Shown here: piece after piece, positions 1 through 64,000 of the stretch
How the letters are laid out: every line of letters starts with the position of its first letter
How positions within the stretch are numbered: position 1 is the stretch's first letter
DNA from: Lophium mytilinum
Lineage: Eukaryota
Direction: 5' to 3'
Assembly (NCBI GenBank): GCA_010093605.1
Contig: MU004185.1
Span: 2,067,334-2,131,333 of the forward strand
DNA: 64,000 nucleotides
Notes under the pieces: model-generated
What the model saw: the letters and a program-made list of their open reading frames with translations, nothing else
The model's database searches: none
Told to the model about the DNA's origin: nothing
Translations under genes and position numbers: made by a program

Positions 1-94
1 TCGCGGCGAGGTCCAACGTCCTCTGCACGCTCGCCCACGACCTCTTCATTGCAACCCGAAGTCATCTCGTCCGCCACCTGAAGACTTCGCAATC

Positions 95-893
95 ATGGCT
101 GACGAATACGTATGTACCCTCGCGAGTGGTCTCTTGCCCGCACTGAAATGCTGACCCTGATTTCTTAGAACGCCGAGGAGGCTGCCGGTATGCCACCCCA
201 TTCCACTCCCTTCGCGAACAGACCTTTCCCACATGATGCGCGCACTCGAGGAGGAGATGAGGAGTGAAATGGAGAAACAATTGCACTGGAATATTGCTTG
301 GGTGGTGGCTGACTCGACTTTCCCACAGAGCTCAAGAAGAAGAGAGCGTTCCGCAAGTTCTCCTACCGCGGTGTGGACCTCGACCAGTACGTTCTGCCAA
401 CCCCAGGATCACTAGCATTGGAACTTGGCAACCAGAAAAATGGAGGGTGCTAACGGAAAACTGCCAGGCTGCTCGACCTCTCCTCCGAGGAGCTCCGCGA
501 TCTCGTCCATGCCCGCGCCCGTCGTCGATTCAACCGTGGTCTGAAGCGAAAGCCCATGGGTCTCATCAAGAAGCTACGAAAGGCCAAGCAAGAGGCCAAG
601 CCGAACGAGAAGCCCGACCTCGTCAAGACCCATCTCCGTGACATGATCGTCGTACCCGAGATGATTGGTAGCGTCATCGGTATCTACTCCGGCAAAGAGT
701 TCAACCAGGTCGAAATCAAGCCGGAGATGGTTGGACACTACCTAGGAGAGTTCTCGATTTCATAGTACGTATTTTCAAGCACTTTTGAGATGGATCTTTG
801 GAAGATATTCTAACAATTTACAGCAAGCCTGTCAAGCACGGAAGGCCGGGTATCGGTGCCACCCACTCTTCCCGTTTCATTCCTCTTAAGTAA
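95..893 (+). CDS. RPS15: 40S ribosomal protein S15 (uS19), 5 exons
   Basis: Spliced [58 protein letters not shown]...[27 protein letters not shown]...[33 protein letters not shown] introns at 110-168, 188-328, 387-467 and 765-823. Confidence 0.97.
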
Positions 894-1517
894 TTGCTTT
901 GGGTACCCGGTTTGCATGGCTGCTTGAGGGAAAATGGACTGTACTTGATGAGATCATAACGAATCAATCGAGTGCGCTGAACGAATCGATTCTGGTGTCT
1001 CTTGGTGACCAAGTAACACATTCAAATGACCATCCTGGTCATAAAATGAGCCTTTTTGATTTGGACTTTCCCTCTCCAAAATTCCCTTCACAATAATATC
1101 CAATGCCTTGCCGTAGATGGACACGGATTTTATTGCTAGTGCTTGTGGGGCTTCGACGTGTGCTTCCAAGTCTGTACAAAACCAAAGTCTATCGGGTTTG
1201 AAATTCTTTCAACTAACCAGGCCGCCGCATAGCAGTATATCCTTAGTATCGATCACTTCCATAATACTCATGAGTTTCGAAACTACATCGAAGCACTGTG
1301 AGCATGACAAGAAAGGGTACAAAACTTAACACAGCTCTCTAACTTGGACTTCCCTGGAACCAACCTCACTTCTACTCTCGAGGCCTCATCATTTATAGTA
1401 GGACTGCAGCATGTCACCCACACCTTTTCATATTCTTCTCGCAGGCCATCTGATGCCCTCTCACTTGCACCTGCCTTCCTCTTTCTTCAACCTCATCTCG
1501 CTCCAGTTCTCCTTCCC

Positions 1518-1601
1518 TGACTTTCTTAAACGGGACTTTCTTAAACTGGACTTTCTTAGACTGGACTTTCTTAAACTGGAATTTCTGAAACTGGTTAAAC
1601 T
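1518..1601. repeat. 15-bp tandem repeat (GGACTTTCTTAAACT), ~5 copies
   Basis: ctgactttcttaaacgggactttcttaaactggactttcttagactggactttcttaaactggaatttctgaaactgg read directly from the sequence. Confidence 0.85.
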
Positions 1602-1852
1602 CACCGCTTCGACATACACTACAAAGGGTACCTCCGAACAAGTCCAGAGCAGCTCCAAGCTCATCGATAGCACATTCTTACGATACACCTCTGCATCTGG
1701 AAACAGTAAAGGGAGTCATCTCATTACAGTACGCAAATCAAAGTAGTCTAATCAGAGCTGCAACTTCTAGCGCTAAGATTGACTGATTTCTGGAAGAACT
1801 TCAATTTATATCGTTAATGCTAATCAATGCCGTGCAGCTTGCAAGAAAGACA

Positions 1853-2587
1853 ATGGCAAACAGCATCGACGACCACGACGACGATAAGATAGACCATGAG
1901 GTTGTTGACTCGTATGTCTTCCTTTGAACTGCTTCATCACTCTGGAGCTGAGCTCACCTAGCATATAGGCCCTCATCCCCTCCTGCACCCGCGCTTCCTC
2001 CTGCGCCCGCACTCCCTCCTGCGCCCGCACTCCCTCCTGCGCCCGCACTCCCTCCTGCGCCCGCACTCCCTCCTGCGCCCGCGCTAGTGCCCACTCCCGC
2101 TCAACTTAGCGTGGCAGCTTGGGAGGCTGCTATGCTAGCAGACCAACCTCGTCTGCCCTGGGCCGGGGGTTCAGCAAAAGTCTCAGCCGATTACACCTCG
2201 GTTGTCCATGGCAAATGGTGGTCGTCGGAGAATCTTCCAGCCCGCACTGTCAAGAAGAGTAGGAATAATGCCTCTCATATTGGACGGATTATGGAGACGG
2301 AGCTAGGTGAACAGCTCCTTGGGGATTCCAAGTGCTCGGCTTGCGTCCAGAGACAGAAGGAATGTTGGGCCTATACTACAGAGGGTGCTAAGCAGATAAG
2401 TAATCCAGGGGGCGCATGCGCTCGTTGTAGAGTTAGGGCGCCCCGTGGCGGATGTAGCATCGCCAAACACAACCGGTCGCGCAGAAAACCAGTGCCCAGA
2501 AAGCCATCACCAGCTCCGGCGCCACGGGATCTATTACCCAAGGGCCCACCGCCGCCTCCTCCTGGAGCTACGGGGTTGACGGCTTAG
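1853..2587 (+). CDS. Hypothetical protein with a PPAPAL repeat and an atypical six-Cys (Zn2Cys6-like) cluster
   Basis: ATG at 1853; intron 1912-1968 (GTATGT...TAG) joins in frame to ORF 2087-2587. Contains CSACVQRQKEC-x16-CARCRVRAPRGGC followed by basic HNRSRRK. Confidence 0.65.
1976..2086 (+). repeat. 18-bp coding tandem repeat CCTCCTGCGCCCGCACTC (~6 copies; PPAPAL)
   Basis: Directly visible; in frame with the 1853-2587 gene. Confidence 0.9.
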
Positions 2588-3057
2588 AGGCTTTGGGACA
2601 CGCGGAGTGGTAATTGAATGTCAATAGGGAGTGGCAGTCTATAGGTCCATCAGGCAAACACACTATGTATGTCTCCAAAACCACTTCAAAGCGCTGTATG
2701 CAGTGAACATGTCTGCACAAGCTTATCGTGGGACGAGATAACCTTAATTATGAAAATGACCTCACTTCAATTCTCGAAACCCCAACACATCAAGGACGGT
2801 AGCCTTTGAGCTTAACTTCCCATGTTTCTATCCCAGAAAAGCTCATAGGCTCTCACCTCTGACTGACTTCAAATCTCTTCAACTTCACCTCACCTCGGAT
2901 CTACTTTCTCCACACTCTCAACGACGTCAACATCACGGCTTCGAACATACCACAGACAACACTATCAGAATACCTCAGACGCGGGTTCGAGTTCTGCAAT
3001 CGCAGTATCGCATAGGATACCAAATCGACTCAATGCAGTGAAGGCGCTCAATCTATC

Positions 3058-4295
3058 ATGGTATGCGAGCCTAGCAGTCTCACAGTTTAAGACTTTGCTG
3101 ACCACTTATTTCTAGGCTCCAACAATCGGCGAGACTCACCAGAACACCTTCCCTCGATTCGATGATGGAGACGTGGAATTAAGACTCTCAAGATTGCCAT
3201 CACACGTCTACGTCTTACACAGCGTTGTGCTAGCTCTGCACTCCCCGTTCTTCAAGGCAAGCTTGAGTGAGCGGTGGGCGAATAATGGCGACACTGCCGT
3301 GATAGCGCCCGGTAGCAAGATTGCTTGGAAGTACCAGTTAAAGTTTAGCGATGACGACTCGGCCATTCTGACAAGAGACGTAAGTAACAGAATGCCCCTA
3401 TTAAGACCAACTACTTATTCTGTTTGGATTTTAGACTGGTTCCACCTCTGAAGAGACTAGGTCAGCACTGTGAAGTGGGGGACCAGTAAGCCTTTCTTCG
3501 GGAACACGCAAAGATTCCAATCATCGAAAGCAAGAGATCTTTACAGCCCATACGACTCTTTTGAGGCTTTTCTACAATCTTGGCCTGAGCCAACAGCCCA
3601 CGCCATGGGTAGATAAATCCGATCGAGATGCATTCGAAACGTTGGCGGAAACTGCAGATATGTATGGCTGCTCTAAAATTGCCATCACAGCAATGGATCA
3701 TTGTCTCCGCAAGGCCCTCCCGCAGGTGTTGCTCGCCTGCCAATTGGAACCAGGCTCGATGCTTCGTCTCGCACACAGTCTCCACTGCGAATGGATTTTC
3801 AAAGAAGCTGCCGCCCATCTTGTCGGGCTTGGAAATATTGCATACGAAAGACAGCGGATCAAGATGAATGAAAAAGGCCCTCTGACCAACCTTGAGACCA
3901 TGCTCACAACGAAGTATATTTCCTTTTGCACGAAATTGAAGGACATAGACTTCGATCTTCTCAAGGCGGCCCCAATGGAAGAAGACGATATCTGGGAGGT
4001 TCTCTTGACTTCGCACTTCCGGATGTGGTTCACTAGCGAGCTTGTGGAAGGGTATGGGTCTTCTCTCGACCGTAGTAAATACGCCAGCGTGTATCGGCAG
4101 ATCGAAGAGAACGACTGGTACAAGCATGGTAGATGGAACAACTTCGTGGAATCCTTGCCTGGGTTTACCGAATACCCTTATGATCTCGATCCTCTATTGT
4201 TCACACGCCGTCTCGCTGATATACTCAAATCAATCCTTATGGTCTACTCCACTCAATATCGAACTGAGCATAGTGGCATGGTTGTCCTTTGCTAG
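3058..4295 (+). CDS. BTB/POZ-domain protein, possibly a pseudogene (in-frame TGA at 3471-3473)
   Basis: ATG|intron 3061-3115|...FDDGDVELRLSRLPSHVYVLHSVVLALHSPFFKASLSERW (BTB signature); intron 3380-3434; helical part LAETADMYGC...LAHSLHCEWIFKEAAAHLVG is typical of fungal BTB proteins. The simplest splice gives a stop at 3471. Confidence 0.7.
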
Positions 4296-7200
4296 TTTGT
4301 ACGAGTGCCACTTGGTGTTTGGACCCGCCACGGGCACCCACTTATCGGGCTTGGTGAGAAGCCTGACGCCTCCGCCTCAAGCAAGATCGTGAACATTTCT
4401 ACTTTTGCAGGCACCGTGAAAGATATACTTTCCAGTCGAAAACTTGCATCCCGCTCCATAGTCTCGATAGAAGCGGAATCGACCACACCACCAAGATATT
4501 GATCGGCCTCTTTCAGCTTGAAGCGGAACGCATTCAGATGTTTCTTTAGCACCCCAAAGAAGTGCTTGAGATCTTCCGAGCCGTTAAGAAAGCGACAGCC
4601 AATGTGACCTATCGGTTGTGTAAGTGTTTCAGCTAGCAGTTCAAGACGGAGCAACATTTACCTGTGAACAACTGGCCATCTTCTGTGGTCTGTCGCGGCT
4701 GATCCGGCTCAAAGTAAAAAGACGTTGTTATAAGCCGCCGTACAATGGTTTTAATCAATATACCTGCGTCTGCTAGATACTCGTCTGCAATCTTCGCCAG
4801 CTCGCCACTTTCAAACGCAGCTAGGTCATCCAACTCTGGAAGCTCTGTTCCGCACTGCGGACTGAGTCGAAAGTAACGGCGCTCGTTCCCAAGCTCTCTT
4901 TCGTACTCTGAAAATCGATCTTTCCAGGCGTGTTCTGAATCAAGGTTCTGTAAAAGCGTCGCCTTCAAAACATTGAGTGTTTGTAAGCCACCGAGATTGA
5001 GAAACCAGCCGGAAACCCTGCTCCATTTCGACTGCACATGCCTGCTCCATTTTGACTGCACCTGTTCTGGTTGCCTGGGCTTGGAGCTTTCGTTCACGTA
5101 GCCGCTGCCAATAGAGAGCAGGATATCAGGATGCGGACCGCTAAGCTCAGGCCAGATCTTGAACACTTCTTGACGCGCTATCCAGGCTGGATTGTTATGA
5201 CATAGACCGCCATCCCAGTAAGTCGGTGAGCCATCCTTGGCAAAGCTCCGGAAGTACATGGGAGCTGCTGATGTTGCTCGTGCAACCTCCCAGGATTCGA
5301 GCTTGAGCGTTTCATCGTACTTCATTTCATAATCGTACAACAATTTCTGAGTGCTCGTGTCTGTGACTGTTTTCAGCCTTACTAATTCGAGGATTGAACA
5401 GATTCACTGACCTTCCGTCTCAATCGCGCGGATGTAGTTCGTGAAAATAGCGGGCTGATTTCCGTCACTCTTCGTAGAAGTGACGAACACCTTGCTTCGA
5501 AGGTCCAGGGAGGTGTCATGCTGAGGTACTTGCGTCAGGAAAACCAATTTTGTCAGGATGGGCAAGTGTGAACTCACCTGTAGGCCCATAATTCTGGATT
5601 CACCTAGAACTTCCTTGAGTTTATTCTCGAAAGGAACGTTTTGGTATCGGCATCCATGAAAGGTGTAGGCCCACGCATTACCCGACCAAGCACTACCATG
5701 CGTGGTGAAGGCGGATTTACAAAGCTCTGGATACAGTTGTTCGCAATGTGCCAAAGTCCAATCCTTTGTGCCAATGCCAAGTGCAATAATACCCCCTGTA
5801 CTCGTACCGCCGATCAGATCGAAGAATCTCTGTATCGGTATGTTGCCTCCAAGCTCCTTTTGAACGGCATTGAGTAACTTGAGTTCAATGAGCCCTCTGA
5901 CGCCTCCGCCGTCCAGAGTGAGTACGCGGGCGCCTGCGAAGGCAGGCTTTAGCTGTAGCTGCGGAGCAGGCTCGAAGAATTGAATCTCGCAGTGGAGCGG
6001 GCATTGCTGCAGAGCTACAACTCGTTTGTCGTTCTCGGAAGAGAATAATTGACAATGTACTAGAGCTTTCACACAACGCTCGCATATGGCATGTCCACAG
6101 GGAAGCGACTGCAGAGGCACTTCCCGAAAACAGAAGAAACATAAAAACAACTGATGCGCAGTCTTGTCAGCAAGGCTCGGAAGTCGATGGAATAACGCCC
6201 GCAAATGGCTGTAGTGAACGTCCCAGGTTGCATCGTTCCTTTGCTTCAAAGAGTGTACTAAATGTGAGTGTTGAGAACTCGGCCAATTCAAGGGAAGCAT
6301 CGCTCTCTCGATAGACCTGTCAACGGAGTCCATAGACTTGAGGAACGCATCTTCCCATTGGGTTTGTATGACGTTTACGAACTCAGACTCAAAGTCGCCC
6401 GCTCCGATCACCGCGCCAGACTCGTCTTGATGTTGATCATAGCCATGTCCCTGGCGAGATAGAAAACACCGGCGTCCTTGGAAACGGTCATTGGCAAATT
6501 CGCACCTGCTCCAGTCGCAAATCTGTGAGATGGCTTTCTTGACTTGCTTTGCATAAGTTTCACCTTCATGCGTGTCGCTGTGAGCGTCTACTCCTCCCTG
6601 GTACACTTCGGCTAATTTTCCAGGTACTCGCCTGTCAGATCGCGCTACATTAAGAGCAATGGCTGAAGATACAGGCGGTGTTGCAAGATCCAAGAATGCT
6701 TTGGCCGCCCCGGTATTTGCATCAGCCTCCATAGCCCCATAGATGGCTTGAAAAAGCCTGTAGAAGTTATTGGAAAGATTGTTCGGCATTGGATGTAGTT
6801 TTAGCATTTTAGCCAGGAAGTTGAAAGGTTTGTCCTCATTGTTCTTGATGTTTGCGACGTAGTGATCGAACGCAAGCTGGAAAAAGTATTCCTGGTCCTG
6901 CGATGGAAGGAGCATTCTGGCATCATGCTTTTTCTGCTGAGACTCTCGAGTTCGAATTTGGATTATGTCATAAAGTGTTCGGAGCTGTTTCGAGAGTTGA
7001 GACCGGATGTGCCCATTGGGAACGAATATGACATCAAGACTCGCGTAATGCTTGAGAAAGAGATCCTCCAAGTTTTTGATCTCCATCCCGCGTGCAATGA
7101 ATGATTCTCGGAGGCTCTTGATGTTTGGATCGACTTCGATTACGTTCTTGTAGTCCTCAAAGAACATTTTCCTTGCGGATTTCGGATCCCAAATTTCGCT

Positions 7201-8411
7201 TTGGTCTGCATTGTTGATGACGACAATCAACCGAGGCAGTGTAGCACGATTCAGTGCCGACGCAGCTGACTTGAATGCCCAGTCCAAAATATCTAATATG
7301 CTGTTTCCCAAGGTCTGTTGCTCCTTCACCACGAAAACAACCACATCCGAGAAATTGTATAGCAGCCTGGGGAATAGCTTTTTGATGAAGTCCTCACGTG
7401 TTGGTTCCTTTCCTTTGTTCGCATCAGGTGACAAACGACCCAAAGTCCGTGTTCGAGTCTGGCCAAACATAAGTCGGATGATTTCCTCCAATGCCGAGCG
7501 CACTCGTCCGTTGGATCTATTTGCAGCTTCTTTAACCTGTTGGCTTTTATAAGCAAACGACCCGGCAGGATTCGCGGCTCCGCCATCGAAGCCCTCACAG
7601 TCAGCGTAGAAGGTAGGTCGGTCGAGTTCGGGCAGTTCTCTCTCAGACAAATAATCTCCATAAAGGTGGACGTCTCCGGAGGCCGGTACCAGACTATTCC
7701 TTTTCCCCACCACAGGAACTTCCTTGGCCTTGACCCCGTGCTCCGTGTCAGTCAGCCACGGCTTTTCCAGCATCGTACGTATAAGCGTGCTTTTGCCAGC
7801 CCCTGTTTTGCCAACGAACGACACAAGGCGTGGGAAGCACGTGTCTACGTCAACCCTAGCTTGGTGCTCGGCTACGAGTCGACTGAAGCGTGGGAAATCA
7901 TCGAATCCGAATCCAGAGTTCTCAAAAGCGTCTGCTGTGATGGAAAACCACAAGGACTGCAGATCCTCCTCGTGCATGAGAGCACGCTTCACTTCATCCC
8001 AGTTCGGATGCAGAATATCTTCGAAGTGAACGCTAAACATGTCAGTGGGCGCCATGTATCTCGGGGAATACTTGCATACTGCTTTGAGTAAGGAACCTTC
8101 ATGTGATTAGCACTGTCTGGATTTTTCTTTTTGTGGCCGGGTCGCTTCTTCCAGCAGCGTTCACAGTAGCTCTGGGTACAAGCACCACAATACCACTCTC
8201 CAGGTTCTTTTCTGCAATCTTGGCAAATGTCATCTGGGGTGGAGTCGGAGTCGGAGTCGGACGATTCGGGAGAAGACTGCTCATGCGCCGTCGTTTTAGA
8301 CGTGGTGGTTTGCGAGTTCGATATGGCTATTCTGGGATTTCCATCCTGGGAACTCGATTGCTCTGCCCCAGCCATCCATGGGTTATCTTCAAGGGCTGTC
8401 GAATTTTCCAT
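4292..8411 (-). CDS. Multidomain B-box / P-loop GTPase (GBP/atlastin-like) / RING-like / patatin-like phospholipase, ~1,300 aa, 5 exons
   Basis: B-box CQDC-x8-CGAC-x4-CERC-x6-H; Walker A GKTGAGKS; YADCEG; RING-like CFFC...CGHAICERC...CPLH; patatin DGGGVRG, GTSTG, RATSAAPMYF, DGG. Introns at ~8033-8079, ~5522-5578, 5361-5411 and ~4610-4661. Confidence 0.85.
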
Positions 8412-8753
8412 TGCAACAAAGATTCTCTCTAGGGGAGAGAGCGACTTGCAAAAACCGTGTTCTCAACTCGGAAGATGCTTCCAGCTTTAAACGCCGCTTG
8501 ACAGGACTATTGCTGCAAGGCGCCACAATGGCAGTCGTTCCTGATTCGCCTCGTTTTCAGCTCTGTAGCGCGCTTGTGCGATTCTGCCTTGCAGAAGCAA
8601 AGATTTTCAGCTGCATGTTGGAACATAATTGGATGTCAAAAAAGCAATAATGGCGCCTTCACCATGATCGGTGACGGTTCAGCGCCAATTACAGCTGCCA
8701 GGATTGCACTCCGCCAATACCTGTCACAACCCTGCAGATACAGTCTGTAAATA

Positions 8754-8983
8754 CAGCATGTAGACGCATCCGGTGAACTAGCGCAGATTTGAAGCCACAG
8801 ATGGAATAGGTAAGATTAGAACGGAGGAAGGCCTTTTCTGGACCAATTCTTACCAAGGCTGCTCAAATCATGGTACTGCGAGGCGTTACTTTCTGAATTA
8901 TCCTACTTTTGCGGCTGACTTTCGTGGCTTGATTTCGGCGGTAGTTCACCGGACGTGTCTACCTACCTAGATACCACATGCTG
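8754..8983. mobile_element. Degenerate MITE related to the element at 51352
   Basis: Left end TA|CAGCATGTAGACGCATCCGGTGAACTAGCG. Right end GTAGTTCACCGGACGTGTCTAC[~13-nt insertion]ACATGCTG|TG is its inverted repeat. Shares TCCGGTGAAC and AAGCCACAGA with 51352-51555. Confidence 0.65.
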
Positions 8984-9287
8984 TGCACAGCCTTGGACTT
9001 AGCTGATTCTGAACCAACGCCACTAACTTGGCATGCGTCAGGCGCAGGTTCAGGCGGACACCCTTCCGTCGAGTGCGGCGGAACCTGGAGCGTCTGGCTG
9101 CTAAAACGGAGGACTCAGCTAGCTCACAAAAAGGAATTTGACTTCTGAGTGCGTTGGATTTAGGCTTCGCTGGGAGAGACTTGGAAGCGTCTTCTCTCCT
9201 GCAGACAAGAGAAAACTCCACCCCTAACACCGCGCCAATGACCCAAACTCCTACAACCCTACGTGCCAAAACTTACACGCGGTACGT

Positions 9288-12199
9288 TTACAACGCGGTC
9301 AATACCGCTTGCACGCCCACACTCCCCACATCCTCTCTCCGCATGACATACTGCCTCAACTCCATAGCCTCGTGTCCACCACCTCTCAACCTCTCCCTCA
9401 GCGCCTCGGGCCCAATGACGAACAAATTCGCGACTTCGACCAAAACATCCATCGCGCCGGGCTCCAGCTCTTCCCCAGTCGGCCACCCTCTGACTAAATC
9501 AACATAGCCATTCATATCTTTGCTAACGACCAGCCCACCCGCAAGCGAGACGCTAAACTTGCGCAGATGCTCCAGCACCGCCGACCGCAAGCCCTTCGCG
9601 AGCTCGGCAAGGAAGAGCGCGAGATTACGCCCGTCGAGCGAGGCAGTGGCTTGAGTGGCAACGCGGCTGAGGAACGTCGTGACAGTCTTGCAGGCCGGCG
9701 TTTCGGTGGACAGGGAGGTGAGGGCGTCGTCGTCGTCCTTGGGGCGGAAGTCTGTCTTTTTCTGCTGCGCGAGGCAGCGAGTCACCCACGCTAGCGCAGC
9801 GTCGAGGGTGCGATTGATAATGGTCGAGATCTTGGCTTCGAGGGTAGCGAGGCTGTTCGTAGTTGCTTTTTCGATTTCGCGGCGGATGGTGAGGTTGGGG
9901 GTTGCGAGGGGGAGGAGGACGGTCTGGGTTGAGGTTTGGAGGAGATGGAGGATAGAGATTGCGGTGCGGAGGGAGGAGAGGTAGGTTAGGTCAGGAGGAG
10001 TTTTGGTCATGGATTCCTGGGCGGCTGCATGGTCGGCGGCACTAGAAATTGGTCAGTATAGTAGCTAGAAGCAGAGCAGTTAGGACTTACGCGTCTAGAG
10101 CTGTTTCGAGATAGAGCTCGCCCATGTGTGACAAAAGAAGTGTAAGTAGAGCTTGAACGTCTTTTGGTGTTTCGTTGCCGCCACTGAGTTCAAGCCCTCT
10201 CCCTACACCTTCCGCTAACCACTTTAGCATTCTCTTAGCATTAGGTAGGCTAAGTTTGCCATCCTCATCTGTGACTTCGATATCCTTTTTCTCGCTGTCG
10301 GTGTCTTTGAGGCCAGCAATACGCATCAACATAGCTTTTTGAGAGGGTGGAAGTTCGGTTGAGTCCAAGCGGTCCATGTAGGCATCCCTTGCCGAAGAAA
10401 TGAGCTCTCGCCCTCTTTGTCCAAGTGATCCGAAATATGTTGTGGGCATTTTCCGTTTTCTGGACTTCGGTCGAGTTAGTGTTTGGTTTCATCAATCGTA
10501 ATATGTAGCTTACATGATAGATGGTAAACTTGAGGAGGAGGGATGAGTACAGCTCTTCCAAGTTTTTCTTTTCTCGTTCAATGTATGATGAGCCCACGAA
10601 GTACGGTACGAAAAGGTCATCAAGTTGCTGGTCTAGCGTGGCCGCAACTTGCGATGACACGGGCTCAGGGTGCTCCGTTAATCCATGTGATTTCAGGTCG
10701 TCGACGAGAGCGGCGATGTAACTTCTCGCGGCCTGCAACGAACGAAGAAATGCTAAAGAAGACAATTGATTTGCTTTATCAAGTACCATTTCGAGGCGTT
10801 GTTGTATCTTTTGCAGTGTTAGCAACGTTCAAGGGTTGGGCAGAGCTCACAGACTTACCGATTGTTGAAAAACTCTCTGCAAGAATCGTACTAGCACTTC
10901 GTCGTAATATGGAAATGCACGCTTGATTATAGCAGATTCTTCCTGCACGACAATTCTCACCTCGTCTACTAAGGACTGAAGGCTCGGCTCTACTCCAGGA
11001 GGTTCCGCATCAGGATCTTGGAGCCGATCCCAGCTATCAGTTGTTGTTAGTCCATATACTCAATTTCTTCGGAGTTACGGTAGCACATACGTCTCGTTGT
11101 CGCCAGCTACTTCTTCAGTGATCAGCTGACTACGATCAATGAAAAACTGATGCTGATTGACGAATAAAGCCATGACACTCGCTCCATCGCTGAAATCACG
11201 CAGAGCCACGGCGCATTCCTAGTCCATAATTGTCAGCATAATTTTGCTCGAATTCGAGGATGCATCTTACCCTCATGCCATCAAAGTTCTGCCGCCTGTA
11301 GAATTCGTCGAACTGCTTCAACAAATCTTTTTCTAAGCTCTCCAAGAACTTCTCGATGATCTCACGTGTTGGGTACCTGCTTTGGCCAGCTCCGGGCCTC
11401 TTCTTAGGTCCTTTCGCGCCATTTCCGTTCAAATGAGGTGTGCCTTCTGGGTCCAGCCTAGTACTGATCTTTAAGAGTTGTCGTGCAATATGGGCGCAGC
11501 GTACTTTGCCATCCCCACCACCTAGTCTCCTGACGTCTTCCAGAGTCGAAAGGTTTCCCTTTTCGCTCACTTCCATCCAGCACTGTATCAGGAACTTGGC
11601 ATCCTGTGCTCTTTGTCTTTGCCGGTCCAGCTCCTCGAGTCGTTCACCAATCCGTACCGCGACATTTCCCCCAGCGTCCTGGTCAGCTCCGTCGCTTATA
11701 CTGCCATTCAGCGAACTATCCAGCCGCTGAAAGTTGTCTATGGCCTGCTCGAGTTTCCTCCCTAGCGAGTCTACATTTTGGTTGTGCTGGGCTTCGGCGC
11801 GACGCACGGCGCCAGAGAGCTCGTTCTCATGGGATTCAAGTTCTTCAGAGAGGGAGCCGAGGCGGGAGAGAGCGTGTTCGAAGGTTCGTATGAGAGGCTT
11901 GGGGTCGAAAGCAGCTATGAACTGTTAGAAGGGATGATCGACAAATGGCGTAAGAGTCGCACCCTGCTGATTTCCAGGGCCAGAGCCTCGCCTGGCAGGT
12001 ATTGCGCTATCGGAGAGTGCTTCTATGAAGTCTTTGACTATGTAGTCTTTGCTCTATTCATGTATAAGCAATTGATTGCGCGGTACGGTGAAAGGTGACT
12101 GACAGTAAAGGTGTCCAGCGAAAACACAGGCCCTCTGACGGAGCCAGATCTCGTCGTCGTAGAATATATCGAGGCATTGTCTGCCGCGGTTGCGGGCAT
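9288..12199 (-). CDS. SEC10: Exocyst complex component Sec10 (EXOC5), multi-exon
   Basis: MPATAADNAS...FSLDTFT/NKDYIVKDFIEAL...FDPKPLIRTFEHAL...IGERLEELDRQRQRAQDAKFLIQCW...QQKKTDFRPKDDD...LDGRNLALFLAELAKGLRSAVLEHLRKFSVSLAGGLVVSKDMNGY. Confidence 0.9.
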
Positions 12200-12961
12200 C
12201 GTTGCTTCTCACGAAGGTGGCATTGGATGTTGATGCGGGGGAGGGGTTTGAGGGTAACGTCTCCTGTCTGCAGGCGATGAGGCTTAATAGTTACAGGTGC
12301 TACAGAAGTAAGGATCAGCGAGGGTAACAACAAGTCTTAAACCGGCGTCAGTGCTATTTTCTATACTGAAGCTGTTCGGAGCTTCGACGCCGTCGCATCA
12401 AAGGTCGAGGTAAAGTGAACACGCACTATGCCCAATTCAGAACATAGCTATAGATTGTTCGAGGAGGCTCTTGATTTTCGGGGCATTCTTTGATATATTA
12501 GCTTGTAGAAGCTCTTCAGTCTAGATTTAAATGATGGGGGTATTGAATGTAGCTATATTGCTAGAGATCCTGCACCAATTGGTACACAGAGAGACGATCA
12601 ACATCATCGCCGCAAGCCGCCACGCAGCCTCGTCGCAACCAGAGTCGCCCTTATTAGTTGTCGCCGGCGGAGAGCGCATTGATCGTTCCCCAACGTTCGC
12701 GATGACCTTGGATGCTCTGGCTGTAGCTTACCTGGCCTTTGGGGCTGTGGGCAGTGGCAATGGCTCTTGCATCGCCGTGCATCTCCCATGGCACCGACTC
12801 CACACCCAGACATGAACCTCATCCGCCCCGGACGGAGCTTCTGATCCATCTCCGCCTTTCCCCAGCCCTTCGCTCAGCTGCTTTTACTCTCGTGTATACT
12901 ACCTAGCCAGTCTTTCCCACCGCGTCACACAATTGTGTGTTGCTCTCGTACTGCCTGCACA

Positions 12962-14136
12962 ATGGCTATCAATATCGACCCTCGCGAACGACGAGCATTC
13001 CACCACGACACGAACGAGAACAATCAGCAGCTCACCGCCGAGGAGCGCGAGAGGTTGCTACAACCGTATCTACCGAAACCCCCCTCAGACCCGACCTCGC
13101 CCGCAGACCCGCCAGACCGCAATGCGCGAAAAGCATCTAAGAGCGTCCGCAAGCATAAGTCGATACGCAGCTTTCTGGGCAACCAGATCCACGCGCTCGT
13201 GTTCCTCATTACACAAACCATATTCTCCGTCTGGTTCAGATTCCGGCGAGCGTACCATGCTGTCGTCCACCGCGTCCATGCCCTCTATCATTACCACCAC
13301 CGAACGCCCGAGTACATCAAGAAAGACGTTGCGAAGCTTGACAGAAAGCCGGAGCACGTCAGCGTCATTCTAGACCTCAATGAGAGTGATGATGATCAGG
13401 GCAACTCTGGGCTGGAAGGACTCGTGCACGATGTATGCGAGATTACAGCCTGGACTGTTAGTGCTGGCATTCCAATGCTGAGCGTCTACGAACAATCAGG
13501 TCAGTATTACGCCGCACCCCCTCGCCCAACCGCGCACTATGCTGACACTAGAGTAGGAATTCTCAAGAATTACATGCCGCAGCTTCACTCAGCCATCATG
13601 CTGACTCTGGGGTCCTACTTCGGGGAAGACCGCAAACCTATCCTCACCCTCCGCGCACCACTCATACAGGCCTTTAGCCCTCCAGCAACGCCTCCAAACG
13701 GAAACTCCCGTCCTTCCAGCCCTGATAACCCAGAGCCACTGCGAATCACAGTGCTGTTGTTGAGCCACACAGACGGCCGCGATACAATGGTCGACCTGAC
13801 GAAGACGTTAGCCGACATGGCACAGAAGAAAACTATAGATCCTGAGGACATTACCACTGATCTGATAAACTCGGAGCTCAGGGACGCGGTATCAGGAGAG
13901 CCAGAGCTGCTCATCTTGTTCTCGCCGCACGTGGTGCTGAAAGGCTATCCGCCATGGCAAGTACGGTTGACGGAGATATTGTAAGTTCTTTTGAATCCTT
14001 GGACCGCTTATGATTAAGAACATCACTAACTCAGCTGCTTTTTAGCCATGTGCCTGATAACGTCGGCGTGAACTACCAGGTGTTCCTTCGTGCACTATAT
14101 AACTACGCAAAAGTGGAAATGCGGTTCGGGCGGTAA
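12962..14136 (+). CDS. NUS1: Dehydrodolichyl diphosphate synthase subunit Nus1 (cis-prenyltransferase-like)
   Basis: KPEHVSVIL, ITAWTVSAGIPMLSVYE, LLSHTDGRDTMVDLTK, EPELLILF...LKGYPPWQVRLTEI and a C-terminal RFGR (RxG motif). Introns at ~13500-13556 and ~13981-14045. Confidence 0.92.
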
Positions 14137-14980
14137 TACTCCAACTGAAATACATAGCCATCGTCTCTCCTACACATACACACAACGGAAACTTATAGAA
14201 CAGCTGACTAAGCCTCATCGAAATAAAATAATACATCTAGCACCAAGACATGAGTCCGTTCATATCTGTACTCCATTGTCTAGGGTCCTCTAGTGGAAAC
14301 CACAACTCGCACTATACCAATCCGCATCTTGTGCTTCATGTTATCGAACCCAATACTAACTTGAGGTGCTCATTGTAGTCGCAAAATGATTATGCAGGCA
14401 ATTTTTGCGATCAGCAGAAAATGCACACTGAACAAAGCTACGCCGGGTCTTAGTGTGGCTGTCGATGGGGCTGCGGAAGAGATCGTTCAACCACACATGC
14501 CAGCCCCGGTACTCGATTATGCGGATACTAGTATGCAGAGGCCAGATTGGGACCTGGACACGATTGTTGAGGATGAGAGTGGCGAGGAGCGTGCTGAGGG
14601 TGGGTCTTGAGAGCTCAGGGTCTGAGAGCTTGGAGTTCTTTGATGATCTCCTTTATCGGTCAGAGAATGAACATTTCTCGCTACTTTTGATATGAAGATG
14701 TACTAGAGCAGACATCACGGTGTAGCTCAATGGTTCGAACCCAGCCCTGAAGCCGCTGAGAGCTCCATGGCTTTATAAAGATTGAATTACCCTGATAAGC
14801 CTTGAGGATCGAAGCTCTTCATAATGCATTTCGTTCAAGAGGAGAAAACATTCCTACCAAAGAGCATAGCCAATCAAACCGTCTTCGAACCTCTAAGTTT
14901 CGCGCCTCTAGTCACATGATGTCTCTCGATCGAATATGGCCTAGCGTAATCGATACTAGCGCATCTTCATCTTTACAAAT

Positions 14981-17832
14981 GGACGAGTCTAATTATCACC
15001 CCCCTTTTTACTACGTATTACCCCCCTTTTCACTCTATATCACCCCCCCTACTTTTAACTAGCTCCGGGCCCGTATTTACATTATTCTACTAATTAAACT
15101 TACTTGTTTAACTTTATAGAAGGCTGCGTAAAATAGTAAGTATGCATTATAAAATAGAAAGGCTGCAGTATACTAGCTATTAGAAGTCTATTTACTCTAT
15201 CTATTAAAGCTAGTCTAGAAGCGGAAGGCGCCTAGATAGCTACTATCTAATTACTAGCTAAAAGGAATACTAACTAGGCCTATATACTATAGCCTTACGC
15301 CTAAATATTCTCTAGTTTCTTTACTACGGGCAGCTTCTTTCTCTAGTGTAGATATAGGGGCATTCTTAGGGCCTAGTTAGCTATTAGGGACTAAGGAAAT
15401 TAAGCCCTAAGTAGCTATTAGAGTGCCTGCCTATTTAGTAGAGTAATTTAGCGCTGTATTTATAAACTATATAGAATTATTTAATACCTAGATAGTCCGC
15501 TTAACCCCCGGTGTACCCGTAGAGACGCCTATTATAGTAATTTAGCTACCCTGTATCCTAATCTATATTAATTAAGTTAATTTCTATCTACTTATAATAC
15601 TTACTACTTATTCTATATAAGTAGTAGCCTTTTAAGCTTACTAAAGATACAACGTTTCCCTATATAATTCTAGCTCTCTACTATATTATCGCGCGCGCTA
15701 AGCTATACTTACTAGGTCCTATTAAGTGTTGTATTTAAATTAAGATAGATTACGCCGAGTTATATTTACAGGCGTATAAATATAGCTATAGCTACAGCCA
15801 CGCGTAGTTTAATAAAGTATAGTAGAGCCTATTAGCCGCCCTTTACGGTGTAGTATAATAGCCGGAGCCTTAATAAGAAGGAGAGAATCTATAGATAGGT
15901 CTACCTTATTTAGAATAGGCTGCTTAAACTACTAGTACTAATAAATATTCTCTAGAATAACTATATATATAGAGGTTATAGTAGTATATAGTTTTTAGTA
16001 TATTTTATAATAGTATAGCATGCTATATATCCCCCTAAATATTCTATTATATACCGGGTTAAAATTATTAGCTTTTACCTTCTTAATCTAGCTAGTAAGT
16101 AGCCTTAGGCCCTGCTTAGTAACCTTCTAAAGAACCTTATTAAACTTAAGAATCTAAACAACGTGCTATAGAGCTCTATGCTAGCGGCTAAGCTTATTCT
16201 TTAGCTCTATACTCTAGCGGTAAATATATTAAGAGAGAAGGGTGATAATATTATAGAGGTCGCTAGTTAAGATCTAAAGATAGGACTTAATGCTGCCGTT
16301 TAAGCCCTCTAGACGTAAGGTTGTAGTATTTCTAAAGTATAGTAGAAGAGTAGTATAGTACTTAGTAATCTACTATTAAAAAGGCTACTACTCTTTAGTA
16401 AGGTAATTAACTAGGTCTTATTTATATATATAGTCTTCTTCTATCTTCTTCTAGGCAGCTTTAAACGCGAGCCTTATAGGTTTTATAAGGTAGAAATTAA
16501 ACTTATTAATAAACTTCTTTCTATCTCTCTAAATAGCTTCTACCTTAGCTACTATTAAATCTTAAGAGGCACGTGCTAGAGCCTATATATTAATAGCGTT
16601 AGTTGCTTTCTACTTATCTACCTTCTAAACGGCTATAGCCTTGCTAGCGATATTCTTTTGCATGTACTATTTACACAGAATTTAAGAAATAGTAGAAAAG
16701 AACTTAGCTAGCGTATTCTTAAGTATAAGCTCTTTATCTATAATAAAAACGCCTAGTAAAACTCCTAGGCGCTAGCATATTAGGTAAAGCTATTATACTA
16801 TAAAGATATAGTCCTCCTCTTCTTCTTCTAGAAGAAAATAATAGCTAAGCTTATAGTTCTTGCCCTAATTATTAACGCTATTAATATAGAGGAGCGGCAT
16901 CTTAAAGCGATTAGTTTTGTAGATATAATTAAGAAGAATAATATCTAGATAGTATTAAAATATCTTAATACTCTAAGAATATATAAAGTATAAGTACTTA
17001 ACCCGGTTTACTTTATCTAGCTTATATTTATAGTAGTAATAAGCGTCCGGATTATTACTACTATATTCCTTAAGCACCTTAAGTATAGCCTAAGTTAGAG
17101 TAAGGCCCTAGAGCTTTATTTTCTTCTACTATACGCGCTTATTATAGAGGTTCTTTATAGTTACATCTTTACCCTTAGCTAAAAGGTTATTAAAGATAGC
17201 TCCTATAGGCGTGCCTCCGTTAAGCTAGTTATAGATAGTTTAGACAGTTTCCTTATTAAGATCTTAATGCGCAGCTAGAGTTCTATTCTTAGTATTGTAC
17301 GCCTTATAATTATAAGCTAAAACCTTAACCTTAAAGAGCTAATTACCTTATAGTAGGTCTCTTATAAAGGCCCCTTTTATAAGGTAATTAAACTTCTTTA
17401 AATAGGTTAGGCGCTTTCTATTAGCTAGCTTATATTCTCCTGCGCATTTGCATTAAACTATTACCTTGCGCACCTAGGGGGGCATGCGCTTATCTATTTT
17501 TTTATTATATTTAATAATTATATAGCCTTTCTACTTTACCTATATATTAATAGACTTTATACCTTCCTCTATAGAGGTGTAGAGGCCCTAGGGGGGCAGC
17601 TATAGGGGTATAGTAATAAAGTAATAAAGTAGAGGAAGTAGTATTAATATATTAAGAGAGAGAATATATAGGTAATTAAATTTAAATTAAGTATAAGAGG
17701 GCTAAGCAAGTAAGTTTAATTAGTGGAATAATATAAATACAGGCCCGGAGCTAGTTAAAAGTAGGGGGGGTAATATAGAGTGAAAAGGGGGGTGATACGT
17801 AGTAAAAAGGGGGGTGATAATTAGACTCGTCC
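14981..17832 (-). mobile_element. Full-length Mutator (MULE) DNA transposon, RIP-inactivated; ~130-bp TIRs, 8-bp TSD TTACAAAT
   Basis: TIRs GGACGAGTCTAATTATCACCCCCC... at 14981-15112 and 17701-17832; TTACAAAT at 14973-14980 and 17833-17840. The minus strand encodes decayed IILLNYIYKTNRFKMPLL, LCK*YMQKN and TTLRLEGLNGSIK MULE transposase motifs. Very AT/TpA-rich with many stops. Confidence 0.93.
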
Positions 17833-18027
17833 TTACAAATTGCTGATCAAGAACATATCAGCTAGCCTGTGATTGGTGCGCCGACCGCGGGGCGCTTTCC
17901 GCATTATCAAATGTTCATGATTCCTTATACAGCGCCTTATAATGCATCTTCTCTGCCCTCCCTACGTTCTTCTCGCACCTTCTCGCCACACTCTCCTCCT
18001 CGACTATAAAAGCCGCCACCCCGATCC

Positions 18028-19140
18028 ATGAAATTGATTCTTTCTATCCTCGTGTGCATCGCCGCAATCGCAGTCTACCATCAAGACTACATGCTCTCTC
18101 GCCTCTCACAGCTCACAAGAACAATTACACCTACAAAAGCAACTTCACAACTCACGAAATCAGCCGCAATGTCTTCCTCTACTACCTTCGCCGGCCTCCC
18201 AGTCATCCCTCCTACAGACGAACCTCTCACAACAATAAACCCCCGCAAAATCGCAAAGACCTTCCTCGCCATCGAGCAATCCGAAGGCGCAGGCGCTCGC
18301 GTCCGCCGTTCAATTGGCACACCACGCCTGCGCAACTTCTCCCCCTTCCTGATGCTCGACCACTTCGCTATACCCCCGGGGGCCGGATTCCCCGACCACC
18401 CCCACCGCGGGCAAGAAACAATCACCTACCTCCTCGACGGCGCGGTCGACCACGAAGACTTCGCCGGCAACAAAGGCACAATCGAGAAGGGCGATCTGCA
18501 ATTCATGACGGCCGGCCGCGGCATCGTGCACGCGGAGATGCCGCGCCAGAACGTAGACGGCGCGCCGAATGTCGGGATGCAGCTGTGGGTCGACCTGCCC
18601 AAGGCGCTGAAGTTCTGTGAGCCGCGGTATCGCGATCTCAGGGCGAAGGAGATCCCGGAGGTCAATGTGCAAGATGGGAAGGTTAAAGTCAAGGTTATCT
18701 CTGGACGCAGTTACGGCACCGACAGCGTGAAGGAGCTCGCGTATACCCCGGTTTGGTTGCTGGACTTTACGGTGCAACCTGGTGGCAAGGTGGAGCAGGC
18801 GCTGCCGAAAGGGTGGAATGCGTTCGCGTATACGCTCTCCGGGAACACGATTTTCAATTCTGGGAACGAGTCGAGGCCGGTGGAGCAGTATCATAATGTT
18901 GTTTTCGAACAGGGTGGGGACAGCATCACTGCCAGCGTCGAGGAGGGCGCGGAGACTGAGTCGCGGTTCATCCTCGTGGCTGGGCTCCCGCTCGATCAGC
19001 CGGTTGTGCAATACGGACCGTTTGTCCTGACCAGCAGAGACGAGGTCATGCAAGCGATGATGGATTATCAAGGGTTCTCGAATGGATTCGAGAGAGCGCA
19101 AGATTGGGAAAGCGAGATTGGGAAGACGATGGTTCATTAG
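18028..19140 (+). CDS. Pirin-family bicupin; alternative start at 18169
   Basis: PFLMLDHF, GFPDHPHRGQETITYLL, HEDFAGNKG, GDLQFMTAGRGIVHAEMP, QLWVDLP, QPVVQYGPFV; intronless. Confidence 0.93.
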   Translation: MKLILSILVCIAAIAVYHQDYMLSRLSQLTRTITPTKATSQLTKSAAMSSSTTFAGLPVIPPTDEPLTTINPRKIAKTFLAIEQSEGAGARVRRSIGTPRLRNFSPFLMLDHFAIPPGAGFPDHPHRGQETITYLLDGAVDHEDFAGNKGTIEKGDLQFMTAGRGIVHAEMPRQNVDGAPNVGMQLWVDLPKALKFCEPRYRDLRAKEIPEVNVQDGKVKVKVISGRSYGTDSVKELAYTPVWLLDFTVQPGGKVEQALPKGWNAFAYTLSGNTIFNSGNESRPVEQYHNVVFEQGGDSITASVEEGAETESRFILVAGLPLDQPVVQYGPFVLTSRDEVMQAMMDYQGFSNGFERAQDWESEIGKTMVH

Positions 19141-19315
19141 GGAATGGGAACTGTAAAAATGTACTTTGAGCTTTCCTTATTGTAAATATGGGCTCTTCAC
19201 GGCGAAATGAGTAATATGTTCGAGTACGATACCAGTTGATAGACAAAACTATGATTACAACCTTAGATTTAACTTCTTTCTCACATCCTGATTCACAAGC
19301 AATGCCAATAACATC

Positions 19316-19599
19316 CCAAAATCGACTCCAAATCGCACGGACTGGCCCCACTTTATACATCTCAGTGCACTATAATATATCCTAAATCTTTGGTCCGATA
19401 TAAAGGCTACGCCAATAGTATACCAAAATCGACTTCAGATCGCACGGACTGGCTCCACTTCATACATCTCGGTGCACTGTAACTTACCTCAAGTCTAAGG
19501 TCCAATTTGAAGGCTATGACAACAGTATGCCAAAATCGACTTCAAATTGCACGGACTGGCTTCACTTTATACATCTCAGTGCACCGTAACTCACCTCAA
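19316..19599. repeat. 107-bp period degenerate tandem repeat, ~2.7 copies
   Basis: CCAAAATCGACTYCARATYGCACGGACTGGCYYCACTTYATACATCTCRGTGCAC begins at 19316, 19423 and 19530. Confidence 0.9.
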
Positions 19600-19785
19600 T
19601 ACGGCGCCCTGATTTCAAGAGCGATGAATTTAACATGCAAAAAGAGTATCATTAACACATTTCTTCATCCCATGTCTATTTCTATGTAGACTACTATCCC
19701 ATCCATAATCATCCATCATCAATATCCAGCGTCCGCAACTCCACAGCGCCCCCTTCCAACTCTCATATACCATTTCCCACGACCT

Positions 19786-22700
19786 CTACTTCCCTTCATT
19801 CTCCTTCCCCCTCTCCCCCGCCTCCTCTACCCCGTCCGGCTCCTCAACCACACTCTCCCTCCCCTCCCCCCTCCTCAACCCACCCCAACTCCCCGCATCC
19901 CCTCCCCCCTCGGAGAAACTACTACTACTCGGCCGCTGCAAACTACTCCTCCGATGCCGGCTCACCACCCCCGGAAACATCCTCGGCTCCATCCCATTCA
20001 AATCAATCGTGCTAGGCGAGCGCATCGAGAACCCCTGCTGCGACGGCGAGCTCGGCGACGCCTCCTGCGGCTGCGTCTGCGCGTTTGGCTGTGGTGGCGG
20101 GCGCGCGCCGGGGTCGAGCACCATGTTGGAGTGACGGGCGGGGCGCTGGTAGGTGGCGGCGTCGGAGGGGCCCTTGGGGGAGAGTGGGGGCTGGTTTACG
20201 GTGTTTTGGGAGGCGATGTCGGCGGCGGAGGTGGAGGGGTGCATGCGGGCGGCTTGGGCGGGGAAGACGGGGGAGGATTGGTAGGCGGTTGGCGGGAGGG
20301 TGGGGAAGTGTTGGGCGCTCATATCGGCGAGATTGGAGGCGGAGGGATTGGTGTGCATCGAGGCGGAGGGGGAGGTGGGTTGGGTTTGCTGGGGGGTGGT
20401 CTGGGATTCGGGCGCGAGGTTGGAGGCGGAGAGGGAGTCGGCTTGGGTGCTGGAAGTGTACCGGTCGATCCTGGCGTTGAAATTAGTGCTGGTATAGGAG
20501 TGTTGGAGAGGGTAGGCTTACATGTATAGCTCTTGCTTGAGAGTCTCGTGCCGGAATCCTTCTCTAATGTCGGGTACGTTGACTTTCGCCATGTCATTGC
20601 CTTGAACTCCAGGCTTGTGATAGTCAGCCCCTAGCCACCTCTGCTTAATGGTATGCTCGAATCCGCTCTGCTCAACCGAGTGCTTTGCCAACTCGCACAT
20701 ATCGACTGCACTGAGCTTGTAGATCTGTGCAGCGACGGAGTATTCTTCGATGAGAGGCTCCTTGGTAAATGCGAATTGCAACGGATCATCTGTGGAAAGG
20801 GATACGTTGAGGCCTCGCCGGAAGTAAGATAGGAACGGGTTTCGCTCATATGCAAGGAACAGAGCGTTGTTGCTGAGAGGCGACATTGCCACACCAATCT
20901 GTTCAAGGTAGAAGATATACTGCAGGAGCGGTACTTTCCGTAGTAGAAGGCCATGGCTGATGCTATGACAGCAAAGAACTGCGGCTGCCAAATGGTCGGT
21001 ATCACCTGCTTCACCGCAATGCGGGCGTAACAAAAACGTATTGAAGCCACGCTGCTTCCTCCATACATTCAGGGAGGCGATGTTGGCAAAGAGGCAGTAT
21101 ACCCAGTAGCTATACGGTGGGTTCTGCTTAGTGTTCCAGGCTTTAGGTAGGGGGAACTTCTTGTAGAGTCGGCGCTCGGGCTTGCTCTCGTCGTCAACGC
21201 TGTCGAATCCGATTACTCGCTGCAGAAAAACGTAGAGTTTTGGATGACTGCTGGGATCCTTTGTAACCTCAAAGAGCGGTTGGAAGATGTTGATGATGAC
21301 TTGCTCGAAATTGTCCATGAGCTTAGTAGCTTTATAGACGTCATACAAGCGAGGTATTTGAATGAGCCATCGCACATTGGGAGAGAATAGCTTGTTGTCG
21401 ACCACCCAGGCAGCCAGATTATCCCACTCTAAAAGATCGCGTCCGTATATGGAGATTCGCCATTCAACCATTTGGTATTTGCTCGCTTCTAAATCGCTGA
21501 TCACCTCCTTAGTAATCTCGGCAAGGTACCGTCCTTTGATGAAGTTGTCTGTCTTCAGGAAGATTGTTCGTAGCCGAGATTCGCCAATGGGATTGTACTT
21601 GAGATTGAATTTGTCAAAACGGTGGAAAGCGTCTGTGTGAGCCTGTAGATCTTGTCAGAATAGAAATAGCTGTGCACTTGAGAAGTCCACTCACATGCAT
21701 ATCGAGTGTATCAATACTAAGGTCATACGCCGTCAAATTAATACTCTCAAAGACTTCCCTTAGAGTCAGGTGTTTGCCATCTCGCTCAAGGACAACTTCA
21801 TCCGGGCACTTCTTCATCTTTGACTTGATGAAGCGAAGCAAATGCTTCTGGTTCATGCATGCCGAATGATGCACGTGAGTGTCGACTTTCCTGACATTGT
21901 AGAAATCTCTGTGGGGCACCTTCTTGCTGTCGGCCGTTTCCTGATACTCATTGATGAGGTAGTACAGGTTGAACTTGCCCTCGAGATACTGAAGCCGGCG
22001 AAACGCGAAGCTCTTACTAGGCCCGTCGGAGGAAATATTGAGGATAGTATCGAGGTCCATGTAATATCGGCGGACGTTTGGAATTTCGATTATGGGTTGT
22101 CCAAGCTCCTCGGATTTGGCAGTTTCATAGACTTGGAAAACACCGCTGTCGTCTAGCTTGAAGGACATCTCAGCGGCTCCCGGCAATGGGAGTAGATCGT
22201 CCATTTCGAAGTCTTCCCCTATATCGAATCCAGGCTTTCTCGGAGGCTTTGGCACCGGGTCGCTCGCTGCATCGATTATTGCACTGTTGCTCAAACTATT
22301 CTGAGCATTAGTGTCTGCACGCTCTCGCGAGTTGTCGTGGTGCCACACAGGCTCTGGATGAGGTGGATAGACCCGCCATGATGGATCGTCCTTAGGGTTA
22401 TCGGAAGCGCCTTGTAGTGAGAGCCTAATGTACTTATGGCGAAGATCGAGTACTTTCTGAACATTAGTGTAGATAGCGATCAGCTCTGCGGTGACGTTGG
22501 AATCATTGGCAGCAAATCCCCCTGCTCCCGAGCCAACACCGACGCCGGCGCCGGCTCCATGTATGCCTTCGTCAGCGAGCATCGGAGGTTTGTGTTCGTA
22601 TGGAAGTCCTGGATGCTTTGCGTGATCTCTGGCGGTTTGGTCGGCCTGAATGAATGGGTCATCCTCAGCTGCGCTGTGATGATGTTTTACCGTGTCATTG

Positions 22701-23497
22701 AAGCCATGTGTCCGGTTGCCAGCTGTGCCAACAGATCCATCCGCATGAGAGACACCTGGGGGAGCGGGTTGTTTGTGGCTTCCGCTCGTTTGTTGGAGAC
22801 TAACGTTGCTACGCCTTGATCGTATGCTGGCTTCCCGGCTGAGAAAATTATCCTCCAGTCCCAAGTTGGTAGGAAACGTCTTAGCATGGATAATGGGACT
22901 GAATCCATCTTGAGACCAGTTGCTACCTCCCGTATTCTGCGTCTCCAATTGGTGTCTTTGGTAGAACTGCTTTGCTTCGGAGTGGCTCATCTGCTTGTCT
23001 GATGCATAGTCGAAGAATGCAGTTTTCCGCTGTTTGTCGCGTGGCAGTAGTACTGCCTGTGTATCGTCGGACAGCGCATTCTCGTCACCATCTCTTTCCG
23101 CGCCAGTAGAAGCCAAACCACTTTCTGTACCATTGTTCCTCGACTGTGCCACCGCTACGTGGCCTGAACCCGGGTCGGAATCGGGGGATATGGTCTCAGG
23201 GCTGTAGTCCTCATCCTCGTCTTCTTCTTCAGACGACGGTACTTGGTCATCAATACGCTGGGGAGTAAGGTCGGGGGAGGCATCATGAGCGGCCGTGAAG
23301 GAGGATCCTGTAATGATAGCATACAATATTAGTATTCGTCGAACACAATTGGAGTGAACAGCAATGTCTACTGACCTTGCATCATCTTGGGTGTTGTAGT
23401 GGAGAGCTCCAAACTTTAGACGGTGACTGGTCCCGCATAGAACACGGTCAGGCGGGGACCTCCGAACTTTGTACTCGCCACCGCCATTTTGTGCCAT
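19786..23497 (-). CDS. AMD1: AMP deaminase
   Basis: [79 protein letters not shown]. Several introns; low-complexity C-terminal exon. Confidence 0.96.
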
Positions 23498-23902
23498 CTC
23501 TGCTCTGTGTCGACCTTCTTGTTCAAGTATAAAAAAAGAAAACAAGATAGTTGGGGATTCGGGATCTCGAAGCAACTTATAGGTACAAAGGTAGAAGTAG
23601 GAGGTTCGTACGCCTTGACGCTTGCTGCTTTCATTAGCCCGTCTTCGCCCTAGTTAGCCATGCATAATTCCTCGGTTTGAGCAGTCCCATCCGCCCTTGG
23701 CCCTCGCGGATCAAGGGAAGCAATGACCGTTATTCACATGGCATTTGGCTATATATCTCTTATATTCTAACATGTTTTGGAGCCTGTCGTCTTCCACCTC
23801 TAGGCTACTTTCAAGCATGTTCTTTTCATGTGACAGCCAACTAGGTAGGGTTAGTGGGGCTGAAATTGAATAAATAGAGAGCTCTTCCGCTAAATTGATA
23901 TG

Positions 23903-23917
23903 ACGCGTTGGACGCGT
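23903..23917. promoter_or_regulatory. Double MCB-like box (ACGCGT-n3-ACGCGT) upstream of triplet copy 1
   Basis: tgACGCGTtggACGCGTtc; the same arrangement precedes copies 2 and 3. Confidence 0.5.
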
Positions 23918-24033
23918 TCACGGCCAATGCTCCTATATCACCAACAAATGTCACCAGCAGTGGCTGAAACCGTGCTCTGCGCGTATTGTTTATAAAAATA
24001 TTTTCTTAAACACATTTATAGTCTAGGCTCGCC

Positions 24034-24683
24034 ATGGCATCTTCCACGGAACCCATCGATCTTACCACGGAACGCAATCTCGAGCCCGCCCTTCTCGAAG
24101 TCATTGGATCCGCGAAAGCCGCAACACTCCGACAGATTTTGATTAAGGTCTGCATGAAGTCCGAGGTTGGTAGCAGCCTTGTTCGAGAAGCAATCCTTGT
24201 TCCAGAAGACGTAGACACCACCGCCACTGCATCATCAGCGACGAAGAAGAGGAAGCTCGACAAACCAGTCGCACGTTTCGCACATTGCGTTCAATGCGAA
24301 AAAGACTTCGACGTAACGTTGAATGTGCAGCCAGGACAGGAACGGACCTGTCGAAGACACGACGGTACTGCTGTATGCTATTTCTGCTCAAATTTTTTCA
24401 CTGATACACAGTTTCAGGAGTGTTGGAACTGGATGGAGACGCGTTTCCAGATGATGACGATCTTAACGATGGCCATGTTCTTAACGTCGACACTGACTGG
24501 CGAGTCGGTGCATTTCCACAGCACTTCACGTGGTCCTGCTGTGAGCAGAAGGGTCGGAAAGCAATTGAGTGTGTGCGCAGTAGACACTCCATTTCACATA
24601 CTGGCGAAGGTCAGGGTACTCTGTATTATCGGGCTAGATTGGGGGGATATCAGGCTGAAGATCACAGATGGGATGAGAGATGA
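24034..24683 (+). CDS. CHORD/Btk-like Cys-His zinc-finger protein, tandem copy 1
   Basis: KKRKL; RFAHCVQCEKDFDV...CRRHDG|intron 24365-24417|VLELDGDAFPDDDD...VDTDWRV..FP.HFTWSCCEQKG..AIECVRSRH. Confidence 0.75.
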
Positions 24684-24723
24684 GAAAGAGTATAAAGCTA
24701 GCCTTATTTGGGGGTACTACGTC

Positions 24724-24760
24724 ACGCGTCCGGACGCGTCCTTTGTTTATTTTGACATCA
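24724..24760. promoter_or_regulatory. Double MCB-like box plus TGTTTA and TGACATCA upstream of copy 2
   Basis: ACGCGTccggACGCGTcctTTGTTTAtttTGACATCA. Confidence 0.5.
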
Positions 24761-24822
24761 TACCTTTGCATAACACACCTCCACCTATCGATCATTCTAA
24801 GTACCAATCTATTACATTCAAA

Positions 24823-25460
24823 ATGGCCGCTGGGCCTGAATTAATTGACGCGATCTCATCTGCACAAGTCTCCACACTACGCAGTGTTCTTTTCCACCTA
24901 TGCAAAGACTCGAGTACTGCCAGCAAAGTTGAACAGGTCTTGCTTGTTTCATCAAATGAGCTCCAAAACGACGCTGTAAAAGCGTCGATGGCGACAAATT
25001 CGAAGAAGAGAAAGCATGATGACAAGATATCCCGCTTCGCGTGTTGCGTAAATTGCAAAAAGGACTTTGACGTCGTGTTGAACGAGAAGCCTGGGGAGGA
25101 GCAGGCATGTGGGTATCATGATGGTACGGCGTGTTCTAATCCGACGAAACTCGTTCTCTAACACTTAGATAAGGGTCTTTGGAAATAGACACAGACTTTT
25201 TTGCGGACGACGACGAAGTTGCTCAAGATCCCTACAGCATAGACGTCGATACCGATTGGCGAGTGAAAGAGTACCCTGAAGGCTTCCAATGGAGTTGCTG
25301 TGAACAAGACGGCCGTGAAGCAAAGCCATGCGTACGCTGCAGACATTCCCAGACGGTCTTCAATCACGAAAGTGGGGGTAGTTTATGGTATCTGGGCAAA
25401 GATGGAACTTACACGGTCGATGATAACCGAAACGATGGGGATGGGAGCGATGAGGAATAG
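24823..25460 (+). CDS. CHORD/Btk-like Cys-His zinc-finger protein, tandem copy 2
   Basis: MAAGPELIDAISSAQVSTLRSVLFHLC...KKRKH...RFACCVNCKKDFDV...CGYHDG|intron 25124-~25173|SLEIDTDFFADDDE...VDTDWRVKEYPEGFQWSCCEQDGREAKPCVRCRH. Confidence 0.75.
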
Positions 25461-25605
25461 AAGAGAAAGTGGTTTACTTTGTACAGCTTGACACACTTTT
25501 GTTGGTGTAGAAACTTCTGGGTCGTTCTGGTAGATATCGGAAATATATTTTGCCTACTGTAGTTAATGCTTGTATGTAGCTAGCCGCAACCGGTAGCATT
25601 GCATC

Positions 25606-25638
25606 ACGCGTTTGGACGTGTTGTTTACCCTGACATCA
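25606..25638. promoter_or_regulatory. MCB-like pair plus forkhead-like TGTTTAC and TGACATCA upstream of copy 3
   Basis: ACGCGTttggACGTGTTGTTTACccTGACATCA. Confidence 0.5.
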
Positions 25639-25736
25639 CATCCATATATCATCCTTCTTTCTTCAATCCTCATTTGCACCTTCCCCACCGTCAACCCTCT
25701 TTGTAATTCCAACTCTGAAGACTCACTATACTCGCC

Positions 25737-26447
25737 ATGCCATCTGCTAGCGTAATCGACCTCACCGCTGATGCCGAGATTGAGCCTGAGCTGCTCAAAG
25801 CCATCGAGTCAGTCAAAGCGTCAACACTTCGCAGCATTGTCATCCAATTATGCAAAAAATCAACCATCTGCGCGAGCAACTTCGAAGAATTGATGCTCGT
25901 TCCAGACTCGCAGCTGCAAAACACAACGACGAATGAATCAACCACCAACGGCTCAAAGAAACGAAAGCTCGAGACCAAAACCTCTCGTTATGCGCGTTGC
26001 GTTCAGTGCAAAGATGACTATGACATAGTCCTGAACGGGCAGCCGGGCGAAGAACAGTCCTGCAGGAGACACAGCGGCGTTCTCGAGATGAATGAAGACG
26101 CTTTCCCAGACGACGACGATATTCAGTACTATGGACACCAGATCGATGTTGAAACCGATTGGCGAGTTGATGAGTTTCCAGAAGACTTCACGTGGACGTG
26201 CTGCGCGCAGCATGGGAAGGAGGCTGAACCGTGTCTCCGTAGCAGGCATCGCAAATTGAAGACTGGTGAAGGGCCGGGGAAGATCTTTAGGCTCGTTGAT
26301 GGGGATTTCTCGGCAGGGGATAGCGATAGCGATGGGAGTGAGAGTGGTGAAGATGATGGGGAAGAGTCTGAGGATGATAAGGACGGAGTAGAAGAGTCAC
26401 AAGGGACGAAGGAGATGAATGCAGCGATGGACTTTTTTAAGAATTAG
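25737..26447 (+). CDS. CHORD/Btk-like Cys-His zinc-finger protein, tandem copy 3 (intronless, acidic tail)
   Basis: Single ORF with EPELLKAIESVKASTLRSIVIQLC, KKRKL, RYARCVQCKDDYDI, CRRHSG, VETDWRVDEFPEDFTWTCC and CLRSRH. Confidence 0.8.
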   Translation: MPSASVIDLTADAEIEPELLKAIESVKASTLRSIVIQLCKKSTICASNFEELMLVPDSQLQNTTTNESTTNGSKKRKLETKTSRYARCVQCKDDYDIVLNGQPGEEQSCRRHSGVLEMNEDAFPDDDDIQYYGHQIDVETDWRVDEFPEDFTWTCCAQHGKEAEPCLRSRHRKLKTGEGPGKIFRLVDGDFSAGDSDSDGSESGEDDGEESEDDKDGVEESQGTKEMNAAMDFFKN

Positions 26448-26542
26448 GAAGTTTCCGCTCCTTATTTGTGTCAAGCTTTCCGGCACTCCTTTTGTACAGA
26501 TACATGTTTTCAAATAGCGTCGACGTATAACGCGTGGAGCTC

Positions 26543-28143
26543 TCAGCACACAGGAACCTCAATACCATGCGTTCTAGTGTTCAGCAAATCGTGATGGGGA
26601 CTCTCGATATGGTCGGCCCATTCTTCGTGACTTTTGAGCTCCGCAGTGCAGCCTTGATGCGGACACGCGTAGTGAGTGTGAGCGCTGGTATGGAGACGAA
26701 GTTCGAGAGCGCTATTGAATCGCTACAGAAAAGGGTTAGCTAGAGGGTTGGTTTAAAGACGGAAGTACTTGCCTCAAGACAGCTTATCCAAGGACAATGG
26801 AACGTGATTTCACGAAGATGTTCCTCCACTTCTTCCTCTATCGGGCTGTCTCTCCGGTCTGCCTGATGATATATTTGGGGGTTGGCTTGATTCTGCACCA
26901 AGGTTCTTTCGCTATGGATTAATGAATCGAACGTCTGAGCTTTCGCTATGTGGCTCACCCGGTAGTCGTTCCTCTGAGCTTCGTAGCCGGCTTGGCTCGT
27001 GGCGGCCCCAAGCTGTGCGATTCCACCCATAGCCCCTGATCTTTGCCCCTGCACATGCGATGAACCTGTCATGGAGGGTGCCTGCAGGTTCAAAAGTGAT
27101 GGATCTGCGCTCTGCGCAACATGCCCAAGAATCATCTTCAGCCTTGTAATTGCAGTGCTGTCTAGGCGTTCCGAACCTGCCTTAACCTCTTCGAGTTGAG
27201 ATCTTGCTTCCTTCACGGCTGGTAACATGTCTCCCCAGACCTCGTCCGTATATCCGCTCAAGACACCGTCCCATTCGGACGCGAGTTGCCGTCTTCGTGG
27301 AGTGTTCATGCCCTCAATATTACTGACTTCGTCGGAGTCGAGTTCTGACTGCATATGATTGATCAATGACTCGGAATTCGGTCTCAAATTTAATGGGTGC
27401 TGTGATGGGACCTGTCCGTGTACTGGAGCAGCAGGTAGGGCACTTCTGATACGACCTGCAGCTCGTTGCTCGTCAGGGGAGTAGTTCTCCCCAAAGAGGT
27501 CCATCGCTGGATCCTCAACAGGTGCGGCGGTCATGACCTCCGCCTCCTCCCCAGCTGGTTGGAAGGATGGGTCTGAGAGGAGCATTCGTACTTCGGCTCC
27601 GTCATCATAGTTCTGATCTCGGCTATGGCTTCTTCCTGATGCGTCTTCCGCCACTGCCCACTGTTCCCAGGAATAATGATTGAGGCCAGACTGATTATGG
27701 AAATCTCCTCTCGGGAAGTTTGTATGCTGTTGAGAAGCATGTTCATTGGGAATTTCTAGGTTGCTACTATTCAGGAAGTCGTTGAACTCCTGTTCGTGGG
27801 TTTGGCGATTCGAAGTGCTCCGAAAGCTTTCGTCATTGTTTAATGCGGATGCGTTCCCTGCAGAGCTATTTGAGGAGTGCTGTGCAGGATGTGAGGGAAG
27901 ACCTTCGCTCCACGTCGACTGGCTTGCGGAAGACGATGAGCCATTCGGGATTTTGCTAGCAAGCCCAGACGCAGAAGCGACTTGATCGTGAAATTCATTG
28001 CATCTAGGAGCTCCAACAAGGTCTCTGGCTAGCCCTGATGCTGAAGACGCTATTCTTGAAGTTAGAGACGTAGGTTCTTCGTCCTTGTGATCCGCGGACG
28101 CTCGAGCTTTGCCCTTGTCTGGCTGTTCTTTCTTTGGCTCCAT
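26543..28143 (-). CDS. Fungal protein with two C-terminal C2H2-type zinc fingers; GC-AG intron
   Basis: 467-aa ORF. Removing intron 26723-26772 (AG|GCAAGT...CTAAC...TAG) gives FHCPWISCLERFNSALELRLHTSAHTHYACPHQGCTAELKSHEEWADHIESPHH...VPVC*. Confidence 0.75.
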
Positions 28144-31077
28144 GCTTTCATTTCATCCTAAAGGGACTGGATGGCGAGGATTGATTAGGTTCAGGCTATG
28201 CCTTATTGAGGTGGATGAGGGTGGACTAGTGATTTCTCGGCGCTCCTTCTTTAATTACCGTGAAGTTTTTGAAGGCTGATCTTGACCACGAGGACTGAGG
28301 TATAGCTGGTATAGTAGGAGAAGAGAAGAATAGTAGATATAAATGTAGAAATGAAAGATGGGAAAGGAAAGTCAGCAGTGATGGCCGTGCAGGAGAGGGA
28401 TCCCTGGGGATGATGTCGGAGGAGAAGCAATCAAAACCGGTCTACGCCGAGAGCCGAGATCGAACATCCTTTCGTCTCGGGTGAGCGCGGCACTTTCATC
28501 AACTCCATCATCGCTCTCGTATCATCCCTCACATCTTTCCTTACTTCTTCGTGGAGCTGTTTCAGTGAACTTATTTCTTCGCCGCTTGTTGAGTTTTCGC
28601 GTTCAAGCATGACTTCGCCACCCGACGATGACAGAAGAAGCTGGATCTCTACTCCTGGCACCTGAAGCTCTCGATAACATGCAGAGGCTTCAATGTCACT
28701 AGTTCAGATGTCACTTTGGTCGAAGCTGAATACGCCGATGCGTTTTCTTGCTTCCATGAATTTCGTCTAGCTCTGTTGCCACGGTTGCTAGGCAGCAATC
28801 TCCTGCTGCGAAAGCGATAATATTGATCGTCTCGCGGCGAGATGTAGAAACTAGAGACCTTTCGGTCATTGCTACTATACACGACTCGAACCCTTATGGG
28901 ACCAGCCTCCAAATTTGGTATTCTGCCGTATCGACGCTGCGATCGAGACTTCTCCAACGAAGTACACGCAACGCAGCTTGCTAAACCAATCCCCATCGTG
29001 TGTTTAATGTCTAAGCGTTTCAATCGTAATCTCCAAAGCTGTGTTCCTTCATCACGCTCCTTGCCCATGGTAGGGCTCTTCTCGCGTCGTTTCGTTAAGC
29101 CACCGATCCATACTTGGTTGAAGCTTCGTTGAAGACATTTCACGCTTGATTGCCGATTTCTTTATCGTGATCATCTGGTCTTGCGATTTTGGCGCTGGGT
29201 CATACTCCTCGGCAGATGGCCATGGTCAGCGATTATGTCCGGTCAGAAGAGCTGGTTTACGTACCAGATACCCATCCACAATTCCTCTTTCCATGGGCTG
29301 GGTCCACCTCGAAGGAAGATGGCCATTGCCAGGCATGCCAACGGAGTCTGTATCTACAGCGTGCGGCATCGTATAGGTCGTCTGGGCTCACGTAGTCAGC
29401 GACTTGACTGAAACTTTGAGAGGTCCTAACGGATGGGTGTAGTAACGTACCAAGTTTGAATCCGAAAGCTTGCGTGATACGAAAAAAGTCACGGAAATCG
29501 ATGGCAATATTTCTCTTCAGTTGGCTGCCGAACAGCAGAGACGCAACTTCCAGTTACTTATACTCCATGCGGCTCAAGCGACGTATTGCACACTGACGAA
29601 TAGGAATCGGATGGCTAGCGCCAAAGCGAACTTGCCTATGCTGTTGAAGCGATCGCTCGGCGTCAGGGCTGTGTCCGGACAGCGAGGCGTTCATATCTTT
29701 CAAGGAACCTCGCCGTCGGGATGCTTATCCTCCCGCAGACCATAGCTCGGAGGTATGCCGCTCAGAAGTCTACTGGGGCCTGTACTGGTGCACTGATAGA
29801 TGTACCAACGGTACCTCCCGATTGATTAAGTCGACCGGGATCCACTCGATAGATAGTGGCACTTGTCAATCTAACTACAGAGGTATTGGAAGGTTGGACA
29901 GTCTTGCCACGCAGTGCGAAAGTTAAGCACCGGCACAGTGCTTTACGCCCTCGAATGAACCTTCGACACAAGACTGTCAGGACGCCAGAGCCAGTGACCC
30001 GGGACAACGCTGTAGAAGCTTGCGATGATGCAGCGGTGGGCGAAGTGGCATGAGGCCCCCTCAAGGTGCTCATCTGGCACATTCACTACTTGGCTGGCGC
30101 TTACTGCACGATATCGCTACTCCGGAACTTTGGTATCACATGGTCGGTGCTTGAGAACGCATGAGCGGTGACACTGATAAGAGTCACCAGAGAGCGTTGT
30201 TCCGGGAGCTCTGACACTATCATAACGCCTGTTGATGTGGCTTGACACTTATGCTCCTGCGATTGGACAATTCTCATCGGGACATGGAGGCTACGAAAGC
30301 GCCTTCACCTCTATGACAGTGCCTCTCAATCCCGCTCAGAACACCGCAGCTTCCCACCGCTTAACATATTCCACTAGCCTCTCATCGCAGCCTAGGACCT
30401 GGACTGTCAAGGCCCACTTTCTGGCCTCGCGCCGAAAGATACCTTTGATTTGAGATCAGTGCTGAATCAGTGTGAGCTTTGCGGGGTGGGCATCACAAGA
30501 CGCTGTATGGCGTTCTGTATCCGTTGGACGAAAGTTGTCTTCTCGGTCGAGACATGGATCATTGCAGACCGGTCAGAGGACAAGGGTAGCCAATTACCGT
30601 CCGGAGGCGTTCACCAAAAACGATCCCAAATGCATGCGGCAGTCAGCAGCAGGGGTCCAGCCCCACAAGAACATCCATCAGATCGAATTCGCCACTAAAT
30701 CCTTCTGGAAGTCTTCCACGCGCCTTCTAGGCGCCGATCATCCATCACAAACCTGATCACCACATATGTAAGGCGAGCTTCCGAGCCGCTCTGACGTGGG
30801 CCCTGAGGCCATCTTGTTGGATAAGTCCATGTCACTTCTTTGCTAGGCTGTTATTTGATGTATTTTCCAGCTGGCCTGAACTTCTTACTGAGCCTGCTGC
30901 CTATTTCTTCCTGCTCAACACTTCTCATTAATTCAGCCCCATCAATACTCAAATCGTGAGTCTCAAGATCCATTGCAAGTACCAGGTCAAAAAATGAGGC
31001 GTGCGAAGCTCCCACTATGCGCAATGACCTCGTGCTGAGCATAAAATCCCTCAAGAGTCAAGTCTTCCCCGCGGCCT

Positions 31078-32587
31078 CCACCTCGGTACGTCAATTCGTG
31101 TCCCCCGGTGGGGTGCCGGTGCACGGGCTGTTTACACCCCCTTTCCTTCACAACAACCAAAACAATAGCTACATTCACCAAATTTTCACCCAATTGCTTC
31201 CTAAATGGCTAATTTTAATCCTGGCACGCCTAAGCGCCCAACCAACAAGCACATTCCTTAAATAGAGACCCGGGTTCGCTTTTTTAATGCTTGTAATGAC
31301 CTAGAAAGGATAAGAACCTTTAAAGAGATAGCGGCGTCCTATAGAATTAATCTAAGAACTAGCAAGAGATAAAGGGTAGAAAGGAGAGAGTTTAGAAGGC
31401 CAGCATATTATTAGATAAGAGTTATAAAGTCTACTAAGAAAGGTACTAAGCTGGGGCCTTAGTATTCTATTTCTAAGAAGGCTATTTACTAGATTATTAA
31501 TCTATCTAATTCTATAAGAAGGAAGCCTCTCTCTATAGTGCTAGAGTATTTTAATATTAAAACTAACGCTAGAACCTTTAAGAATTTACTTAAAAGGTAC
31601 TATGCCGGGCGCTATAAATATGCTAAAACTACAGCTATTTCTAATAATAATAAGGGCTACTATTATACCTATAGAGAGATATATAAAAATAAGCTAATAA
31701 AGAAATACTAGAACTAGGTTCTATTTACTAATAAAGCCTATATAAATCCCTATAGGATATAGAAGCCTATAGTTATTTAAATAGAAGAAACACGCTTTAA
31801 ACTAGAGAATTTAGTCTTAGGTTCTAGAGAGAAGAATATTATAGAAGTTACCCTTTATATAGCCGCTTAGATTAATTAGTATTTTAAGGTAGAGAAAATT
31901 ATCTTTTATAATAATAAAAACAACTATCTTTCTAAGCCTAAGATGCCTAGGAAGCCCTTACGCTTAAAATATAAGATAGAGGAGAGGTATCTTAATGCTA
32001 TTAAGAACTGGAAGGCTAGAAAACCTTATAATATTAAGATAAAACTAAAGGGGAATGCTATAACCTAATAGTACTATACTAAGAAGGTGCTTCCTTACTA
32101 TACTAAGGCTATTTATACCTTAGAGGCTGCCATTTCTAAAAGATAGTATCTTTAAAAGGATAATAATCCTTCTTATAGTATAAGAAATAATACTTCTCTT
32201 CTAGCTAAATTTAAGAGGGACTAGCATATTCTAATTTACTAGCACCCTGCCTAGTTACTAGATCTTAACCCTATTAAAGCTATATAGCTAATTCTTAAGA
32301 AAAGAGTAAGAACTTAGGTATATAAAGCTTATAATATTAAGAGACTTTAGGAGATAATTTAGGAGGAATAGGAAGCTATTCCTTAAGAAAGAATCTAGAA
32401 TTTAATTATAGAGATGCCCTGGCGCTGCCATAAGGTTATAAACTGTGGTGGAAAGATGGTAAAGAGTAGAAATTGGTGAATGTATATTTAGTTGTGCTAT
32501 GAAATGCCTGTGCAGGCGTTGTTTTGGTGTTGTTGGCACCCCCCGGCACCCCACGCCCGGGGGACACGAATTGACGTACCGAGGTGG
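31078..32587 (+). mobile_element. IS630/Tc1/mariner-superfamily DNA transposon, RIP-inactivated; 31-bp perfect TIR, flanked by CCT
   Basis: TIR CCACCTCGGTACGTCAATTCGTGTCCCCCGG at both ends. Decayed transposase ~31205-32479 reads VLFTNKAYIN (for VLFTDEAH), YL*KDNNPSYS (for QEDNDPSHG) and HPA*LLDLNPIKAI* (for HPAQSPDLNPIEAIW). Confidence 0.92.
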
Positions 32588-33266
32588 CCTCAGCTCCCCG
32601 CCCTCGTCACACCTGTGTATCTCCACCTTGAATATCAGAACGATAGCAAGGACAGCCCTGTTCGCCGGACTTGCGCTAGAAAATGGTTAGAAGCTTCCAT
32701 GCATGTCGCGCAATCAATGGCTGCCGGGTGAGCTGAGCCTCCGCGCACAGACCTGTTTCCGTAACGTGCATTCACCCCCTCCAGCTTGGGCACATGCCCA
32801 CCTCCACCACGCGCGCCGCTGGGACCAAATCATATCAATACGGGTATCGGTATCTCTTCCGCGAGCGCGTTCCGTCATACGGCGCAGCAGCTTCGAATAG
32901 GGTATTTTCCGAGGCACTATTAGCTATTCCGTTGCCTCGATATATTACGTGTGGCAAGGCATAGTCTCGATCCCTATTCTAGAAGGAGTATCAGTATGAT
33001 GGTACGTAGCGTCTTACCTTCCGATAAGATAAGCCAGGAGCAGAAGTCGTGTGCCTTAAACGGGATTCTGATGCCTTGCTCAAGAATATTGTTTGGTGAA
33101 GATCCGGATGGTGAGATTGCTCCTATGGCAAGCGGACGTTACTAGAGGGTGGGCAGCTCAGGCCTTCGGGACGTGACTGAGGGTTGACATATTCTAGAGA
33201 ATTTCAAAGTCATTGGTGCTTCACTGAGACTATCTAGCTATCGGTTTGTGTAGTGATCGCTTCGCT

Positions 33267-34496
33267 CTACAGATACAGAAGACAAGTGATTGGTAGGTAG
33301 GGCAAACCGTAGACATCCCTTTCCTTGTATCCATTCTGATCCTCGTCCTCATGCCACTCCATCTCCAACTCTATCAGCTCATCCCACTCCTGCCAGCGGC
33401 AGAATCCGATTCCAAGCCAGCGCAGCACTTCTCCAGCCCGTTCGATCGAGACTGTCGCATCTCCGACTCCTTTGTAAATGAGCTTGACCGAGTTGGTTGC
33501 CTTTGAGGTCGGCTCGATGACGGCGAACCAGTCGGGGTGGACATTGAGTTCCTGGGCGACCTGGGCGTGAGCTTCGAGGAGGTCGTTGATGGTTTTATGG
33601 TCTCCTCCGCCGTTGCCAGCGTCAGCACAGATGCGAGGGCCGTAGTTCTCACGCCTAGAGTTGAGACCGTGATTTATAGCTGTGAGGATGCTAGTGAGCT
33701 CGTCATGCTTGTCGTCGTGATCGTCGCCGGTGAGGTTGTAGCAGGCGAACTTTGCTTCGGGCTTGTCGCTGTACTGGCGCATCTTCTCGTCGCTCCAGTC
33801 CGCCCTATCCATCCATGTATACCAGTCCGCGCAGCCGTTGTTGTCGGTCACCTCGCACCATCCCATCGCGCGATCCAGGTCCACTCGCATCGCGTCTGGG
33901 AACCCGTTGTAGCTGTTGTTGACAAGGAGAAGATCTTGGTTGTGAATCGAATAGGCACTCCGGCGCTTGTTGTCCCCATCTGGAACTAGCTTCACCAGTA
34001 AGTTAGTATCGAAACGTCAAATCAAGAAGCGACCGTGCTTACTTCGGGTGGAGGGGCGGTTGGCCACTGAGGTCTATCGATGACAATGAAGAGCTCCTCG
34101 TCACTGAGAATGCGTGTTAGTGTAGTTCTCCCTAACAACGAGGCAGATGGCGAGGGAGAGAGAAGCGCGGGGTTACAAGGAGGGGGGGTGGTGGATAGCT
34201 GGATGCACAACGAAGCATGGACAGGATACTTACGGTTGGCATGAGGCAGGATACCGGCTCCGAAAATGACGAATAATGGCAGCGACGGGGCCTCCGATGA
34301 AGTCGCTCACATTCTTGACTAGCTTGAACTCGCTATCAAACGGTTCATCATCGTTGAAATCCACGCAAGCCCTTCGCGTGGCATCCCTATCCGCAACCTC
34401 GAAAGCCTCTGCGACAGCGAGAGGGTTTACCTCCACCGTTGCATAGATGAAGAATCCTCCTAGATCGTCGCTAGAGCTCTCGGTCGCCATGCTCAT
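33267..34496 (-). CDS. Hypothetical protein, probably 3 exons
   Basis: An 88-aa ORF ends at a GTAAGT donor, followed by a short middle exon (DEELFIVIDRPQWPTAPPPE) and a 242-aa terminal ORF with globular composition. No family recognised. Confidence 0.55.
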
Positions 34497-34757
34497 GTAG
34501 TCGAGATAATGGTTACCGAGGACGACGGTGATGTCGTTTGTTAATGAAGAGTTTGAGTCGAGTTGCAGCCGGTGGACGAAGTTTGTGGAGTGTAGAAGGA
34601 TATCAATGCTTTCCTTTTTCGCTATTCACCAACCGGCCACGACTGGATTGACATTGAATGGCGACAGCCAAGTCTGAGTGTCAGAGACTGATTGATCGTT
34701 CTTCTTCGAAGACCTGTAACATGACAAGTTCCTTCAATGAAAAAAAAAGGCTGAAGC

Positions 34758-35044
34758 CAAAAGCCCACTGAAGTCGGACGCCCACTGAAGGCAAAGCCCA
34801 CCGGAGCCTAGAGTCAAAGCCCACTGAAGTCAAAGCCCACTGGAGTCAAAAGCCCACTGGTGTCAAAGCCCACTGAAGTCAAAAGCCCACTGGAGTCAAA
34901 AGCCCACTGAAGTCAAAAGCCCACTGGAGTCAAAAGCCCACTGAAGTCACAGTCCACTGGAGTCGAAAGCCCACTGATGTCAAACCCCACTGGAGTCAAA
35001 AGCCCACCAAAGCCGAAGCCCACTGATCTCAAAAACCCACTGGC
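34758..35044. repeat. Minisatellite, 16/17-bp unit (A)AAAGCCCACTG(A/G)AGTC, ~17 copies
   Basis: Counted by eye; GA and GG variants alternate in the core. Confidence 0.93.
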
Positions 35045-37047
35045 AAGTAATCTTCCCCCGGCCGTCACAGCCTGGGTAGAAGAACCCCTTCGGGATGCCA
35101 CTCCCGTTGTGGTATACTGTGTACTCAAGCGGCGTCGGACGCGAATACAGTCCTCTCACACCCGACCTTGACGCCATCGACCCAGAACACCGCAGCATAC
35201 AGCGCAAGGCCGCCCTTTGGGCCGTTACAGCCCTCCGGATATACCCCTTCCTCGGCAGGACGATGATGCGTCATCAGTTGAGGTCTGGATGGAGCTTACA
35301 TCTTGGCCTCAAGAGCGAGGCCGAGCAAGCCCAAATGGGCGCTCACAAACGAGGTTGCGACCCACGCCGCCACCCACTGATCGTCAAGTGCTGTCGAAAG
35401 TCAACGTTAGCAAGGCTGCGGCATGAACTTTCGGCTAGAAGATAGAAGTTTGTGAAGAGTTTGCGGCGAGCAAGAAAACGTACCGGTGAGCTCTTCAGCT
35501 CCGACAAGCTTGCGTACTCCCCGCCGAGCAGCCCAGTTAACAGTTGGCAGGACAATGTAGAGCATGAAGTGTTTTAAAGTCATATTTTCATAGACAAGGG
35601 AAATGAGAGGCGACATCTTCGTTTGTCAATCAAGGTGAAGAAAGAAGAAGAAGAGAAGAGAAGGCTTTGCGATCTGGAGTAGGCAAGAATTTACGCCCCA
35701 CTTGCTTGAAATCAGAAAGAGCGTTGCGACGATGAGTCGATTGCCGACAACTCAAGGAAGGAGCAGCAGGCTTCTTTCCTCCGCGTGGACCGACGTACCT
35801 TTGCGGCATTGGAACGAGAACTCCGTAGTTCGCGCCGAAAGCAATTCGATGGTTTGTAGGTCGTGATAATGATAGCCATGCATGTCCTCCTGGAGTCCTG
35901 CCCATGGAGAAAAGTCTTGGGGAACCAAGAGCCTCATGGGAAAGAAACATGTGTGGAAACTGCTCCCTAGGTACAATTCGTGACGTCTATCTTGTCCAAG
36001 ATAGGTGGGATGGGGATCAAACCTTGTCAATCTCATTTCGTTGACTACCCGTCTAAACTTCGTGAAGATATTTGACTAGTATATAGAAATTTGAAGTCTT
36101 GTAGAAACCCTCGTATTCCAGACGCGGTCTAGGTATAATCAACCGTAAATTAGAGCTTAGATCGGACACCGAGCAGCGAATGAGATCGATAAAAATGGGT
36201 AAGTTGACTGGTCTTTGTTAAGCTATGGGACCGTGGCAAAGCTCAACGATTGAGAGCGAGATTTTGCGCGGCGATGACGAAGTTCGGTGCTCTTCCGAAA
36301 GGGCACATTTCACTTCAGGTTTCTGATGTGCAGGCGTCGCGCCTACGGCTACCTTTATTGCAGCAGGATGCTGAAGGACACTTCTGAGCGTTTGAAGGAG
36401 ACATGTGAAGTCGGCTGTAGTAGGCGGCATGCCTCGGCCTCGTGATCGGAAGTCAAAAGATAACGACGTCTACATAGGTATGTACCACAACGGCGTCTGC
36501 ATATGTGAGTTTGCTAAGTGATGGCGAGGTGTCGACGAAATACGGTCTACTTGGCGCAGCGACGTCAACGCATTTAGAAGAGCAAAATAGAAGCAAAAAT
36601 ACAGCAATTAGGATCGAGCAGTCGAGTGCAAATGGATGCAAAACTACAGATTTAAAGAGACAAAGAGAGAGTCTGGGCGATATACAAGAGGACGGCAAGC
36701 TCGGACGTGGCATGAATGTACACCATACCTATGAAGGCAAAGAAGTGATGAAAATAACCCAATTAGCTTAGTGAGCCAACCATGTCATCATTGCGAATTG
36801 AATGCGTATATCTCAGATGAGCCGTCGCGGACTCAGACTCCCTGTTGGTGTACATTCAATGCTCGCAATTGTTGTGTGCCTCTTCATGGTTTCTTAACAC
36901 TGGAGATCGGGAGGCTCGTGACCTTACATCCTGAAAGACGACGGTCGAGTCTGAGTATGATGTTAGTAGGGTGTGCAGACGCGTCGGGGACAAGCTACCT
37001 ACTTACCTTCTTAGCGAATTGATTACTCGTTATCAATGTCAATTCTT

Positions 37048-37452
37048 TCACGCCTTCCAGTCTTCCCACTCATACCCTGGTGCGCGGTGACGGTCGAAAC
37101 ACACCAAGGCCCAAATAGCGATAGTCTGAGCGACTGTAATTGATAGCATGAACGCGGCTATCTTGATAGAATTTCGTCTAACCACGAAGACTACGAAGGC
37201 AGCCGAGATGATTGAATAGCAAGGCCCCATGATCAAGAGGAAAAACATTGAAGCCTGATACACTTGGAGGCGGGGTGGACCGGACGAGAAGAAGCCGATC
37301 CGATCGGGGATATGTAACGTCTGTGACTGAATGCGGTACCCATTCGTCGCAATCGCAAGGTGAATAGGGTTGAGGTGGTCGTTGACTATCTGGCCAGCAA
37401 AGACTCCCTTGGCGATCTCGATGATGATGCTACAGATCAGGTTGTAGAACAT
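37048..37452 (-). CDS. Small hypothetical membrane protein (2 predicted TM helices)
   Basis: Hydrophobic segments MFFLLIMGPCYSIISAAFVVFVV and IAAFMLSITVAQTIAIWALVCF; start and splicing uncertain. Confidence 0.35.
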   Translation of the reverse strand: MFYNLICSIIIEIAKGVFAGQIVNDHLNPIHLAIATNGYRIQSQTLHIPDRIGFFSSGPPRLQVYQASMFFLLIMGPCYSIISAAFVVFVVRRNSIKIAAFMLSITVAQTIAIWALVCFDRHRAPGYEWEDWKA

Positions 37453-37924
37453 GTTGGTGAAGATTTTCCGAGTATTAGTCGCTTTATTGCGCTGTCTGTG
37501 GAAGGAGATCTAAGTGTCGATGTGATCAATGATGAGGTGTCGAATGCGAGGCCAACCAAAGATCTCTGCCTCTCCAGTCGTTGATGGTGCGAGTATTCGG
37601 GGCGTGGGCGAACAGCAAGAAGGGTTTTCTGAACGGTGTGCGAAGAGTTTGTGCTGGTTCGGTTGGTTGGTAGGGCCACGTTGCGGTTCCCATGGCCCAC
37701 ATGAATTTAGATTTTAATCACCCAGAAGACAGTATTTTTGATGTGACTAGCAAAAAGCATAAGAACAAGAATCCTCTCAAGCTACCGAGGTTGACTGTTT
37801 TCAATCTTAGTGTAATATTCCGGTAGGTCTAGGATCCTGATTGTGCTCGTGTTAGTGACGGAGGCGCATTTGTATGTTTGCAGATTGACGGCTCCGACAT
37901 TTTAAAGTAGAGGAAACCCGGAAA

Positions 37925-39286
37925 CTAGGCCAAAAGAGGAGCGCAATCCTTCAGGTATGCATCCAACTCTTCCATCTTGATCTGCTTGACTGACTCGGAC
38001 TGCGCTTGTGTTTCCTTATCAAGGAATTGGAGACTGTCATCACCGTTGTCCAGAGCGTCCCAGTAGACGGCGTCGATATCGAAACTCTTTCTGATTCCGT
38101 AATCGAACCAGAAACGCTTCGTCTGCCACGAGTCACGCATCCTAGAAGAGAGTGGAATTGCACCGTGGTCCTTCTCAGTGGATGCTACTTTCGTTTCGAT
38201 TCGTTCTAAGACTCGTAGAAACAGCTCCATTTTGGGCTCATATGCGGCTAGGAATCTTTCCATCCCGTATCGCTCAAGCCACATGTCCGGCCCTAACAAG
38301 AGAAGCCAAGAGGGTGGATCGTACGAAAACTGGGCGGGCATTGCGTTTGTAAACTCAAAATCCAGGATGGCAGTGATCTCTAGGGTTTCTGGATTCACAA
38401 GCATGTTGGAGGGTTGCATGTCGTCACAGAAGACTTTGAATGGTCCGTTATCCTCTATGCAGAATTGTGGAATCAACTGTTTGAATCGATGGCGGGCAAT
38501 AAAGCGCCTTTGGGCGTCGTCTGAGTCATCGGCAATGTTCCGCTGGGTCTGGAAGTGGAGCATATGTTCGTCTGCGAGATGATGGAAATATTCGCTTGCA
38601 GACGTGAATGGCGCCGTAGGGAATTTGTCCACAGGATAGCCGGATACGACAGTCGCTAGCTCATTCATATTGTATGTGAATGGCCTCTCGGTAACAGCCC
38701 ATGTGTTGGAATCCGTGGTTTCTGAGATGGCTCCGATGGAAGCGAAGTCAAGCTTTAAGAACTGAACCAAATAGCCAGCAAGTTGCTCGTAGACAATTTC
38801 TAGTGTTGTGTCGGCAACTTCCGGATTCAATATCACTTCCTGTTGATCGTTCTCCGTCGGTTTCTTCAAAATACTCGCTAGACTTTTCCCTTCAGTAAAC
38901 TCCATGATGATGAATGGCCCCAATTGGTTCGGGCTCTCTTGCGTCAATCCCCAGGACGTCACACGAGGGACTGGAACTGTGGTGTTTTGGGCAAGGTACT
39001 TCAGGACTTGAACCTCATTCTTGACCTTTTCTTCTCTCAAAGAGCTGGATACGTGTCCTGGTTTAGGGAACCGAATAACGGCAGCTGGTCCGCCATCGTC
39101 GAAGCTGACGACTAAGCTGAGGTTGAAGGAGCCCTTGAGGTAGCGGACAAATTCTCCAGGCTTCTCTCCCTCTCTGCGATCTGTGACAAATTTGACAATT
39201 TCATGCTTTGCATCGAGTACCTCTTTTAGCCATGCATGCCATTCATTATCGCCCTCAATCTCAGCGATAAGGTCGAAAACGGTCAT
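37925..39286 (-). CDS. APH/choline-kinase-like phosphotransferase family protein, intronless
   Basis: KGSFNLSL, VIRFPKPG, EVQVL, PVPRV, GPFIIMEFTEG, CDDMQPSNMLV (catalytic loop), ILDFEF. Confidence 0.85.
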   Translation of the reverse strand: MTVFDLIAEIEGDNEWHAWLKEVLDAKHEIVKFVTDRREGEKPGEFVRYLKGSFNLSLVVSFDDGGPAAVIRFPKPGHVSSSLREEKVKNEVQVLKYLAQNTTVPVPRVTSWGLTQESPNQLGPFIIMEFTEGKSLASILKKPTENDQQEVILNPEVADTTLEIVYEQLAGYLVQFLKLDFASIGAISETTDSNTWAVTERPFTYNMNELATVVSGYPVDKFPTAPFTSASEYFHHLADEHMLHFQTQRNIADDSDDAQRRFIARHRFKQLIPQFCIEDNGPFKVFCDDMQPSNMLVNPETLEITAILDFEFTNAMPAQFSYDPPSWLLLLGPDMWLERYGMERFLAAYEPKMELFLRVLERIETKVASTEKDHGAIPLSSRMRDSWQTKRFWFDYGIRKSFDIDAVYWDALDNGDDSLQFLDKETQAQSESVKQIKMEELDAYLKDCAPLLA

Positions 39287-40005
39287 TCTTGCGTCGGAAA
39301 AGTCCAGAGACGAATCGCTTAACGAGAAAGATGTCCAGAAGGTACAGAATGGAGTATGTGGTGAGTGGAGATGATAGGGAGGCTCGGTATGGTTAGGTGG
39401 AGCTGCTAGCTATTGGTTGATCGTCGGACGAGGTGAACAGAATAGGAGGTCTTAATGTGCTAACGGAGGTTAAGTAGGAAAGAAAACATTGCATTCTCGA
39501 TGGACAGGAAAGTGCGACTACTGATATTCGGTGAAGCTCCTTTACTGAACATGACAGGAAGAGGGTGAGGGAAAAGACTGAGGAAAAAGTCGGGGGTGCT
39601 TTTTTGGGCTGGGAAATGGGCATTTGGGTCCGTTTCATGGTTTTTGAAACTAAATCCATGTCTTGAATGGCATCTATGGCAGCGCTGCTACAAAGGTACA
39701 TACAGTTTGAGATTGAGCACAGAAGATAGATGGAGCATATCATGTTCTGTAGATAAGAGGAGGATGAGGAGAAGGCCATGGAGGCTGACGAAGAGCTGAA
39801 GTCTGATCAGTGTCCGTGCGCTCTCATAGATCGACAAGGCAACCTTTGCCTTGCAAGCCTCATCGCCTAGACATCGAGCGACCTTGCGGGGTCTTCTTTG
39901 CATGCTCTCAGGTTTGTCGAAAGATTATCTATCACGAATCAACTTGTGTATTTCTTCCAACCTGTAGCCTTTCCTCAAGTCGCTAGTACGCTTGATCATC
40001 CAGTC

Positions 40006-42088
40006 ATGGAAACCTCGCAGCCCCTTATTTCTTACAGTTACGATCTTCCTCCTCCAAAGGCAACATGCAGATACTGCAGCCTCCTAGAACCCATCGAAAG
40101 AGAATCAGAACTCTGTGATTTTGGGCATGAGTGGTTTCGTTTCGACCACCACTTTTCGCTTTCGGCCTTTCAACAATCCTGCCTCACATGTCCGGTCTGC
40201 AAATTACGACTTAATCAATTCGTGTCTCATAATGGCGAAGGAGCTGCCCATGATCTTAGTGATCATACATCCGATGACCAACAGCTCTCTCGCCAGGTTT
40301 CTGGCAAGCGAACAGGTTACCGGCTGCTTGACAATATTTTCGGCTTCACCTGTCCAAGCCCTATCTATGTCAGCTTTGACTTGGTTCAATATTTGAGGCC
40401 AAGTTTCGTTTTCTCGCCAATTGCAGGTTAGTAAAGTGCCTTTGTTTACATATAAGGGCTTGGTGAACGATAGCAAAACGCTTTATATTACTAGCAATTG
40501 ACGAATAGCATAACACTAATAGCGATACATCAGACACTGTGAGTCAAAGACTCATCTGGAAGAACTGCAGGGCATTTTCGACCGCTGAAAGCCTCGGCGT
40601 TGTCTCTCAATGGCTTGACGAGTGCGAGTCTGCTCACGAGCTATGTAGGCCTAATTCATTTTGTGTGCCCACGAGACTTATTGACGTAGGACCCAGCAAT
40701 GGGTCCACCGAACCTCGATTGCTAGAGCCGAACAAGCCCTGCTCTATGGAGAGCTTCAATTATACAGCTCTCAGTCATTGCTGGGGCCGTGCAGGTCAGC
40801 CATCTAGAACCACGCTTTCGACGTTTTCGGGGCATCTAGACTGCATACCCATGAGCAGTCTCACGAAGACATACCAAGACGCTGTCTCTATAACTCGGGG
40901 TCTCAAGATACGTTTTCTCTGGATCGATAGCTTGTAAGTGAACAGCGTCAAATTAGTAGAGTTCACTACTCAATGCTCCACAGGTGCATAATCCAAGACG
41001 ATGAAAAGGACTGGCAACATGAGTCATCCCTCATGGAATCGATATATGCCAACTCCTTCCTAACAATCGCTGCTACCGCTTCTGCAGATGGTTCCGGGGG
41101 GTGTTTTCAGACCGTCCGGCCGTCCATTCCGGTGGAAGTCAAAAGCTCAATCTTTGGGCAAGATGACTCAAACCGCCAAACCCATCAGGTATATCTGAGG
41201 CCCCAAACAACTCATGAAGACCTAATATCAAAATCGCCTCTCTTTCGGAGGGCTTGGACTCTTCAAGAAACAGTGCTCTCTAGGCGGACGGTGCACTTCA
41301 CACATAATCAGTTGTACTGGCAATGCAGAACTCTTTCCGCCTCCGAAGATGGAAGTATCTATAGGGGTAGCGAGCACACTCTTCCTGTATCGACATTTGG
41401 AGCGGCCCCAGGGGAGATTTGGAAGAACTGGGTTGAGGATTACAGCAACCGTGAATTATCGAACCGAGCTGATAAACTTGCTGCTCTGGCCGGCCTCACC
41501 AAATTATACGCGAAGGAAACTGGGGAAATACCCCTGGTAGGGATTTGGGAGAGCCAATTGCATGTATGGCTCTCATGGTATCGTTCAGAACATGGAGACC
41601 AGACCAGATCATTTGAAAGGATTGCTGGCATTCCTTCTTGGTCCTGGGCATCACTAGATGGGCCAGTCTCAATATTCGAGACACCGGCCTTATCTCGTGA
41701 AGTCTCTGACTTTGAGCTTATCTCCACATCTCTACAATGGTCTGGGGAGCCCCTGACATCAACGCTAGTAGACGCTAGACTCGTTCTTCGCGCGAAACTT
41801 CTCCAGGCTGAGATTGAAGGGACCGGCATACTGTATTTGCAAGGTACAGGTGACAACTATCTTGGATGGATTGTCTACCTTGACTCTCCTAGCTGTCAGG
41901 TTCCCAGGAAGATCTCGTGTCTCTTGCTCAGTACAAGAGGGGGCCCGGCAACGTTTCTGCTTGTGTTGTCCGTTGAGCCAGACTGCAACGTATTCCGCCG
42001 CGTCGGCTTAGCAATTCTTCACCCTGTCGATGAATTCATCTCAATCGAGCTGCAAAATGCGACGATGGAGGTAGTTACACTCATTTGA
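40006..42088 (+). CDS. HET (heterokaryon incompatibility) domain protein
   Basis: WLDECESAHELC, PTRLIDVG, YTALSHCWG, KTYQDAVSITRGLKIRFLWIDSL/CIIQDDEKDW..ESSLMESIYANSFLTIAA, PLFRRAWTLQETVLSRR, PSWSWAS. Introns at ~40428-40533 and ~40934-40984. Confidence 0.92.
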
Positions 42089-43156
42089 TGGACATGTTTA
42101 CAGGATGCTATCGAAACGCCCTGGCACCTGCTGTAAAGATACCAAAGCCAGCACAAAGTATTTAAGCTAGAAAGTACTTTATCTCTAGGTCGTTATTGCT
42201 GGGCTGGTCACCTCTTTTGTCGAGTGCCGTGTTTCCCCAATTCGCAATCGTATACTAGGTTTCTGTTCGCAAAATACGATTGATCAATTCACATAGTCCA
42301 CGCAAGCTGTCAATCATATCAAGAAGACTTTTGCGCAGTACAAGGAAACTCAATACTGCTAGCATCTCAGAGTCCCACACCGGGCACTTGCCGAACGGAA
42401 TGCTAGACACTTATTCAAGCTTTACTTTCGCCGAGGTCTCAAACCGTCACTAAGTTTGGGAAGACGACCCGTCATATTAAACTGAACGAGACAAACTCGT
42501 TTTGGTAGGTTGCTGACACTAGCTACGGTACTGCTTGAGGGATCTATACTTGAAACTTAGGTATGACAGATGTTGTAATGCTTGAGCTCACTTGACACGC
42601 TGTAATATGCCACTATCTTGAAGATTGAATAGTACGGTTTTGTGCGCATTTCGCGGCCACTTCTGGTAAAAGGCAAGAAATGGGGTTGTACAAGGCGTCG
42701 CACCGTATAACCGGATATTGCGAACATAAAAGCATTATGTACCCGAGTATTTCTCGGTCATGTCAAGGAGTAAGGGTCTTGAATCAGGATAGGGGTGATT
42801 TCACTACCTTCGGTGCTGAAAACGCTCCTCTCTTCATGTTGGGCGCTGTGCGTCTTTGATTTGCATACGCGATGGCGGCGTCTGAGGTGCCTCCGGGCCT
42901 CGAGCACCTTCTAAGCACGTTGTAAAGTACTAGAGGTTGTAGATTGGACGGGATACGGTTTTGCTCATAGGGTGACCTTTAACATAAGCGAATACCGTCT
43001 AACATCTGCTGTTCATGAAGATGACTAATATGCCAACCCGCCGCCTCTATAACAAAAGCGGCAAATGCTGCTTCCAGAACGCCGGCCTTCCACCTGTGGA
43101 TACTCATCTCCTTCTTTATACAAGCCAGAACGCCTTGAACCCAAGGACACTCTCGC

Positions 43157-44343
43157 TCACTTCCTGCCCACCACGGCCTCTTCCTCGTCTTCGTGGCCCC
43201 TCATGAATACATCGTCGGGATCGTCGTCTAGATCTGTATCGCTGAGGTCGTCGTGATACTCTGCCGGTCTTAGACTGATATCGTCATCTTCTTCCCGTAA
43301 TGTCTCAGCAGCCTCTAGCGCATCTGGGTCATCCGCGTATTCGTTCTCAAGATCTTCGACAGATGCCCGCCTTACGCCCGCGCGTTCTTCAGCTTCGAGC
43401 TCAGCAGCACGCTGCTTTGTCTTGCTGTACATGAACCAGCCTGTGACAACGCCTGCTACAGCACCGATGAGGATGCTGATGTAGCTGATTGCTTTCGTCT
43501 TGGGGTCCATCTTGCCGCCGCTCTCGGCAATTTTGTCGAGTTGGGCGCCGATGAAGATGTGGAGCATGAGCTTTGGGCTGACGATCGTCGTAGCGGCGGC
43601 AAAGGAGGCCCAGTGTACGGTCGGGAAGGTCGCAATGGCGCCGTTGGAGAGGGAGTATGGGAGCGGACATAACCGGATCATGATGAGGAGCTTAAGTCCG
43701 TCGTGCTTTAATGTTAGGGCTAGGGCAGCGAAGCGCTTGTCGTTTGCGATGAGGCGGTGCACCCAGTCCTTCAGTAAGCTCCGGGAGAGGATGAAGGATA
43801 CTGTGCTACCGACGATGGTAGCGCTGGCCGCAATGAACCATCTGGACGCTGTTAATAGAGCTCAGTTTTACTGGTAAATGGAGGGAAAGCGTACCCATTC
43901 GGAAACCCATAAACGAAACCAGCGATTGTTAATAGTGAGGAATACCCTATGAGCGGCGGGAATGATACTATAAATATCATACTCCACAGAATGAGCCAGC
44001 CGGCGCGTACGTTCCGCCACTTCTTTGCCCACGGCGCAAGCACGCCAAATATACGTTCGTTGTACACGAGGAACAGTATACCGAGCACAATTACCACGAC
44101 ACCGCCAACGGAGACTAGTACTTTTTTCACTGGCGATAGGTTGTTGTAAGTCTGCATGGCCCGCCGATGTAGCTTCTCGCCATTCTTCCGGACTTTGGCC
44201 AGGAAGGTCGGCGGCCGCGTCGAGACTGAGTATGGGGAGTCATTTCGGCGGAAAGAGGCGGACCTCCGCGTCCAGGCAGGGCTGGGCGGAGGTTCGTCAA
44301 TAGGTAGGGCGAGGGCGCGGGCGTCGTAGTCGTCAGCAGGCAT
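43157..44343 (-). CDS. TVP38: Golgi SNARE-associated VTT/DedA-family membrane protein Tvp38
   Basis: GWLILWSMIFIVSFPPLIGYSSLLTIAGFVYGFPNG/W...DGLKLLIMIRLCPLPYSLSNGAIATFPTV; one intron at ~43842-43894. Confidence 0.88.
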
Positions 44344-45526
44344 CGTAGCTGTGTATTGTGTAGGTGGAATGCCGCCTCGGCGGAATGGCGCGGGACTACG
44401 AGAGAGAGGGCGGAGGGGCTCTTAGGAGGAGGTGAGGCTCGGGGAGAGAGGAGGTTGTCGAGGGGGTCATTCGGGTTGTGTCGTTGCTCGCAAAGGCGCA
44501 GAGGATGGGAGGAGGATTGGGGTGAGATGCGAAGTTGACGGTTGCAGATTGGCTGACGACGATGACATATGAAACAGCGCGCCGTCACAGGGCGGACGAG
44601 CCACAGCAGCTGCGCCACCCGCTTGCTGGGAGGACCCGTGGACGGCGACGGGAGCGGAGCGGAGCATCCCTTTGCAAGGCCCAAGGCGTGGAGATGGGGC
44701 GGAAACCCGGGGCGCTTATGGAGACTGTTCGCAGTGCTCAGAGGGTGGCTTCAGCAGCTATTCTGGTCTACGACAATAGAGTATTAAACGGTGAACTTGC
44801 AGTCTGCTGAGTGGTCTGTTCTGCGTGGTCTGGTATCGGTACAAAGGTAGCATGAATCGGCTGCGGCTCTTAAGAGGCATCTGATGGAACCATGATCCGG
44901 TGAAGCTTGAGCACCATCGAGGGCAGACAAGGCAATCTACCTATCCCACGTCGCCCCTGGAGGCATAATCCAAGGCTGTCGCTGTCGACACTAGAGACCA
45001 ATCACTGCTCTTGCCCGGCGTGGAGGAAGGCGACGCTGGCCTGGCTTCAGCTGCCTTCTCTCTGACGCCGAGCTCTATATATCCAGCTTACTCCGCCATA
45101 CACCCCCCGCCCTCACTTCACTCCCTCCATCACTGCCTCACCTCGCTCATTAAATCTCCGACACGGCTCCCATGTGAGCTTGTGCGCTGCCGCGTTGCTA
45201 AGCTTTGCAGCCACCCTGACCATTTGCAGATCGATCCATCCCCACACTCCCAGGAGACGCGCCTGCATGGCTAGAGCCTCCAACCCTTCACTTCAACGAC
45301 AACCTGCCTCCTAGCTCACCGACCCGTCAAATTTTCTCCTTACTTTGGCAGCCCCAGTGGCTAGTCATTCTTTGCTTCTTCCGACACCCTACTATCCTGC
45401 GACGTCGCCGATCGCACCCCCCTGACCTCATTCACACCTACCACACCGCACTCTCTCACCCTTGCGCCCTCACCAACAACTGGAGCGTGGATCAGCTCAC
45501 AACTTCATCTACCACGCCGCGTCACA

Positions 45527-47904
45527 ATGGGGGTATCAGACGAGGTGTACGAGCTCTGTCTGCCCGTACTGCAGGACGACTCCGTGGAAGAGGACGATCG
45601 GACGGACAAGCTTGAGGAGCTCTTGCGTCAGAAGACCACATTGGTGGGACCACAACTGGAAAATGCAGTCCTCGATTGTCTCTGGCGCTTCCGCGACGCG
45701 GGAAACTCGTCCAGCTCACCTCCCCCAAGCCGCCATACCGTGGTTCGCCGTCCCTCTCCTGCGCCTTGGCAGATTGGACGCGCCCCTACTCCTGTGAGCT
45801 CGTCTCCGAGGATGATACATCCTCCGCCTGGCTTTGGGATTGCCCCGCCTGGCTTCTCGAGGGTCAGGTCTTCGAACGGCTCTCCTTTCACTTCTCCCCG
45901 TCCCTCTCCTCGGCTTGCCTTTTCGAGTCCTTATATTCCCCATAGTCCGAGTCTCAGCGCATACCAACCCAGCGAAACTAGTCCTACCCCTGATGTCTAT
46001 GGCGACCTCGGCAGCGACTCTGTCGACTGGCTCGTTGGCGATGATTCAGGAAGGAGCGAGACTTCCTCCTTCACTGGCGATGGTACGCTCAATGGCGCTG
46101 CGGCCGAATGGGTCCAGCCCCAGATTGCAGATATGAGCCCGTATGACATGCTTCGCTCCATTCTTCGAGACGACCGCTCGGATGAAGACCTTGAGCGAGC
46201 CCTGGCGTCGAATAACTATGACCTGAGTGCGACAATTATATCTCTTATGAGCTCCGAGGCGTTTGAAGGCCAACATACCCCGGCCGCCACCGCCGAAACC
46301 CAGAATACTTACCTCATTGGCAAGTCGTTGAGCCCGGCATTCCGTCCATCTACCCCGGTGGGACAAGCAAAGAGCAATATTGTGTGTAAATATTTCCTCC
46401 AGAGCGGACATTGCGCTCGAGCAGATTGCAGGTTTAGTCATGACCCTAGTAAAACTCTTTGCAAGTAAGTCAGCTTACACTTAAGCGTTTGCGTTTCAAG
46501 ATATTGGCTAGAAAGTGCTAACATTTTGTCCTTCAGGTACTTCATGACAGGAAATTGTCTAGCCGGAACGACTTGCATCTTCTCCCATGACCCGTCTGCT
46601 CTCCTGTCCCGCTTGGCGCTAGAAGGTAGTTCCACGCCTCCCATCCAAGCGACGGTCCCCAATTTCCAGATGCAAGACTATGACTCGTTTCCAGCCCTCA
46701 ACCCACAGTGGGCGCAACAGCTTCAAGCACTCGAGCCAACTGCTCTAGAACAGCTCTACGGCACTGGTGGAAATGTCACCTCGCCTCCTCCAGGCTTGAG
46801 CCCCTTCCCAACATTTACCCCAAGCAGCTCTAGTCGGTCTCATTCTAGGCCAGGAAGCCGTCACCATTCTCGTGCGACCACACCATCCATTCCGGCTGTA
46901 GATGACAATGAGGCGTTTCCGAGCCTTGGTTCTGCAGCTGCAGCCAAGGCAGGTAAGAGACATCATGGAAAGCGAGGACATGGCCATGCGCACAAAGAAA
47001 ATGGCGGGCCTAACAGTCTTGCGGACTTGGTCCGGATGTCACCGTCCCCCAGTCCTGCTCAGCTGCGCAAGGGTGTAAGACCCGCAAAGAGCTTCAATGG
47101 CAGTAAAGAGAACAGCGCTGCAGCCCTAGCAATCCCGGCCCCAGAGCATATCCCATGGCAGGAGACCGGCGAGAACGCAAACAAGGCATATCTTCAGGCA
47201 CGCGCTGATGCATTCAAGCATGGCAGCATGAGGAACAAGTTTTTGCAGAGGTGAGGAAGTTGTCCCAGTCGAACAAGACTTAAGCTGATAGTAACAGTGC
47301 GGCACAAGCATGGAATCGTAGCGATTCGCGTGCGGCCAAAGCTCTCAGTCTCCGTGGCCAGAGCGAGAACAATCTCATGCGGGAAGCTCATCGTCAAGCT
47401 GCACAGCACCTATATGATGAGCGTAACAAGAACACTGGAAGTGCCCTTGAGCTATATGTTGACCTTCATGGTAAGTTCCTATGGTAGCTGTACTCCCATC
47501 GCATGCTAATCTATCTACCAGGTCTCCACCCCGAAGAAGCGGTCTCCTACCTCGAGGGCATCCTCCTTAAGCACGAATCATCTTCTCGTCCCCTCTATGC
47601 CATCACAGGCACAGGCCACCACTCCAAGAACGGCAAAGACAAGGTGGGTAAAGCGCTTCGTGGGTTCTTGAACGAATGGGGCTATGCCTTCGCCGAGTTT
47701 TCTGTGTCCGGTGACCGCAACAACGTAGGCGGCATCTTAGGTATCGACCCAAGTAGCTACGATCGCAGCGTTGGGGAGCGGAACAAGGATAGCGAGGTAG
47801 AGTCGCCCACGGATTCGGCTGCGGGTAAGGACACCAAGATCCGCATCATCAAGAAAGGAGAGATGGCGGATGTGCCAAAGGGTCCGAAGAAGGGCAACTC
47901 ATGA
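45527..47904 (+). CDS. Tandem CCCH zinc finger + DUF1771/Smr-domain protein with a PAM2-like motif
   Basis: CKYFLQSGHCARADCRFSH; CKYFMTGNCLAGTTCIFSH; YVDLHG/LHPEEAVSYL...YAITGTGHHSKNG (Smr); LNGAAAEWVQP. Introns at ~46465-46537, ~47251-47298 and ~47471-47521. Confidence 0.88.
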
Positions 47905-48281
47905 CACGAGTCCTGGATAGCAATGAAATAAGAAACCTCTAACTCATCTCCTACGTCTCTGTTGATTGCTTTGATCGTGTGGTGATGATGTCGGGAGGGA
48001 TTTGAGGCGCGGTCTTGGCCCGAGCCTATCTCGACGACACGTCGTGGGCTGCAACTGCTTCAACTGACCACAGACAGGGCACATGAGCATCAAAGCCTCA
48101 ACCGATGCAACCCAGTGTTCGTAAGTTACCATCCCCTTTTTTCATCTCATGGAGAGACCAACATCGCTGCAGCACCGCAACATCACTGCTCTTCCCATCC
48201 ATAGCTCTCGCGACAGGTGTCACAACGCCCTCTATACAGACCCGCAATTGCATCGCGCTTCAAACTGGCCCACACTCCACA

Positions 48282-49511
48282 ATGTCCACCCACCCCACCT
48301 CCCCATCCTCCCTCCTCTGGGCCGCCCAGCTCAAACGCGAACACGCCCACCTCCTCGCCCGCCTGCAAACCCTCGAATCCACCACCGCAACCCTCGCCTC
48401 CGCCAACAACCTCTCCCGCCTCGAGTCCTCCGCGAAAGACCTCACCAAGCGCGTCATAGCCCTCGAAGACGACGCCAAGGACGTGAAAGAGTGGATCGAG
48501 ACGCTCGACGAGGAGCGCCAGGCGGGGATGCGCGAGGAGGGCGAGAAGGTGGAGCGGATTGCGCGGAAGGTGGTTGAAGTGCAGTTGGCGGTTAAAGAGG
48601 GGGAGCGGGAGAGGGGGGCAATAAAGAGGGTGGTGGAGATGGTCGCGGGGAAGGTGAAGAATATGGATGGCCCCCCCTCGCTGAGTAGGAAGAATGATGA
48701 GGGGGATGTGAAGGTGCTTGCCAGGCGGTTGGATGCGGTGGAGGCGGGGAGGAGGGAGGCGGAGAGGAGGGCGGGGGAATTCGGGAGGAGGGTGGAGGTG
48801 TTGGAGGGGAGGAATGAGGAGATGGGGAGGGAGAAGGGGGTGTTAGAGACGGAGGTGGGGAGGTTGAGGGGGCTTTTGGAGGAAGGAAGGGAGGGGGTCC
48901 GGGATTCTGAGAGGACGACGCAGGTGCTGGAGGTGGAGAAGGGGTTGGAGAGTACACAGGACGTGGTGGAGACGGTTGAGAGGAGGTATGGAAGATGCAG
49001 ATGGAAGAAGTTTGCTACGCAGAGGGACGTTTTCCTGACTTTTGACAGTTCTTCCGATAATAGCACGCAACTCCAGAACTCACCAACGTTCTCAGCATCA
49101 CTGCGCCGATCGGTCAGGATCGCGCCGCGGTACAACGAACCATCATTCCAACCAGCCCAAATCATTGATCAGCCGTCGCAAATATGGTCGGACATAGGCT
49201 TGACACAGAAGCAACCAGGTGCCGCAAACTCGAGGAAGAAGAGACAGGCAGCACCCAACCAGGACACAAGTCAGAAGAAGAGCAGTCAGACGAAAAGCAG
49301 CCAGCTGAAGGGCAAGGCGAAGTCCGTCAAAGAGAAGTTGATCGCCATCAAGCCTCCAGAGCAGCGCCCGGCGGTCGAACCAAAGACTATCATCATCTCA
49401 GACCCAGCAAAGGCGGACCCAGTGCCAGCAGAGAGACCGCGAAAGCGCAAACGGAGAGAGATACCCCAAGAAATCGACTTGGAGACCTTTGCCGCAATGG
49501 CTGGTATCTAG
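48282..49511 (+). CDS. Hypothetical coiled-coil protein with basic C-terminus
   Basis: MSTHPTSPSSLLWAAQLKREHAHLLARLQTLE... heptad-rich; probable in-frame intron at ~48986-49048; RPRKRKRR NLS-like motif. Confidence 0.7.
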   Translation: MSTHPTSPSSLLWAAQLKREHAHLLARLQTLESTTATLASANNLSRLESSAKDLTKRVIALEDDAKDVKEWIETLDEERQAGMREEGEKVERIARKVVEVQLAVKEGERERGAIKRVVEMVAGKVKNMDGPPSLSRKNDEGDVKVLARRLDAVEAGRREAERRAGEFGRRVEVLEGRNEEMGREKGVLETEVGRLRGLLEEGREGVRDSERTTQVLEVEKGLESTQDVVETVERRYGRCRWKKFATQRDVFLTFDSSSDNSTQLQNSPTFSASLRRSVRIAPRYNEPSFQPAQIIDQPSQIWSDIGLTQKQPGAANSRKKRQAAPNQDTSQKKSSQTKSSQLKGKAKSVKEKLIAIKPPEQRPAVEPKTIIISDPAKADPVPAERPRKRKRREIPQEIDLETFAAMAGI

Positions 49512-49603
49512 ATCGCGATCTATGTACACTCAGGCTGCCCCTATGCCCAAATCATTCTCTATCATCTTCAAATATCAACAAAAATGCCCCCTCCCTGTAT
49601 TTC

Positions 49604-50554
49604 TCACGTCTCCTTGAACTCATAGGGCCCCTCCCTCTCCACGACCTCAACCTCCATATCCGCCTCATGGATCTCCCTCCCCCCAATCTTCAGTCCAGCA
49701 CGCATCACATCCCCCGCTTTTACGCTCCCCACCCCCTTCGGCGTCCCCGTAAGTACAATATCCCCCTTCTCCAGCGTCATCACCTTACTGATGTCACTCA
49801 GCTGCCTCGGAATCCGAAACAGCATGAGCTCCGTGCTATCAGCCTGGCGCACCTGGTTATTCACGCTGAGCCAGAGATGCGCGTTGTGCGGGTCCGGGAT
49901 GCGTGATTTGGAAATCAGATTGCTGACGGGCATGAAAGTATCGAAGCCTTTCGCAATGCTCCAGGGGAGGCCTTTGCGCTTGGCTTCGTCTTGCACGTTG
50001 CGGGCCGTCATGTCGATTGCGAGGAGGTATGCTGTTATAGTCTCTTGTTAGCTGTTCTACTTTTTCTTATAAGAGTGTTTTGAGTGTCGGTGTAATTATC
50101 TGAGCCGTGTAGCGGCAATCGGTGGGAATAGAGGATGTGTAGCAGTATATATATACCTTCAATCGAATCTAACGCCCCCTTCGTATCCTCTGGATCTAGA
50201 TCTCGCACTGTCTTGCCCATGACCAACCCTAGTTCCACTTCATAGTGCATTTCCACGCCCCGCGGCCGCAACACTGGCCCGCCGCCGGGGAGCAGCATCG
50301 CGCTGGGGGGCTTGAGGAAGAAGAAGGGTTGTTTGGGCCGCGCGCTGTTGAGTTCTTTTATATGGTCGCTGCGGAATATTTTCTCAGTTCTAATTACTAG
50401 GACTGAGGTTTGAGAATCAAATAAAGGGGGCGTACGCGTAATTCCGGCCTATACACATAACCTGCCAGAAATGTCAGTAGGAGTACATGAAGTGGGGGTA
50501 ACGCGGGGAGGTTACTTTGCGGCAATTGGCCCGTACGGACGCGATGGTGGCCAT
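49604..50554 (-). CDS. Fumarylacetoacetate hydrolase family protein (FAHD1/Fmp41-like)
   Basis: MATIASVRANCRK/VMCIGRNYA/DHIKELN...PFFFLKPPS...HYEVELG/...IDMTARNVQDEAKRKGLPWSIAKGFDTF...TLEKGDIVLTGTPKGVG. Confidence 0.93.
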
Positions 50555-50827
50555 TTTGAGGAAGAGAAGCAATTCGTGCAGCTACTTTAGTATGTACAAG
50601 AAGCAGAAGTGCGTATTTCCTGGCGGGAGTCAGAGGTGGTGGAGCGCGAATTGCGGAGGTGAGGTTTGGTCGCGGAGCTCTTTTCGCCGAAGCCGCGGGA
50701 GAGAGGCCGCTCACTACACCATCGTCATTATCCCGATTCCAATTCAATCATCGTTCGAGCTTCTACTTGTATTCCGCGTAAGAATATACTGTAGAGCAGA
50801 AGTATTCCGTCCACAGCAATATCCACA

Positions 50828-51188
50828 ATGCAGATCGCAGAGATCCTCTCGGATTTGACGTCTCTCCGCGTCTGCGTATGTTGCCCAGGACCCCCGCCAT
50901 CACCTTGATGCTCTGTTCACCCTTCCCGGCCATCGTGTACTGACATAGCGTATATAGGATCCTGCTGCAGCACTCTCCCTCGTCTCCGTGGGCGCTGACT
51001 CCTCTCCCTCACGCTCGAAAGCCGATCCCAGCGCTACTAAGAAGGACGACGATGACACGGATCTGAAGCGCGCAAAGGATCTGGTGGAGCTGCATTATAC
51101 GGTCAAAATGGCACATGGGGATGGAGAGCCGGATCAGGAGCTTGCGCAGCTCCGGGGGAGTGTTAGGAGGGCTGTTGGGGCGAGGTGA
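50828..51188 (+). CDS. Small hypothetical protein, 2 exons
   Basis: MQIAEILSDLTSLRVC|intron ~50876-50957|DPAAALSLVSV...DDTDLKRAKDLVELHY...RRAVGAR*. Confidence 0.7.
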
Positions 51189-51351
51189 AGCAGCGGGGTG
51201 CTTGGGATTGGAGTTTAGGGGTTGGAGGTGAGGATACCCGGTATGAGTAGGGGCGTTGGACGAAGGCCTTCGCAGGTTATTGCACTGCGGGATTCGCAGG
51301 GGTTGCTGTTCTTGCTGGAAAGCATTGGTTATATTGCTTCAAGATGTCCTA

Positions 51352-51555
51352 CAGCAGTTCACCACGTCCGGTGAACAAGCGCTAAAATCAAGCCACAGAC
51401 TTACCATCTAAGGTAGCTTTTCCGGCCGGCCTTAAGGGTAATTAGCAGCCTCCTAGCCAATCAGTCTTTGAGCCAAATCACCATTAGCCCGGAAAAGTGG
51501 TCGACTTGGGTCGTCTCAGTTTTCGCGCTAGGTCACCGGACGTAGTGAACTGCTG
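51352..51555. mobile_element. MITE (Tc1/mariner-type), 204 bp, TA TSD
   Basis: TA|CAGCAGTTCACCACGTCCGGTGAAC ... GGTCACCGGACGTAGTGAACTGCTG|TA; imperfect TIR of ~35 bp; no ORF. Confidence 0.85.
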
Positions 51556-52022
51556 TATGTGTGTTGAGGAAAAGGCGGCAGCCCCCTAGTTCGTGGGGCG
51601 GATACTAGTCACGTTTGCGGTGGGATTGGTAATATCATTTACCTACGCTAGTATGCCATGGTTAGGTACTTCGAGAGGTTTCAAAACGGAGCGAGCAGCA
51701 ACTTTGACGATCGATTTGTAAAATCGTATGGCCGCTCATGGAGAACTTCATCTACCACACAAGGCGAACATCACACTGCTTGACACTCAGAGTACATCTC
51801 CAATCAAGATCATAGCGAACGAAGAAGAATTGTAGTATTCAAGAGTCTCAAATTAGGTGTTTCCTGTTTACGGCTAGGTCAAACAAGACTGGAGGAGTGG
51901 TGTAATAGAACAGTAAGGTACTTGAGGTGTGAGCGGGGCGATGGGCTTCCTGTTCAAGACAGCGTACAAGAGAAAGATGAAAGACTAGGGAATGGGAGCA
52001 TGGAGCGGGACGTAAGATACGT

Positions 52023-52828
52023 TCAAGTTAATACTGGAGGATTGGCAGGAGCACGGCCGGCTTTCTCGTTGATCTTCGGCTTGATTTCCGCAGCAATCTC
52101 TCGACCGAGCAGCGCATCGTACACCCAGTTGGGGGTATACGCTCTGGTCTTGTCCTTCTTTCGAATCTTGGTGGTGGTAGAGGTCGTGTTGACGGTGGCA
52201 GGTCTCTTCACCAATGGTTCTGCTCCAATTGTCAGCATTGTACATCCGTTGTGCAGGCAGAACAACCCACCTTGCTCAACAGACTCTTCAGCGGCACCCT
52301 CTTGGCCTTCTCTGGCGGTCTCGGCTGCGGACTCGGCTTCAGACGCCGCCGAGGAAGCTGCGGACTCGCGCTCCTCCTTCACCGAAGCGGCTCTAGAGGC
52401 CGCTGCAGAGGCGGCTGCCGACTTGGATGAAGCGGCGGCAGACGGGGGAACCTCTTTCTGTTGGCCGTTGTTGGCAGTCGCATCGCCATCTGCTGTCGCT
52501 GTGATATCTGGCTTCTCGTCTTTCTGTCCCTCCTCTGCGGGCTCTTCATTTGTCTCAGTTGCGCCGCCGGCACCCTCTGGCTCAGCTGGTGTGGAATCCT
52601 GGTTGGATTCATTGCCGACAGCGACATCGGCCTCCGAATCAGCGACAGTGACGTTGGCTTCGGCTCCCTTCTCAGTCGTGACCGTCATCTCAGCGGGTGG
52701 AGCGTTGTTAGCTGTGTGGACATGTCAGCGTAGGTGGCATCTCATACAGTAGGCTACTCACTGGGCTCGTTGGCCGGTGGGTCAACGGTGATGGCTGGGT
52801 TAGTGGAAGACTGAGATTGGCCTTCCAT
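52023..52828 (-). CDS. Hypothetical low-complexity (Ala/Glu-rich) protein, probably 3 exons
   Basis: MEGQSQSSTNPAITVDPPANEP|intron|...AASVKEERESAASSAASEAESAAE...|intron|...KKDKTRAYTPNWVYDALLGREIAAEIKPK. Confidence 0.6.
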
Positions 52829-53384
52829 CGGGTAATGGGAGGGGGATTGGGATCACACTGGCCGACGAAGGAGGGGATACGGATAGAAGCAAAAAGAATG
52901 GTGGGCGGGAATGAGAGGTGCTGGTTGGGACGATGGCGGTGTGATGGATGAACAACAAGCAGCGATGAACAGAGAGGAGAAGGGAAGCTTGTGATAAGAA
53001 GCCATAGCGACTTCCATAGCACTTGGAGAAGGAACGAGAGGACGACGAACTGGGGTGAGAAGGATAGATGCAAGTTCTAGGTGAGAAAGAGCGTGCACGA
53101 CGCGCTATAATGGTATTCATGGCATTTTGATGTCAAGAATCAAATATACGTGTTATCAATTGAGACCCAGCTTCTACACAGTACGATAATAGAACCGGGC
53201 AAGTTCCGAAGAGGATAGCTTCATGTTGTGTTTCGAACTTCATGAGATGAGGATGGAATTTTTTAGGTGATTATCTTCGGACTCTCCTATCCCGCTACGT
53301 TTGTATGCAAGCTCAAGATAGGAGCATGCAGGCACGCAGGGGGACGTCGATGGCAGCGGGAGGCCGCATTGCAGGGGTGGAGAC

Positions 53385-53407
53385 TGACGTAGTGTACACG
53401 TGACTAA
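53385..53407. promoter_or_regulatory. Clustered bZIP/bHLH-like motifs (TGACGT, CACGTGAC, TGACTAA) in a divergent promoter
   Basis: ctgacgtagtgtacacgtgactaagc, ~165 bp upstream of the PWI gene ATG. Confidence 0.3.
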
Positions 53408-53568
53408 GCGGAGCGGAAAAACGATTGACCGGCAACTTCATGTTTAGCTCGCCTCGCGCGTTCACTTCTTCAACCTCGTCACCGTCCTTCCTTCCACATC
53501 TTCTCAGTCACCACCGGCAGACACGACGGGCAAACCCTCGACACGCTCTCGCGTCGAGTACGCCCGCG

Positions 53569-55040
53569 ATGGCCACCACCACCGATCAGAAGCTGTTGAA
53601 GGCGACGAAGTTTCCACCGGAGTTTGACATCAAGGTCTACACCAAAAAAGTCAACATCGAAGTCTTGAAGAAGTCAGTGCGCCCTTTCCCTCGCATCAGA
53701 CTTGTGCTAACACCAGTGTGCTATTCTAGATGGATTACGAACAGAATCACCACCATTATGGGAACCGAGGACGACATCGTGATCGAGACGTGCTTCAACT
53801 TGTTGGATGTTGAACGCGTACGTAGCCCTGTACTCAATTGCGACCTATGACCGTCCACTAACAGTTCCACCAGCCGGACATCAAGTCAATTCAGATTGCA
53901 CTCACTGGCTTCCTCGACAAAGATGCTGCATCCTTCTGCAAAGAGTTGTGGCTGCTATGCATCAGCGCGCAGAACAGCGATTCCGGAGTCCCGAAGGAGC
54001 TACTTGAAGCGAAGAAGAAGGAACTCATCCAGGAGAAGGTAAGTGTTCTCTCCGTTGCTGGTGTGTCACCTCTCTAACAGTTCCTCAAGCTTGAACAAGA
54101 ACGACTCGCGACCGAGGCCAGAAAGCGACGTGAACAGGACGATACCAGAGACCGAGACGTTGACGATGTGCGTTTCCGAGAGCGCAACGAGCGCGGAAAA
54201 GGTCGCGGCCGTGGACCTCGCGGTGGCTTTCGAGGCGACCGAGGTAGTAGATACCACGACAGGCGCTCGCCACGTCGCGATTCCAGAACCCCACCGAGGC
54301 GCGGTCCAACTCAGCAAGATCGAGATAGCTACAAACCAGCTGACCGCTGTGGCAACGAGCGTAGCAGGTCCAGATCGCCCCCGCGTAGGAACACGTCTTC
54401 GAGTCTGTCGCCATCTCCCGAGATCATCACCGGCGACAAATCTCCACCCCGACGCCGTAGCCCGTCCCCGCACGACCGACGTGAAGCAGACACTTACGCA
54501 CCGGGAAGAGGACGTGGCCACGATCGTGGCAGGGTCCGATCACGCTCGCCCCGACGCCGCGTGCACTCACCCAGCCGTTCGCGGTCCCCACCTGCGAAGC
54601 GCTCCCGGTATCAGTCCAGGACCAGGTCGCCTTCGCGTCGAGGTTACAGAGGAGGAGCACGGAATAGGTATGCGCGCGACAGAAGCATCACTCCACCTCG
54701 TCGGCGGCGCTCACCCTCGCCCCGGTCACGGGCAGCTCGGAGGGCTCGCTCGGTGTCCATGGCCTCTTCACGCAGTCGCTCCCCTCCTCGACGCCGGGGT
54801 GGGAAGAGCCGTCGGCGAAGCCCAAGCTGGAGTGAACGATCCGTCAGCCCTAGGAGGGAGAGGCGAAAGAGATATCGCACCACATCACCTCCCTCTGATG
54901 ACGAAAAAGGACGACGAGCTGATTTGAACAAGGAAACCCGTAGGACTACTCGGGAGCGCTCGCGCTCACCCAGCCGGCATGCAGCAGCGTCCCGCGACAG
55001 GAGTGAATCTCATTCCCGTGCTTCCCCGATGCAAGACTGA
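53569..55040 (+). CDS. PWI-domain SR-rich splicing coactivator (SRRM1/SRm160-like)
   Basis: KATKFPPEFDIKVYTKKVNIEVLKK/WITNRITTIMGTEDDIVIE...PDIKSIQIALTGFLDKDAASFCKELWLLCISAQ, followed by a long RS/RSP-rich tail. Confidence 0.9.
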
Positions 55041-55440
55041 GGCGAAGTCCGAGGCGTTGTCAAAGGTAATCCGTATCAACCCCAAGATTACCAACTTTCT
55101 AGATCCATTTTGCATCACAGATGCCGCTGCATGGAAGACCTCGGTGTCTTTAGCTACCTGTCAAATAGCAATACCCTTCACCTTGATTCTGCGGTCAGGA
55201 TGTTGTGTATTGAATTTTGGACGTGAATCACGTTATCTGACAAAAGCTAATGGCACCCTAGGAATCCGACTGAAGGTCCTCCCAACATGCTGAACAGCTG
55301 TCAGTTCAGCACAGAATCAGACTCAATTTGTAGGTGTTTTTCTTTGGTTTCTTCCCCATGCCTTTGAATTGGGGGCCTTCGGGCGGTTGATTGGCTAAGA
55401 GCCGGTTGGAAGCTTCTGTAGTTTACAAATGAAAATGAGT

Positions 55441-56110
55441 CTTAAATCACACTGTGCCCACGTGCGTTCTGGGGCACTGGTAGACCCTCTTGTGCGCCCC
55501 TGACCTAATCAAACATGTTGATTCATGAATGTCACGTTTCGGAAGGTTCAAATTTGAGCGGTTGCGGCTTCACTTTGGAGGAGGGCTGATATAGAAGCTG
55601 GCGCAGTAGGATAGCAAAGACCGTCTTAAATCGCGTGATAATCACGTAAGTTTTGGGGCATTGGTAGACCCTGTAAGGCGCCCCTGGCCTATCCAAGTTT
55701 CGAAATCACGGATGTCACGTTCTGGAGGGTTCAAATCAGACCCACTATGCTTGAATCTTGGAGGAGGGCCGATATCGAGGCTAGAGCAATAGGAACGTGA
55801 AAACACCCCCTGAATTGCACCACAAGGACATCGGTTTGGGGGGTTAGGAAACTCAGCGAGACGCTCCTGGCCTAATCCATTTTCAAAATTATGGATGTCT
55901 CGTTCTGCAACGTTCAAATTAGAGCATCTGCGGCTTCGCATTGGAGGAGTGCTAATATCGAAGCTTGAGCAATTCAAAAGCAGAAGACGTCCTGAATTGG
56001 ACCATATTTACAACACTTTTGCGGCCCTGTTTGCGCCTCTCAGACGCCCCTGGCCTAACCAAGTTTCTAAAACGCGAATGTAACGTTCTGGACCCTTCAG
56101 ATCAGACCTA
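55441..56110. repeat. ~184-bp period degenerate tandem repeat, ~3.7 copies
   Basis: Units start at 55441, 55625, 55810 and 55992. Recurrent blocks are CGCCCCTGGCCTA, ATGT(C/A)ACGTTCTG..GGTTCAAAT and TTGGAGGAG.GC..ATAT.GA.GCT. Confidence 0.85.
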
Positions 56111-57937
56111 CGGCACCTCTTCATCACTATCACCCCCAAACCCAAAGAAGAACCCCCCGCCACCCCCCTCCGCATCGTCTTTTTGAACCAATTGCTCCCA
56201 TTTCTCGCTTCTAGCAACCACTTTTGCCCCATCCTGCTTCTTCAGCTCTTTCAGCCCCTCTGCCAGCACTTCTGGGGCTTCTTCTCCCAGTTTCTCTACG
56301 AATAGCTTGTATGGATCTGTCACTTCGTCCTTGAAGCCACTCGCTTGGTCGCCTGTATCTCTTAGGAAGCGTAGCACGTCCGCTACGTGCCTCCGCGGCA
56401 CAAAATTTTGCGTCAGCGCGAGGCTTTCGTCTAGATTTAGGACCAAGTGGAACCAGCCGGAGGGCACGTGGAGGACCTCTCCTGCGTAACATATTGCCTC
56501 ACGGCAGCCGGGCGTGCGGCGCGCGAGGGCGTGGAAGGAGAGGAGGTACTCCGCGATGCTGAGAGGCGACGTGATCTCCGACGCATCGGCGGAGAGGATC
56601 ACGCCGGGGGGCGGGGCGGTGGTGGGGGAGGAGGGGAACATGAGCCAGTACTTCGAGCCCGTCAACACAGCGTTCCAGGCGCTGGTGGCGTTGGGGTCTT
56701 TGTGGAAGGTGCTGCCGCTGCGGGCAGGGCCCATGATCATCCAGCGGCAGTCCGGGCGCTGGGCGCCGAGGACGCTGAAGAGGTCTTCGCCGAAGCAGGT
56801 GGGAGGCCAGTAGGAGGCGTGGGGGTCGTCGCGGCCGACGGTGATGGAGAGCTTTTCGACGAAGGCGCGGTCGAAGAGGTAGAGGGGGGATTCGTCGAGG
56901 CTGTTGTTCATGTAGGCGGTGTAGACGTTGAGTGGCCAGTCGACGGCTTCGGCGCGGATTTTGACGTTGGGGTATTTGGCGAGGAGGGTTGAGGGCGTCC
57001 AGTTGTTGTAGATGGGCCATTGTTTGACGGGGGAGGTGAGGATGTAGGGCTGGTCGGTCCAGGAGTCGGAGAATTCTTCGGGGGTTAAGTCGGAGAGGCG
57101 AGGGATGGCGTTGCGCGAAGGGATGTTCGTAGTGTAGGGCTCCAATGGTGTGTAAGTACAGTGGAAGGGCCGATAAAGAACGTCAGAGAACAGGTTTCTG
57201 CAGGAGACGAGGGAGGTGTGCGAAGCTGGAAGACGGAGATAGGTCGATCGCCATGTTCCGTTCCACACGAAGTCTTCTGGTGGTGATCTGAGATCCTGAT
57301 TAGCGGTGCTCTCCGATCGGTTGCGTAGCTTTGGTGGTGGACCCGTGAGACAGAAAGATAAGTCTGAACATGAAAGCGTAAGAGCGACAGAAGACTACGA
57401 AAGAAGAGTACGGAAGAGGACATGATTGGAGGATCTACTATATGGCTAGATATTCCGCCAAGGTAAACGTCGTTTGATGCCAAAAATTATAGACTAAAGA
57501 AGCAAACGACGAAAAGAGCTGTTGAGTAGCTATAAAATCTATATACCCCCTTCGGAAACACATGAGAAGAGAAATAAAACATACTCTATAAACAGAGTCC
57601 TCCACAGTTCCTCGAGCCTTGTAAACGCATAGAACGCCTTGCACGTGCTCCCGAGTCTCACTAGATCCTGGGCATCTAGGCCCTCCAACAGAGTTATGAG
57701 TAACTCATCGGGAATCCTTGCAAACGGCCCACATGCCCTCTTGATATCATGGGAGGCTGTGTATGCATTCCCGGAAGGCCTGATGCCTAGTGGGTGACTC
57801 GGAATAGTCACAGCGTCTCTATCCTCAGCATCACTCTCGACGGGAGCAGCTTTGAGCTTTATTCTCTTCGCTGTTCGGCCAAAATCCTCCTCTTCGATGT
57901 GAGCAAAGCCGTCCACAGGCACCGCGGAGGGCGCCAT
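56108..57937 (-). CDS. F-box + JmjC domain protein (JMJD6-like)
   Basis: F-box ARIPDELLITLLEGLDAQDLVRLGSTCKAFY; JmjC DESPLYLFD, RPDCRWMIMGPARSGSTFHKDPNATSAWNAVLTGSKYW, GEVLHVPSGWFHLVLNL; intron at ~57288-57584. Confidence 0.92.
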
Positions 57938-58442
57938 GCTCGCTATCCCGAATGCGATCAAAGGAGCAGGAACAATATGAAGGACGCCCACGGCTGGATG
58001 GCGCCAGCAGCAGTCCTACGATGACACACAGGCCCGGTCAGTACCTAGGAAATCCTGCAGTTAGCCACGGAGAGTGAAGAGTCATCGCCACCTGTGAGCC
58101 TGTGAGCCGTGGATGCTGGCAGTGACTTTTGTGGTGCTAGACTGTGGCGCTTGGGCCATTTCCGGGTTAGCGCCCTTTGGATAATTTTACAAACTTCTCT
58201 CCAGCGACGCCCGCCTCTTCTTCTCTCCCTCACCAACCAACTCAACAACACAACCAACAAATACAACCTTTCACACTAGATCCATCGACTCTCATACACG
58301 AGAGTCAGGTTTCTAGTCCCAGTACAACTTCACTTCACTCCGCGGCGGGTTCCACGAGAATCTCCACCGCTTTCAGCCCCGCCACTACCTTCTTCCACGA
58401 TCACAGCGCTGCGCCTGTGGTCCCTATTGTCTAATCGCAATC

Positions 58443-59566
58443 ATGGCTGAAAAAGGACTCGAGGACGTCCCCGAGAGTAGGTCTACCAGCTTTTCATATA
58501 CTCTTTTGCACCTGGAACTTCTGTCTGCTCTGAGCGCGCCCTCTTCCTCCCATTTTGCAGTCTCTAACCGCCGCCACCAACCCAACAGGTCAGATCGAGT
58601 CGAACTACGATGAGACCACCGACTCCTTCGATGCGATGAACCTGAAGGCCGAGCTCCTTCGCGGAGTCTACGCCTACGGTTTCGAGCGCCCGTCTGCGAT
58701 CCAGCAGCGCGCTATCATGCCCGTTATCAAGGGTAAGTCCACATCACCCCACGAGGTGAATGTGAGGTTCTAACACCACCTCTCCAGGACATGATGTCAT
58801 TGCTCAAGCTCAGTCCGGTACTGGCAAGACTGCGACCTTCTCCATCTCGGTCCTCCAGAAGCTCGACCCGAACATCAAGGCCTGCCAGGCCCTCATCCTC
58901 GCCCCCACCCGCGAGTTGGCCCAACAAATCCAGAAGGTCGTGGTTGCCATCGGCGACTTCATGAACGTCGAGTGCCACGCCTGTATTGGTGGCACCAGCG
59001 TCCGTGATGATATGAAGGCTCTGCAGGAAGGTCCCCAGGTCGTTGTCGGTACCCCCGGCCGTGTCCAGGACATGATCCAGCGTCGTGTCCTCAAGACCGA
59101 CCACATGAAGATGTTCGTCCTCGATGAGGCTGACGAGATGTTGTCCCGTGGGTTCACCGAGCAGATCTACGACATCTTCCAGCTTCTGCCGCAGTCCACC
59201 CAGGTTGTCCTCCTCTCGGCCACCATGCCCCAGGACGTCTTGGAAGTCACCACCAAGTTCATGCGCGACCCGATCCGCATTCTCGTCAAGAAGGATGAGC
59301 TTACCCTGGAAGGTATCAAGCAATTCTACATTGCCGTCGAGAAGGAAGATTGGAAGCTCGACACGCTCTCCGATCTCTACGAGACCGTTACGATCACCCA
59401 AGCCGTTATCTTCTGCAACACCCGTAGGAAGGTCGACTGGCTCACCGACAAGCTCACTGCTCGTGACTTTACCGTCTCCGCCATGCATGGCGACATGGAC
59501 CAGGGCCAGCGTGACGTTATCATGAAGGAGTTCCGTTCCGGTTCTTCTCGTGTTCTGATCGCCACT

Positions 59567-59601
<35 letters not shown>

Positions 59602-59861
59602 GTCCCTTGTCATCAACTACGACTTGCCTGCCAACCGCGAGAACTACATTCACAGGATCGGTCGTGGTGGTCGTTTCGGACGCAAGGGCGTTGCCATCAA
59701 TTTCGTCACCGCCGAGGATGTGCGCATGATGCGCGAGATCGAACAGTTCTACAGCACTCAAATCGAGGAGATGCCCATGAACGTCGCTGGTAAGTCGGGG
59801 ATCATGCCCCTCGACCTGACGAAATGCAGTTTGCTGATACATTTGAACAGACTTGATCTAA
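58443..59861 (+). CDS. TIF1: Translation initiation factor eIF4A (DEAD-box helicase)
   Basis: [73 protein letters not shown]; 3 introns. Confidence 0.98.
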
Positions 59862-60631
59862 GTATTGATCTACAAGAGGGCCCTATTTCACATCAATGCC
59901 AGCATTATGCTCCGCTGGTACCTTGATTTCTGATCTGGTGGCTCTTTATGCGTGTATCGTCTGCCTGGCGTTGGGCGACACAACCCTTCCATTCGGAACA
60001 AAAAGCGTGAGAGGGGAGGCACTTACATCATGGCATCTCGGCGTTTGTCGATTCCTTTGTGAATTGCTCCCTTTACAACGCATCATGATCATGATGGGTA
60101 GAAAACGGGGACACTGCTGATTGTTTATTCCGTCGAGAGAACCTGCTTCCTACTTGTTCATTCTCCTTTCTCCATCCATGCGGCTCTGTATCTAGGGATT
60201 GCTGGTCCTTTTGGTTATCTTGGCACGGCCGTGGAAGCTATTTCCACTTTAGACGTGTCATCGATGACGATAATGGTCTTTTCTTTGCTATAGAGTGGTC
60301 TATCTGAATTATATTCGGTCTGCCTTGTTGTGCTCTGTTCTGTGATTGTGACATGTTCGCTGCCGACTCACAAAAATAGTGGACGTTCTTTGATTTATAT
60401 CAAGCTTCCGACATGCAAGCAGACTGCCATCACGCAAGCTGTCACTGCAATGCATATCCCATAGCAGCATATCATCAATATCATTGATAACACCTATAAC
60501 CTCTAACGAATAACTTAAGCCGCCCATTAGTCTCCAAACCCAGCGCCGCAGCGCATGAAAACCGGACGCCTCCCCATCCTCTGGGGGCAAATGACACAAA
60601 AGATGCAGCCTTTCACGCTCTATCAACCATT

Positions 60632-61977
60632 TCAAGCAGCCACCACCCCTTCCTTCTCCATATCCTTCACAAACCTCTCCCACGTCTCGATCGTGCCCTG
60701 AAAGAAGCCGATATGCGCATCCGCTAAATCCCCCAGCGTATCCTTAAACTCAACCGCCTTGATACGCTCGAAATCCGCGACCTCCTTGACCGTCTGCTCG
60801 TCAAACGCCTCGGTCGCCTTCTTCGCCATCTCGACCTCCCGCGTCAGCCGCTCGATGTCGATCTCGAGCTTGCGCAACCGCTGCCGCCGCGCCTGCTCGT
60901 GGTCCACGCCCCTCACGTCCTCGAGCTTACTGCGCAGATAGCCGCTCGCGCCCAGCCCACTCGAGCCGGACTGCGACGCCAGACTATCGCGATCCCCCGC
61001 CGCTTTCGCGAGGTAGTCCGTCAGCGCCTCGAAGTCGAGCTGCTTCTGCTCGCGCGTCTTCAGCAGCCCCTTAAGCGCAACGATGTACGCCTCCATATCG
61101 CGCAGCGAGCCGAGATAGTTCTGGTCCGTGTGCTCCTTCAGCCCGCGCAGCCCCACCGACGTCGTCTCGACGCTCGCCGCGAACCCCGTCAGCGCGGACC
61201 CCACGCCAGGCTCCAGCGTGTTCAGCTTCTGGCACTGCGTCGCGAGGTCGCCGTAGTCCGTCTCCAGATCCGCCTGCCGCCGCGCGACCCGCGCCGTCAC
61301 TTTCTCGACGTTGCTGAGGTCCTCGTCCAGCTTGGTCGCGCGCTCTTTGACTTCGACGAAGCGCTTGTCCGCTTTGTGCACTTTGGTGAAGGCGTTGACG
61401 AAGGTGTCGGCGAGCGTGTTGATTAGCCCGGAGTCGGCGTCGGCGTCGGCGGCTGCGTGCGACATGCTTGCGCCGCGGAGGGGCCGGCCTTTCATGGTTT
61501 GGTTCCAGTCGGAGCTTTCGAGGAAGAGGATGAGGAGCATCGCGCGGCGGAGGACGGGGTGCAGGGTTAGCCGCGCGAGGAAGCGGTGCAGGCTGTGCGC
61601 GCGGCCTTGGGTGAAGTCGGGCCCGAAGCGGTCGCCGCGGACGTAGGCGAGCTTGTGCTTATCTGGGAGGGGTGGGACGGCGCATTGGGGGTACTCGCGC
61701 GAGAGGGTTTTGAAGAGGAAGACGAAGTCGGTGAAGCGGCGGCGGACGGCGAAGGAGGGGCGTTGGAAGGATTGGAAGTCGGACTGGGAGGCGGAGAAGG
61801 GGTCAGTAAGGGAAGGTGCAAGAGGGTGGAGGAGAGGAGGTAGGGCACCTTTGTGGAGACGAGGTAAGAGATGTAGGCGTCTTTGGTGCCATCGAGTTCT
61901 TTCTGCGGCTGGGAAACGGTGCACTCCAGACGGCCCTCGGAGAAATCCTCGGTGTCGTAGGTGGGCTGGCCGTCCAT
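60632..61977 (-). CDS. SNX4: Sorting nexin 4 / Atg24 (PX-BAR)
   Basis: PQKELDGTKDAYISYLVSTK|intron 61784-61848|...VRRRFTDFVFL...YPQCAVPPLPDKHK...VRGDRFGPDF; BAR region REQKQLDFEAL, EVADFERIKAVEFK. Confidence 0.93.
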
Positions 61978-62575
61978 GCTGGGCAGAGGACTGGGTTGTA
62001 ACCGTGGTTGGCGGTCGCTGGAGGGCGGTGTTGTGGTATGATGTATGTTGAGAGAGGTCAGAGAGCTTCAGAGGCGAGTCGGCATTGCGTAGTGGAGGGG
62101 CCGACCCTTGAAGCTTGCTGCCAGGGTCTTTGAACAGAAAGTGGCAGTCAACCAGTTTTTGATTATGATACACGCCGACTCCACGATTATGAATACTTGC
62201 CTAGCATTGATTGACGTCCTCTGTTACGGCATCACAACTTAGAATTAGCGGCTTTGACAAGGCCGATAGCTCTCTGGGCCACCTCAGGTGGAATCAAACT
62301 GGACTGCCACTTTATGTTTAGCGAAGCTTGCCTGCCCTCAATGTAAAAGAGGACTCGAAGGAAGTATCCACAGCGCATCATCACTTTCTCAATGGCATTG
62401 ATAGAAATAGAGCGCGCCGTGCTGATACAAATAATCACCCCACAGTGGGTAAATCTCTGGCCTGGCTGCTGTAATGTGCCTAGGGAATATATACAAGTGA
62501 ACAGAACCCAGCAGTCAGCCGGACTATTGACGCGGATAAACAATAACTCAACCCAAAAACGCCTGGCTGACCTCT

Positions 62576-63432
62576 CTAATTGTCGAGAGCGCCAAACCTT
62601 CTCCCAAACTCCTTGATAAGACGAGGTGTGATCTCGTCACTGCTGTTCCCTCGGACGTTCCATAGAACGCCCATTTTATCATAATGCTCCAGGAGGGGTA
62701 GACTCGTCTCCTTGAAGTTCTTCAACCGCGCCTTCCATACTTCCGGGTCGTCGTCTTCCCTTCGTGTCAAGGGCTCGCCGGTAACATCATCCTTACCCTC
62801 AACCTTGGGCGCATTGAAAGTCGTGTTGTAGACTCGCCCGGATGGCGCGTGCACCCACCGATTACAAATCCGGTCGATGATTATGTCGGTGGGTGTGTCA
62901 AGATTGACCACGAGGTTGATGGGTATGAGGTCGTCCAGTTGAGCCGCTTGGGCAGCCGTGCGTGGAAAGCCGTCCAAGATGAAGGACGCTGAGGGATGGT
63001 CCGAATAGTTGTACTTGCTGGTGCGCAGCCCGGACGGGATGAAGACGGAGTCCACGGTGTCATCCTGGTCCATCCCGATAGACGACGAGTAGACAGTATA
63101 GGGTCTGATGGTGTCGTTGGTGAGCCAGCCGCGGTTCGTGAGTTCATTTATGATTAGGCGGAGTATCATGGTGTCTGGGACCAGTGCGCCGGCCTTCATC
63201 TTGGACTCGGCTTGGATACCTGCGGCGAACAAGTTGTCAGACGTGAACGAATGCGTTCGAATACTCGGTACGTACCCAGAGGAGTGCGTTCCCGGACATT
63301 CTTCCTCAAAAGGTCGCCCGAGCTGATCGAGGCCAATTCCGGGAACTTTCTCATCAGACGATCGGTCTGGGTGCCCTTGCCGACGCCGGGTGCGCCCACG
63401 AGGATGATGCGGGCGGCGCGCGTGAGAGACAT
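62576..63432 (-). CDS. ADK2: Mitochondrial GTP:AMP phosphotransferase (adenylate kinase 3 type)
   Basis: ILVGAPGVGKGTQ, SSGDLLR, GALVPD, FILDGFPRT, RWVHAPSGRVYNTTFNAPKVEGKDDVTGEPLTRREDD; one intron at ~63220-63273. Confidence 0.93.
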
Positions 63433-64000
63433 GGTGGGTAAGGGCCGTCTGGTCGTAACGACTCGAGGAAACGTGGATAAAGATATATTCCTCTCGCGAC
63501 ACCGGGGGAATGGGCGCTCGCAGGGCCAAAGGGAAGTACACCGGAGGCTATCGGAAATGCATAGTGAAAGTAATATGTAGGTAGTGATACAGTGCAGCCG
63601 TTATACAAGGTGAGGACAGCGTGGACCCGGCGTGAGACACAAAGCAAACGAGGAAGATGAAGATATTGAGGTCGAAGCGTGCATGGTGATGAGGGGAACC
63701 GGAGGATCGTCATTTGTTGAGGCGCGCCTGGAGCACCGATCGCAAGCCGAGCCCTCCGGCACGCCGCCAACCTGGGGCGTATGGGCGTTCAAGCGGGCAG
63801 CACGGGATGATGAGGGCTTGGCTGGGCCCTGTTCCTGGGTGCAAATCCACGCCAGGCCGAAGCCGACGGCCTGCGCAAACTGCACTTTGTCAACCTTCTT
63901 CCACCATCACTCCTTCATCACCCGCCCTTCGCCCCAACCTTTTGCATCTTCACCAACTGCTGTGTAAACACACCTTTTCTTTCTTTCGTCTGATAGTCGC

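What the first reader, a model, noticed from the sequence alone, without database searches (positions are those of the whole stretch)
4292..8411. B-box + GBP-like GTPase + RING + patatin fusion: candidate non-NLR fungal immune/cell-death protein
Seen: one ~1,300-aa spliced ORF carries a B-box-type finger, a P-loop (GKTGAGKS ... ADCEG, resembling the DTEG G3 motif of GBP/atlastin GTPases), a second C/H cluster (CEF..RRC..GH..QH), a RING-like finger ending CPLH, and an intact patatin catalytic set (GGGxRG, GTSTG, DGG). Known: patatin is the killing domain of the fungal NLRs Neurospora PLP-1 and Podospora PaPlp1; GBPs and RING/B-box TRIM proteins are animal innate-immune proteins. Inference: this is a GTP-switched, ubiquitin-linked phospholipase effector that uses a large GTPase in place of NACHT/NB-ARC. 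Homologues probably exist under generic patatin annotations, but I know of no functional description.
Basis: partly seen in the sequence, partly recalled or inferred. Interest (0 to 1): 0.75.

Follow-up and report, generated by a model that had tools for sequence, protein, structure and literature searches.

The report
GBP-like GTPase RING patatin fusion protein
A wood-dwelling mould makes one long protein that joins a GTP-driven switch of the type animals use in cell-autonomous immunity to a ubiquitin-ligase-type zinc finger and a membrane-cutting lipase of the type bacteria use for suicide defence; the protein family is large in filamentous fungi and appears never to have been studied.

Summary
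On the minus strand, 8411..4292, lies one five-exon gene. A public, probably RNA-derived contig removes exactly the four predicted introns, giving a 1,303-aa protein. The deposited Lophium mytilinum model (1,207 aa) misses the last intron and a conserved C-terminal domain.

Architecture, in order:
- a B-box-type finger;
- a large G domain plus helical middle domain. Its AlphaFold model (pLDDT 88) matches GBP1/2/5, atlastins, Sey1p, SMG9 and RNF112 at Z 15-22; every other GTPase scores 12.9 or less, and no STAND protein appears;
- an invariant CCHH zinc site;
- a RING-type C3HC3H finger (ligand pattern conserved, fold evidence weak);
- a catalytically intact patatin domain closest to bacterial CBASS CapV lipases;
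- a DUF8392-like tail.

Pfam recognises only the patatin. The family is large (2,138 clusters), multi-paralogous, and every named member is from Pezizomycotina. At least 18 of 115 long members lost the lipase serine while keeping the P-loop.

The immune or cell-death reading is plausible but untested. This copy has Ala at the near-invariant switch-I Thr. The family lacks the GBP arginine finger and RD motif, and no sensor repeats were found. Ten literature searches found no description. Verdict: new variant of a known kind, moderately high interest.

The parts
4292..8411 (-). Whole gene, ATG to stop: five exons, 1,303 aa
   Evidence: spliced CDS 3,912 nt, no internal stop. (one contig of run X1 joins all five exons). 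Identical to the deposited protein P0005 for its first 1,199 of 1,207 aa.
8033..8079 (-). Intron 1 (47 nt, GTATGC..TTTAG)
   Evidence: Skipped in the X1 contig (skips 47).
5521..5577 (-). Intron 2 (57 nt, in frame, inside the patatin domain)
   Evidence: (skips 57).
5361..5411 (-). Intron 3 (51 nt)
   Evidence: (skips 51).
4609..4661 (-). Intron 4 (53 nt, GTAAAT..GATAG). The deposited annotation reads through it and ends early.
   Evidence: (skips 53, cut +2). The homologue P0008 continues with the exon-5 sequence.
8097..8234 (-). B-box-type zinc finger (aa 60-105; C-x2-C-x8-C-x2-C-x4-C-x2-C...H)
   Evidence: On exon 1 alone: Pfam zf-B_box 25.1 (cut-off 24.1), ANCHR-like_BBOX 27.3 (27.0), CEBP_ZZ 30.3 (29.8). 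All three are below cut-off on the full protein. Ligand columns are kept where the N-terminus is present.
6832..7971 (-). GB1/RHD3-type (GBP/atlastin-like) large G domain, aa 132-511
   Evidence: AlphaFold model m40d07540ddc2, pLDDT 88.1. Foldseek top matches are atlastin-1, GBP1 and RNF112. VIA-align Z 20-22. A wide search of 48,161 chains gives a top 10 entirely from this clade. Language-model features give GBP, RHD3 and SMG9 clusters.
7789..7812 (-). G1 / P-loop GKTGAGKS (aa 185-192)
   Evidence: G185, G190, K191 and S192 are invariant in 34 of 34 relatives.
7681..7683 (-). Ala228 at the switch-I (G2) position, where relatives have Thr
   Evidence: Thr in 33 of 34. Thr in 184 of 193 stored relatives; Ala in 4, including the Mytilinidion orthologue P0198.
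7591..7602 (-). G3 DCEG (aa 255-258)
   Evidence: D, E and G are invariant in 34 of 34.
7204..7215 (-). G4-like N-N-A-D (aa 384-387) after the strand LIVVI
   Evidence: N384 in 34 of 34. Position 387 is D in 17, E in 7 and P in 6 of 34.
6517..6831 (-). Helical middle domain (aa 512-616)
   Evidence: Helices in the model. The alignments to GBP1 and atlastin run on through it (1f5n, model 22..560 onto chain 8..528).
6430..6504 (-).
   Evidence: Present in 33, 34, 34 and 34 of 34 relatives. pLDDT above 90 in the model.
5992..6141 (-). RING-type finger, C3HC3H (aa 742-791, ends CPLH)
   Evidence: The first seven ligands are present in 33-34 of 34 and the last (His) in 25 of 34. Pfam RING families are sub-threshold (zf-RING_UBOX E 0.014). 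Foldseek ranks 1-23 are RING domains, but E is 0.47 or more. FANCL RING gives Z 4.0 and RNF213 RING Z 2.8.
5176..5922 (-). Patatin phospholipase domain (aa 815-1027; spans introns 2 and 3)
   Evidence: Pfam Patatin 79.7 bits. PADLOC phospholipase effector PDLC00758 133.3 bits over aa 812-1101. NCBIfam CBASS_lipase 117 bits against a cut-off of 200. The best PDB sequence match is CapV.
5800..5802 (-). Codon of the nucleophile Ser855 (GTSTG)
   Evidence: Ser in 20 of 34 relatives, Gly in 11, Asp in 2, Asn in 1.
4295..4608 (-). Exon 5: conserved C-terminal domain (aa 1200-1303), probably DUF8392 (PF28431)
   Evidence: jackhmmer with P0004 finds it in 94 of 253 stored relatives, C-terminal of the patatin in the rows printed, with one extra stretch in P0225. 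The hits include the PF28431 carriers. The name DUF8392 comes (a lead only, score 0.82). Not in the local Pfam copy (no hit).

Best explanation
SHOWN. The locus is one expressed five-exon gene of Lophium mytilinum. It encodes a soluble 1,303-aa protein with this order of domains: B-box-type finger, GBP/atlastin-class large G domain with its helical middle domain, an invariant CCHH zinc site, a helical linker, a RING-type finger, a catalytically intact CapV-like patatin phospholipase, and a DUF8392-like C-terminal domain. It belongs to a large, old, multi-paralogous family whose named members are all filamentous ascomycetes.

INFERRED MECHANISM. As in GBPs, atlastins and RNF112, nucleotide binding makes the G domains pair or polymerise and moves the helical domain. 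In this fusion that movement would release or assemble the patatin domain, which is otherwise held inactive. CapV, iPLA2-beta, VipD and ExoU likewise need a ligand, dimerisation, a GTPase or ubiquitin to become active. The released lipase would cut membrane phospholipids at a chosen membrane. The RING would add ubiquitin, either to the protein itself (turnover or activation) or to the target.

The most likely biological role is a regulated membrane-attack or cell-death effector in defence or non-self reactions. It would be built on a dynamin-superfamily switch instead of a STAND NTPase.
For: Gene structure and expression:
- Searches give the gene model.
- one contig joins all exons at GT..AG borders.

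G-domain class:
- Model pLDDT 88.1.
- Foldseek top hits are atlastin-1, GBP1, RNF112 and GBP5, at E 2e-6 to 1e-5.
- VIA Z is 20-22 for GBP1, GBP5 and ATL1, 20.2 for RNF112, 19.8 for Sey1p and 19.4 for SMG9. The next class (HflXr) scores 12.9.
- The search of 48,161 chains that does not rely on Foldseek gives the same top 10 and no STAND or ABC protein among the 50 shown.
- Language-model features independently give GBP, RHD3 and SMG9 clusters at 0.91-0.94.

Lipase:
- Catalytic motifs are intact.
- The domain scores far higher against the CBASS phospholipase effector models (133 and 128 bits) and against NCBIfam CBASS_lipase (117 bits) than against generic Pfam Patatin (79.7 bits).
- CapV is the best PDB sequence match.

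Family behaviour fits an accessory or conflict gene rather than a core enzyme:
- 2,138 clusters at E<=1e-3.
- Two deep clades with fungal classes intermixed, and two or more copies in some species.
- The nucleophile Ser is replaced in 18 of 115 long members, while G1 is kept in 107 and G3 in 111.

Precedents:
- PLP-1 kills through its patatin domain (review passages).
- VipD needs Rab5, ExoU needs ubiquitin and PNPLA9 needs dimerisation (abstract).
- RNF112 is a RING plus atlastin-like GTPase with E3 activity (passages).

No TM helix is predicted: the maximum Kyte-Doolittle 19-residue mean is 1.31. The protein is therefore soluble, like GBPs as I recall them.
Against: - No functional datum exists for any member.
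- In this copy the near-invariant switch-I Thr is Ala. The adjacent Ser229 may or may not substitute. GTP hydrolysis or gamma-phosphate sensing could therefore be impaired here.
- The family has Gly (30 of 34) or Asn (4 of 34) at the P-loop position where I place the arginine finger; the finger itself is documented for RNF112. G4 is N-x-x-D/E rather than RD. The catalytic mechanism and even the base specificity may differ from GBPs.
- Pfam GBP and RHD3 models do not match any of 34 members.
- RING fold evidence is weak and E3 activity is assumed.
- There is no repeat-type sensor domain, and the neighbours are housekeeping genes such as Sec10 and AMP deaminase.
- Only one copy was seen for L. 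mytilinum among the named hits.
- G-domain self-association could not be tested.
Confidence: 0.5

Rival explanations
1. A housekeeping-type membrane or lipid remodelling enzyme. The atlastin/Sey1/RNF112-like GTPase tethers or shapes an organelle membrane (ER, lipid droplet, endosome, peroxisome). The patatin domain remodels its lipids locally. The RING handles turnover. There is no role in defence or death.
For: Half of the best structural relatives (atlastins, Sey1p, RNF112) are membrane remodellers. Patatin enzymes such as PNPLA2 and PNPLA9 are metabolic (abstract). The gene sits among housekeeping genes and appears in a spliced public contig without any known challenge. No sensor repeats were found.
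Against: No TM segment or lipid anchor motif is present, unlike atlastin, Sey1p and RNF112 (the TM helix of RNF112 is in passages, those of atlastin and Sey1p are recalled). The patatin is closest to CBASS suicide lipases. The family is multi-paralogous with intermixed classes. At least 18 of 115 members lost the nucleophile, which is odd for a core enzyme. No named member comes from yeasts or basidiomycetes.
Confidence: 0.25
2. In this particular copy the G domain is a degenerate, hydrolysis-dead nucleotide-binding scaffold (pseudo-GTPase). Control of the lipase comes from ubiquitin or the RING, or from a partner protein, not from a GTP cycle.
For: Thr228 is Ala in Lophium and in its Mytilinidion orthologue, against Thr in 184 of 193 relatives. 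There is no P-loop arginine finger. Human and mouse RNF112, which lack the finger and canonical G2/G3 residues, have weak GTPase activity (passages). ExoU shows that ubiquitin alone can activate a patatin enzyme (abstract).
Against: G1, G3 and the G4 Asn are fully kept in this copy. Ser229 follows the Ala and could take over Mg/gamma-phosphate contact. 83% identity with the Mytilinidion orthologue over 47% of the query suggests constraint. My assignment of residue 228 as G2 rests on its position before strand 2 of the model and on a recalled motif, not on a bound nucleotide.
Confidence: 0.15
3. Artefact: two or more separate genes (zinc-finger/GTPase gene and lipase gene) wrongly read as one.
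For: Many database relatives are short (635-850 aa) and lack either the patatin or the N-terminus.
Against: One open frame of 900 codons runs from the G domain through the RING into the patatin. One contig joins all five exons in frame. All 34 long relatives aligned carry the Pfam patatin hit. G1, G3 and the first three RING ligands are invariant in those 34. The short relatives come mostly from short metagenome contigs.
Confidence: 0.02

Closest known systems
RNF112 (ZNF179/neurolastin), vertebrate RING + atlastin-like GTPase
   Same: It is the only characterised protein I found that joins a RING finger to a GBP/atlastin-class G domain and helical middle domain. The structural match is Z 20.2, rmsd 3.8 over 271 residues. 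The mammalian forms also lack the arginine finger (passages).
   Different: RNF112 has its RING at the N-terminus, a TM helix and no lipase. It is brain-specific and remodels membranes. Here the RING lies after the middle domain, there is a B-box in front and a patatin plus DUF8392 behind, and no TM helix.
Guanylate-binding proteins (GBP1/2/5) of animals
   Same: Best or tied-best fold match. GBP1 1f5n gives Z 21.9 over 347 residues, running through the helical domain; GBP5 7e5a gives Z 22.0. Both are soluble, and GBPs have an immune role. The switch-I T-x-G and D-x-E-G motifs are of the same style (motifs recalled).
   Different: About 10% identity. The Pfam GBP model does not match. No arginine finger and no RD G4. 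No CaaX box (the CaaX box of GBPs is in a passage). The protein carries its own enzymatic effector and zinc fingers.
Atlastins / Sey1p (RHD3) ER-fusion GTPases; SMG9
   Same: Same G-domain class: Z 19.3-21.9 for atlastins and Sey1p, 16.6-19.4 for SMG9. RHD3 and SMG9 clusters are nearest by language-model features.
   Different: Those are membrane-anchored fusogens or a kinase-complex subunit (from entry titles, and recall). None carries a lipase, RING or B-box.
CapV, the cGAMP-activated patatin phospholipase of bacterial CBASS
   Same: The patatin domain scores best against CBASS lipase models: PADLOC 133.3 bits, NCBIfam 117 bits. CapV is also the best PDB sequence match, E 3.3e-7 on the N-terminal half. 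Both are lipases that must be kept off until triggered.
   Different: The score is below the NCBIfam equivalog cut-off (117 vs 200), so this is not a CapV orthologue. CapV is a stand-alone protein of about 330-360 aa switched by a cyclic dinucleotide. Here the domain is embedded in a 1,303-aa eukaryotic protein.
PLP-1 / PaPlp1, fungal patatin-NB-ARC-TPR NLRs
   Same: A fungal protein in which a patatin domain is coupled to a P-loop NTPase. PLP-1 cell death needs both the patatin activity and the nucleotide-binding motif (review passages).
   Different: PLP-1 has an N-terminal patatin, a STAND NTPase and TPR sensor repeats. Here the NTPase is a dynamin-superfamily G domain placed before the patatin, with zinc fingers and no repeats.
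Bacterial dynamin-like GTPase + RdcB-like + patatin operons
   Same: The same theme, a dynamin-superfamily GTPase wired to a patatin lipase, proposed as a GTP-switched defence lipase (AI notes, unchecked). There are weak PADLOC hits of this protein to LeoA (E 1.8e-6) and LeoBC (E 3.7e-4).
   Different: Those are separate genes in an operon, with a classical dynamin-like rather than GBP-class GTPase. Homology was not tested here. My scan of prokaryote genomes with the G-domain profile found no relative.

Membership tests
GB1/RHD3-type (GBP/atlastin/Sey1/SMG9/RNF112) large G domain of the dynamin superfamily | Fold of the enlarged G domain, clearly closer to this clade than to other GTPases | tested here: met
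   Z 20-22 over 255-349 aligned residues. The wide search of 48,161 chains gives ranks 1-10 all from this clade (Z 15.1-20.5), with the next at 12.9. Foldseek E 2e-6. Atlas features 0.91-0.94.
GB1/RHD3-type (GBP/atlastin/Sey1/SMG9/RNF112) large G domain of the dynamin superfamily | G1 GxxxxGK[ST] and G3 DxxG | tested here: met
   GKTGAGKS at 185 and DCEG at 255. The core residues are invariant in 34 of 34.
GB1/RHD3-type (GBP/atlastin/Sey1/SMG9/RNF112) large G domain of the dynamin superfamily | Switch-I (G2) threonine | tested here: not met
   Ala228 in this copy. Thr in 184 of 193 relatives. Met by the family, not by this protein. The position is assigned from the model and a recalled motif.
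GB1/RHD3-type (GBP/atlastin/Sey1/SMG9/RNF112) large G domain of the dynamin superfamily | Arginine finger inside the P-loop (GBP1 and atlastin recalled; Xenopus RNF112 R195) | tested here: not met
   The fourth P-loop residue is Gly here, and Gly in 30 and Asn in 4 of 34 relatives. That this residue corresponds to the finger is my alignment of the P-loops.
GB1/RHD3-type (GBP/atlastin/Sey1/SMG9/RNF112) large G domain of the dynamin superfamily | G4 of the RD type (recalled for GBP and atlastin) | tested here: not met
   N-N-A-D here. N is invariant; the fourth position is D in 17, E in 7 and P in 6 of 34. This is closer to the classical NKxD.
GB1/RHD3-type (GBP/atlastin/Sey1/SMG9/RNF112) large G domain of the dynamin superfamily | Helical middle domain directly after the G domain | tested here: met
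   Helices at model residues 343-506. The GBP1 alignment runs from model 22..560 onto chain 8..528.
GB1/RHD3-type (GBP/atlastin/Sey1/SMG9/RNF112) large G domain of the dynamin superfamily | Match to the curated sequence models (Pfam GBP PF02263 or RHD3_GTPase PF05879) | tested here: not met
   Neither appears for the window protein at E<=1 nor for any of 34 relatives at E<=0.01. A profile search of PDB sequences gave only P-loop-level hits.
GB1/RHD3-type (GBP/atlastin/Sey1/SMG9/RNF112) large G domain of the dynamin superfamily | Nucleotide-dependent dimerisation through the G domains; GTP hydrolysis | not testable with these tools
   This needs biochemistry.
Patatin-like phospholipase (PF01734) | Curated model above cut-off, with oxyanion GGGxRG, nucleophile GxSxG and Asp of the dyad (DGG) | tested here: met
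   79.7 bits vs 27.7. DGGGVRG at 818, GTSTG at 853, WDGG at 1014.
CBASS CapV lipase (NCBIfam NF041079, equivalog) | Score above the equivalog cut-off | tested here: not met
   117 bits vs a cut-off of 200. It is the nearest named lipase type, not a member.
RING finger (E3 ubiquitin ligase type) | Eight zinc ligands in cross-brace spacing C-x2-C-x9-39-C-x1-3-H-x2-3-C-x2-C-x4-48-C-x2-C/H (consensus recalled) | tested here: met
   C742, C745, C756, H758, C761, C764, C788 and H791. The first seven are present in 33-34 of 34 and the last is His in 25 of 34.
RING finger (E3 ubiquitin ligase type) | Curated sequence model above cut-off | tested here: not met
   The best is zf-RING_UBOX at 15.8 bits vs 25.2. 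RING families match 1 to 3 of 34 relatives each at E<=0.01.
RING finger (E3 ubiquitin ligase type) | RING fold | tested here: inconclusive
   Model pLDDT 85.6. Foldseek ranks 1-23 are RING domains but E is 0.47 or more. FANCL RING gives Z 4.0, rmsd 2.2, 58 aa. RNF213 RING gives Z 2.8.
B-box zinc finger | Curated model above cut-off and C/H ligand pattern | tested here: inconclusive
   On exon 1 alone three B-box/ZZ models pass narrowly. On the full protein all are below cut-off. Only 3 of 34 relatives match zf-B_box at E<=0.01. The ligand pattern is present.
TRIM (RING, B-box, coiled-coil) proteins | N-terminal RING followed by B-box(es) and a coiled coil, in that order (recalled) | tested here: not met
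   The B-box is at aa 60-105 and the RING at 742-791, with the G domain between them.
NLR / STAND NTPases (NACHT, NB-ARC) | STAND-type P-loop domain, with repeat sensor | tested here: not met
   No NACHT or NB-ARC hit. Only one of 34 relatives touches a STAND model, at E 0.0069. No STAND chain appears among the 50 best of 48,161. No repeats were found.
DUF8392 (PF28431) | Match to the Pfam model | not testable with these tools
   The model is not in the local Pfam copy. [quoted passage not shown] The name comes.

The most novel reading that the evidence does not exclude
Filamentous ascomycetes possess a whole, so far unnoticed branch of cell-autonomous immunity. It would be built on GBP-class large GTPases fused directly to a CBASS-type suicide lipase and a ubiquitin ligase. 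On sensing a foreign or damaged membrane, or a pathogen-made change in nucleotide or ubiquitin state, the proteins would polymerise through their G domains like animal GBPs. They would then digest that membrane or kill the hyphal compartment. The serine-less paralogues would act as regulators or decoys. This would place GBP-style defence in fungi, and would link the eukaryotic GBP and bacterial CapV effector logics within one polypeptide.
Probability: 0.3. Interest if true: 0.85.

Novelty: new variant of a known kind. Interest (0 to 1): 0.62.

Why it matters
Fungal immunity and regulated cell death are at present described almost wholly through NLRs, HET/TIR, gasdermin and amyloid signalling. 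The two recent reviews I searched do not contain the words GTPase, guanylate, dynamin, TRIM or B-box at all.

A family of more than two thousand sequence clusters would be a new class of candidate effectors. It couples a GBP-class switch, a RING and a CapV-like lipase in one chain, and it comes with clear, cheap tests: point mutants of K191, S855 and the RING.

The family also extends the known range of the GBP/atlastin G-domain class, since Pfam does not recognise this domain. It offers a natural single-chain system for asking how a dynamin-superfamily GTPase can gate an enzyme.

On the practical side, the deposited gene model is about 100 residues short and loses a conserved domain.

Tried and rejected
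- **Sequence searches for the G domain.** Pfam gave only sub-threshold P-loop hits such as AAA_24, MMR_HSR1 and ABC_tran. A profile search of PDB sequences gave only P-loop-level hits: Cdc10 septin and MsbA at E 0.003. Only structure comparison and language-model features placed the domain.
- **STAND, ABC and septin readings of the P-loop.** Rejected on the fold searches.
- **Own genome.** Not held, so paralogues in L. mytilinum could not be counted directly. tblastn found no second copy in the window.
- **Prokaryote relatives of the G domain.** A scan of genome contigs with profile A1 matched 19 pattern stretches, and none was confirmed. This scan has low sensitivity.
- **C-terminal region search** (P0008 880-1086). 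It found only itself. Pfam found nothing for exon 5 or the post-patatin stretch.
- **Expression.** No RNA holder is listed for the stretch. The one holder, X1, is labelled 'RNA?' as a guess. I use only its spliced contig.
- **RING fold.** Three structure searches gave only weak matches.
- **G-domain homodimer prediction** with GTP and Mg. Nothing was folded.
- **Earlier notes of this scan.** There was nothing near this place or similar to this sequence, and nothing for all seven words.
- **Literature.** Ten full-text searches found no paper describing a fungal B-box/GTPase/RING/patatin protein or a fungal GBP-like family. Subscription journals are not covered. Supplements were not opened.
- **Variant members.** Those with a roughly 600-aa N-terminal extension and no patatin (P0165 and others) gave no Pfam domain and no organism names.

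Full report
**The gene**

The minus strand between 8411 and 4292 carries a 900-codon open frame flanked by three shorter in-frame pieces. Reading the sequence gives five exons: 8411-8080, 8032-5578, 5520-5412, 5360-4662 and 4608-4295. They are separated by GT..AG introns of 47, 57, 51 and 53 nt. Joined inside a script, they give 3,912 nt, or 1,303 codons plus the stop, with no internal stop.

The organism is Lophium mytilinum (Dothideomycetes, Mytilinidiales). The deposited protein (P0005, 1,207 aa, 'hypothetical protein', UniRef 'FabD/lysophospholipase-like') is identical for its first 1,199 residues. It then reads into intron 4 and stops.

Two results show that intron 4 and exon 5 are real. 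The Ophiobolus homologue P0008 continues with the exon-5 sequence. One 9,573-nt contig of the public run X1 lies on the stretch with 0 differences and skips exactly 47, 57, 51 and 53 nt at my four introns, with CT..AC ends on the + strand.

The run is labelled RNA only as a guess. The contig also runs on into both neighbouring genes, so it says nothing about transcript ends or level.

**Domains that sequence models see**

- The Pfam Patatin model matches at 79.7 bits against a cut-off of 27.7.
- The catalytic set is intact: DGGGVRG at 818, GTSTG at 853 with Ser855, and WDGG at 1014.
- On exon 1 alone, three B-box/ZZ models pass their cut-offs narrowly. On the whole protein they fall below them. 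The B-box call is reasonable but borderline.
- The P-loop region draws only sub-threshold hits to many unrelated P-loop families. The RING region draws only sub-threshold RING hits.

**The P-loop domain is a GBP/atlastin-class large G domain**

I aligned 65 relatives to residues 112-671 and obtained an AlphaFold model with mean pLDDT 88.1.

- Foldseek against the PDB puts atlastin-1, GBP1, RNF112 and GBP5 first, at E 2e-6 to 1e-5.
- VIA-align on these gives Z 22.0 for GBP5 and 21.9 for atlastin-1. GBP1 gives 21.9, with 347 residues aligned through the helical domain. RNF112 gives 20.2, Sey1p 19.8 and SMG9 19.4.
- The best protein outside this clade, HflXr, reaches 12.9.
- A search of 48,161 representative chains that does not depend on Foldseek gives the same picture. 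Ranks 1-10 are all GBP, atlastin, Sey1p, SMG9 or RNF112 (Z 15.1-20.5). A step down follows, to ordinary TRAFAC GTPases at 12.9 and below. No STAND, ABC or classical dynamin chain is among the 50 shown.
- Independently of structure, protein-language-model features place the 400-aa G domain nearest to clusters carrying Pfam GBP, RHD3_GTPase and Smg8_Smg9, with scores 0.91-0.94.

DCEG' is thus borne out, and its refutation condition (a STAND or other non-GBP fold) is not met.

**How the G domain departs from the textbook GBP**

- G1 and G3 are invariant in 34 full-length relatives.
- The fourth P-loop residue is Gly (30 of 34) or Asn (4 of 34). By my alignment this is where GBP1 and atlastin (recalled) and Xenopus RNF112 carry the catalytic arginine finger.
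- G4 is N-x-x-D/E, not RD. N is present in 34 of 34; the fourth position is D in 17, E in 7 and P in 6.
- In the motif P-T-S-G-D-V-H-L-Y just before strand 2, which I take to be switch I, Thr is present in 184 of 193 stored relatives. The window's protein and its Mytilinidion resinicola orthologue have Ala instead. That orthologue is P0198, 83% identical over 47% of the query.

This particular copy may therefore hydrolyse GTP poorly or sense the gamma-phosphate differently. The RNF112 study reports weak activity for the mammalian forms that lack the finger and canonical G2/G3 residues (passages).

**Zinc sites**

It is present in 33, 34, 34 and 34 of 34 relatives and modelled at pLDDT above 90.

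The RING-like segment has eight ligands in cross-brace spacing: C742, C745, C756, H758, C761, C764, C788 and H791. The first seven are kept in 33-34 of 34 and the last is His in 25 of 34.

A separate model of residues 652-816 (pLDDT 85.6) gave mostly weak structural support.
- Foldseek ranks 1-23 are RING domains (TRIM2, IDOL, XIAP, TRIM32, Bre1, cIAP2, c-Cbl, TRAF6), but none has E below 0.47.
- The wide search is swamped by single helices and shows the FANCL RING at Z 4.0.
- The second look gives the RNF213 RING at Z 2.8.

I accept a RING-type finger on the ligand pattern. E3 activity is assumed, not shown.

**The lipase and the tail**

The patatin domain scores much higher against CBASS phospholipase effector models than against generic Pfam Patatin.
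- PADLOC PDLC00758 gives 133.3 bits over residues 812-1101, and PDLC00757 gives 128.
- NCBIfam CBASS_lipase gives 117 bits, below its equivalog cut-off of 200.
- CapV is the best PDB sequence match.

The domain is therefore CapV-like but not a CapV orthologue.

Exon 5 encodes a domain that an iterated search finds in 94 of the 253 stored relatives. In the rows printed it lies after the patatin, apart from one extra stretch in P0225. The hits include the proteins whose precomputed annotation lists PF28431. The Atlas names PF28431 as DUF8392 (a lead only). Its function is unknown.

No TM helix is predicted: the maximum 19-residue hydropathy is 1.31.

**The family**

- A profile of the N-terminal 560 residues finds 2,138 cluster representatives at E<=1e-3 and 535 at E<=1e-30 among 1.84 billion proteins.
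- Of the 77 hits, 45 carry an organism name. To my knowledge all are Pezizomycotina, from Orbiliomycetes and Pezizomycetes to Dothideo-, Sordario-, Leotio- and Eurotiomycetes. I looked up only the lineage of Lophium. The further named hits agree.
- In 34 full-length relatives Pfam recognises the patatin in 34, any RING model in 1 to 3 each, zf-B_box in 3, and GBP or RHD3 in none.
- A quick FastTree of 65 of the 66 rows of alignment A2 was built. One row under 70% occupancy was dropped, the tree was rooted at the midpoint and supports were not inspected. It shows two deep clades, each mixing fungal classes. The window's protein groups with Ophiobolus, Talaromyces, Fusarium and Echria. Other Dothideomycetes (Glonium, Lepidopterella, Rhizodiscina) sit in three places in the other clade, and Fusarium oxysporum appears twice.
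- Among 115 stored relatives of 1,000 aa or more, G1 is found in 107, G3 in 111 and the RING pattern in 91. The nucleophile Ser is found in 62, is replaced by Gly, Asn or Arg in 18, and the motif was not located by my pattern in 35.
- Pairwise identity is about 0.41-0.43 in the G domain, CCHH, RING and patatin, and about 0.23-0.24 in the linkers and the post-patatin part.

This is the behaviour of an old, diversifying accessory family in which the GTPase is the constant core. It is not that of a single-copy metabolic lipase.

**Surroundings**

The neighbours are ordinary. An exocyst Sec10 gene lies upstream (9288-11924, minus strand). A weakly BTB-like gene is convergent at the 3' end. Pirin and AMP deaminase lie further on, and a HET-domain gene is 32 kb away. 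There is no second copy in the window.

**Mechanism**

Shown: the architecture, the fold class, the intact lipase site and the spliced messenger.

Inferred: nucleotide-driven pairing or polymerisation of the G domains moves the helical domain and switches on the patatin domain. The RING adds ubiquitin to self or target.

Known patatin enzymes are commonly held off until a co-factor arrives. VipD needs Rab5, ExoU needs ubiquitin and PNPLA9 needs dimerisation (abstract). CapV is cGAMP-activated (entry names). PLP-1-triggered cell death needs both the patatin activity and the NB-ARC nucleotide-binding motif (review passages). A protein that carries both a GTPase and a ubiquitin-ligase-type finger next to such a lipase fits that logic.

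Earlier notes of this scan describe bacterial operons pairing a dynamin-like GTPase with a patatin lipase as candidate defence modules (unchecked). I take this as an analogy only.

I put the defence or cell-death effector reading at about 0.5. A membrane or lipid housekeeping role is at about 0.25. A nucleotide-insensitive scaffold in this particular copy is at about 0.15.

**Novelty**

Each domain type is known, and RNF112 already joins a RING to an atlastin-like GTPase. The fusion of a GBP-class GTPase with a CapV-like lipase, a RING, a B-box and DUF8392 was not found described in ten full-text searches. Nor was the existence of this large fungal G-domain clade that Pfam does not recognise.

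The following papers do not mention it in the passages that my term searches returned:
- two recent reviews of fungal immunity and cell death;
- a GBP evolution review;
- the 2020 survey of NTP-dependent conflict systems.

Subscription literature and supplements were not covered. I rate it a new variant of a known kind.

Noticed in passing
window 4609-4661 and 4295-4608: The public gene model of this locus (P0005, 1,207 aa) reads through the last intron and stops early. It loses about 104 residues of a conserved C-terminal domain. The spliced contig and the homologues support the longer 1,303-aa product.
   Followed up: yes
window 7681-7683: Ala228 replaces a Thr that 184 of 193 family members keep in the switch-I-like motif. 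The Mytilinidion resinicola orthologue shares the change, so it arose in the Mytilinidiales lineage.
   Followed up: partly
relatives P0025, P0026, P0039-P0041, P0059, P0074, P0082 and others: At least 18 of 115 long family members have Gly, Asn or Arg in place of the patatin nucleophile Ser (for example GTGTG, GGSGTG). Most of the 115 keep the GTPase motifs (G1 in 107, G3 in 111). These are likely lipase-dead paralogues.
   Followed up: partly
relatives P0165, P0167, P0172, P0175, P0179, P0181, P0190 (metagenome proteins): A variant architecture: roughly 230-600 unexplained N-terminal residues, then only the first 354 positions of the profile (G domain). There is no patatin and no Pfam domain apart from an MMR_HSR1 hit in P0179.
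   Followed up: partly
window 15001-18000: An AT-rich block (GC 0.31-0.37) with a strong RIP signature. TpA/ApT is 1.67-2.0 and the composite RIP index is 1.1-1.7, against -0.36 for the whole window. It contains no ORF of 220 aa or more. This is probably a RIP-degraded repeat.
   Followed up: partly
window 40931-42088 (+): An ORF with a HET (heterokaryon incompatibility) domain, Pfam PF06985, E 1.1e-15.
   Followed up: no
window 9288-10052 and 11196-11924 (-): An exocyst Sec10 gene lies directly upstream of the finding on the same strand. The X1 contig runs about 3.2 kb beyond 8700 on that side.
   Followed up: no
window 3116-4295 (+): A convergent neighbour whose first exon looks BTB/POZ-like, but only at E 0.024 and below the Pfam cut-off. 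Its 3' end abuts the stop codon of the finding.
   Followed up: no
P0079 and P0081 (Fusarium xylarioides): Distant family members (E 9e-17 and 1.5e-4) that add C-terminal ankyrin repeats after the patatin. This is the only repeat-type, sensor-like addition seen in the family.
   Followed up: no
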